DNA from: Octopus vulgaris
Taxonomy: Eukaryota
Reading direction: 5' to 3'
Assembly (NCBI GenBank): GCA_951406725.2
Contig: OX597814.1
Location: 114,576,001 to 114,640,000 of the forward strand
Length of the DNA stretch: 64,000 bases
Position numbers and translations under genes: made by a program. Below the pieces are notes generated by a model that saw only the letters and a list, made by a program, of their open reading frames with translations, searched no databases and was not told the DNA's origin. Numbering within the stretch: position 1 is the first letter of the stretch; the number at the start of each line of letters is the position of its first letter. Below, piece by piece: positions 1-64,000 of this stretch.

Positions 1-188
1 CGTATGCAACGCAGATTTAGAGTAAATAATATGTATCGATATAATCTTGATACAACATAGAATATAGTTACTCGGAGATTTTTTATCTGCTTTATTTCAT
101 ATAATCATTTGCTGATCGTCTGGAATAATCTAGATTTATGAAACTGAGTAACATTGTTCCAGGTTGTGCTACCAGAATTACGTTAATG

Positions 189-398
<210 letters not shown>

Positions 399-401
<3 letters not shown>

Positions 402-2132
402 ATAGACAGGGTAGTTAACGAACCTGGCATGGGTGGGGCCCTGATCAACTTGGATCAATCGAAAGCCTTTGATAGGGTAGACCATCGATACTTGGGGGCA
501 GTCCTGAGAGCGGCTGGTTTCGGTCCCGTTTTCCGCGGATGGATAGCTGCCTTGTACAGAGGCATCCGTTCGGTAATTCGCGTAAATGGACATCTATCGA
601 GACCTTTCAACATTGCACGTTCGGTCCGTCAGGGATGCCCCCTCTCGGCGCTTCTATACGTATTGACTCTTGAGCCACTACTGCGGAAGCTGGCGACTCT
701 AAGGGGCATCCCGCGAGAATTGGGATGCGGGAAGAGCGTGTCTGCATACGCGGACGACGTCACCGTCATAGTGTCTAGCCACGAGCACATCGAGCTGGTC
801 GGCGAGACACTGAAAAACTACGAAGCGGTGACAGGAGCGAAAATCAACCGGGAAAAGTCAGTGGGCTTGCGACTAGGCACCTGGAGAAGCAAGCCCATGC
901 CGTCCACCAGCGCCTCCGTCGTGGGACGCTGGACCGACGGCCCGGTTGAGTTGCTCGGGGTCTGGTTTGGTCCGGACCTCCAAGTGGAGAAGAACTGGAA
1001 CGAGATAACGAGTAGGGTGGTCACTCTCGCCCGGCAATGGGCCGAGAGGAAACTGTCCCTAAAAGGTCGAGCGGAGGTGGCGAACACGTACATCGCGTCC
1101 GTCATCTACTACCGCCTGACCGTCGTACCTTGTCCCGACCCTACCATCACCAAACTACAACGCATCCTCTTTCGCTTCCTGTGGAAAGGATGCGTCCCGA
1201 TGGTCAGGCGATCCATTTGCTGTCAACACCCGTTAAAAGGAGGGCTGGGCATGCCGTGGTTGATGATGCGCAGACACGCGCTGAGACTGCGGCATCTCTG
1301 GCTCTATGTAGACGACGGTGAACAGGTGTGGTCGCCGTTTGTGAGGCACGCTTTCCCGCAGCTCGTCTCCATGACCGAACTGCAGTCGTGGATCAAAAAG
1401 AGGCCGAGGAAGGGCGAATGGCACCGCGAGTGTCGCGTTGCTCTCAAGCAACTCTGCCGTCCTGGGTCGACCTTAAGTGACTTCAACACAACCAAAGCAT
1501 TCTATAGGGGTTTAGTGGAGGGGAGGTACGACGACGAGCTCGGGGCGAACCTGGACGTCGACGAGGAGTACCTGACCCGCCTGTTCAGGACGACTTTCGG
1601 GCCAGGGCCCATGGACAACTTCCAGAGATCCCTGGCCTGGCAGTGCTACCGAGAAGCGCTACCCGTTCGGGATAAGCTCTACAGACACGGCTCGAGAAAC
1701 ACGGGGCCGACCTGCCCGAGATGCGGTCAGAGCGACGAAACCGTTCTGCACGCACTCGTTCAGTGTCCAACAATTTCCGACCTGTGGGCTTATGTCGAAC
1801 AACTGCTGTCACGTGTGGGACGAGTCGGTTTATCAGCTGAGTCTATCGTCAATATTGTCACGCCTCCTTCCTTCAAACGGGAAGGAAGAGCTATTTTCAT
1901 CATCCTTGTGGCTATGGCGAAGGAATGTATCTGGTGGACGCGTCTGAAAGGATTGGAGACAAACACTTTCCTCTCTGGTCAATCTCTCATCAACTTCTTC
2001 AAGTACCACTTGAAAAGGAAAGTGAGAGTAGAGAGGCAAGTTTTGTCTAGCGAATGTTTTAAAAAAAGATGGGTGAATGTAGCAAGAATGGCACGTATGA
2101 ATGACGAAGCCACCTTGAGCATAGTCCTATGA
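399..2132 (+). CDS. Uninterrupted partial ORF2 (reverse transcriptase + zinc knuckle) of the Tx1-like element; endonuclease and RT N-terminus missing
   Basis: ORF 138..2132 from [10 protein letters not shown] onward has no stops; the upstream LSIY repeats are the microsatellite. Confidence 0.85.
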
Positions 2133-2506
2133 ACCCAGAAATCGAAAACAGAGAGTTGCTTATTTGCAAAAAAAAAAAAAAAAAAAAGAAATATAAAATG
2201 TGACTTCATTGACCGAGGTTACCGTGGTCTTTTCCGTAGGCTTTTCTTTCCACGGGTAAACCTCACCTGTCCTCCCCTTTACACTTCATATTGACATTTC
2301 TGTGATAACGATCCCTATTGATCAATTTTTTTTCTCTCCCCCTTTTTTTTTAACCGCCCCTTTTTTTGTCCTCTTTCTCTCCTTTTACGATCCCTTTTGA
2401 TCGAAACTCCCCCTTCCTTTTTTTTTTTTTTTAAACCTTCAAAAGAAAAGCTCTACCTTGTAATTTGTTCTATCTGTGTGCAGCCCTGTGTGGCTAATAA
2501 AGAAAC
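399..2506 (+). mobile_element. 5'-truncated Tx1/L1-group non-LTR retrotransposon (RT, C-terminal zinc knuckle, 3' UTR)
   Basis: GC/CpG-rich block in AT-rich surroundings. RT motifs [29 protein letters not shown] and GGLG(M)P; CX2CX8HX4C knuckle ([18 protein letters not shown]); pyrimidine-rich 3' UTR ending AATAAAGAAAC just before the (ATCT)n array. Confidence 0.9.
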
Positions 2507-2507
2507 A

Positions 2508-2589
<82 letters not shown>

Positions 2590-2634
2590 CCTACCTACCT
2601 ACATACATACCTACCTACCTACCTACCTACCCAT

Positions 2635-2712
<78 letters not shown>
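2508..2712. repeat. (ATCT)n/(ACCT)n microsatellite; right flank of the Tx1-like LINE
   Basis: Visible array, same motif and strand as 191-400. Confidence 0.97.
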
Positions 2713-2713
<1 letters not shown>

Positions 2714-3982
2714 CACACACATACACACACACACACAAACACATTCCAGAAGTTTTGAGACATTTTTAGGATCGACAGTTATAACTGTCACAGATTATTG
2801 TAATTTTAGTATATCATTACTATCTATTAGATAAATTGACCTGCCGATTTTTGTTACCATAAGTTGAAGGAGACGGCTGCAACAGCACTTTGAACACACT
2901 CTACTAAACACTGCTTGTTACAGGTGACTAGTTTGAAGAATGCAGTCGGGACGTGAAAACAATTTCGAAGTTCCCTATGTTATAAAGTTTTGTATGGAAG
3001 TGGGCAAAAATACTACAGGATCTTACGAAATGCTGTTTATGGATTAACTTGTATGAGCATTGTGTCTGTTTTTCTCTGACACAAGAGGTACAAAGACGTT
3101 AGAGAGGAGGTGAGAGATGATGAGCTGTTGGGGGTGGGGGGAGATGTCAGAACATTAGAACTGTTTGAGATTTTCTGGATGAATTTTGTCGTGTGTCTAT
3201 AACGACGATAAGAATACAGTTTGGAGTTGGTGTGGCAACACGACACAGTGTTATTCATGAAGATCTGAATATACACAAAATATATATGAGAGTTTGTCAG
3301 CGCACGCTGATATACACGCACACACTCACCATACATCAAATATTATGCCTTGTAATTCCTTTTCTTTTTTTCTTTTTTTTTTCGTTTACCGTGTACTTCT
3401 TTCATTCATATTGGGGCACTTACCTTGCAAAACTCTAGTCTTTGAAATTTGGTATTTCTTCCATCGGTTCTTTTGCCGAACCGCAATGTTAGGGGATGTA
3501 AACACACCAACACTGGTTATTAAGCTGTTCGTAGGGGACAAACACAGACACAAAGACACATAATTATATATATTTGTATGTACATTGCACACACACACAC
3601 ATATACATACACACATAATAAACATGTTTATATATTCGGTGTATTCCAAACGTATCTTGATGTAATTCTTGTATTGTCCTTTGTACACCCTGATGATTTT
3701 CGATACAAGATATTTAAAATGCAAAATTGTATATTTATGTTTGTTTTGTAATTTTAATTTTGTTTATGAAACATAACAATTGTAGGTGAATATGTTGATT
3801 AATCAATTAATTAATTTGGATCCATTAGATCTCTCTGTTTTCTAACCCGATAATAATGTTTGATATTTTACAATATTTCTTATACTATATTCATTGAAGA
3901 AATATCCCTTCAATATTTAATATATTAAACCAGTGTATCTAGGATAAAATATCCCTATAAGAGGTTTAAATGTCCTCATTGC

Positions 3983-4034
<52 letters not shown>

Positions 4035-4036
<2 letters not shown>

Positions 4037-4262
4037 CGAAGATGTACTTGCATAGCAAGTAACCCGATCTGAGATCGTGTGCTGGAACGAAAACAATTGC
4101 AGCGTGGAAGGTGTTTATAAGCCATTTAAGAAACACACAAAAACCGTTAGATTCACTTCAACATTAAGATTTAATTTGTCAAAACATTTTCGTCACTTTG
4201 ATACTGCAACTTGTTCACTGACAAAATTCCATGCTGCATCTGAGAAAGTAACAGTTAGTTCA
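4035..4262 (-). mobile_element. Penelope-like element terminal-repeat fragment between TA and TATG microsatellites
   Basis: Non-coding block carrying a minus-strand type I hammerhead-like motif, which is typical of PLE pseudo-LTRs. Confidence 0.5.
4175..4225 (-). ncRNA. Type I hammerhead ribozyme, G3-C8 core variant
   Basis: Minus strand: UUUGUCA [GUGAACA] A GUUGC-aguaucaaa-GUGAC [GAAA] AUG UUU UGACAAA. Stem I is 7 bp; stem II is 5 bp with wobbles. Confidence 0.65.
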
Positions 4263-4698
4263 TGATATATATGTACGTATGTATGTGTGTATGTATGTAT
4301 GCATGTATGCATGTATGTATGTATGCATGTATGTATGTATATATGTATGTATATATGTATGGCAGGTCATATATGTATGTATATATGTATATATGTATAT
4401 ATGTATATAATTAAAATCACAATAAGGGTGAAAAAAATTGAATATTAATTAATAACATCAATTTAAAACACCAAGTGGCCTAGCGTATAGAAAGACTGGG
4501 ATACAGTAAAAATTATTAATATAAGTAATAAGAGAAAGACCACATGTGGTCACTCTAACGCTAGATATAGATCCGCAAAGGGAATCCACCACTAAAGAAT
4601 TGTTCTCAAGCATTAATTCAACACGCCAAGAATGTAAGCGAGCAGGACAAATGAAAAATAACGAAAAAATAGATTAAATAGATTATATTTTTTGATAT

Positions 4699-4774
4699 AC
4701 TCTACTGAAGATTCGAAAATGATTATGTAAGTAAAATTACACAATCTGTTAACGATGAAACAATTGTATAGAGT
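4699..4774 (+). ncRNA. Type I hammerhead ribozyme (copy 1)
   Basis: ACUCUA [CUGAAGA] long stem II (UCG/CGA, GAUU/AAUC, UGUAA/UUACA) [GAAA] CAAUUG UA^ UAGAGU. Cleavage triplet GUA, predicted cut after 4768. Confidence 0.85.
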
Positions 4775-5228
4775 TAATCTCTATTTTTTCGTTATTTTTC
4801 ATTTGTCCTGCTCGCTTACATTCTTGGCGTGTTGAATTAATGCTTGAGAACAATTCTTTAGTGGTGGATTCCCTTTGCGGATCTATATCTAGCGTTAGAG
4901 TGACCACATGTGGTCCCTCTCTTATTACTTGTATTAATAATTTTTAATGTATCCCAGTCTTTTTATACGCTAGGCCACTTGGTGTTTTAAATTGATGTTA
5001 TTAATTAATATTCAATTTTTTTCACCCTTATTGTGATTTTAATTATAAATTAATATGTTCTCAAACCGGCAGTAAATTACTGGGGTAGTATTTACATCCG
5101 GGTTTTTTCAACGCGCCAGAATGAGGATATTTGAACGTAACTGCAAATATAATCGGCTGTGCCGTTCGCCTTTGCTCGGCTTCGTGTGGATTTTGGCGTT
5201 CGGTTCAGCAAATTATATTTTTTGATAT

Positions 5229-5304
5229 ACTCTACTGAAGATTCGAAAATGATTATGTAGGTAAAATTACACAATCTATTAACGATGAAACAATTGTATA
5301 GAGT
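5229..5304 (+). ncRNA. Type I hammerhead ribozyme (copy 2)
   Basis: Same fold as copy 1; the A>G change in stem II keeps pairing as G-U. Predicted cut after 5298. Confidence 0.85.
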
Positions 5305-5469
5305 TAATCTATTTTTTCGTTATTTTTCATTTGTCCTGCTCGCTTACATTCTTGGCGTGTTGAATTAATGCTTGAGAACAATTCTTTAGTGGTGGATTCC
5401 CTTTGCGGATCTATATCTAGCGTTAGAGTGACCACATGTGGTCTCTCTCTTATTACTTGTATATATATG

Positions 5470-5503
<34 letters not shown>

Positions 5504-5546
5504 TGTATGTATGTATGTATGTATGTATGTATGTATGTATGTATGT

Positions 5547-6084
5547 CAGGTCACTTTCGAGTGCTACTGGTAACATGTAACCCAGTACAACCTGTTGCAT
5601 GGTCGGGGCGTCGGCGACTAAACCGGCAACCCCACCAAGCTTGCTTGGTGAGGAGGGTGTTTATTGGACACCCTGCGGGATGAAAAACTAAACCCGTCAA
5701 AAGGCGAAGGAACTCTTTAGAGTCAACGGCCATCCAATAAATGTCTTTAGGCTGTATCATGCGCGCGGACAGAAATAATCGGACTGAATACCCGATCGCG
5801 CGGTTAAACCATTGGGAGTGAAGGACTCCTAGCCTTTGTTAGGGCATCCTTCTAGGAGAAGGTAACTCAGGTAACTGGGATAACTCCGACATAAAACTGC
5901 GGCTCAGTGGTTACCGATGATGTTCTTTTTTTCGGATTATGGCTGCTGTTGCTTAGTGAGTGGAATTGACTCAATGCACAGCGTTTCCTCACTTAAAAAA
6001 AATCTTCTTGCTCAGGCATTGCACGATAACAACATTGATTAAGCTTCGTGCAATGGCCTTACTCGATAACGAGGGGGCAGCCAC
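5547..6084 (+). mobile_element. Non-autonomous RTE-derived retroelement (non-coding body + RTE 3' end) inside (TATG)n
   Basis: The 3' ~45 nt (TTAAGCTTCGTGCAATGGCCTTACTCGATAACGAGGGGGCAGCCA) nearly match the 3' end of the RTE fragment at 24492-24540 (minus strand); TATG arrays on both sides. Confidence 0.7.
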
Positions 6085-6510
6085 TATGTATGTATGTATG
6101 TATGTATGTATGTATGTATGTATGTATGTATGTATGTATGTATGTATGTATGTATGTATGTATGTATGTACGTACGTACGTATGTATGTATGTATGTATG
6201 TATGTATGTATGTATGTATGTATGTGTGTGTGTATGTATGTATGTATGTATGTATGTATGTATGTATGTATGTATGTATGTATGTATGTATGTACGTACG
6301 TACGTACGTACGTACGTATGTATGTATGTATGTATGTATGTATGTATGTATGTATGTATGTATGTATGTATGTATGTATGTATGTATGTATGTATGTATG
6401 TATGTATGTATGTACGTACGTACGTACGTATGTATGTATGTATGTATGTATGTATGTATGTATGTGTGTATGTATGTATGTATGTATGTATGTATGTATG
6501 TATGTATGTG
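6085..6510. repeat. Long (TATG)n microsatellite with TACG variants
   Basis: Visible array. Confidence 0.97.
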
Positions 6511-6929
6511 TGTACATGTATGTGCGAATGCATGTGTGCATACCTATACGCATGTATGTATGTATGTAAGTATGTACGAGAGTGTGTAGACGTGTCTGTG
6601 TGTGTGTACATGTGTATGTACATGTGAATGTATGTTTATGTACTAATATGTGTCAGTTCAAGTTGTATACATGACTGTTAATTTGTATACACACACATAT
6701 ACATGTACATAGACACATACACATATGTGTGTGTGTGTGTGTGTGCGTTTGTCCCTCTCACCACCATTTAACGATGAATGGATACAACGTCTTAGATACA
6801 TATATGCACATATAATCTTAAACATTTATACAAGTACACACAGTCATATAGACACTTACACACACTCACAAATATACGTATAATCTTAAAGTGTACACAA
6901 ATATACGCTTATCCATCTCTACATATAGA

Positions 6930-7410
6930 ACTGCTGTAGTAATTTTTTTTCTGACAAATTGACCTTTCCTTATCATATAAGACTTATATCTGATGTCTTC
7001 GTAGACAACATTTCTGACTGTTCCTTCTGACACAGAGATCTTTTGCAATTGACCTCATGGACTTTCTGGGATTGTTAATCAATGGGTCGTTGAACTTGCT
7101 GGATAAATTCAGGTGTTCTGATGATTTCAGAGCATTTAGAATGCTTTGATACTGGTGCCACGTTACCATCTTCAGTTTCTAGCGCCTTACAATTTTTGTA
7201 GACGAAAGATCCGGCAACTTTTAAAAATCGAGATATTTCTAAATCACTATGGTCAGCCTTTATAACCACAATAACAGCATACCTGTTCACTTCTTGAGTA
7301 AGCTGAGGATCTGCCGTTATTATTTTCGGTAAATAAAGGTTATATAGAGTTAGTAAAAAATGCAGCAATGACCCCAAAAAGGTATGTCTTCAATTACTTT
7401 ACGCACCCTG
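6930..7410 (-). mobile_element. Tc1/mariner-superfamily (maT/DD37D-like) transposon 5' fragment with decayed transposase N-terminus
   Basis: Terminus TA|CAGGGTGCGTAAA at 7410. Frameshifted HTH-like peptides: HSDLEISRFLKVAGSFVYK, RTPEFIQQVQ, NPRKSMRSIAKDL, VSEGTVRNVVYEDIRYKSY. Confidence 0.7.
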
Positions 7411-7491
7411 TATATATATATATATATATATATATGGCATATACAGGTGCTTACACTTATCAAGTATTCACTCTAAATTTACAGTACCTAC

Positions 7492-7580
<89 letters not shown>

Positions 7581-7940
7581 GATGGTCTTCTTTCATTTCC
7601 CGTTTACCAAATTCACTCACAAGGCTTTGGTCAGCCCGAGGCTATAGTTGAAGTCCCACGAGGTGGGACTTAACACGGAACTATGTGCTTGGGCTACAGT
7701 TGAATATTTTTAATGCCCTGGACAGAATCGGATTGAATGGTACTGCTTCGTGTCGAAGTCATAAACATTGCTAACAGGGCAGCTGGAGGCGGGTTGTGAG
7801 TGTCCATTTGCATATATGCATGTGTATATATGTATATAGATGCAAACAATGTAAGCACATCAATGCAAAACAAGGTGGAAAAAATAGTACTCAAATACCA
7901 AGGTTGAGTAATATGTTATTTATTAAGCCGAAGCAAAATG

Positions 7941-7990
7941 TTTACAAATTCCGACGAATGGTAATGTGAAACTGAGTAAGAGATTGTGAA
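7941..7990 (+). ncRNA. Degenerate hammerhead-like motif in a Penelope-like fragment
   Basis: UUUACAA..[CCGACGA] AUG-guaa-UGU [GAAA] CUGAG UA..UUGUGAA. U4C change and imperfect stems. Confidence 0.4.
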
Positions 7991-8093
7991 GAGTTTTTAC
8001 CGCTATATGCATGTGTGTGTGTGTGAGTGTGTGTATACAAGTGTGTAGTATGGATATGTGTTTATGTCTGTATAAATATGCACATGTTTATCC

Positions 8094-8128
<35 letters not shown>

Positions 8129-8149
8129 TATATACACATAAATGTTTCT

Positions 8150-8564
8150 TATTTCTTTATTGCCCACAAGGGGCTAAATATAGAGGGTACAAACGAGGGT
8201 AGACAAAGGGATTAAGTCGATTACATCGACCCCAGTGCGTAACTGGTTCTTATTTTATCGACCGCGAAGGATGAAGGGTAAAGTCGACCTCGACGGAATT
8301 TGAACTCAGAACGTAAAGACAGACGAAATACCTATTTCTTTACTACCCACAAGGGGCTAAACACAGAGGGGACAAACAAGAACAAACAAACGGATTAAGT
8401 CGATTATAGCAACCCCAGCGCGTAACTGGTACTTAATTTAGCGACCCCGAAAGGATGACAGGCAAAGTCGACCTCGGCGGAATTTGAACTCAGAACGTAA
8501 CGGCAGACGAAATACCGCTATCCATTTCGCCCGGCGTGCTAACGTTTCTGCCAGCTCACCTCCT
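8150..8564 (-). mobile_element. tRNA-derived SINE, family A (dimeric body)
   Basis: Matches other copies (15527, 29811, 49706, 50392, 58339); B-box-like GAGTTCAAATTCC; conserved core GCCTTTCATCCTTTCGGGGTCGAT. Confidence 0.9.
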
Positions 8565-9022
8565 AAAACGCATATATGTTTCTGTAGTTATCAACATACA
8601 CAAACACACACTCACATATGTAGATGAAATATATTTAGCTGATAACATGTAAGCCTCGGAGTAGAAGCTTAAATGGTACCCCTCAGATATTTCACTGTTA
8701 AACAATTATACACTATACGTTGTTTTAGATATTTTCGTCTCCATCATATCAAGCAAAGTCGTCCGCCAATCTGCTTACTTACCTACCTGCGTACCTTCCT
8801 ATCTTCCTACCTACCTACCTACCTACCAACCTACCTACCTACCTACCTACCCACCCACCCACTTACCTACCTACCTACCTACCTACCTACCTACCTACTT
8901 ATACATGTATGTACGTATATATATACATGTATGCGTATATATGTATATGTAGACATGTTATGTATCCATTTATGTATGTATGCATGTATGTATGTATGTA
9001 TGTATCTATCTATCTATCTATA

Positions 9023-9086
<64 letters not shown>

Positions 9087-9456
9087 TATACAGTATTTTA
9101 AAACAGTTGCCCTCAATAACATATGAATATGAGAGAGCCGGCAATATGTGACTGTGTATGTACATGTTTATATGTGTGTCATAGAGCGGCCGAAAGAAGA
9201 ACGCAGAGAGGAGACGAAATTTGTATGAGAGGAACGCATGCACAAACACAAATCAAAAGATTGAGATATATGCAAATAATATACAAGTGGATTAGCGGGA
9301 TGACCATAATTAGAGATCCTCTCTTGTCTCGGTACACGCTGTTTTTCTACGCTTAGGGTGAAATTTAATATACTAAATAATTTAATAATATTAATACAAG
9401 TTATGAGATCATATGTTTGTATATGTTATGTTCATATACATACATACATATATTAC

Positions 9457-9618
9457 AGGCTTAGAAGTGGCTGTGTTGTAAGTAGCTTGCTAACGAACTA
9501 CATGGTTCCGGGTTCAATCCCTCTGCGTGGCACCTTGGGCAAGTGTCTTCTACTATTGCCACGGGCCAACCAAAGCCTTGTGAGTGGATTTGGCAGACAG
9601 AAACTGAAAGAAGCCCGT

Positions 9619-9669
<51 letters not shown>

Positions 9670-9878
9670 CTATGTTTGTGTGTTTGTGTTTGTACCCCCA
9701 AAATCGCTTGACAACCGATGTATTTACGTCTCTGTAACTTGGTGGTTCGGCAAAAGAGACCGATAGAATAAATACTAAGTTTACAAAGAATAAGTCCTGG
9801 GGTCGATGTGCTCGACTAAAGGCGGTGCTCCACCATGGCCACAGTCAAATGATTGAAACAAGTAAAAGAGTGAAAGAA
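9457..9878 (+). mobile_element. tRNA-derived SINE, family B (CORE-like; internal TA/TG microsatellite)
   Basis: GTGGCTGTGT..GTAAG head, GGTTCAATCCC B-box, ACCTTGGGCAAGTGTCTT core-like block, AGTAAAAG tail; many copies in the window. Confidence 0.9.
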
Positions 9879-9997
9879 CATAGATACATACATACGTATA
9901 TACATACGGACATACATACATACACCCCCACACATATATACACACATAAATGTATATTTCTATGTATGAATGTATGTATGTTTTATGTATGTGTGCG

Positions 9998-10036
<39 letters not shown>

Positions 10037-10093
10037 ATAAATGTATGTGTATAGATATATATAAGTATATGCGTATATATGTATATATATATG

Positions 10094-10128
<35 letters not shown>

Positions 10129-10619
10129 ATAAACATAAATGAGATGACAAAAATAAACAATTATTTTATGAGCTTCATTAGCTGTCCGCTGTTTCTGCTA
10201 TAAGATGTCGTGGACTCATAGTTGAGTGGCTGAATACCGCCTTACAGCTTCATCGGAGCTTCAAATATAAAGAGTAATATATTTAGATAAAGAATTGCAT
10301 TCACGCAAATTTATAAGGAAAGGCATTTGGGAGGAGCCCTTGATTTTCATCCCTAACGTACGAACATGCTCTCTGATTGGTAACGCGTTTTCCTGTATAA
10401 ATGCATAAATGTAATTTTTCCCCCAAATATATTACACTTCATATTCAGCATTTCGATAAAATTTAAAGGCGTTACTCAGGTACACAACTATGAATCTACT
10501 GTAAATTATACCAGAAACAGCTATATTTAGTCTCTGTTATTAGTCTCCCAATGCATAAGCGAAATATTAAAACGTGTGTGTGTATGTGTGTATATGTGTA
10601 TATATGTAGAAGGTTGAAA

Positions 10620-10980
10620 AGGAACACACGAGTTGATACATATGGAAAAAAAAGTCAAGGTAGAAAATGCTAAAATAATTTTATAAAAAAACATTCCAGT
10701 ACCGGTTTAAGCATTGAGACTTTTTCAACTGTAAGTATGGAAAACCATTAAATTTTGGAAAAATTAAATGAAAAGTTATTTTAAAAGAATATTTGCATAG
10801 TATTCAAATACAAGGGTCATTTTCCTTGTTTCTGCCTGTCTCTGTCTCTCTTGTTTACTCTTGTGTTTGCATTAGAAACTATAGTATATATACTGTTTTG
10901 CTAGGTTGAAGGGATGTTCATTCTAGTGTGTCTTGGGTGCTATGAGTTGAACGGTAGTTGAAATTTGAAACTAAATTGAT
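10620..10980 (-). mobile_element. Penelope-like element fragment with a U3-A8 hammerhead remnant (10694-10734)
   Basis: Minus strand: UUACAG [UUGAAAA] AG-ucucaaug-CU [UAAA] CCGG UA CUGGAA. Palindromic stem III, GUA triplet, G12 mutated. Confidence 0.5.
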
Positions 10981-11062
10981 ATTAAATAATGTTAGTTTTT
11001 AGATATTTATTACATAAATTATCTGCATTTAACAACTAATTACCTATGTAGAATACTTTTAT

Positions 11063-11540
11063 TTAATTCATTGAATGAGCTTCTTCACTTTCGTTTCTGT
11101 CTTCATTTATCGAAGTCACGGATGCCGCCATTGCATTTCTTAAGCGGTCACGAAACTCCATTATTTCCTGCTGCTGTAGTCTCTTTGTGATCATATCCTT
11201 TCGAAGTGACATCGTTTGCAAAACGTAGTTGGCTCTAAAGTAAGGATTTTTTTTCAAGAAATTTAACACTATCTCCACAGACTTTTCTGTATTATCCCAT
11301 GATATTTCCTCATTAGAGTGTTCTTGGCCATTTACATTAAACTCACACATATAGTAGTTGTCGCTGTCGCTAATTTCATGACCATTATTTTCTTCAGGAG
11401 ATTGTTCAGTGGTTTCTTCATCTTGTCGCACCCACATTCCAGCTATACTAGTCGGAGGCAGCTTTTTCTATCCCCAAAGGTTTTTCAACCCAATATTTAC
11501 ATGTTATTACATATAGCTTTATGCGTACTTTGAGATCCAG
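11063..11540 (-). pseudogene. Probable pogo/Tigger-like transposase C-terminal remnant
   Basis: GLKNLW followed by an acidic stretch and ISWDNTEKSVEIVLNFLKK; in-frame stops upstream; resemblance by eye only. Confidence 0.4.
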
Positions 11541-11573
11541 TTCCAAAACAAATTTATATATGCTTGTATATAT

Positions 11574-11790
11574 ACGAAGGGGTGCTGAAATGTCTTTGGC
11601 ACTGAGTAAAAGAAAATATAGGAGGATCAGTTAATTATGGTTTTATATTTTATTCAACGTTCCCCTCTCAGATTCACGGACTTGTAGCGGTCATTCAATT
11701 TTTTTAAGCTCTATAAAAGAACTCGGAAATTTGGGCCTCCAACCAAGCCTTTCGCTATGCCCTTAAAGCCAGGAAGTCTTCAGTACCAGG
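11574..11790. mobile_element. Mariner-derived MITE
   Basis: TA|CGAAGGGGTGCTGAAATGTCTTTGGC left end; degenerate inverted right end AGCCAGGAAGTCTTCAGTACC. Confidence 0.55.
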
Positions 11791-11955
11791 AATTCGTGTG
11801 TGTATATATATATATATATAAAATTAAGAGGAATGACCACCAAGCTGGACTCCTTAGTGGTCATTCCTATTAATTTTGTATGTAATATAATTTTTAATCT
11901 CCGAAATATGCTAAGGCACTGGTTTTAATTGATTAATATCAATTTCTACCCTCAT

Positions 11956-12005
<50 letters not shown>

Positions 12006-12780
12006 TGAGGGTAGAACAGAAAGAACACAAACGGAAACCATCAAAACACCACATGCGGAAAAATGGACGACAGCACGACAAACGGCAAACAGGACAAAAA
12101 CAAGATACACCGATCATTTGCAGCTAATTATCTTTTCAGTCGAAATTTGGAATGTCTTTGTAGTTTCGCCCCCTTATCTCCGATCCTACTCGAATCCGGC
12201 GGGGCCAGGGACTTAAGCTAAAAGCATTAAGCCTCTGAGAAAGGCAAACAAATGTGTACAAGAACGAAAACAGGAACAGAAACAAAATCGAGAAAGCTAG
12301 AATTATACACGAACGACAGAACGCCTTTCGGTTATGTATGTATGCATTTAGAGAAAGAGTTACGCGAGAGAGAGAGAGAGAGGGAGAGAAAGAGAGGGAG
12401 AGAGAGAGAAATAGAGGGAGAGAGAGAGAGAAAGAGAAGTAAAATCAGCTTAAAACATTGACTAAGGGAAGATTAAATCTGTTTCTACGTACACGAAAAT
12501 AAATATTCATATTCTGTAAACTGGCAGTTCCTGGACGGAGTATTTCGTTTCTGGCAAAACGATGACGATTTCGTGCAGGAGCGATAAATATATAGAATAT
12601 GAATATTTATTTTCATGTGAGCACATTGAGGTTTAATTTTCACCCACGTCAAAGACTTTAAGCTGTTTTTCCATTTCTGTGAATAATATTCAGAGACGAA
12701 ATTTCTCTTTTCATTTGAGTTTGCAGCTAAAATTACTACGTAGAGATAATAACGAATTACATCTGCGAAATATCTGTCTT

Positions 12781-12816
<36 letters not shown>

Positions 12817-13137
12817 ATTGCTTGTTTTATGTTACGTTATATATGAAAACAATTTTCTCAACCCCTTTGAGTAGCGCATATATTTATTAACTTTTACTAG
12901 GGAAAGGTTTACCTCGACAGAACTCTTTCAAACCCAGCCGACTTATTGATTGACCGAACTGTACAAACAATCGATTATTTAATTGGTTAAATAGCTAACC
13001 AATTGACTAATGATAATAGAAATAAAATTGGACCAGTGCATGCGTTTGTTATTGGCATAATAAGCCTCCTTATATACAACAAAAATGTTTCAACATACGA
13101 GTTTAAATCAAGAATCTTGAGAACCAAGTACAAAACA

Positions 13138-13643
<506 letters not shown>

Positions 13644-13674
13644 TATATATATATGTATATATATATATATATCA

Positions 13675-14058
13675 TTTACTCTTTTACTTGTTTCAGTCAT
13701 TTGCTGGAGCACCGCCTTTAGTTGAGTACATCGACCCCAGGAGTTATTCTTTTTAAGCCTAGAACTTATTCTATCGGTCTCTTTTGCCGAACCGCTATGT
13801 TACGGGGACATAAACACACCAGCATCGGTTGTCAAGCGATGGTTGGGGTGGGACAAACAGACACACAAACATATACACACACACATATATATATACATAT
13901 ATACGACGGGTTTCTTTCAGTTTCCGCCTACCAAAACCACTTACAAGGCTTTGGTCGGCCCGAGGCAATAGTAGAAGACACTTCCCACTCAGTGGTACTG
14001 AACGTGGAACCATGTGGTTGGTAAGATAGCTACTTACCACACAGCCACTCCTGCGCCT
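13675..14058 (-). mobile_element. SINE family B, full length, tail-to-tail with the previous copy
   Basis: Reverse complement of the family B sequence. Confidence 0.92.
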
Positions 14059-14159
14059 ATTGGGTTGGCTTTGTTCGAAGTGCTGAAAAACTTGAAAATA
14101 TTTAAGTAAATATGAAGCTATGAATACATGAATATATTATTTGTATATATATATATATA

Positions 14160-15195
14160 CATATATATAAACTGAGAATGTGTGTCTGTCTGTCTGTCTG
14201 TCTGTGTGTTTCCCTAAAACTTGAGAACTACACAACCAATTTCATTCAAATTTTACACAAGTCTTACTTAGGGTCCGGGGAGTGTCATCGGCTAAAAAAT
14301 GTTCAGCTTAATGCCTAGAGCGATCCCATAGCAATATCATATCTTCTCCACTATTTCAGTATTACGTGTTAAAAGTGAAACAAAAGCATTTCTCTATTTA
14401 ATGTCAGATACTTTCACTTTAACAATAAAAATAATAATAACAATTGAATTATATGTAGTAAGTAATGATTAAAATCAAACTAAAGCTTAATATAATCGTA
14501 ACATAACAAAAGTAAAAATAGCAATTGGTATAAAATTGCATCAATGACTTGAACTTGAATAAGTGGTTTCACATGAATGGGAATAAATTAAAAATAAAAT
14601 TAGCGTGCATAAATGGAATAGTCCAGATGGATAGTAAAAAATTAAATTAAAGAAAAGACTATTGTCTATAAAGTATACAATGTAGAGAAAAAAGATTTGA
14701 ACTCATGGAGGAAAGCACCTTCGAAAAGTGTCTTGGTTCGACTATGAAAGATATCTAATCAGAGGGGCGATAAATTCGCCACAATAGAAGCCAGGTTCGA
14801 GTCAACGGAGCGTGCAAGGGAGTACTCGACTCAAACTTGCAAAGTGGAAATATTTTATTTTTACCTTTATATCTGGGACGTAGGACGTCCCGGAAAAGAA
14901 TTTTAAATGCCCCCCCCCTCCGAAGTAGAGGTAGGCTGGATTGTAGCCACACTTCTATACAAGAGGGAGGACAAGATACAATTGATCGAAATTACAAGAG
15001 ACAGGCTAATAATTCCAGTCTGATAATATATTTTGAGTATTGTTATCACTAGCGATATCAAGATATAACTTTGTATTTTGTATTTTATGTGTAGATGTAT
15101 ATATATAGATGTACATGTAATATGTACACATATATATACACATATATACATGCACTAGCACTATGACCCGGCAACGACGGGTCTTTAATGCTAGT
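14160..15195 (+). mobile_element. Possible non-autonomous Helitron (5' TATATAAA + (GTCT)n; 3' hairpin + CTAG|T)
   Basis: Start resembles that of the Helitron at 17465; 3' GACCCG-gcaacga-CGGGTC hairpin followed by TGCTAGT. Whether the two ends belong together is uncertain. Confidence 0.4.
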
Positions 15196-15257
15196 ATATA
15201 TATATATATATATGTATTTATGTATGTATGTATGTATGTTTATGTATAGATACATGT

Positions 15258-15305
<48 letters not shown>

Positions 15306-15526
15306 ATAAGATTCTACAGAGCCTTTTTTTCTTTTGTCTGATGTGTTCGGTCAGTGTAATCCATGTCACATAACTGCATGTGAAAACTTAGAAACTCCTC
15401 TTAGATAGGGAATTTTACATATGTTTCTTAACTACAAACGATCCACGAAATTTATTAGTTTAAGTTATGAGAATAATTTACCTGTACGAGGCTGTGTATG
15501 CGGTAATTATCTTGCGTTAATATATT

Positions 15527-15941
15527 TATTTCTTTATTGCCCGCAGGGGGTTAAACATAGAGGGGAAAAACAAGAATAGACAAAGGGATTAAATCGATTA
15601 CATCGACCCCAGTGCGTAACTGGTACTTATTTAATCGACTCCGAAATGATGAAAGGCAAAGTCGACCTTGGCGGAATTTGAACTCAGAACGTAACGGCAG
15701 ACAAAATACCTATTTCTTTACTACCCACAAGGGACTAAACACAGAGAAGACAAACAAGGACAGACAAACGGATAAATCGATTATATCGACCCCAGTGCGT
15801 AACTGGTACTTATTTAATCGACCCCGAAAGGATGAAAGGCAAAGTCGATCTCGGCGGAATTTGAACTCAGAACGTAACGGCAGACGAAATACGGCTACGC
15901 ATTTCGCCCGGCGTGCTAGCGTTTCTGCCAGCACGCCGTCT
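15527..15941 (-). mobile_element. SINE family A (dimeric)
   Basis: High similarity to 8150-8564. Confidence 0.92.
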
Positions 15942-17464
15942 TGAGTTAATACACTGAGGTGGCTTTGGGTGCTGATATAGATAGCTTTGCGCTTGTTGAG
16001 TATAGATAAGCTGTTACACTGAAGCAAATGTAAAATAATTGTTGTTGTGGCACGTCTGCTCTGATCTGCTGTTGTAATCCTCGTATTGCCTTATCTCTTG
16101 CCCGTGTTGTGTCTTTCTCTAGTAGGTATCATGCTAAACAAGTGATATCATTAGATGTTTATCATTAGCAACTGATGTTCATGCCTTCCATTCTCCTTCT
16201 TGATGTCCTAGTTCAGTGTTGACTGTACACTTCGATAGAAGCTAGGATGTTCACGTAGATAGTGAATCCCACCTCACTAGTGCTAATAATTACTTTTCTG
16301 TATTTACAATATTTTGGGAGTTTTATATAGCATAGACCCAATATTAGTCCTTGGAGCTTTCTCCATGACAGCGGGTTTGCTTCTTATGCTGTGTGTTTAT
16401 CCGTTTGAATAATCGACTTCCGCTCCATTCTTATTTTTAGTTTTATTTATTTTTAGCGACATCGTTTCAGGTGGTTGGGATATGTGGCGACACTAAATGT
16501 ACTTTATATTTTGTCATTCATCATGGTATTTCTGTTGCATTACTTCAACAAGAAGTAGTGGCTGAAATAATATCCCCAGTTTTTGCTTTAGGTACATTAG
16601 TCCTGCGTTTTAATATTAGTGTTAGTACACTGAAGTGGAAAATTTTGATAGCATACGAACGAGAAAATTTCTTTTTTCTTTTTTCTCTCAATCTGTGCAA
16701 TTCTCTTCTAGAAACTCTAGCGACTCAAGTTTTCTTCATATATCCTTTCCAACAGATCTCTTTTGAAGTTTCCATGCCTAGAGGAGTAGAAGAATTTCTG
16801 CGATTTTCCATTTTTGTCTTGCCATTTTCTTATTTTATATGATTTTTATTTATTTTTCATTTATACCATACACTGCTTAGGATCTACCATATAAAAGTTT
16901 AGCAATTATGAAAAAGTCTAAAGTACTACTTTCCGATATTATTTTTTATTTATGATTGCTGCTTAGAACTTACGACATAAAAGTCCAAAAATAGTTTTAA
17001 AGTATCTTAAATTTGAGGTAGTACAAGAAAACTACTTTATGATTTCTATTTCTGTATATATTTTTAAAAATTTTTTGTCAGAAGGTAAGGCAGTGCACAT
17101 GATGTGTTACAGGACCTGCAAAACAGACTGGTGGGAGGAAGATAACCTCAAACCGAAAACCGGTGGGTTGTAAGTAGTAATTATAATAGGCTTAACCTTG
17201 GCGATGCTACAAGGGATATCAACCCATCGCAGAGGTTAAGTCTACTGTGATTACCGCTTATAACCTACTGTTTCAAAGATCAACAGTAGCCTTGGAGTGT
17301 TTAGCTTTTGTAGGAAACTATTACAGCTTGCACACATTCACGCACACATACACATGCGCACGCATACATACGTATTTGTTCTATTTTCGTTTTGGAAACA
17401 TCGAAACATTTGAAAATAAGTAATCTTTTTTAAAGAAACAAATACAAATGAATCTATAAATAAA

Positions 17465-17820
17465 TCTCTCTATATATAAAGCTGCAGTTGTCTGTGTATG
17501 GCAGGTTTGGTAGCCTTCAACTAACACTATCTCCTCCGAGACCCTGTGGCGCAAGCTGACCAAAATTGAGAGCGTGATAGAAGAAGGCTTGCTCTTCCTT
17601 CCGTAGAAGAAAAAATTCAAAAAGTTGCTTTTTTTCTATGAAAATCCCTATTTTTTTACGATTTTTTGACTGCTGTGTCGCCATTTTTCGGTGTATTTCA
17701 ACCAGAAAAATGTTCACTCAAAGAGAATAACAAGCTACACGATGCAAAATCTTTACTTTTCAAAAGTTCCAATTCTAAAGGGTCGAAACAAACCCGAGCA
17801 ACGTCGGGCGATATTGCTAG
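17465..17820 (+). mobile_element. Non-autonomous Helitron
   Basis: A|TCTCTCTATATATAAA 5' end; subterminal hairpin CCCGA-gcaacg-TCGGG; 3' CTAG|T; inserted between A and T without a TSD. Confidence 0.85.
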
Positions 17821-18081
17821 TAAATAGATAAGCAACATCTCGCTAAACATCGGGTAATATTCAAACAGCTATAAGTTGACCGACTCACGCACAAAATTTG
17901 AAGCACGACATCAGATCAAAAATTATCGGGACTGTTGGTATAACAAGAAAACTACAACATACATCAGTTCGATGTTTAATCTCCTTCGAAAGCCACACGC
18001 TTTATCCAGAGTAGTTTCCATCGCTGAAAGCATTCCTGGGACTCCTATGCCTCGTCGCATTCTCTTGGATTTCCTCGAGAT

Positions 18082-18264
18082 ACTCTTTTTTACTCTTTTA
18101 CTTGTTTCAGTCTTTTGACTGTGGCCATGCTGGAGCACCGCCTTTCAGTCGACTTATTAAGCCTAGTACTTATTCTATCGGTCTCTTTCGGCTAACCGCT
18201 AAGTTACGGGGCCGTAAACACACCAGCATCGGTTGTCAAGCGATGGTGGGGGGACAAACACAGT

Positions 18265-18306
<42 letters not shown>

Positions 18307-18483
18307 CATACATATATACGACGGGCTTCTTTCAATTTCCGTCTACCAAATCCACTCACAAGGCATTGGTCGGCCGGAGGCTATAGTAGAAGACATTTGC
18401 CCAAGGTGCCACGCAGTGGGACTGAACCCGGATCCATGTGGTTGGTAAGAAAGCTACTTACCACACAGCCACTCCTACGCCTA
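18082..18483 (-). mobile_element. SINE family B, full length
   Basis: Reverse complement of the family B sequence. Confidence 0.92.
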
Positions 18484-18578
18484 TCTTCAAATCTTGATTT
18501 TTCTTTCAAGTGAGATTTGAATTTTGGGAAAATACTTGGCCGCAAAAATCTTCAAGCAGTGTCTCTTTTCACACACAC

Positions 18579-18654
<76 letters not shown>

Positions 18655-19252
18655 CTGCACGCACTTTCACTACCATGGACACCGATGAAACCTCTCTGGG
18701 GTGGTGAAACGACGGCACTCTACCCACTTTACTCTCAAGCACTGCTCTAAACAACGGATGTGAGCGAGAACCTTATAACTTGACCTTGAGTTCAAGCTAA
18801 ATCTGTGCCACGCGTACTCTACGTCCGTTCGTTACCATAGCAAGAACCCCGATACTCCTTGATTGGACCTCGTTCATGTCTGCCATACATCAGACAGACG
18901 TTATAAAACACGACATGAAGGTGAACCTGACAACTTTCAACCGTCCAATGAAACTTTTATGTGTTTAAGCAAGAAGTCAATAAATTTGGGTTGGCTTTGT
19001 TCGAAGTGCTAACAAATTTGAAAACATATAAGTAAATATGAAGCTATGAATACATTAATATATTATTTGGACACATGTGCACACACCTACACATATCTTT
19101 TTTATATATACGTATGCATATAGATATATAGATATGTGTCGATGTATCGATAAGCACGTGTGTCTTTCTGCGTGTGAATTTTTGTTGTAATACATACATA
19201 CATACATACATACATACCATACATACATACATACATACATACATACATACAT

Positions 19253-19285
<33 letters not shown>

Positions 19286-19329
19286 TACATACATACATAC
19301 ATACATACATACATACATACATACATACA

Positions 19330-19361
<32 letters not shown>

Positions 19362-20296
19362 CACACATGACCATGCATAGATAGATAGGGCATATATACA
19401 GAAAAGAGACTCCAGAGAATTATCTGTTTGATCGTTAAATACATATCTGTGTTGGCCACCAAAAATACGTAATGTTGCCCTATAAATTTCTTTTATTCTG
19501 TTTTAACGACCTACAAGAGAGATAAATGCAGCAGATCAATTCCCCTGTGGTATCGTAAAAGTATGAATGCCAGTCGAAACTAGATTCACATTTTGCAAGA
19601 CTCTGACCAGATCTACATTGATATACTGCTCGCATGTATGCGAATGAGGGAGGGAGCAGTTTCTCCTGCTTTTGCAATTACCTTATACATCTCTGACAGA
19701 ATCGAGGTCATACAACTGATTAGCAAGATTTTACTCCCTAACACAGTTCAACCATTGGCAAATTGATGTGTTATGGTTTTATTTCCCTATGCCCCTATTC
19801 TATCGCTATAAGTGCTTGTACGTCTCTATAATCTATAACTGCACTCATCCAAATTTATGCGACCACTCACGATTACGCCTTCGGTTTCTTTCATTATAAC
19901 TCACTCACTTCCCAGGTTTCTTCTTACTGAGCATTCTGTCCTCCTCAAGGCTGCTCCGCTCTGTAAGGCCACGTGTGTATTGCAAACGTGGACTTGAAAA
20001 CTATCCAAAATGATCAACAACCACATTTATTTCGCCAACTGAGAGAACATGTAGAGATACTGTTTGTCCTGTTTTTCTTCTCTAACAGACATGAAAACAT
20101 GATGTAATTGCTGCTGCTCTTGTTGCTAGTGTTGTTGATTCTGAACCTGATTAAATAAAACTGCTACTAACGTGTCCGACTAACAATTTACTCACTTGCA
20201 CACAGACAAGCACTTAACTGCACACCACGTATTAATGCAAAGAAACTTACGAATAACACCTTTGAAATACATATTTACGTAAAAACACAGATAGAG

Positions 20297-20327
<31 letters not shown>

Positions 20328-20724
20328 TATATATACAAACACGCGTACACACAGACGCACATGTGAGCTTCTTGAAGACTTAGGAAAGTAACTATACAAT
20401 CAGTGATATGTACACGTAGCATGTGCAATATTTTCTCTGAATACCATTAATTTCTTTAAGGTCTCAAGAGATTACTTTTGTTGTTTTCTTATTAATTTCA
20501 TTTTAAAAATGTCTTTTTCGTTTAGAATCGGTTCGTTTGGGTATTGTTTTCTCACACTTCCATTTTATACATCCATACATTGACTAACAGACACATTTCT
20601 ATGCTTTCACACACATATACACGCACATACACGCATATAATATACATTTAAATCCGTAAACATATACGTATATATATATATATGAATTTATATATGTGTT
20701 TGTATGTGTGTATATATGAGTATG

Positions 20725-20778
<54 letters not shown>

Positions 20779-20873
20779 GACACATAATTTTCATCATGCT
20801 GACCCATTAATGCCGGCACATTTTTCTCTGTTTTTTCTTTCTTTTCATTCTCTCTCCGTTTTTTCTTCTCAAT

Positions 20874-20911
20874 TCTTTCTGTGAAAGAGCGTATGCTCGA
20901 AACGTAAAAGA
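20874..20911 (+). ncRNA. Minimal hammerhead-like motif (non-canonical core) in a Penelope-like repeat
   Basis: UCUUU [CUGUGAA] A GAGC-guau-GCUC [GAAA] CG UA AAAGA; related copy at 51688-51722. Confidence 0.5.
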
Positions 20912-20985
20912 CTTTTGCATTCTTCCCGAGCATTAAATTAATACACCTGTTTGCTGTTTCAACTTTCATCTTTTGTTTTCTATAA

Positions 20986-21030
<45 letters not shown>

Positions 21031-21219
21031 GAAGACTTATACAGTAGCAGCACGATAAAATGATAGTATGTTGTCAACTTAATGTGATAGTCCCATTAGG
21101 GAAGAATACTACTGCCCTTTAGCCTCAAGAAACACCGTTTCCTGTTGGCCTTCACTAATTTCCTGTGTCCTTATGTTTTCAAAGGGGAGATAACCACCTC
21201 CACCCAACAAAGCCAGCAT

Positions 21220-21260
21220 CCAGAGTCTAGTTTCAGAGTCATTGCTCATCATCAGTCTGA
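21220..21260 (-). ncRNA. Type I hammerhead with a mutated cleavage triplet
   Basis: Minus strand: UCAGA [CUGAUGA] U GAG-caauga-CUC U [GAAA] CUAG AC UCUGG; GAC where GUC is expected. Confidence 0.6.
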
Positions 21261-21313
21261 CTTGCTAGCTGTCGATACACACACACGCATATAATATAAT
21301 ATAATATAATATA

Positions 21314-21422
<109 letters not shown>

Positions 21423-21885
21423 ATGTATGTATGTATTATCAATGTCACATGTTTAATGTATTTGTGTTCTTAAACGTTTCGGATTGCAGTATTTCGTCAA
21501 AGGGAACTCCTTTTAAAGACGTACAGAGTTACAAAAAGTACCCTGCCTAGGAGAAGGAAATCTATAAGAAAAACCAACCGCGGAACTGAAATAGCAAGTT
21601 GGTGTCTGGCGCGGGATAAATTTACCTCATGGCTCGAGGGAAGTCTTAAGCCTTGGACGATAATCGCTCCTGAGATGGGGTCTCGTATGTAAAATACCAG
21701 GATGTAGGACTGGCGATCCATTTTTGTATCAGCTACCGAAAGAATCACCATGATGTCCACTTGCAGATTTCGAGTCTCTGTTCAGTTCCAAATACTTACT
21801 TTGTTTCCCATGAAACATATGACCAGCAACCTCTAAAAGCTTTAGAGCAGGGTATTTTCAAGAGGTAGATGTAGATACAAGAACA

Positions 21886-22118
21886 ATATCCCTCAAGCTA
21901 GAGCAGAAACGGCTACAATTTGCTGACCACTGTCATCGAGCAGAGAAAGAGGTTATCTCATCCTTGCTCCTATGGCATCCCTCTGGAAGCGTTTTCTTCA
22001 GGAAACTGGCGTTTCCAGATATTATATCCCGGGACTCGGGGCTGGATATTAGAGAACTGAACACAGCGATGCAGGACCGAGTAGTGTGGACATGTTTTGT
22101 CAATGGAGTTGAAGGATG
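21886..22118 (+). mobile_element. RTE-clade LINE 3' coding remnant
   Basis: Translates KRLQFADHCHRAEKEVISSLLLWHP...FPDIISRDSGLDIRELNTAMQDRVVW, typical of an RTE ORF C-terminus. Confidence 0.7.
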
Positions 22119-22134
22119 AGGATGGGATTCCAAA

Positions 22135-22740
22135 TGTTTGTGCCTACGATGTGGCATCAAACTCTCTTTAGATTTACAAACAATTCCATAATCCTCACAA
22201 ATCACACGTTCAGACCGTTCCGGTGAGAAATTAGATTCGGATTTCCGCTTGTCCCTGTTTTCTATTAGCATACCTAATCTTGCAGATTTAGAATTTTTTA
22301 TTACCTTATAACCTAATTTTCTCTATAATTCGCGATCCTGTGTCATTCTTTCAAACGATGCTACATGTATATTTGAATAATACACTTCGATTGTATTTTA
22401 TCATTTTGTCTTAAAAGGAGTCCGCCCATTATTTCCTAAATCATCATAAATTTGATTGTACAGAAAAATTTTCGTAGGCGTTCCTCATTCATCTCAATTA
22501 CCTGATCAATTCATCAAAATTGAGAACGGCTAAAAAAAATTCTTCAATATCTGAAATACCGTATTTCTTGGACAGATCGTAATTATAATAAATGCTGTGC
22601 TCCCAGGTTTTCCCACAGCTGCTGTGCAAAGCAACAGCCATGAAAAAGTATCTTATTGTTCTATATAGATCGTATGTGGAGTTCTGGGTCTCTAATTCAT
22701 AAATTACATAGAAACGATTGTACGTTTCAGACGCGATGCT
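22135..22740 (-). mobile_element. Highly decayed RTE-clade LINE 3' region
   Basis: Fragments such as VIEMNEERLRK and GRTP, plus a terminal C2H2-like remnant ICEDYGIVCKSKESLMPHRRH. Confidence 0.55.
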
Positions 22741-23162
22741 GTGATATGCTGAAAAGAGTCAGTTGCATTGAATAACTTATAATCTGGCGGAGACATTTGC
22801 ATTAAATCTGCAATTCAAATAGCAAAATATTTTATATATGTGAAATCATCAACATTTATCTACCTACCTACCTACCTACCTACCTACCTACCTACCTACC
22901 TACCTACCTACCTACATACCTACCTACCTCCCTACCTACCTACCTACCTACCTACATACATACCTACCTACCTACCATCCTACCTACCTACCTACCTACC
23001 TACCTACCTACCTGCTTGCCTGCCTGCCTGCCTGCCTGCCTGTATGTCCGTGTGTCTGTCTATGTGTATGTGTCTGTAAAAGCACGTTGGCTGAATAGAT
23101 TGGTGTTACTTCCCTCTACGCTCTTACAATTACACAAAAGTTGATTTACAGTATGTATAATA

Positions 23163-24444
23163 TTAGGTCGTCAAGTATGAAATTTGTAGAAAAGAAAAAC
23201 AAGTTTGCTAATATTCATATAAATACAAGGAATAGTTTTATTCATCAAAGTATGCACCCATATTGTCAATACGCTTTTACCATTTCAGCGGTAGTTTGTC
23301 CAGCCCGGAACTGTAAAAGCCTGGCAATCTAGAGTCAATATAATCTTGGAAGGCCTGTTTTACAGCATCGTCAGAATTAAATTTTTTGCCTATCAAAAAC
23401 TTATCCAAATTCTGGAAGAAGTGGTAGTCAGTGGGGCAACTAGAGAAGTGGTAGCCTGTGGGTCAGTGAGTATGGTGGATGATGGAACTTCCAACTCCAA
23501 CTACAGTAGTTTCGGCAATGTCATATTTGCGATGTGTGGACTGGTGTTGTTTTGCAATAAAATTCGAGTGGATCTGTTGACTAATCTAGGCTGTTTTTTT
23601 TTAAAGTTTCTACATCATTTGGTCCATTTGACTGCAGTATACTTCGGCCGTGATTGATGATCCAGGTTTAATGAAATCATAATGGATTACACTTGCGCCA
23701 GACCATCAAACACACTATAAGCTTCTTTTGATGAATTTTGCTTTTTGGACTGTGTTTTGGTGGCTCGTCTTTGTCCAATAATTGTGCTGAACGTTTACGG
23801 TTGTTGTATTGGATCCATTTCTCATCACATGTTACAGTTCGATTAAAAAATGATTCATTTTTGTGACGAGAAAGTAGCATAATGCAGACTTCCAAACGTT
23901 ACTTTTTCTGATTTTCATTGAGTTTATGTGGAACCCACTTATCCAACTTTTTCACTTTACCGATTAGAACTAGGTGAAGCAATATTATTTGCTTGGTAAC
24001 ACCAAACAATAACAATAATTCACGGGCACTTTGAGATGGATCTGACTCGACGGTGGCTTTCAGTTCGTCATTATCCACCTTTGTTTCTGATCGACCGCGT
24101 TCTCTTTTGTGAGGTCAAAGTTACCGGAACGAAATTTTGCAAACGAATTTGATACTGTCTGCTGTGTAATAACATTAGAATGAAATACACCATTAATATT
24201 CCGAGCTGTCTGTGAGGCTGTATTTCCAAGAAAGAACTCATATTTCAAAGCTGTACGAATTTCCGACTTATCCATCTCTAAACAAAAACAGTAAAAAACG
24301 ATTTATAAATACCTTATAAAGTGCAAATGAGTTAAAATAAAGAAATAGATTTGTCAACTTTCTAACAAAAAAACAAAGGTTGTCAAAATATAATAATGTC
24401 GCAAAATGAGCAGCTGTCAAAATTTACCTTACCTGACGACCTAA
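23163..24444 (-). mobile_element. Full-length (1282 bp) mariner transposon, decayed
   Basis: TIRs TTAGGTCGTCA(A/G)GTA at both ends with TA duplication; transposase pieces MDKSEIR..KYEF.LG, WVPHKL and TCDEKWIQYNN. Confidence 0.92.
23240..24275 (-). pseudogene. Mariner transposase pseudogene (frameshifts and stops)
   Basis: Split ORFs 24060..24275 and 23677..23895, with WVPHKL between them. Confidence 0.88.
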
Positions 24445-24491
24445 TACAATCAGACAGACACACACGCGCGCGCATGCACACATACATACAT

Positions 24492-24710
24492 GATGGCTGC
24501 TCCCTCGTTATCGAGTATGGCCATTGCACGAAGCTTAACTGTTATTGGTGCTCTGATCGAATGTGACTTTTTAGCCCAGCTAAAGATCTACAATGTCTTG
24601 TACAGATTTGGCAGCTAAAACATTTACCTGCTGTAGTTGTAACTGGGCTTCGTGTACCTTTGCATGTCGTCCCGCCGAATTGTGCTCTCTTCCACATGCC
24701 TGACAGGTGA
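24492..24710 (-). mobile_element. RTE-clade LINE 3' end with a C2H2 finger, inside (TATG)n
   Basis: FSCQICTRHCRSLAGLKSHIRSEHQ* followed by a short 3' UTR shared with 6040-6084; CATA repeats on both sides. Confidence 0.75.
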
Positions 24711-24711
24711 G

Positions 24712-24747
<36 letters not shown>

Positions 24748-27627
24748 GCACGCACACACACACGCACACACACATATGTATCTGAAGTGACCAAACCTTT
24801 GATTAAATGATTTACAGTATTTTTTACTGACACATCTTAGTACCTCCAACTCTAAATAACTTAAGGAGTGGAATTTGAATAGAGTGATAACACATCTCCA
24901 TGGCTAACATCGATGGACAGCTGTTATCACAATTTAACTACTACGCCTGCTGTTGAATAGGTTTGAAGTTACTCTGTGGCCCATAGCCAATCCAGTGTTA
25001 ACGGAAGTTAGTTGGAAAAGCCTAGTTCATCCATCTTACTTTTGCCGTGTCATTATATCCACTGGTATCCTTGGTTACAGCCTCGGTTAGTCGGCTAAAG
25101 AAAACACTAAACCGCCACTTACAGAGGTCTGATGTCGATGAAATTTACAGCGATATATGATAAATAGCATGGTCAGTGAGAGACGCAGGTATTTATTTTG
25201 ACTAGGGATCAGCTGCCCGAACCTAGGTACTGTATCATATGTGATGGTGTATTGATCCTTTAGGTGTAATCAGTGAAAACTTATTGTAGTTTTACTTAAA
25301 TTAATTACGTAATGATCTCCGATCCCAAGTTCTCAATTTGACGTTGAAATTCTTGTTTCGTTGAACAATAAGAGGGTTTACTTAATCAATCACAGATCCT
25401 TGATGTGTGATAATCCCATAATAGACGGTACCCGGTTAAATTAAGATAAATATTGGCCTAGGCTTTGATTGAGTGATTTCTAACAGACCCACAAATAACA
25501 ACGGAAATGTTGAAGGAAAGTATTTTAATTCACTCTTCATTCATTAATAATTGTATCCATTCTGTACAAAAACATCACGCACATAATACCTTATATACAC
25601 GCACGCACGCACACACACACATTATTTAGTCCGGAGGAAAGAGATACTATCGCTCCTGCAGGCCCTCCAAGATTGGTGAGATTGAAGCCGTTAATGTGAG
25701 GTTTAAACTGTTGCTGATCAGTACCTGCAGGAAAGACACAAGCCAGTGTTCCAAGGAAGGGGGATTAGGCATGGCGATTTGTGTAGGGAAAGTGGGTGTT
25801 GGGTGCACCAAGGGTAACGAGAGGTGGGGAGACGAGTGGATCGGAAGTGTCTCAATTGTGTCGGTACAAGAGCATTCAGATCCGAGGAGCAGGGGCCAGT
25901 ATAGTAGCGATAACAAGGTATTATTTTTTAGTTTGTTCTAACCATTACGGACAAGTTTGTGTTAGTACACGGCCACTATAGTTGAATATTCTGTCTTTTG
26001 TGTCGTCTATTTGCACGTCTAATCGTCCAATGCTTTTTGTCGAAGTTTCAAGTCTAAACATAATCTCTGCTGCATGAACAGATTTGCACTGGGTATTCTG
26101 TTTATACTTGCAGTTTCTTTGTAGAATGGCTTATCTGAAATGGAACACCAACAGCTAGAAAGAAATTAATGTACGTAGTTGCATTCGGAATAAATGTTAT
26201 AACCTCCAACTAAATCTGTTGACCAAGTTCCTTTCACTTAATTCACTAATGCCTTAGGAAAAGCATAAAAACCAGGCCAACTGTTCCTCCATTCGGTGAA
26301 ATCAAATCAAGATACGATTATCCTAAGATAAATGTATTGTACTAATGCAAGAGGCTAATATTTATCTTGGTTGTTTTAGTTGAAATAATATATCTATATA
26401 TGAACAAATGCTTGAAGATGTACAAATATATATGTACAAATGGAAACAATGTTTTTCTATAATTTTCATATTTGACAAGCAGGATTACAGATTATGATTT
26501 ATATATGAATACTAGAAAACATTTTTGTAAATGGATCTCTGTCACAATTTCTGACCATGACTTTTCATATATTCGATCAACTGAACTATCAAGTTCATTG
26601 AATTAGCTGAGTATTCCACATGTATGCATACGCTTAATGAAATTACGAGACGGAATCAGTATGACACAGTGACAAGAGACTGGAGCTTTCATTTACTGGC
26701 ACAATCCACCTGACGAGCTTCCATTTTATTCCTGTCTAACCAATTTCACTCACATGACACAAATCAACGCCAAATTATTCAAAATTACACCTGCCCAAGG
26801 TGCCATGTTAAGGAATCGAATTCTGGATTTCGTGATTTCGAAGCAACTGTTTAAACTAATTGGCTACACTGCTTCTAAAATGTCCTTGTATTACAGAATT
26901 AAAGATTAATTTTTTAAGCATATACTTTTTGACTCTGAAAATAATTCAATGATTAATATTTTTAAGCAATACATACATACATACATACATACATACAACA
27001 TACATACAAACATACATACATACATACATACATACATACATACATACATACATACATACATACATACATACACACGCACATAAATACGTACGTACGTATG
27101 CACATATGCACATATGTATGTATGTATGTATGTATGAATGCATGATGCGTATATTTATATATGTATATACACACTCACATACATACTAGTACCGAAAGGA
27201 GACTCCAAAACTCCAAAAGGCGGTGCTCCAGCATGGCCTCAGCCTGAAATCAGTAAAAGAATAAAAGAACACACACACATATCATTTGATATTCACAGGA
27301 TCTAGATTCAAGTTACTATTAGTTTCGTAATATGAAAATATATTTGTTGGCCCACTTTGTATCGCGTGACATTTTTCCAAGTAGTCTTCCTGCCTCAAAT
27401 ATACACCATGGCACGCTATGCAAGCTTGTCCAACAATCGTCTTTACAAGTATGAAACTAATGGTAAGTCGAATTTAAATATTGCGTATTTTAAAATATAC
27501 GTCTCTCACTGAATGGAGTAATTTCATCGGTCGTTCCATCAATAACGGAATAGCACATATGTCTGACTGTCTATATGTATGTATGTATGTATGTATATCT
27601 GTCTATATATATTTAAATACATACGTG

Positions 27628-27710
<83 letters not shown>

Positions 27711-27749
27711 ATATCCGTGTATTTGTGTGAGTGTGTGCTTACGTGTGAA

Positions 27750-27982
27750 AGTGCGTGACTTAATGGTTAGGGTATTCGGCTTACGATCGTAAGGTCGTGA
27801 GTTCAAATCCCGGCGACGCGTTGTGTCCTTCAGCAAAACTCTTTATTTCACGTTGCTTCAGTCCATTCAACTGGCAGAAAAAATTTCTATCTGTAATTCA
27901 AAGGGTCGACCTTGTCATATTCCGTGTCACGCTGAATCTCTCTGAGAACTATGTTAAGGGTACACGTGTCTGTGGAGTGCTC
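27750..27982 (+). mobile_element. tRNA-derived SINE, family C-related
   Basis: GTGACTTAATGGTTAGG A-box-like and GAGTTCAAATCCC B-box; 3' part shared with 60085-60170. Confidence 0.75.
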
Positions 27983-28004
27983 AGACGGAGTGTACATGTG
28001 TATA

Positions 28005-28262
28005 TATGCCGACTGTCCTTTCTTATCAAAAGAGAGTCAACCTTTCGTTGAACCATGCGCGTCTATGTGCACACAGATGGCGCTTCAGTTCAGCTTCTGT
28101 TTTGCAAGAATGTTTACAGTCGTAGCACTTGAACTGTTTTTTCCCTGAAATCACCAGCTGTGTTGTGACCTCATATATGTTACCATGCGCGGTCGGACCA
28201 CCAATTGATTTGGACTTGCAAATAAATCTACACACATTACAAATGTCAATAATGCGATACAT
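28005..28262 (-). mobile_element. RTE-type LINE 3' end with two decayed C2H2 fingers
   Basis: CNVCRFICKSK...TAH and CYDCKHSCKTEAELKRHLCAH; the tail TTGATAAGAAAGGACAGTC resembles the RTE 3' end at 24492. Confidence 0.55.
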
Positions 28263-28899
28263 ACATCCTATTGAAGGCTTATCAGTAATTATGGTTCTCC
28301 GTTTTATTTTCTGAATTTCTCATCAATGGAGAAAATCCAGTTTGTAACCTAGAAACTAGATACTATCATTGAAATTTAGACGACATCAAACAGGATAGAA
28401 TTATTGTATGTACGTATATATGTACGTACGTATGCATGTATATGTAAGCATGAATACCTCCCAACTGTATCTATAGTTACATAATACATGAATAGATAAA
28501 GTTTCACACACGTAGACATATGAATACAGACGTTCTTCCATGGTCGAACCTTATATAAAAGATAGAAGTAAAAATGTCTCTTTCTGTGTTTCCGGTCCAG
28601 TAAAATATTCCCAATGGATGTGCACAAGATAAGAAGCATAGCAGCTGTTTTGTTTTACAATTTTCACATGTTATTATGACAATCATATCTTGACTTCTGG
28701 AAATCCACATAGAAATGTTTTTAGCAAAGTTTATTTTAGTAGTCGTTCGTTTTCTTTCCCAACACCAAAGTGTGTGAGGTATAGTGTTCAAAATGCAGCC
28801 AAAAATGCTTCCTGTGTGTTAGAACATGTCAAAAAGGCAGGTGATTACAAATGCATACTGCATATCTGAGTAACATGTTTACCTACCCATTTTTCTGAC

Positions 28900-29172
28900 A
28901 TTCTTCTTCTTCTTCTGGTTTGGCTCAGTTTCGGTCTTATTCCTCGTAGGATTTATGCGGGTAACGGGTTCCTACCCGTAACCTTAAGTATCCATAAGCT
29001 TTCAGCAGTATTTCAAGTGCTTAGAACCCTCCTGATAATCCTTGCTGTCCCTAAGAGACAAACTTTCTGCAGGAGCTCTACCGGGTATTCTATTCCAATC
29101 GCCTTCAGCCATCTGTCTATAGCTTTGCTTACTGTTCTCAACGCACAAGTTATTAGAGGTACGACCTTTACT
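28900..29172 (-). mobile_element. R4/Dong-type (restriction-like endonuclease) LINE 3' fragment
   Basis: 29171-29013 translates VKVVPLITCALRTVSKAIDRWLKAIGIEYPVELLQKVCLLGTARIIRRVLST*; abuts a TTA-rich repeat. Confidence 0.75.
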
Positions 29173-29211
29173 GTTTATTATTATCATTATCATTGTTATA
29201 ATTATTTTTAA

Positions 29212-29760
29212 GTGAGAGAGCACTGCTTACCATCAAAGTGACACTGGGGCACAGATATATGAAGCCCAATATACCCATTATGACTACCCGTCTGATATGA
29301 GTACACCAACCACATGCACCACAACTGTTTGTGCGTGACATGATGATCTCATATCAAGATAAACAGCGTATGACCTTGCAGGTGGGGCCCATTTAGAGTT
29401 TCCTTCCGGTCGAGTAGCCCATCCTGCTCAAAAGGTCCCTGAATAAGATTTGTTGCCAGGGATGAATTATCCAAACTTCAAAGAATTCCTCTCAACACAT
29501 GGCTATGATGCTCACCCATAACTCCTGCTCGTGATCAGAGATGCAAATATTATCAGCCACCAAGGGACATGCTCAAGTGGTTAAGGTCAAGCAACTGACA
29601 AGAAAATCTGTGGAATTGAGAAGAATATCTGCTGTATATTTTATACCAAGACAATTTTATACCGTCTCTTATACCAAGACAAAACATGTATATGACAACG
29701 CTTCCAATCAGTTAAGATCAGAAACCATGAGAGCCACTGCCTAGTACTGCATCATGGCAA
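29212..29760. mobile_element. Unclassified ~550-bp non-coding interspersed element between (TTA)n tracts
   Basis: Higher-GC block with sharp boundaries at TTA repeats on both sides. Confidence 0.45.
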
Positions 29761-29772
29761 GTTATAATTATA

Positions 29773-29808
<36 letters not shown>

Positions 29809-29810
29809 GA

Positions 29811-30225
29811 AGGCGCCGCGCTGGCAGAATCGTTAGCACGCCGGGCGAAATGCTTAGCGGTATTTCGACTGCCGTTACGTTTTGAGTTCAAATTCCGCCG
29901 AGGTCGACTTTGCCTTTCATCCTTTCGGGGTCGATTAAATAAGTACCAGTTACGCACTGGGGTCGATATAATCGACTTAATCCATTTGTCTGTCCTTATT
30001 TGTCCTCTCTGTGTTTAGCCCCTTGTGGGTAGTAAAAGAAATAGGTATTTCTTCTGTCGCTTTACGTTCTACATTGAAAAACCTGCCGAGGTCAACTCTG
30101 AAATCCATACTTCTGAGTTCGATAAATTTAAGTACCACTCAAATACTGGGGTCGATGTTATCGACTTACGTCCTTCCCTCAAAATTATCGGTCTTATGTC
30201 AACATCAGAAATTATTATTATTATT
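29811..30225 (+). mobile_element. SINE family A
   Basis: Family A head and body with a degenerate second unit. Confidence 0.9.
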
Positions 30226-30752
30226 TAGTCACATGCTTTTTTTTAATGGTTCAGTCAGTGGAAAGAAACTATCTCTAAATGTTCTTGTTTCCTAAGTGGT
30301 TGGAAGAAGTTAACCGTAGTCCGTAGGAGCAAATGATTGAAATGTTAAACCAAGTGACGAGTTAGATATTTCCGCGTGGATAACTCTGTGTTAGTTGAGT
30401 TACGATGAAAGATGTTCCAGATATAGCCATCCCGTCTTTTAATATTTTGGGACTTGGATTATCCATTTTATTCTTCCACTCTTTAAGACCATAGATTTGA
30501 GGAAATTTTAACTGCTTTCTCTAGCACAAGCGACCTCGTAAAGGCTCTCTCATAGATTCATATCAATAAGACACTGCATATTATTCATGGAAGACAAAGC
30601 AGCGGGCTACAGACTCGAACTTAGCTTCCTATGTATTTGTCTCATCTGTAACTATATAATATATAATCACACCGACTTCTTTCACGTCATACAGCCCACT
30701 TTCACGCCTCCTCCCCCAACACATAAAAACGATAAGCGTCGCCATTTTCAAT

Positions 30753-31042
30753 CCTAGCCAGGCTCATGGGCCAGGTTTCCCGGTTTCTGTGGCGTATGTG
30801 TCCCCCTCCCCAGCTGGATGAGATGCCAGTCCATCGCAGCGTTACTCAAGAAACAGGAAGAGAGAGTGAGAGAAAGTTGTGGCGAGAGAGTACAACAAGG
30901 GTCACCACCACCCCTGCCGGAGCCTCGTGAAGCTTTTAGGTGTTTTCGCTCAATAAACATACACAACGCCCGGTCTGGGAATCGAAACCGCGATCCTCCG
31001 ACCGCGAGTCCACTGCCCTAACCACTGGGCCATTGCGCCTCC
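30753..31042 (-). mobile_element. SINE family C
   Basis: GGAGGCGCAATGGCCCAGTGGTTAGG head, GTTTCGATTCCC B-box, GCGATGGACTGGCATC..TCCAGC domain. Confidence 0.88.
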
Positions 31043-31051
31043 AAATAAATG

Positions 31052-31295
31052 CGCCCTTTTAAAGCCTAGCCAGGCGCATGGGCCCGGTTTCCCGGTTTCT
31101 ATGGCGTATGTGTTCCCCAGCTGGACGGGACGCCAGTCCATCGTAGCGTTACTCATTTTTGCCAGCTGAGTGAACTGGAACAACGTGAAATGAAGTGTTT
31201 TGCTCAAGAACACAACGCGTCGCCCGGTCCAGGAATCAAAACCACTATCTTACGATCATGGTGCTGACACCCTAACCACTAAGCCACGCACCTCC
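31052..31295 (-). mobile_element. SINE family C variant (different tRNA head, same 3' tail)
   Basis: Shares the CCTAGCCAGGC..ATGGGCC..GTTTCCCGGTTTCT tail with 30753. Confidence 0.85.
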
Positions 31296-31906
31296 ACCTC
31301 CACCCCACCCCATACAGATACATATATTCTCGCACAGATATTTCAGACTACTGACCTGTTCATACAGCTGTAACTTATTCTCAACATAACCAGACCGCAT
31401 CAGAGGTATTGGCCTATCACTTCACTGCCTGAGAAAACTTCAGTCTCGAACAATTACTAATCCTAGGCAAAGCTCAAATTATTCTTACATTGGAATACTA
31501 TACCTACAGTTGGGATAGAACTGCCATAAACATGCATACGAGACCGCATAAAATGCCATCCGAGAAGGAACTTTCTCGCTAACACACTGTAATCTTTCGC
31601 CCACAGACGTTTACGTTTTTACTGAACCTGCCTACTTGCATCTATTCAAGAAAGGCATTAACCACTTCGATTTTACGGAAATTTCGGAGAGCCTGCATAT
31701 GTACAAGATCTCCTTTCAAATCAAATCATAAAAAAAAATCCAATACGTACATTTTATTTGATATTTGGAAGTGTAATAAATGGATATGGCATTTCCCTTC
31801 CTATTTGAATAATAAAAAAAAAATGAAAACATTCAGCAGAAACGAGCCTTTATAATAATTTACTTTATGCTGATGAAAAACACTTCTGGTTTAAATTCGT
31901 CAAAAT

Positions 31907-31948
<42 letters not shown>

Positions 31949-33000
31949 ATCTCGTAATTCCCCAAAAGGTAGCATCCGAAATATATGTTGAGATTGACTA
32001 CGGAAAAAATAATTTCCAAAACCTTGTAAATCTATTAGTGATGATGGATCGTCTATCGCTTTCGACAATGATACATTGAAAATACATTTGTTCGATCAAC
32101 AAATCTATCTATTCGATAAATTAACATATAAGTGGCTGATTATGCTGCAGATATGTGTACCATTACCATAATTCTCAGGTAGAAGCAATGTGATATAATA
32201 TCTGATAAGAAAAAACCTTTCAATTGCAAGATGAATCCATCTGATAGGATTCTACACTGTTTTGTCTACCAATAATTTTTTTGAAAGCTTGGGTTAACCC
32301 GAAGCTTTGACAAAACAAAGCCACTTGTCCATAATGCCAGGTAATGGGGCCGAATTCAAGACACCGTGTGCGGAAAGCAAACTTCTTAACCACTTAGCCA
32401 TACTGACACCCATGAATGAGTCTGTAAATGCTATGATTAATATTTTTTCCTACTGCAAGTTGTGTTTTAAATTTAGTTTACTGTCAGTAATATCTTTTAA
32501 AATAGCAACACTATTAAAAGAAGATTTTGATCTGGTTTTAATTCTGTAAGACTAATCCATAATAGGAGATTGGTTTTCTGAAAAAAATTATTTTATTTGA
32601 TAATCCAATGAGAAAAGCAGAGCACAATCGTATTTTTACCCTCTTGAATCAGATGTGCTGTTACTTCTTAAAACTGTCATTAGTTGATACAATTCTTTTT
32701 TTAAAGAACGGTATTCAAATTACAAATCATTAATGTACAGAACGAAATGTTCTTCAGCAATTCGGTATTACAGAACTTAAATCACTGTGCTATCGACTTT
32801 GCATTGCCCACCTTCTCAGTGTCGATAAAAGGACTTTCAGTCTAATATTGGGTTCAGTTTAATCGATCGTACACTCCCCCAGGTTTTTGATGTCATCCTA
32901 ATGCTTAGAAATCAATATTTTAGGGGAAATAATTCAAGGCTTGAACGATTAGATCATAAAATTGGAAGGTGTAATGGATCGAGATAACAGCAACGGGAGT

Positions 33001-33198
33001 GGAGGCGCAATGGCCCAGTGGTTAGGGGCAGTGAGCTCGCGGTCGTAAGAACGCGGTTTCGATTCCTAGACCGGGCATTGTGAGTGTTTATTGAGTAAAA
33101 ACACCTAAGCTCTACGAGGTTCCGGCGGGGAGGGGAGGTGAACCCCGCTGTACTCTTTCACCACAACTTTTTCTCACTCTTTCTTCCTACTTCTTCCT
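33001..33198 (+). mobile_element. SINE family C, 5' part
   Basis: Head near-identical to 31042-30850. Confidence 0.85.
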
Positions 33199-33869
33199 CA
33201 AAGCAGAGGAACCATGGTGTAACCCACTATGGTGTGACAAACTTTCAGATCCTAGTCTAGATTGCGAATCCTCTGTACCCCAGGATGGTTCAGCTCTCCA
33301 CCCTTCAAAAAGCCACCGTATATGGAATGAGGATAACAACGTAGCTTTCGCGCCCGTGCAACCGCCAGTCTATCGCGTGTAGCGGGTGGATCTTCAAGTT
33401 GTCACACGTATTCTTAGTAGCTTGGAGCAGGCTCGAATTAGAGATTATTCTTTGTGGCTAATGGCGTGAGTCCTGATTGGAAGAAGAAGAAGGAGAAGAA
33501 GACAGCAACGGGACAAAAAGCAACTAAATTGATTTGAATTTGGTTAGTGGGTGGTAATTAGTTTAGCTGCTCTGGGACGACTCTTGTTTTCTGGCAAAAG
33601 ATACAGAAATGGAATAGAAAAAGCTTAACGGCACTCAATACATGGTGGGTTATTTATAGTGTGTGTCTTTCTCAATAAGATCGAAATATTTAACGCTTTT
33701 AAAGTAGTTTAGCATATTTCACGTATGTAGAGATAACCAATGTCCAAGGTCTAATAGTAGTAGTGGTAACATGGATGAAAACATGTAGAGAAAGTTTTTC
33801 TGCTAACTGAAATTGCATTTCCCAAATGAGATTAAATATCCATTAGTTTTAGTTTTCTTGAGAAGTGTT

Positions 33870-33939
<70 letters not shown>

Positions 33940-34619
33940 ATGTGTGTGTGTGTGTGTGTGTTACATTGAATATAAAGTTCATAGAATTGTATCGGTTGTC
34001 GAATTTGTCTTTCACTTTCTTCGTAATAAGGACATGTTTTGTGAAGATGGTACTGTTTTATTATGTATTTAAATTGAAGTAATTCTGTCTTTCTCTCTCT
34101 CCCTCTCTCTTTCGTTTCTAAATTTAACACATATACAGCTGGAGATTCAACAGAAATGATATCCTTCCTTTATAAATTAATCACAAATAATTTTCAAAAT
34201 CGTATTAAGCGATGTTTCCACAGCAAGTGGTTATTTGCCTCTAAAGAGAGCGAATACAAATACTGTGTAAAGCAGAAAGAATAAGAACTATACGTTTTGA
34301 CAAGATACGCAATTTGTTAAACAAATAACATTTCAGTATTGAAATCGCATCGAATTTAATTACGAGAAAAAAAATAAAAAACCGAAAAAACATCGTGGAA
34401 TTGTATGAAGATTAAAGCTGTCGTTTTTACCCCCCGTTTTATATATTTTTACACACATAAATAATAAGCTGACGATGATTTTTAGGCACATTTATAAATT
34501 AAGAAAGGTTTTTCGTCACTTCTTTTTTATTTATTTTGCATAATATATTTTGAGCATAAAAAAAAATAACAAGCGCTTTCCTGGAAGATATATACAGAAT
34601 AGAAAAGCTAATATTTGAA

Positions 34620-34911
34620 ATCCGAGGGAACTGGACAAGTTCTTGTGGGAAATAAAAAAACATATTACATCAACTGCTGCTTGGCAGGCTTCTCACCATG
34701 TATCACAACGACCATTTCTCTCTTTCAGCGCTTCCCATCACACCACACAATTCACACACGTACCCTTACGTGTCTCATTCGCTTCCACTTCCTCCTCCAC
34801 ACGCCGACCCTAACATATAATAATCTCTCTCTCTTTGTCTTCATTTCCAACTCCTTCCTCTTGGCTATTGAAAACGCAGACGACGGGCTAAAGCCCGAAA
34901 CGGCAGCTTTT
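34620..34911 (+). mobile_element. Old Penelope-like element 3' end with a decayed minimal hammerhead (34871-34911)
   Basis: [CAGACGA] C GGGC-uaaa-GCCC [GAAA] CG GC AGCUUU, preceded by a C/T-rich tract. Confidence 0.5.
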
Positions 34912-36237
34912 TTTTACTTCGCTTGACAATTGGATTTTCTCGAGAATAGAAATCTGTGTTCCAAAATATTTTGAATTCGCTTTTCTGCTGCGAACTGGCA
35001 GTTGTCATGGTGATGTCAACCTACAGTTGAAAGATAATCGCTTTCGATAATTGATAGAAGAATTTTGTTATTTCTTTATTCTTTGTAAGAGGTATTGTTT
35101 GGAATGAACTGTATGTTCTTATGATGAATTTTTCTAAAGGGGAACATTGATTCGCTGTCTTCGTAAACAAAGAAAAAAGAAAATATCATTTAAAAATATC
35201 CTCCAGTAAGAAAAGCCGCTGCTTTTATGAAACTAATTATTGTGCAAAATAGCAAAGTTCTCTTTATCGTTCTTCACGATGATCTGTCGATGTTCAGAAA
35301 ACAAAACATTAATTTAAAAGTCAATGTATCACCCACAAACTCTGTTACATCTGCCGTCAGAGTGTTGAGTACGATTTTCGGTGCACACACCTTAGCTCTC
35401 CTCCTCCGCACCACATCCTCCTCCTCCTGCTACTACTACTGCTACATAGTCACACACGCATACGTACACACACACGCGTGCAAGTACACATACTATTAGA
35501 CTTAATACGTTATTTGCTTCAATATTCACCTGGCATAGATTACTTTCAGCTATTAAGATCCGTGTAAGTTTTGAGAAAACCCACTTATACTTTAAAATAT
35601 GCCAATTTCACGAAGAAAATTATGCAAGTATAATTACTTTCCTGTTGTAAAAATAAGTTTCAGGAAAGACCATTTTAAAATCTAAACAACATATAAAGCT
35701 GATAAAACCAACAAATAAAGCAACATTTCTTTGGAGACGAAAAGACTGACTGTTTTCCATTGTTACCCACCGTATCACTTATTTAACAGCACTTAACTTC
35801 CTCAGAACTCTGCATTATTCATTCAGATAATTGCAAATCCGTAGAGGAGTTGTTACAATCCGTGTAGCTGCTTTTCTTGTTATAATTCCCATATACAAGT
35901 TTTATGAATTTTGTTGCATCTCATGGATTCATTATATCACAAATGCTCTTCTTTCTGTACATTATTAATCAGTTCATCCTTATTTCTCACACCGCATAAA
36001 TCTATACGGATAATACCACCTACACAGAACGGTAACCTTTTACTCAAAGACGTCGTCCAAACATTGTGTACAGACTTTATGTCAGGTATGCACAGCTACT
36101 TCTGTGAGGAAAAAAGCCTCTTGTAAGAAAATGATAGGCAAATATTGGATTGCCCTAAGATAACAGTCAGTGCGCTAACTAAAGCAACACACGCATGAAC
36201 TGCTAGTAATAAAACTTTACAATCCCTGCAAATCTAG

Positions 36238-36690
36238 ATAGGCACGCGTCGATCTCGAGACTCCATGGATCTGCGCTTGGAGATTTTTTGTCAGCTGCTG
36301 ATAGTGGTGTAGCATCTGTTGTGGCTGTACAGGCAGATAGGGAAGTGTCAGTCACGCATACAACGACTGCAGTTGAAGGGGCTCTCTACCAGCACTACTG
36401 GTTTTTCCTTTCGTCGAGAGCACTTTTCCTTGTTGGCAAGTTCGAGTTTCCTTTCCTCTCACTTCATCCCCCTTCGCAGTATTTGTCTCCAGGTAGGTGA
36501 TCATTTGCGACCTCCTCCCATCTTAGGACGTCCCGATCTATTGACTTCATATCTCTTTTGCAGACGTTCTTGAATTGAGGATGAGGTCGTCCTCGTGCTT
36601 TTGTACCGGTGGCCAGCTCCTCATACAAAAAGTTTTTTAACTTCGCGTCCGGCATGCGATGTATATGGTCAAGCCAGCGCAGACGGCGCT
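36238..36690 (-). mobile_element. RTE (BovB-like) LINE 3' fragment
   Basis: KNFLYEELATGTKARGRPHPQFKNVCKRDMKSID...WEEVAND. Confidence 0.85.
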
Positions 36691-36737
36691 GCTCTGGTAC
36701 ATCACAAACTTCAATTTACCTCTTATAACAATCATAT

Positions 36738-37118
36738 ACTCTTTTACTCTTTTACTTGTTTCAGTCATTTTGACTGTGGCCATGCTGGAGCACCGCCTTT
36801 AGTCGAGCAAATCGACCCCAGGACTTATTCTTTGTAAGCGTAGTACTTATTCTATCGGTCTCTTTTGTCGAACCGCTAAGTTACAGGGACGTAAACCCAC
36901 CAGCATCGGTTGTCAAGCGATGTTGGGGGACAAACACAGACACACAAACATACATATATATATATATATATATATACATATATACGACGGGCTTCTTTCA
37001 GTTTCCGTCTACCAAATCCACTCACAAGGCTTTGGTCGGCCCGAGGCTATAGTAGATACTTGCCCAAGATGCCACGCAGTGAGACTGAACCCGTAACCAT
37101 GTGGTTGGTAAGCAAGTA
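36738..37118 (-). mobile_element. SINE family B
   Basis: Reverse complement of the family B sequence, slightly 5'-truncated. Confidence 0.9.
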
Positions 37119-40100
37119 GCTTCTTTCGATGTAATGAAATACTTCAGCCTTGAAGAACTGCTAACCCTTATAAGATACAAATATGCTTCTCATTTATTTA
37201 TCCTCATATGTGTAAGTTTCTGAAATTACTTCTCTTTCCGCGATCTCTCTAGTTTTCAACCTAAAATTCAAATGGTGCATCGTTCTATCGATATCACTAG
37301 TCGTGAAGAATCTGAAAGGTTATAAGCAGTGTTCTTCTTTGACGGACTAAATAAGGTACGAAGAGCAGAAGTTCACTCTTGCAAGCACTGGAAGTTATGA
37401 TCACATTATTAAATACCGATACAAATATGTTTTTAATATATAGAAAATAAAGTTATACACAATGTCGAAGCGATCATGAACTTGGATGGATAAATTAATT
37501 CACCAAAAAACAAGGAGATAAGGATAATATACAGGATGTCGTTACCGAAAACGATTAGGAAAAATACCTCCCAATCGAATCATTCGCCTCAGCAGACGAC
37601 AGTACATCTCTAAACAAATGGAGAAAATATCCAAATCGAAAGGTCTGGAAATACACTCGAGAAGACATTGATATAGCTACGTACAAAACGTAGAAACAAT
37701 GGATAAAGTTCTGGAGTTATTGCCTTTTGAGTTCTGAGTTCAAATCCCACAGTCGTAAACTTGACCGTTCCTTCTTCCTGTGTCAATAGAATAAAGTATC
37801 ATTCATGTACTGAATCGATTTAATATAATTATAATGCATTTTAGATCTGACTGAATTTACAATAGAAGTCTATCTATAAAGGAAGCTCATAGAAATTTAT
37901 TCATGTATTTATGTTTACTTCTAGTATATAGATGAAATGCAAATTGTACATTGAATGATCACTAAGAAGTTGTTTAATAAAATTATAATGCTTTAATCTT
38001 CCAACTAACCATATGCCTGTGGAGTCTTTATAAATAAGTAGTGTTTTCTTACTGCCAAATGGCTGGAAGTAATTTGTGCGTATTAGTTTTATGCTGAACG
38101 ACAATCAGGTCTAGTCATCAAAGGATGTCATTTATCTTAAACCCGTTGCGAAAACGTCTATTATTTGTAGAAGAGAAACTAGAAATAAATGAGTTAAAAC
38201 AAGATTGTAGGATGTATTTTCCTCATAAATCATGTCTTTATTTCTGTTAGAGGTGGACGTAAGATTGATTGTAGAGTATAATTACAACAACAACAGCGAT
38301 AGAAATAATAAATGTAAACAACAACGAAACAACAATGAAATCATGAATAATGCCTTCATTGTATTGAATTGTATTGCCAGACAATATTGGTGATGTAAAT
38401 GAGCATGAAGAAAATTGCGAGTGAAAAACAAGCAATCAACGCTTCTTAGTTTAAAAGAATAAATTCAAAATTTTTCTAACATCATATCAGAATTAACTAC
38501 GTTTGGTTAGGTACTGAGTTTCAATTTCGCTGTAGTTTACTTTGCCTTTTATCTTTTCAGCATCGATAAAATAATTTGCATTTGAACACTGGTGTTAGTG
38601 CAATCGGCTTTCCCACCCCCTTAAAATTGCTGCCCTTGTGTTGATATTAAAAAATTAAAAATTTAAGAAAGAAAATTTATGACTCAAGTCCCCTCCCTCT
38701 CTCAATGGAATTTTGATTCTTAATTGAAGTCAATTCATTCCAGTTAGGATATTAAAGTTTTTGGGGAATGTATAATACCCAGTCTCACCTCTCACCACTA
38801 AATGTGGTATTTTACCAAAATAATAGGACAATTTAAAATGACAACTAGTTGAACTATATATATATTTCGTTTAAGGATCTACACAAACGTTTTAGATAAG
38901 CGTGTCGATATTTTGAGAGAGAATACAAACAGGTGTGTGTGTGATATATAAGTAAATGAAATATATATATATAATTAAATGTAAAAAATAAATTACACGC
39001 ACAAACACAAGCATATTACTTTTCTTTCTGTTACTTGTTTCAGTCATTTGACTGCGGCCATGCTGGAGCACCGATGCTTTTGAAAAAAAGAAACCAAGTG
39101 AAAAAAATCTGTCTTTCCAGAAAACTTGTGTTAACCTCTAATGAAAAAGGCAATTAGTTCTTTTTCGTGCGTTATGATATACTCTTAAATATTATAATTC
39201 ATGAGGTACATGCAGCACAGCAAAAATCCAAGCAATAATGTTTTCATTTTTAATACAAACTTACAGATTCGAATGTGAACATCCGGCCACTGGTGCTTTT
39301 CGCCACCATTTTCATTTGTAATGAGGTCTGGCAGATTGTGTTGATCACTGTTGCTTTGTGTCACCGTTTTTTCTTAAATATTACAAATTTACAAACCAAT
39401 TTATAAAAAAATATAGTCATGATAGATATGTAATGATATTACATTATTTTAGAAGATAGTTTTATTTCTAAAGAAGTTTGTTAACGCAAATAAATATAAA
39501 AGAAATCGCATATTTGTACAGCACATTAAATAAATATTATCATTTTTTGCATATGAAAAATGAAATTATTTGTATCATTAACATATTTGCTTTGATCAAT
39601 TCTAATTTCTTAGTAATCTGACGGCGAAATTCCCATAAAACAGATTTCATCTTATGAGACAAATATGATTGCTAATCTCCGAAACTAGAATTTAATTTTC
39701 GAAATGATTAACAAAATTACTTAAAGATGTAAAACATAAAGCTCAAAAAGATGTAAAAATTAAAATCGTATTGTTATCTTTCCTTCTGTTTTTGATAGAA
39801 TAAAGGAATGATTAGATCAAGAAATAGTTTCCTTTCCCAATTTGTTGAGGAATAATTTCAAATAATTTTATATTTGAATATCCATTTCCTGCTAATTAAT
39901 CAAAATTTTACCAAATATGTTCGTCATGCGTAATTTCAGCCTGATGAAACAAAAACCGGAAATTTATCAGTAACTACGTGCCATGTTTTTATTCTGCCTG
40001 CGCTCGTGTAAAAGAAAAGTGTACTTACAAATACAAACTTTAATTTCCGTGTTGTATGGCAACAAAGATTTGTATATTTATATATTTTCGGTTGATAAAA

Positions 40101-41319
40101 TGGTTTTAGTCATGGAAAATATGTTAAGATCCCCAAGTAAACTCATCTCTTTTATTTTGAGTTCAAAACAAGATGTTACTGTTGCTGTTGTTGTTTTTTT
40201 TAATGTTAAGGTTCTTGTTTATGTTGCCTATCGCTAGGTCAGTCCAATCACGCAGAACAATTATCATTCTTCCCAACCACGACCATTCCATTTTTTGCCA
40301 TACATAATATATGGCGGACTATTTGATAAAATATTTTTCCTTTTTACTGATGGTAAGGTCTGATTTTAAGAAGTCATGGCTGCTATTTCTAGAAGCTCGA
40401 GCGATTATGAAAGTCCTCTCTGGTTCACTGATTACAAAACTGTCATCCCTTCAGACGACGGATCCTAAGCACTTTAAAATGTCTTTGAACTGGTATTCAC
40501 TTAAACCAAGCACCAGTATTCGAAATGGAGTGGGAATGGGTAATAAGGTGTTCCAGTTACACACCTCCCCCCGTTGGACACAATGAGGACTAGTTCACTG
40601 GTCTTTCCTTAATTCTAGGATCGTTATAAAGTTGTATTTAAGCTGTAATACCACTTTACTCTTTCACATGAGTTCTATGCTCTTATCCTATCGTCTAAGG
40701 TCTTAGATCTGCCTTTTCAACAGGAGCCGATTAGCCCCACTAGCAAGGCTGGCACATTTGTTGAAGCGAAAGACTGTCTATCTGTTTGTGTTTTACTGGG
40801 GGAGAACAGTTGAAAGTATTTACAACTATTTCACAGATGATCTAGGGTACCTGTGAAGAGTTCGTAAGGACACCGTAGCCAAAAATGTTTGAGAATTGCC
40901 GATTTTATATTTTGCTGAGTTGATAAAAATAGATAAGTCCAGTGTTGCAATCATAGTAAAACCCAAAAATGCTACCCACTGCATTCTATGTCAAAATTCT
41001 TTTAATTAGCTAAAACTCATGGCCACCTAGATATAGATACCAAATTTTCGTAAACTAAAATGCTGCAATCTTGAAAAGAATGGTACATAGGATTTTGTAG
41101 TCCTAGACACAACTGGAAAAGTAGGATGACTACAGCTGGAATGCCCTTGATTATAAGTCTTCTCGCTCTAGGCTGACTTGTGGCTAAATAATAATAATTC
41201 TAATTTGGGCCGCCCAACGCCACTGAAGTGGAAGTCTATTTCATGATCACTCGAGCTTCTAGAAATAGCAACCAAGGCTTCTTAATATCAGACCTTACCG
41301 TCGATTTCGACGACCCAAA

Positions 41320-42065
41320 AATTCGACTGGTACTTATTTTAACGACACTGAAAGGATGATGAGCAGAGGGTTTTGAACGCAAACCGTAAAGCCGGAAGAG
41401 ATGCCACTAAACATTAAGTCCGATGCGGTAGCAATTTTGCAAACTCGCCACCTTAATAATGATTATTCATTGCACGATAGGCACGAGGAGGATAATTGAT
41501 TACATGGACTCCAATGCTGAACTGGTACTTATTTTATCGACCCGAAAGAATAAAAGGCAAAGTCGCCACGGTGGAATTTGAACACAGAATCTAAAGACAA
41601 GCGAAATTCCACAAAGCATTCTACCAGCATTCTCTATTTCGGAAAACGGTCAGCAGTTTTGAGGGCAGAGGTGTCGATAACATCGAGTCCATTGCTAATC
41701 TGTTATTTATTCTATGTACCCTCAAAGGATGGAAAATAAAATTGATCTTGGCGGAATTTGATCTCAAATATAAAGCCTGAAGGAATCCCTACAAACAATT
41801 CCACCAGTTTTGGGGGAAGAGGGCGAGTTGTTTACACTGCCTTAATAATAATACTAATGTTTCCAAATTTTGGAAGAAGGCCATCAATTTCGGGGAGGGG
41901 TAAGTCGATTACATCGACCCGATAAAGCTCAACTGGTGCTTATCTTTTAGGGTCCAAAAGGATGAATGGCAAAATCGATATCGGCGGAGTGTGAACGTAA
42001 AGCCATGAAAAAGGCTACTAAGCATTTTATCTGGCGTACTAATGATTCTGCCAGCTTGCTGCTTC
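41320..42065 (-). repeat. Tandem run of about four old family A-like SINE monomers
   Basis: Repeated degenerate CTGGTACTTATTTT..GACCC..AAAGGATGA..GGCAAA..GGAATTTGAAC units. Confidence 0.7.
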
Positions 42066-42605
42066 AAAGATAATAATAATAAAAACAACTACAGCAACAG
42101 CGAAACAACAGTTAGATCCTCTTAAATCAAACATTACTCATTAAAAAAAAAAGAAAATATATGTTAGATAATGCATATGGAGCCGGACACATTATCTGAA
42201 GACATGCTGAGCTGTTCATGGTTTGGAGCAGAACTAATCCGGGACCAAGCAACAGTAACGACGACGACGACGACGACAACAACAACAACAACAACAGCAA
42301 CAGCAGCAGCAGCAGCAAAAATAACCACTTGTACATGTATTCTCAGATATACGAACACAAATTTACTGAATTTCATTTTCCTCAGGGGAGATCGATGTTT
42401 CAGTTGAACTATTGACTAGAGATGACAATCAATAAGATTAGCTTTCATACAGATAATTATTTTATTGACTTTAATATCGACACTTTTCTGGCAATTTTCT
42501 AAATAGATTTAAAATTGAAAATTCTGTGTATTTCCTCCTATAATATAAACATAGATGTACCATCTTTAACCTCTTGAATATACATACATATATACATACA
42601 TACAT

Positions 42606-42701
<96 letters not shown>

Positions 42702-42706
42702 ATTAG

Positions 42707-42920
42707 GGCGGCGAGCTGGCAGGAACGTTAGCACGCCGGGCGAAATGCGTAGCCGTATTTCGTCTGTCGTTACATTCTGAGTTCAAATTCCGCCGAGGTC
42801 GACTTTGCCTTTCATCCTTTCGGGGTCGATAAATTAAGTACTAGTTTCGCACTGGGGTCGATGTAATCGACTTAATCCCTTTGTCAGTCCTTGTTTGTCC
42901 CCTCTATGTTTAGCCCCTTG
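42707..42920 (+). mobile_element. SINE family A, 3'-truncated and joined directly to the CR1-type LINE
   Basis: GGCGGCGAGCTGGCAG head; sequence stops at AGCCCCTTG, where LINE endonuclease codons begin. Confidence 0.92.
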
Positions 42921-45781
42921 CCCAAAAATGGAAGATCCCATATATAGAGAGTTGGCTTGCCAAAACGGCACATTGCTTCCCTTTCTTTATCCTTACCGAG
43001 ACTCACCTGAACAACACCCATATGGACGCCGAGGTGAAAATAAAAGATTTCACCATTGTTCGTGCGGATCGCACAGACCGAAATAAGGGAGGGACAGCCA
43101 TCTTTATCCATGACTCCTTTTCACTTGATGCCAAGGACATATTTTCCAATGGCTACTGTGAATCGGTATCACTATTCAGCAAGGCCAAGGACATAATCAC
43201 TGTTGGTCTTTACAGGCCTCCCCAGGCACCTCTAAAGTGCTTTGAAGAGTGCCTTAGCAAAGTCAAGTCCTTCCTTCGGAAGTACCACTCCGGAAACATA
43301 CTAGTGATGGGTGATTTTAACCTCCCTCATGTGAACTGGCCCACAAATACTCTGAAGTTAGGCAAGTGCTCTACATCAGATAGAGCAGCAGCAGAACTGC
43401 TCTTAAATCTGATGGATGAATACTTCCTGACTCAGCTAGTGCTCGAACCAACGAGACAGAATAAAACGATCTTGGATCTAGCTTCGTTCACAGTATTTCA
43501 GTTGAAAAAACTCTCCTCTCAGACCACGACATAGTACTCTGCAATTTTAATTCCCGACATATAAAAACCAAACCAGCCAATCCCACTCCATGGCACCCAT
43601 TTGACAACATAAACTTCCATAAAGCGGACTGGGGAGCAATCAGAAAAGATCTGTCTTCCATCGACTGGTCTTTTACTCTCAATTCCACCCATATTGAGAC
43701 CGCGTGGCAGCACTTTGAAAACATTGTCACCTATACATGCTCTAAACACACTCCCACGAAATCTACTAACACAAACAGAAACCGGTTCCCTAAAAAGAAA
43801 AAAAAAACACTCATCAGGCGCATCAAAAGACTCAACAAAAAAAATCAACCAATTAAAATATTCCCACACACAACATCCACATTCAACAACAATGAAAAGG
43901 CTAGAGCTGGAAAAACTTCATCTGCAGACCAACATGAAAACCTCCATTGAAAATCAAAGAGCTGTGGAGGAACAGTGGGTAATCAAAAATATCAAACAGA
44001 ACCCAAAAGTGTTCTATTCCTATGCAAATAAGCATAGAACCACTGTCTCACCCATTGGGCCATTGATTGATGATAACGGCATTCCCCAACACGATGCTAA
44101 AGAAATGGCAGAAATACTGCAGAAACAATACTGCTCTGTCTTTAGTGTTCCCACTGATATTGACGTAAGAGAAGCGAACGAAGTTGACTCCCAACATAAA
44201 ATCTCGGACATAACCTTCACTGCCACTGACATCGTAGCAGCAATAAATGAGGTCAAATACTACTCTGCTGTAGGCCCTGACAGATTCCCCGCTAGTCTCC
44301 TGAAGGAATGTAGACACCAACTTGCAGTCCCTCTGACCAACCTCTGGAGAAATTCGTTAGATGCAGGTTATATACCGAAACAGTTTCTACCCCAGTCGGT
44401 CATCCCGGTTTTCAAACAGGGAAACAGATCTCTCGCAGTCAACTATCGCCCAATCTCACTCACCTCTCACATCATTAAAGTGTTTGAAAGAGTGTTAAGA
44501 TCAAGGATAGCTGACTTCCTGGAGACCCACAAACTCCTAAATGCAAATCAGCATGGCTTTCGCTGTGGCAGGGACTCTCTAACACAGCTCTTACACCACT
44601 TTGATGATGTACTCAAAGCCTTGGGAACAGGTTCGAATTCTGACGTCATATATCTTGACTTCAGTAAAGCGTTCGACGGGGTAGACCATAATATCCTACT
44701 CTCAAAATTGGCAAATGTTGGAATCCGTGGAAAAGTTCTACACTGGATTAAGTATTTCCTGGCGAATAGAACACAACATGTTGTAGTTGATGGAGTCCAC
44801 TCAAGCCCAGCAAAAGTCACCAGTGGTGTTCCCCAGGGGACTGTCTTGGGTCCGCTACTCTTCATAATTTACATAAATGACCTTTCCAGTGTCGTACATT
44901 ACTGCAAAGTGAAAATATTTGCTGATGACACTAAGCTCCAGCAAATCGTCAATGAAGAAGCAGACCGAACTTAACTCCAGTCTGATCTATATGCTGTGAG
45001 TCAATGGGCAGACAGAAACAAAATTCAACTGAATGAGGGAAAATTTGAGCTGATGCATTTTGGAAGAAATTCCTCACTAAAACAGCCATACTCTCTTCCT
45101 TCAGGGGAACCGCTCACAGCCTCTAGCAATATCAGAGACCTGGGTGTAATTGTTGATGACGATCTCAGTTGGAGTGCACACATCAACAAGAAGGTCGATA
45201 TAGCTCGTAGGATGAGTTCCTGGATCTTAAGAATTTTCCGGTCCAGAGAACAAGGTGTCATCATACTACTTTTCTCCTCCTTTGTACGGCCACACCTTGA
45301 ATATTGCTGCCCACTGTGGTCTCCCCATACAAGACAAAACATCTCCAGGATTGAGTCACCCCAGAGGGCACTCACTAAACGAATTGAAGGCATGGCTGCT
45401 CTCGATTATTGGGATCGCCTTAAAACCTTGAAACTTTACTCTCTCCAGCTTCGCCGTGAGCGGTACATCATTTGTACGATGTGGAGAATATACCTCCAAC
45501 TTTGCCCAAACGACCTTAACGTTAGCTTCAAGGTTCATCCAAGACTGGGACCACGGGCCATACGTCCCTTGCCCAATTCAAGATCACAGCATACATGTAC
45601 ACTGCAACATAATTTCTTTTCATCAACAGGCCCTGCCCTATTTAACATTGTCCCGAGGGAGATCAAAGAGGAAAAGGATCCCATCAAGTTTAAACGGAGT
45701 CTGGATAGATTCCTTCAAAGAATACCAGATAAGCCACCCACAACTCACCCAACAAGAACTCACTACTTGAATGGACCATAA
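42921..45781 (+). pseudogene. Disrupted ORF2 (endonuclease-reverse transcriptase) of the CR1-type LINE
   Basis: Split into ORFs 43022..43534, 43694..44974 and 44996..45781 by frameshifts (~43485, ~43800) and a TAA at 44972. Confidence 0.88.
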
Positions 45782-45900
45782 AAAAACTTGACTTAAACAG
45801 GTTTCGAATAATCCTATCAGGTGGTGCTATTAAGTTAGACATGGCCTGGACCAATCTTTGGTCGAAACATATCTAAGTTTATCTAAGTTTATCTAAGTTT
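42921..45900 (+). mobile_element. CR1-clade LINE (APE endonuclease + RT), 5'-truncated in the first endonuclease codons, with (ATCTAAGTTT)3 tail
   Basis: APE motifs LTETHL, RADR..KGGTAIFI, GDFNLP, PTR...LDL; RT motifs NYRPISLTS, YLDFSKAFD, GVPQGTVLGPLLF, FADDTKL; C-terminal LYSLQLRRERY; 3' stem-loop GACCAA-tct-TTGGTC. Confidence 0.92.
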
Positions 45901-45938
45901 ATATATATATATGCATACATACATATGTATATATATGG

Positions 45939-45991
<53 letters not shown>

Positions 45992-46431
45992 TGTGTGTGT
46001 TTGTAAGTGTGTGCATGCGAACATAAAGTATATATATATATATATATCCACAGATATGTATACGCATTCACACAAGAATGGAATAAGTTTTATGCAATGA
46101 AGAATTAGAAGATGTGACGTATCCTGCGAAAATCGCTGAAGAAAATTAAAATGTCACCTGATATTGAAGGATGAGGAAGTGACTGGAAGAAAGAAATGTA
46201 ACAAACCAGCAAGAGGTGACAAGCGTTACGGCAACAATCAGAGAGAGAGAGAGAGAGAGATTTGAATAGCTCTCTGCATTCCCCGCTCAAATCCTACTGA
46301 AGACATCTATACATCTCACCCTTTTGGTTCAATGTTTAGAGCTAAGTGTCCATCGTTGTGAGGGTCCATCAGGTGAAAATACTTTTCATCGATTATACAC
46401 ACACACACAACCACACATATGCATACATATA

Positions 46432-46465
<34 letters not shown>

Positions 46466-46761
46466 CATACATACATACATGCATACATACATACATACAT
46501 ACATACATACATACATACATACATACTTATTTATATATTATATTATTTATATATAATTCTACTAGTTTCAGTCATCAAGCGATACCGTATTTAAGATTTT
46601 AGTTGATTTCAGTGTTTCAATGGACGTATTTTTATCGATATGCTGATCAAATGACATTCTTTTAGGCTAAGCAATTCGGGGTCATGAATCATCTCGTTGT
46701 GAAATTTCCTCACATTGTTCTGCCTACGCCCTGCACATTGCACACTGTGAGCATACATACA

Positions 46762-46793
<32 letters not shown>

Positions 46794-47041
46794 ATTAGAC
46801 ATGTATATAGATGCAGTGGGTAAAGTTTATTTCAAATTTTCTGTTTAATATATCTTTACATATAACACATTACCTTTATACCGAACACATAGCAAATCGA
46901 TACGTACACTGTATCAATCCCTTTGTATCGGAGATAGATTATTCCATATCTGCATTTTATTCAAGCCTCATATTCCAAGCCGCTTCACCTTGACATACAA
47001 AGCGTATGCATATTTTAACAGGCGAATATATAGAAGCATAT

Positions 47042-47110
<69 letters not shown>

Positions 47111-47439
47111 AGCATATGCATATTTTAATATGCGAATATATATTCGTGTAGGGTTAATTCTCGTATGGAACAATTCATCTGTATAATAGATATGGATAAA
47201 AGAGCAAGTGAATAAATTTATTGTACGAATATATTATTTGCCAATTTTGGGATTATATGCCCTCCAGAGAACGTGCAGATAGACAACAGAAATATTCCAA
47301 TTGCAATCTAATTTTGTCATATTCAACTTAAGTGAACTCATAATATTTCTTAGTAAGATTGTTTATCCTCCCCTCTCTCTCTGTATATATGTGAGACGGA
47401 AAGCTTGGCCCTGTGGCCCAGAAATTCTTTTCACCACCT

Positions 47440-47547
<108 letters not shown>

Positions 47548-47694
47548 GTATGGTAGATAAGTTCAGTAAAAATTTAGATTCAGATGAATATGGTACTTAA
47601 GTTGAATGCACCAGAATTTAGTATGGTATTATCCGTACAATTTAAAATGAGGTGATTATAATAAAAAATAACCAACAAGGATATCCAGAGGTAA

Positions 47695-47781
47695 TGCAGT
47701 ACAATCGTTTCATGCGACTCCATTTAATTGAACAATGCAAACATTAAATCAATTTAAAATGTAGAGCAATCTTCAGCTGCA
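47695..47781 (-). ncRNA. Intact type I hammerhead ribozyme in a Penelope-like fragment
   Basis: Minus strand: UGCAG [CUGAAGA] U UGC..CAUUU..AAUUGA../..UCAAUU AAAUG..GCA U [GAAA] CGAUUG UA^ CUGCA. Confidence 0.8.
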
Positions 47782-49705
47782 CAAAAAATATAGAATTTAA
47801 TTAAATTCTAAGTACTCATTAGTATAATTTTATCTAAAATCCCAAGAGGATAAGGAGAGAGACAAAGAACATGTTTTGTCTATTCCTTGTTAAACGCCTA
47901 CATATTCGGGGACGAGTAAGTACGGTAATTAATTTCACTTCTCAAAATTCTCCTACGCTTGACATGCATTCCGCCACCTACTGCACGTTCACTCTTTTCT
48001 GCTAAAATAATCTTTCTTTTATTGACTTCCTTCACGGTGTTGCAGCATCTTGTGCCTCTAACCTAACAACTTGATTTTTCTTTTACAAGACGACGATCTA
48101 TTATTATTCCAATGATCCTTTGTTTCTTATTATAATAGCACATACTGAATAATTATGTGAACTCCATATGTTGTCCGGCAAGGAGCAGATGAGCTGCTGG
48201 GTTTTATTTCAGATGAAATTGTCATAATCTTCAATAAAATTACACTGGCTCTCTATATAGCAATCCGTTATGAAAAAGAACTATTCAAAAGCAGTATTTT
48301 TTTAATTTCTAATTTATATTTCAAACAAACATCATTTTAAAGTATTATTTCAAATATTTTTAAAAACTACCATTCCATGTGTTATACAAAATTCAAATTG
48401 TATATCTCTGAAGAGCAGAATAGTAATCAATAAATGCTTATCAATATAGGATTTCATTATAGGAACAACACTTCTGTAAAACGAGAGTAAGATACTTTAA
48501 AAACTTAATTCAAAACTTTTAAACTGTCGTATACATTATATATTTATACTTTTACATATTTACATATATTTTTATACATATTTATATTTTTAATACAACA
48601 ATTATTTTACACACGTATATAACTTTCAGAAGAATTTTTTAATATTAATTTCCTGATATCAATAATAATATATTATAAAATATATCGCTCTTTAATAGTA
48701 TTAATACTTTGAGATACAATAGAGCACTCAATATAAATTCAGCATATAATATTCTCATTGAATATATTTAACTAAAGATTTATATAGATATATAGTTGTA
48801 CAAGGTCACTTAACATACATGCATGAATATATAGTTGTTTCAGACAATAAGGAAATCAACGCCGTAAGCTATTTATATATGTAATGTAAAACTATAGTTG
48901 TTTGCAACACGAGGGTACTATTTCACATTTTTTTGTTTTCTTGAAGAGCAATTGCACGCGTTCTTGTATATATATGAATGAATATATATATATGTATGTA
49001 TGTATTTGTGCATATATATGTATATGTAATATCTATATTTATATACATATTTATAAACATACATATATAAAATATACATACATACATTGAATTATATCAT
49101 GCTAATATATTGTCTATTTTCTATTGACATGTTAAGCACATACCGGATATTTCAGTACAGAATGTACTGAAATATCTGTTATATATAGTAAAATTGTATG
49201 GCAGTTTTTTTCCAATTTTTCCATATTTCTGCGGATTTTTTTTATGAAGTGGACCGAACGATCTGATGGAATGTATTGTCATTAAAATCTTGTCGTCCTC
49301 AAGTGAATGCTTATTTAATCGGAATCTTCTAACATCTGAGGAACCAGTTATTGATATATAATTTAATATAATATAATATAATATAATATAATATAATATA
49401 ATATAATATAATATAATATAATATTGTAATATAATTTAATATTTCTGTCCTCTTTCTCTCTGTATCCATATATATACACACTCAGATCGATTCCAGTATA
49501 TATTTTTTAAAGTTTGGCATTTGGCCTGTCGACTTCATGCACCGACCCACTTAGTACGGAGACGTAAACAAGCCAACCAGTTATCAAGCAATATAGAATA
49601 TGGGAGGGAAATAGAGGCAAAAATCAGCCAAATGCATGCGCGTGGCCGTATATATAAACAATTATATAGTAGAAGACCTATTTTATTGTATGATGTTTGC
49701 ATATT

Positions 49706-50187
49706 TATTTCTTTATTGCCCACAGGGGGCTAAACATAGAGGGGACAAACAGGGAAAAACAAAGGGATTAAGTCGATTATATCGAGCCCAGTGCGTAACT
49801 GGTACTTAATTAATCGACCCCGAAAGGATGAAAGGCAAAGTCGACCTCGGCGGAATTTGAACTCAGAACGTAACGGCAGACGAAATACCGCACAGCATTT
49901 CGCCCGGCGTGCTAACGATTCAGCCAGCTCACCGCCTTCTTAAAGAAGAAATACCTATTTCTTTACTACCCACAAGGGGCTAAACACAGAGGGGACAAAC
50001 AAGGACAGACAAACGGATTAAGTCGATTATATCGACCCCAGAGCGTAACTGGTACTTGATTAATCGACCCCGAAAGGATGAAAGGCAAAGTTAACCTCGG
50101 CGGAATTTGAACTCAGAACGTAACGGCAGACGAAATACCGCACAGCATTTCGCCCGGCGTGCTAACGTTTTTGCTAGCTCGCCGCCT
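49706..50187 (-). mobile_element. Two tandem SINE family A units
   Basis: Two complete heads (ending 49937 and 50187). Confidence 0.92.
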
Positions 50188-50391
50188 TTGATGTTTGCAT
50201 ATTGTATGATGTTTTGTGTTGGATATTTTGCTCCGCGGATCGGAACAGCGAAATTGGATTGCAAAGGGCTCAATGATGTTACATCACTTGTCTGAAGAGA
50301 TATATAAATATTCATGTGGATACAGTAATTCACATCTATACACGAGGGTGGGTATATGAATATATTCATGAATCGATATATTTGTATAGAA

Positions 50392-51010
50392 AGGCGGCGA
50401 GCTGGCAGAAACGTTAGCATGCCGGACGAAATGCTAAGCGATATTTCGTCCGTCTTTACGTTCTGAGTTCAAATTCTGCCGAGGTCGAGTTTGCCTTTCA
50501 TCCTTTCGAGGTCGATTAAATAAGTACCAGTTACGCACTGGGGTAGATATAGTTGACTTAATCCGTTTGTCTGTCCTTGTTTGTCCTCTCGGCGTTTAGC
50601 TCCTTGTATGTAGTAAAGAAATAGGTATTTCGTCTGTCTTTATGTTCTGAGTTCAAATTCCGCCGAGTCGAGTTTGCCTTTATTCCGTTCGGGGTCGATA
50701 AATTAAGTACCGGTTGCGTACTGGGGTCGATCTAATCGACTGGCATCCTACCCCAAAATTTCGGCCCTTGTGCCTAGAGTAGAAAAGGATATATCTGTAT
50801 AGGTGAAGGCGGCGAGCTGGAAGAAAAAGTAGCACGTCGAGCGAAACGCTTAACGGCATCTTTACGTTTTGAGTTCAAATTCCGTCGAAGTCGACATTGC
50901 TTTTTATCTTTTTAGGTTCGATAAAGTAAATATCGGTTAAACACTGGGGTCGATGTGATCGATCTGTCTCCTTCCCGAAATTTGCTGGCCTAATACCAAA
51001 CTTTGAAACC
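50392..51010 (+). mobile_element. SINE family A (dimer) followed by an older monomer
   Basis: AGGCGGCGAGCTGG heads at 50392 and 50807. Confidence 0.9.
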
Positions 51011-51593
51011 ATTATATCTGTGTAGGTGCATGATTGTATTTATATAAGTATATTGAACATTATAAATGGCTGGTTTTGCTGTGCTGTTTTTCGTACAGAA
51101 GTTAGTTGCTTATTTGTTTTTTTTGCATCGGTGCTGATAACAAGATAACTAGCTTTGTTCATTGAGCAAATGAAATACAAATTAGAGAACAGTACGCTAA
51201 GACTCACATAACAAATATTACGTAAATCTATATTATTTTACTGAAGCGTCATTACGGACGCTGACTACGTGTTAGGGATATTGTATATTGATTTCAAGTA
51301 AATTTGTTCTCGGAAAGTAGTATTATTGATTAAATCAGCAACTTATTGTACTGATCCAACACATTCCTAGTGCACGTCTCATCAACTATAGAAGTTGAAC
51401 CCATAATGTAATAGAGAAACTTCACAGTTTATGATGTCCTGCCTTTTTTTATAAACATTTAATATTGATTTCTTTTATTCATACAAGGCCATCAATTTTG
51501 GTGGGATGATTAAATCGGCACTTATACTAGACTGCTAGCGCTGCTATTTTGTTTCGTATGCATTTGAAAGTTTTAAATTATATATATATATAT

Positions 51594-51890
51594 AGGGAGA
51601 ATTCACGAAAGAAATAAAAGACGAAGACAGGTGTTGTAGAAAACAAACAGATGTATTAGTATAACGCTCAGGAATTGAAAAAATGTACTTTACGTTTCGA
51701 GCCTACGCTCTTCTACAGAAAGGAACACAAAAAGAAACAAGGAGAGAAACAAGGGGAGAAAAAAATGTGTGTAGTGGCGACTGCTGGACCGAAGGGCCAC
51801 ACAGGAGAGCGAAGAAGTAGGGAAGATAACAAAGTAAAGATGATCCCCAAAACGAAGGTGTGTGTGTGTAAGAGAGTACGTATGTGCGTG
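51594..51890 (-). mobile_element. Penelope-like repeat with a minimal hammerhead-like motif (51688-51722)
   Basis: Minus strand CUUU [CUGUAGA] A GAGC-guag-GCUC [GAAA] CG UA AAG; flanks homologous to 20830-20990. Confidence 0.55.
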
Positions 51891-52819
51891 TGAAAGTTAG
51901 GAAAGTTAGGTATACAAATACATGAATGATATGATTGGTTGCATCATTTTTTTGTGTACTTTCCATGTAAAAACACGTCTTAAGCCTACTATTATTTATT
52001 TGCATTTCCTGCTTCCATATTTTCTCTATGAAGATCATTCTTATAGATGACCTCCTGCGTCGGAACTAACTACTGGGGATAAAAGAACTGGAGTTTAAGT
52101 TTCGAGAGCACATCATCTTCGCTCTAGCATTCTTCAAGTCTATCTCTCTTTGTGTGTGTAAATGTGTGTGTGTGTGTGAATGTGTGTGTGTGTGTGTGTG
52201 TTGTGTGATGTATATATAACACACTCACTCACACGCACACATCTATGCGAGTGTTTGCGTTTGTGCATGCGTGTTATAAATGTTGTTTTAGAGTAAAAAG
52301 TAAACAAGAAATAAATCATGACGGAGAGTTTATCCAGATGCTACACGGGTTACATTTTTTAATTTCCCGGAAACACTAATTGGTAAACCTACATAATCAG
52401 ATTGTTGGAAATGGATATTGACTGATATAATATTTAGTCCATCAGATGTACGATCCTTACTCAAAACAGCAAAGCTGATGAAAGTTTTACACTATTTGTT
52501 AGACATTTATAAACCTTAAAAAAAAACTTTTATACAAGATATCAGTCTTGTATAAAGGTTTTATAACGTCTTAAAACTAAAAGGAACATCCTCTATATAA
52601 ATAGTTAATATGTTTTGGAAATATCATTGTAATTCTTCTCCCCCCCCCCTCTGTCTCTGCCTATCTGTTTTTCTTCTCGTTCTACTAAGTTTGAATTTGA
52701 TATTTCAAACACAGATTGAGAGATATAAAAGAATAAATATTTCTGAAATGCAGTGTTAGCACGAGAGCCTTATAAGAAAATACGCTCGTGTCATATACAT
52801 ACATAAGTTAATAATACTT

Positions 52820-53455
52820 ACATAGCTAGCTAGCTAGCTACCTACCTACATACATACATACATACCTACATACATACCTACATACCTACCTACCTACCTA
52901 CATACATACATACATACCTACCTACATACATACATACATACATACATACCTACCTACCTACCTACCTACCTACCTACCTACCTACCTACCTACCTACCTA
53001 CATACATACATACATACCTACATACCTACCTACCTACCTACCTACCTACCTACCTACATACCTACATACTACATGCCTACCTACCTGCCTACCTGCCTAC
53101 CTGCCTACATACCTACTTACCTACCTACCTACCTACATACATACATACCTACTTACATGCCTACCTACCTGCCTACCTGCCTACCTGCCTACCTAGCTAC
53201 ATACCTACCTACCTACCTACCTACCTATCTACATACCTACCTACCTACATACCTACATACTTACCTACCTACCTACATGCCTACCTACCTACCTGCCTAC
53301 CTGCCTACCTACCTACCTACCTACCTACCTACCTACCTACCAAGTTACCTACCTACCAACCTACCTACATACATACCTAACTACATGCCTGCCTGTCTGC
53401 CTACCTACCTACGTACCTACCTGCATACCTACCTACCTAGCTACATACATACATA
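52820..53455. repeat. Compound tetranucleotide microsatellite (AGCT/ACCT/ACAT/GCCT)
   Basis: Visible ~630-bp in-phase 4-mer mosaic. Confidence 0.95.
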
Positions 53456-53784
53456 TATAGAGAGAGCATGTCTAGATATGTAACTATACGCATGAAAATA
53501 CATACATAAAACAAAACATACAAATTTGCACGTATACATACATACATACATACATACAATCGCGAGAAATTTTACTTCTAAAACCAAGAAAGGAGAAAGT
53601 TGATTCAAAGACTACATATTCAGGCCATCAATGGAACTGTAAAGGTTTGTAAAACGTTCCAGAAGTTTAACATTTCAGTGAAATGCAACTATATGCACTG
53701 GAATACATACATAAAGCACCTCTACACATGCACGGATTCCAAATACTGCACATATACACGCGTACATATATAATTACCCTTTTT

Positions 53785-54113
53785 TTACTTTTATTTTTTT
53801 CAATCATTTGACTGCGGCCATGCTAAAGCACCGCCTTTAGTCGAACAAATCGACTCCAGGACTTATTCTTTGTAAGCCTAGTTCTTATTGTATCGGTCTG
53901 TTTTGCCGAACCGCTAAGTTACGGGGATGTAAACATACCAGCATACATAAACACACACACACATATATATATATATGAAGGGCTTCTTTCAGTTTCCGTC
54001 TATCAAATCCACTCACAAGGTCGGGCCGAGGCTATACTAGAAGATACCTAGCCAAGTTGCCACGCAGTGGGACTGAACCCGGAACCATGTGGTTGGTAAG
54101 CAAGCTTACTTAC
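53785..54113 (-). mobile_element. SINE family B
   Basis: Reverse complement of the family B sequence with internal deletions. Confidence 0.85.
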
Positions 54114-54660
54114 CTGCGATGTTCTTGAAATTCCAATGAAGGTGCTTTATATCTAGCTTAGAAACCAGTTCTTTCTCTACTGGCAAGACATTTTGAAATA
54201 AAACCGAATAATTACACATACATAATGCATACTTATTTACCTATTTATATGCATGTATATATGTATGTATACACACATGCACGTACGTTTGTGTGTGCGT
54301 GCGTTTGAATTTACAAACCAGAAAAAAATAAATCTTAGTTTATTCTTTTGTTTTAGTCTTTGGATTACGTCAATACTGAAAGAATTTCTTCAAGAGATTT
54401 GTCGAAGAAATCGACCCCAGTTTTTTAATTTTAAATTTGGTATTTATTCTATCGATTTTAAAAATAATCCAAGCTACTTATTTACCGGGACGGCGAACAC
54501 CTGGTGTTAAGTGGTAGAGAACAAGATAAAAGAGATACACATAGGCGCAGGAGTGGCTGCGTGGTAAGTTGTTGCTTACCAACCACATGGTTCCGGGTTC
54601 ATTTCCACTACGTGGCACCTTGGGCAAGTGTCTTCTACTTTAGCCTCGGGCTGTGGTAGA

Positions 54661-54712
<52 letters not shown>

Positions 54713-54903
54713 ATTAATATATATGTATATATGCATACGTATATGTACATACTTACATCTATACGTATAGATATAAGCATACGAGGGGACAATGAATAAG
54801 CCAGAGGTTATAGTAGAAGACAATCATCCAAGGTGCCACGCAGTGGGACTGAACCTAGAACAATATTGTTGAGAACCAAGCTTTTTACCACACACTTTAC
54901 ATG

Positions 54904-54952
<49 letters not shown>

Positions 54953-57294
54953 CAGTGTATTACTACGAGTTACAACGCACTTTCTCGTATTATTGTAGCT
55001 TTCGAATGATGCTAATCCGTTGTCACGCAAGCCAATATTCCCCTCGAACAGAACGTCAGTCCGTCGCAGTGTTACACATCTACGGCTGAGTGGACTGGTA
55101 TCAATTGAAGTGTTTTGCGAGGGAATATGCGTAGCACCGGTCTGGGAAATCGAAACCACAATCTTGTGATCGGATATAAAATATCCTATCCACTAGGCCA
55201 CACCTCAAACACAGATATACGCACACATACATACACACTCATACAAACATACGCGCATACGTACACACACAAACCTTCACATATATAAATGCATACATAC
55301 ACGATCATGCATGTATGTGTATATGTGTGTGTATATACTCAAACAGTTGTTGTAATTTTAATGATCATCTCTATATTCAGATACATTGATGTCAGTTGGG
55401 TGATGTTTGTTGCCCCAAATGAGTAAATGCTACCAAAGTTATCTGGCAGCAGACATTTTCTTCTGCAAACAGAATTTATTCCGTTTGAGACTGAAGATTC
55501 TTCAAGAATCGCATAATTTCCTGTCTGTATTTGGATACTACAACTTGTAATCTTCCATTTTAGAATCCAAATACACACTACCCCTACAAGCAAAGATGGC
55601 ACCGTTTCGATCAATTGACGTAAAGTGTTGGAAATCTGACTGCACAAAAGCATAGTCAAATAAATGTACAGCCAATGCTATAACCAAAAATATTTATATT
55701 CTTGTTTTGTTCAATACTGCGTCGCCTGACCTAGCAAGTGCAGGTTAAAAGACACTCCAACCATGCCTGTCCTATCTTTCTTCAGTCAATGTACATAAGA
55801 CTGCATCAGCTAATCCTTTTTATCTCTATTAAAATGGTTAGATGTGACCTGAAGGCAATCTGGTTCTAAATTCTAATAGGTTCACCCGTTATTTAAAATC
55901 TCTCTCCGTTGTCTCAAGATGTAATGCACAACATGAAATGATATTGTACGTTATTCCCACTTTTTTTTTCTAAGACAAAAATAATCGCGTTTTAAGAGAA
56001 ACTAGAACAATTATATGAACAAAACACAAAAATATACTTTCAAACATATTCCTGAGATTTCCCATTTCGAAAAATATTTTCTGATCAGGAAATATCTCCA
56101 AACAAATTACAAATACTATTAATCACTTAGTTCATAATGAGTTGTAGAATCGCTATTGTTCTTTAGTTCACCAGAGACACCCAAAAATAGATAACAGTAT
56201 TATTCCACGCGAATGTTGAAGACCATTCTATTAATGTCCATTCACCGGAAGTTAATAATACAATGATGGAAGACAATAGTTTAACTCTCCAAACTCTCTC
56301 TAAGAATACTTTATTAATATGTATCTTTTATCTTTTATTTGTTTCAATCATGAAACAGCGGCCATGCTGGGGTATCACCCCGAAGAATTTTTAGTCGAAT
56401 GAATAAACACTAGTGCATTTTTTAAAGCTTGGTACTTATTCTTTCATACCGAACCGCTATGTTTACTGAGACGTAACCACACCAACATCGGTTGTCAAGC
56501 GGTGTGGGACACAAACAAAAACACAGACGCACGCACCCCCATATATATTAGCCTTCTTCACTGTATCAAAAATACCGAAACTCCCAAGAATTTCAGACTC
56601 TCTACAAAGCTCAAATGTGATTTACAATAACATTTTGGTTTCAAAATTTGGCACAAGGCCAGCAATTTTGAAAAGAGAGGCCTAGTCAATTGCATTGACC
56701 CTAGTGGTCAACTGCTACTTTTTAAATCGACCCCAAAAGGATGACAGGCAAAGTCGGCTTGCCTACGATCTGCCTATTCGCTGCTATATTTGTGTTCATA
56801 AACATTGGTTTCAAATTTCACACAAGGCCAGCAAATTCGGGGTGGAGTAAGTTGATTACATCGACCTCAACTGGTATTTATTTCATCGACCCCGAAAAAA
56901 TGAAAAGCAAAGTCTACACCAGCGGAATTTTGACTCAAAACCTGAAGACAAGACAATACATTGCTAAGTATTTTGCCCGGCATGCTATCAATCCTACCTG
57001 CTCGTCGCCTTGATCTCCAATAAAATATTTCACTCGTATCTGAAAAGCAGTTGCATCTTTAGGATGCACTCAAACGTATTCTACCCAATTGATTAGAAAG
57101 AGCTCACCCAAACAGTCTATTTTTCTTTTGGACTCACAAATACTTTAGTTCCCCACTTTTCTTTTTCTAAATCCATTACATCTGTTTCTGAGACGTAACT
57201 GTTTTTATACCACCTTCTCCGAAGTCCACCCAACATTTTCCCCTCCGTTATCTCCTTCCAGACCCATGATAAACACTGTTGAATTTATAAAAGA

Positions 57295-57498
57295 TACTCT
57301 TTTACTTGTTTCAGTCATTTAACTGTAGCCATGCTGGAGCACCGTCTTTAGTCGAGCAAATCGACCCCAGGATTTATTCTTTGGAAGCCTAGTACTTATT
57401 CTATCGGTTTCTTTTGCCGAACCGCTATGTTACGGGGATGTAAACACATCGACATCGGTTCTAAAGCAATGTTGGGGGCACACAGACACACACATATG

Positions 57499-57575
<77 letters not shown>

Positions 57576-57706
57576 GGCGAGCCTCTTTCAGTTTCCGTCT
57601 ATGAAATCCACTCACAAGGCACCTAGCCAAGGTGCCACGCAGTGAGACTGAACCCTGAACCATGTGGTTTGTAAGCAAGCTACTTACCACACAGCCACTC
57701 CTACGC
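57295..57706 (-). mobile_element. SINE family B
   Basis: Reverse complement of the family B sequence. Confidence 0.88.
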
Positions 57707-58222
57707 TTTTGGCTACTTACCACACAGAATTAATTACAAAAATTATCTTTAGCTGAAAGAACTGCAATCTATAATGAATTATATCACATCCCATGATATT
57801 TCAACGAGCTTCTGGAAAGTATTTTGCGTAATGATGTAGGAAGTCGTCCTCGCGAAGCACTATAACTCTATTCATAATGTTTGACTAACACATTGGCACT
57901 TGTGTAATTATAGCAAATGATTTTAGTAAAAGTCTAATGTTAGGACCTTCTTTTGAACAGAGGACATATTTATTGATCATATATGACTTGAAAATCATTA
58001 CAATATATAATATTATATTTCGTCTGTTAAAATTTGCTGCGAATATGAATATTTGAAATGATTTGTGTATGTAAAAGAAAAAGGAAGTACACACATATAT
58101 ATGACCTCACGCACTTATATACCAATATTTACCATCTCTCTCTCAACCTCTCTCTCTATATATATATGTATGTATGTATGTATGTAAATATATATATATA
58201 TATATATACAAACATACATACG

Positions 58223-58321
<99 letters not shown>

Positions 58322-58338
58322 TATAAATATACGTACTA

Positions 58339-58738
58339 AGGCGGCGAGCTGGCAGAAACGTTAGCACACCGGGCGAAATGCTTAGCCGTATTTCGTCTGC
58401 CACTACGCTCTGAGTTCAAATTCCACCGAGGTCGACTTTGCCTTTCATCCTTTCGGGATCAATTAATTAAGTACCAGTTGCGCACTGGGGTCGATATAAT
58501 CGACTTAATCCGTTTGTCTGTCCTTGATTGTCCTCTCTGTGTTTAGCCTCTTGTGGGTAGTAAAGAAATAGTTATTTCGTCTATCTTTACGTTCTGAGTT
58601 CTAATTCTGCTGAGATCGACTTTGCCTTTCATCTTTTTGGGGTCGATAAATTAAGTACCAGTTGCGTACTGGGGTCGATCTAATCGACTTCCCACCCCTC
58701 CCACCACACTTCAAGCCTTGTGCCGAGAGTAGAAAAGA
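58339..58738 (+). mobile_element. SINE family A (dimer)
   Basis: Full head plus second unit ending GAGTAGAAAAGA. Confidence 0.92.
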
Positions 58739-58820
58739 TTATTAGTTAGTTGGTTAAATATTTAACTAACTAATCTATTGTTTGTTTATCTTGGTTAAAC
58801 AGTAAGTCATACATACATAA

Positions 58821-58854
<34 letters not shown>

Positions 58855-59062
58855 GTATACACACGCGCATGCCGGCACGAGGACACAGGCACGCAACAAG
58901 ATCTTACGCGGCTTTCGTATTGGACAAAGAGGAAGTCATTGAAAAGATTGTAAATAACAACGAAAGAGCTTTGAGAGAGAGAGAGAAAAAAAGACTTACT
59001 GTTTAAACAAGTTAAACAAAGAATCGATTAGTTAGTTGGATAGTTAACCAAACTGACTAATA
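58739..59062. mobile_element. MITE-like element with ~70-bp imperfect terminal inverted repeats
   Basis: 58739-58808 is the reverse complement of 58993-59062 (inner AAACAGTAAGTC/GACTTACTGTTT is perfect). Confidence 0.65.
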
Positions 59063-59934
59063 GTAAAGCAGTGGAGCTGAACTAGTGCGTGTGTTACTTA
59101 TATTTGCATAATGACTCTCCCTAGACACAGCACAATTTGTTTCAACACACGAATTCGCGTAAAGAATTTTACAAACCAGATACAAAAATTATGTTAAGTC
59201 TTAACTTAAAATTTGCTGGGAATATGTTGAAAATGACCTTTATACACAGAAAGAAATTATTACTCATACGCACAGATATTAAGATACGAAAGAAGTTCAA
59301 ACTGCAAAGGCATTGCGAGCACTGAAAGATCTCCGCAGATGCAATGTTGCAAAGAGGATGGTGGCTGAGTATTCCTGCAGGAATATTTTAACATCGACGC
59401 GGAAATGTCTAAGCGCAAGCAGGTACGTGTTGGCCCATATACATAATAGTTTCGTATCTGTGTGCTATAGTCTTACATAATGGTTCTTATAATAATGTGT
59501 AGTAAAGAGTATCTAGAAGCGCCTGCTGTGTGACAAAGAGTTTGCTTTCCGACCACCTGGTTCCGGGTTCAGTCTCCATGCGTGGGACCTTAAGCAAGTG
59601 ACATCTAGTATAGCAATGGGCTGACCAAAGCCTTGTGAGTGCATTTGGTAGACGGAAACTAAAAGAAGCCCGTCATATATTCTTCTATTCTGTGACTTGT
59701 TTCAGTCATTTGACTGCGGCCATGCTGTCGCACTGCCTTGAGTACTTCTAAGTTACAAGGACATAAACAAACCAGCATCGGTTGTCAAGCGATGGCGGGT
59801 GCATATACACAGACACACAAATATATACATACATACACACGCAAATACACACACACATATATCCGACGGGCTTCTTTCAGTTTTCCGTCTACAAGATTTA
59901 CTCAAAAGGCTTTGGTCTGTCCGTGGCTTTTGTA

Positions 59935-60259
59935 GGAGGTACAATGACCCAGTAGTTAGGGAAGCAGACTCACGGTCGTAGCATCGCGGTTTCGATTCCC
60001 AGACCGGGCGTTGTGAGTGTTTATTGAGCGAAAACGCCTAAAGCTCTTTCACCACAACTTTCTTCCTGTTTCTGTTGTACCTGTATTTCAAAGGACCAGC
60101 CTTGTCATACTCTGTGTCACGCCGAATCTCCCCGAGAACTACATTAAGTGTATACGTGTCTGTGGAGTGCTCAGCCACTTGCACGTTAATTTCACGAGCA
60201 GACTGTTCCTTTGATCGGATCAACTGATACCCTCGTCGTAGTAACCGACGGAGTGCCGT
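59935..60259 (+). mobile_element. SINE family C-related composite
   Basis: GGAGGTACAATGACCCAGTAGTTAGG head and GTTTCGATTCCC B-box. Confidence 0.8.
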
Positions 60260-60974
60260 GATATATATAAATATATATATATGTCCTTGTCTCCCACGAC
60301 CGCTTGACAACCGACGTTGGTCTGTTTACGTCCCCATAATCTAACTGTTCGGCAAAAGTTACTGAGAGAATAAATACCAGGTTCAAAAAAAAAAAATAAA
60401 TAAGTGGTGGGATTGATCCATTCGACTAAAATTGTCCAAGGCGGTGCCCCAGCTTGACCACAATCTGATGACTGAAGCAAGTAAAAGAATAATAGAATAA
60501 ATTCCATATTAAAGCTTGGGCGTCTTGAAAAAGAGTTATTTATAAATTTGTTAAAAAACGAACACGATTAAGAACACATGGCGAGCAATAGATTTCATTG
60601 CAGAGAGTCCTGGTAATTTTTATTTTTTATGTTTTTGTTTCCCAGTGCGCATTGACGTTTTAAAAACTGGCAACCGTTCATCGTATATTTCCGCATCGGT
60701 GTGAAAATTAGATTAAGCAATTTAAAATGATTCAAAATCACGAATTATGGAATTCAAAATCATGACATTAGCAAATTACCCAGGCATGCCTTTTTCATGA
60801 AGAATATGGCAGTAAGGCACACACGTGACTGTGTGGTAAGAAGCCTGCTTTCCAACTACATTTTTCTGGATTCAATTCTTCTGCATGACATTTTGGGCAA
60901 GTGTTTTCTTCTATAGCCTCAGGCCGACCTAAGCCTTGTGGATTTAGTAGACGGAAACTGAAAGAAGCCTGTCG

Positions 60975-61020
<46 letters not shown>

Positions 61021-61022
<2 letters not shown>

Positions 61023-61356
61023 CCTCGCAATATCGCGGTTTATTATTTAAGCTTATGTAAGGCGGGTATCTTATAGTCGTGATTCATATCGAGCCCTTCT
61101 GGGTATTAGCGCGCGTCTACGATTTTTAAAATAATTTACTATCATTTTTTTCCATTTTAATGCATTTTTTTCGCTATTAAGGAAAGTAACTCTCTAAAAA
61201 TGTCTACGATGAGTCAACGATTTAAAAAAAAATTTACCATCATTTTTTTTCCATTTTTAATGCATTTTTTTTGCTATTTTTTTGCTATAACTCTCTAAAA
61301 ATGCTTATATAGTTATTTCCCTTACAACCCCGAGCAACGCCGGGCGATACTGCTAG
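61021..61356 (+). mobile_element. Non-autonomous Helitron 3' portion
   Basis: Ends CCCGAGCAACGCCGGGCGATACTGCTAG|T, near-identical to the 3' end at 17793-17820. Confidence 0.75.
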
Positions 61357-64000
61357 TCCTACATAAAACATAACTGGAAAGATATCACGTCTTACTGGTG
61401 TTGGATTAACGGAGAATCTTGCCTCTCACAATATAGAAAAAATTCTCATGTCACCAGCACAAGCAAAATGGAAAAGGCTTTGCCCCGGAGGATACTCTTA
61501 CCAGCCGTTCGTTTCAGTTAAACATGCATACACACCCACAAACACGCACACTCAAACATACACGCATACACATACATGTACGTGTGTTTGTGTGGGCTTG
61601 TGTTTATAGATTTTGGCTTCACATTTTGGCACACAGCCAGCAATTTCAGAGAAGGAGTAGTCGATTAAACCAACCTCAGATCTTATGTAGTACTTACTTT
61701 ATCGACCCCGAAAGCATTAAAGGCAAAGTCGACTTCGGCGGAATTTGAACTCTAGACATAAAGACGGACGAAATACCGCTAAACCTTCTGCCCAGCATGA
61801 TAACGATTCTGCCAGCTTACTGCCTTTTTCTGTTTATAGATACTGGCTTCAAATTTTGCCGGAATGCCAGAAGTTTTAGAGGAGGAGGTAAGTCGATTAC
61901 ATCCACCCCAGCACTCAACTGATACTTATTTTATCGACCCCGAAATGATGTTAAGCAAAATCAAATCCGGTGACATTTGAACTCATAACGTAAAGTCGGA
62001 TGAAATGTCACTAAGCGTTTTGACCGGCCTGTTAACAGTTCTACTTGCTCGCTCCCTTGTGTGTTTATAGATATTAACGTATGTTTCATATTTCTATGAA
62101 TTTTAGATTGAATATAAATCTTTCATCCAATTTCTATAATCAGTTGCAATATTTCCTTTCAACTTTGGGTATAGCCACAAGAAAAGCATAACAGTTTAAC
62201 AGCTGCTTCTAATTTCTAAATCCACTGAAAGTATTTCGATTCCTGATAATCGCATCTCTATTTGTGTAATTAACTATATCAGATATAATCTTTTGATCCT
62301 CACCATACTCATTTAAATTAAAATTTCAAATATATTTGAAGGACTGTCCCTATAATTTATTAAACCTGTTACAAATGATTGCTTTCAAACAGGCAACAAC
62401 ATGCTGTATATAAACGTAGAGGAGATATGCATGGAAGGAACAAATGAACAATAAAATTTACCGTTCCAAGAAACTAATGATGGGTTATGTCTGTACGATA
62501 TAATTAATTTAGTTAATATTCCATCAGAGAAAATGGGAATACTTAAACTGTTAGAACTCACTCTCCTCGCGGCGCATGGATTTATGCTGTTCTAACAAAT
62601 ATTGTAAACATTTAAAGCATATATGACTGCTAGCTGCTATATATGCCAGTATTTGTTTCATCTATCACCCTTTTTTTCATCCTATCATTCGAATATTTTT
62701 TTGATGTTTTGTGTCCCCAATGTGTTGTAGTGTCCTATCTATGTAAAACCGTATGGTGAATAAAAAAATAGCAGTATTTGTTTCATTTGCCTTTTGGTTA
62801 TCTACATTTAAACAGGAATGGTCATTATTTTCTTAAAACAAAAAGATCGTTAGTAACCTAAAATTTAAGAAAATGATCCGAAAATTACGACCAAATATTT
62901 TAAACTAATAATATGAAAATTGAAAGAAAATATTGATAGAATACATTGAGAAAGCAGCAACCAAATATAAAATAATATAAAAGAATAATGTGCAGTGAAA
63001 ATTGATATAGTTGTGCAAAGAAAAGGTTTGATCATAAATAATTTACAAGCTGTCAGTTTTATAACTTTATCTTTTTTATATGAATACACATCTTGAAGCA
63101 AAATATTTTCTGTTTTGTTTATTTATAAGAAATAAAATAAATTTTCATAGTATTACATTTATTTCATAATTCTCTTCCTGGTCGCGACCAGTTTGCTGAG
63201 ACAATGCAAAAGTGTCACCATCAAGAAGTCTTTGTCTCACAGGGAATTCGAACGTAAGCTCAGATCTCTGGAGCATTTCTTTACAAAACTCGAGTTGGTA
63301 AACACTGAGTCTGGCCCAAGAATTTAATAATAATTTCTCTTGTTATTTTCGGCTAAATTCTAATTTTAAAATAATTGCATTTTATCATTTGTGATGAAAT
63401 ATATTATTTCATTTAAATAGATATTTACACTATTTAGATGTTCGTCTCCTTCTACCAGTGAAGCAGAACAAATTACCCGCTCCGTCTATGCGTGTGCTTG
63501 TATGTTTGCGTAAAAACAAAACTCATTCATCGCTTTCATTAGTTGACTGTTTTCCTTTTATTGTTTTCTCCTTACGCCAGAAAGATACGTATGACTAAAT
63601 GTTGATGAAATTACGAAGAAAATCAATGGGGAGATAGATAGCAATTTTAGATCGGATGACAACCATATCATTTGTTCAATAGCAACCTAATAGTCGTTCA
63701 ACATTTAAACAATAATTTGTTTTGTAAGTCTAGGTTTAATAGATCAGATCACGGAAATATTTTAGTGTCCATGGTAACCATCCAAATAAAGTCCGGCATA
63801 TAGACAGCTAATCCAACTTTGGTAAAAATTGCAAGCGTTCTGATTAATTTGATTAAGAGCTGCAAAAAGAATTACCCACAATAAGTATTATAAAACCGTG
63901 CACGATCAATGACGAAAGTTTTTTTTTCTCCAAAATGATAGATAAAACAATGAAATTATTTCGTTTGGTCTTAAACAGGATATTAAATCTCTAATTGCAT

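Follow-up and report, generated by a model that had tools for sequence, protein, structure and literature searches.

The insertion described here, together with its flanks, occupies positions 4266-5546 of a 64,000-nt window of the Octopus vulgaris genome (the window is the whole stretch of DNA that was analysed, and plain coordinates refer to it). Its parts follow each other in the order microsatellite, inverted arm (4408-4677), 4 bases, direct run (4682-5459) and microsatellite, with the direct run comprising 1.47 units of a 530-nt repeat. The features are:

4266..4407, no strand: left (TA)/(TATG)n microsatellite, the insertion target
4408..4677, minus strand: inverted, 5'-truncated arm with the long end (unit position 364), lacking the ribozyme
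4682..5211, plus strand: full 530-nt unit, used as the reference unit u
4699..4774, plus strand: hammerhead 1, type I, core at 4705, U·U at 10.1/11.1, predicted cut after 4768
4769..5298, plus strand: cut-to-cut monomer, predicted only, 530 nt, 34% GC, 64% paired
4897..4920, plus strand: bulged hairpin, 11 nt before the short end, including the palindrome noted earlier
4932..5045, plus strand: 114-nt tail between the two fixed end sites, after 4931 (short) and after 5045 (long)
5212..5459, plus strand: partial second unit that stops at the short end (unit position 250)
5229..5304, plus strand: hammerhead 2, core at 5235, predicted cut after 5298
5460..5546, no strand: right (TA)/(TATG)n microsatellite

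Further copies of the bulged hairpin are found at 5425-5448 and, inverted, at 4533-4556. The inverted arm that the first-pass annotation had placed before the unit is indeed there, though devoid of a ribozyme, and is the ordinary second arm of an insertion of a Penelope-like element (PLE). The region between the hammerheads is non-coding, as had been claimed: with the unit joined to itself, the longest stop-free frame spans 72 aa. The ATG-initiated ORFs over 4400-5470 are short, several of them extending into the microsatellite, and the 530-nt element lacks the ORF combining reverse transcriptase (RT) and GIY-YIG domains by which an autonomous PLE is recognised. Elsewhere in the window, a related U·U hammerhead (core at 47776) is embedded in the 3' end of another element (47548-47830, minus strand), which has a tail of roughly 110 nt and next to which no adjoining PLE ORF was found, and a SINE-like repeat is present as head-to-tail dimers with periods of 183-250 nt (8150-8516, 15527-15892 and 49706-50188).

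The two hammerheads, which had been correctly located on the same strand 530 nt apart, share the core CUGAAGA...GAAA, a GUA cut triplet and a 6-bp stem I (positions are given in the customary hammerhead numbering). They had been described as intact, and the type I layout is complete, but both are non-canonical, with a U·U closing stem II: this stem opens with the U10.1·U11.1 mismatch, followed by 3 bp, an internal loop and a hairpin. Moreover, the hammerhead fold is not the local minimum (-9.0 vs -11.8 kcal/mol), and no match to the Rfam hammerhead families was obtained in the window at the gathering score. The previously reported change of a stem II pair from A-U to G-U is present (A at 4730, G at 5260), as is the palindromic stem III (8 nt including flanks), which self-pairs at -6.4 kcal/mol and thus suits the dimer mode described for hammerheads of this kind (Cervera 2014). 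Stems starting with U10.1·U11.1 occur in nature, and no other mismatch is tolerated better there (Perreault 2011). In vitro, PLE hammerheads show weak activity (Cervera 2014), and 8/9 Xenopus retrozyme dimers are reported to be uncut (Li et al. 2026, 10.64898/2026.07.22.740005).

The 530-nt monomer is predicted to fold strongly (z = -8.97, equalled by 0 of 100 shuffles), with a similar value for the reverse strand (z = -8.6), and combines low GC content with high self-pairing, as non-LTR retrozymes do. Two of the three spacer stems proposed earlier belong to the predicted fold, whereas CAGTAA/TTACTG is absent from it. At the GTAAGT motif of stem II, no splice joint was seen in contigs from sequencing runs that we guessed to be RNA.

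Across the family to which this insertion belongs, 3' ends fall at two sites, unit positions 250 and 364, located 163 and 277 nt past the cut; at both, TA-like bases come next in the element and (TA)n comes next in the genome. A short end is paired with a long one in 38 of the 50 two-armed loci and an end is clipped in the other 12, with no locus pairing two ends of the same kind, so that insertions with both ends intact carry one end of each kind in 38/38 cases. The 30 single-armed loci include 15 short, 13 long and 2 other ends, and one further locus is complex. The 5' ends coincide with the cut site (unit positions 86-90) in only 2 of 147 cases, about the chance level; hence the genomic element is not delimited by the ribozyme, and the notion of ribozyme-defined 5' ends, along with the earlier claim that the hammerheads define the element, was abandoned. 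Ten of the 147 5' truncation or inversion points lie within unit positions 147-151, possibly an RT stop, a microhomology site or an RNA start.

The combination of a partial tandem, an inverted 5'-truncated arm and a tail at one end only, which the family displays, is the anatomy described for PLE insertions (Craig 2021, PMC8557442), in which the tail corresponds to the distance separating two internal RT start sites (Frangieh 2024, PMC11167929). We infer that the fixed end sites after 4931 and 5045 are such start sites. The short end is preceded by a covarying hairpin in both the 530-nt family and a sister family with a 493-nt unit (see below), and the long end only by a weak 4-bp hairpin; in L285, an autonomous element discussed below, a hairpin precedes the long end only.

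A 21-nt word from the hammerhead has 118 exact matches in the genome vs 0 for the control, and the family was mapped at at least 81 distinct loci, the one in the window included. These loci were picked by likeness to the unit or by the 21-nt word, which biases the map toward hammerhead-bearing copies, and 18 of the 118 word matches plus a few others fall outside it. Most of the mapped loci are 88-97% identical to the reference unit, and in 31 of the 81 a single-strand run exceeds one unit, reaching at most 1156 nt (2.2 units). At none of the 81 does the element continue from its 5' end, on the same strand, into a PLE ORF; a PLE-protein match lies nearby in 15, away from the 5' end of the element in 14 and abutting it on the opposite strand in one (L128). 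There are also non-coding colinear relatives at 69-88% identity, which indicate that the lineage is old and has kept its fold without an ORF. It probably began as a deletion derivative of a PLE.

Several individual loci show peculiarities of their own. The whole two-armed insertion at L109 (G000:C13) is locally triplicated with a 594-nt period; at L129:1519-7045, the two arms of one insertion of the family are separated by sequence that resembles an LTR retrotransposon and contains long open frames; and L256:2540-3260 (minus strand) is an older non-coding, partial-tandem relative with a decayed hammerhead and a TA tract in common with a Hydra arm. A signature of RNA editing was sought in the 530-nt family and rejected, given that A>G changes are not in excess over T>C, whether shared (29 v 53) or private (30 v 49).

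A looser hammerhead pattern yielded 358 genomic matches, distributed over several families, and none for the reversed control. Among 83 distinct hammerheads from the fetched loci, stem I pairs 1-5 are kept in 80, 80, 79, 74 and 72, and stem II pairs 2-4 in 79, 80 and 71, with compensatory pair types and counts above the maximum of 500 shuffles, although the shuffles ignore relatedness, so that the counts, scored at positions that the pattern left free, are inflated. Stem I pair 6 (67/83) is within the shuffle range. Pair types vary between families (U-A, C-G and G-C at one position), and, at position 10.1/11.1, 68 of the 83 have U·U and 15 have A-U, both being allowed by the pattern. Within the 530-nt family, the core is 97.7% conserved compared to 94.7% for the whole unit, with position 7 free. 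At U4, 11 of the 78 family hammerheads have C, as do all sister cores scored; this U4C replacement lowers hammerhead activity in vitro (Perreault 2011). Taken together, the pattern of conservation suggests that the ribozyme is under selection.

The best candidate for the mobilising enzyme belongs to the Hydra clade of PLEs, which inserts into (TA)n and has an octopus member, Hydra-1_Obim (Craig et al. 2021, PMC8557442). Families that share the 3' half of the window's hammerhead led us to ORFs with a CxCx5C linker; 19,740 Hydra-type candidates were found at first look, of which 150 were scored. One locus, L285 (G000:C6:134009400-134016400), contains an open 981-aa frame with RWK, DKT, CxCx5C, CxxC and CxH, the diagnostic features of the Hydra clade (Craig 2021, PMC8557442). 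By these motifs and a by-eye comparison with the alignment in the supplement of that paper, L285 is classified as an intact young Hydra-clade PLE. The Hydra protein has no match in Pfam or PDB. With its long Asn-rich inserts and a 3' UTR of about 1.5 kb, L285 far exceeds the length of <3 kb stated for Hydra elements (Craig 2021).

The relatives of L285 end in (TA)n, either 35-37 or about 149-155 nt past the cut, which corresponds to a tail of about 114-118 nt, and 8 of the 9 two-armed loci with both ends visible have one end of each kind. The 530-nt unit and the autonomous Hydra elements thus agree in the (TA)n target, the tail length and the rule of one short and one long end, and have the 3' half of the hammerhead in common, all of which makes a Hydra enzyme the likely mobiliser; the link is one of signature, and descent was not seen. 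The alignment between the unit and the L285 terminal repeat or UTR is no better than that of shuffles, and comparison with 80 Hydra-linked and 50 GIY-YIG loci, a sample from thousands of candidates, revealed no direct parent. The first-pass annotation had proposed mobilisation by a Penelope RT and a search for an autonomous element with matching ends. The PLE machinery holds, with the likely clade being Hydra rather than Penelope/Poseidon or Neptune; Hydra PLEs with a like tail and end rule do exist, but none of the 80 Hydra-linked loci provides an alignable parent.

Other partners fared less well. The GIY-YIG matches are mostly of the Neptune type (linker CxxxxCxxC); the first 30 GIY-YIG loci have no sequence in common with the unit by blastn, nor do the next 20, which were compared by their hammerheads. 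One Neptune family (L131) also has a U·U hammerhead, so this feature is not Hydra-specific; its tail, measured by eye, is about 30-35 nt. Neptune was rejected as the partner given the short tail and the lack of anything in common with the unit, and Naiad, considered in view of the long stem II and (TA)n target seen here, was dropped once the same hammerhead type led to the Hydra ORFs. A chimeric insertion was considered at L128, where a Hydra ORF fragment stands head to head with the unit. This was rejected in favour of an older fossil, since the closest relatives of the fragment show 65-82% identity (about 70% in most cases), compared with 88% for the unit there. At L365, a 75-nt tail-like match is located downstream of an old Hydra element, with another repeat in between. 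A young 781-aa Neptune-type family (L027, L032) seems, by eye, to have a U3-A8 hammerhead variant at its 3' end and repeated CCAAT/CRE-like boxes in its UTR.

The sister family (L330-L349; for example, L333:931-4552 and L330:2295-5141) has a 493-nt unit that is colinear with the 530-nt unit (339 of 445 aligned bases identical). It is younger, with copies about 98% identical, and a 19-nt word from it has 109 exact matches vs 1 for the control. Of the 33 sister loci examined, 20 are two-armed, and 19 of these combine a short and a long end. Arrays reach 7.1 units within a single two-armed insertion, and unit junctions are seamless, with no cluster of indels at one site. The five units of L330 are 0-2 bases apart and differ by 7-10 bases from most other arrays and by 3 from one; L331, L334 and L302 have their own variants in each unit. 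In the sister arrays of 4.5-5.6 units, all units carry array-private variants, and haplotypes are mostly array-private. The units of L333, the longest array, are up to 12 bases apart, and those at its 3' end have many A>G and T>C changes common to alternate units, perhaps through either template editing or later local duplication. Very young sister loci, 0-1 differences apart, already hold 1.7-3.4 units.

In the 530-nt family, the divergence between tandem copies of the same locus is 3.1% (36 pairs, including several from one triplicated locus) and that between the two arms 3.2% (62 pairs), compared with 8.8% between loci, and recurrent differences between upstream and downstream copies are limited to single sites. 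The low divergence within loci, free of recurrent differences, indicates that the copies were alike at insertion. In contigs from the runs guessed to be RNA, the 530-nt unit is covered in fragments, and those spanning 5260 carry A instead of the window's G and so derive from other copies or alleles. For the sister unit, 2 of 4 such runs, from different studies, contain a 523-nt contig (493+30), which we take to be a closed cycle; tandem transcripts or DNA give the same, and we do not count it as evidence. Similarly, a 5298-to-4769 junction has no diagnostic value alone, as tandem copies in the genome produce the same sequence; a read across it would be diagnostic only when carrying locus-private variants. 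In the window these are G at 5260 and A at 5278 in copy 2 and a TC duplication at 4778-4781 in copy 1, an order in which copy 2 joins onto copy 1 being possible only in a circle from this locus.

We favour, with a probability of about 0.8, the reading that the locus is a two-armed insertion of a non-coding 530-nt family, mobilised in trans by a Hydra-clade enzyme and probably derived from a ribozyme-cut circular monomer. The cycle would start with transcription of a copy longer than one unit across both hammerheads, which are predicted to pair via the palindromic stem III and to cut slowly after 4768 and 5298, perhaps with the help of a protein. The monomer would then be ligated into a circle, and such a circular RNA stage seems to us slightly likelier to exist than not. 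Judging from the ends, the enzyme would nick both (TA)n strands and prime two cDNAs inside the RNA, at unit positions 250 and 364. The cDNAs, which in the anatomy of the loci span 0.1-2.2 units (up to 7 in the sister family), would be joined head to head, and the outcome would be a direct repeat, an inverted arm and a one-sided 114-nt tail. Rolling round a circle has been suggested for PLEs (Cervera 2014), and the array-private variants in every sister unit fit rolling-circle copying; the divergent units of L333 are not explained by one circle. Tentatively, and at somewhat less than even odds, the arrays could be the footprint of rolling-circle reverse transcription, in which the Hydra enzyme primes twice, 114 nt apart, once per strand, and continues for up to seven rounds.

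The circle could be dispensed with if the Hydra enzyme copied an uncut, linear read-through template and jumped between templates, the hammerhead being slow, protein-gated or a binding signal. In Anolis, hammerhead mutants of a PLE still insert and no RNA ends are found at the cut, cleavage being dispensable for insertion and the main template being uncut RNA (Frangieh 2024), and the non-canonical core features, the 5' ends that do not pile up at the cut and the mixed units of L333 all agree with such a course. However, read-through alone can only shorten arrays, and the longest run among the 81 loci is 2.2 units; furthermore, the seamless sister junctions without a one-site indel cluster, and the conservation of catalytic positions while position 7 varies, are at odds with it. 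We regard copying without a circle as rather unlikely.

Still less probable, in our view, is the model favoured by Li et al. 2026, under which the copies would be solo pLTRs left behind by a PLE and amplified in place through unequal crossover once inserted. Local expansion also yields array-private variants, and it would account for the triplication at L109 and for the variants common to alternate units in L333, but it does not sit well with the same ends and >1-unit structure at 31 of 81 dispersed loci, none of which leads into an ORF, with the multiple units already present at the nearly identical sister loci, or with the persistence of colinear non-coding units over 73-96% identity. The last candidate is that a coding Penelope element underwent a single internal deletion here and kept only inactive remnants of its ribozymes. 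It was named at the outset as what genome-wide copies might reveal, and it draws on the lack of an Rfam match and on a hammerhead that is not the minimum fold. Given the seamless unit at dozens of loci of several age classes (81 mapped, 31 with tandems) and the stem covariation, this candidate fails and merits hardly any credence.

By its sequence alone, with cleavage and circular RNA being predictions here, the octopus element is to be classed as a member of a known group, the non-LTR retrozymes or non-autonomous PLEs, that is already known in other animals; non-LTR retrozymes have been argued to be non-autonomous PLE derivatives (Li 2026). Like those of other metazoans (Cervera and de la Pena 2020, PMC7229834; Li et al. 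2026), it is a non-coding tandem unit, dispersed as monomers to multimers, with one type I hammerhead per unit, recurring in two or more consecutive units, albeit as a non-canonical variant, a GC content below 45%, strong self-pairing and PLEs alongside. The metazoan retrozymes are about 170-400 nt long, a descriptive rather than strict range, and have canonical hammerheads, whereas the unit here is 530 nt, with U·U and a long stem II. The octopus family also differs in its low copy number (hundreds), partial tandems, two-armed insertions and fixed ends.

Hydra-clade C-terminal EN+ PLEs (Craig 2021) share with it the (TA)n target, a hammerhead in the terminal repeat, the partial tandem, the inverted arm and the one-end tail, and those of the octopus genome also have the tail of ~114 nt and the 3' half of the hammerhead, but the octopus unit has no ORF, and no alignable parent was found. 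Its tail is about three times the 30-40 bp given for the clade, and the hammerhead listed for Hydra-1_Obim is a different one (Craig 2021). The Poseidon PLE of Anolis (Frangieh et al. 2024, PMC11167929) resembles the family in its two internal RT start sites, optional tail and weak hammerhead, but it is autonomous and short-tailed, and the available text does not report strict use of one site per arm. The non-autonomous Chlamys elements such as MRC1 (Craig 2021) are likewise PLE derivatives with pLTRs and head-to-tail copies; canonical hammerheads, however, are missing from most Chlamys elements, and the non-autonomous members as a rule match the 3' end of an autonomous family.

Searches of the open-access literature listed no cephalopod retrozyme, and octopus is absent from the main text of the 2020 and 2026 retrozyme papers. 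The squid genome paper reports 235 Rfam hammerheads, and the Octopus vulgaris repeat paper reports Penelope families, with non-autonomous ones and ribozymes unmentioned. A tail of about 114 nt with a strict one-short-one-long rule, or a retrozyme tied to a PLE clade via insertion anatomy, was not found in the portions of the literature examined (further sources consulted: PMC4209133, PMC3088659, PMC6155905, PMC13282606 and PMC6962438).

With the class already known, the locus alone comes as no surprise. What mobilises animal retrozymes, and how PLEs rebuild their tandem terminal repeats, are open questions, and the mobiliser has so far been argued from co-occurrence and pLTR similarity in the sources available. 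Here, a single PLE clade is indicated by the insertion anatomy, namely target, tail length and the one-short-one-long rule, and the same genome contains both an intact young enzyme and a 0.5-kb RNA substrate. Neither Rfam nor canonical descriptors capture the long tail or the U·U hammerhead with its long stem II. The younger 493-nt sister is a better test object than the family in the window. If the arrays are the footprint of rolling-circle reverse transcription by a Hydra enzyme, the enzyme behind the mobility of an animal retrozyme would be identified, and the way in which PLEs regenerate their tandem repeats would become apparent.
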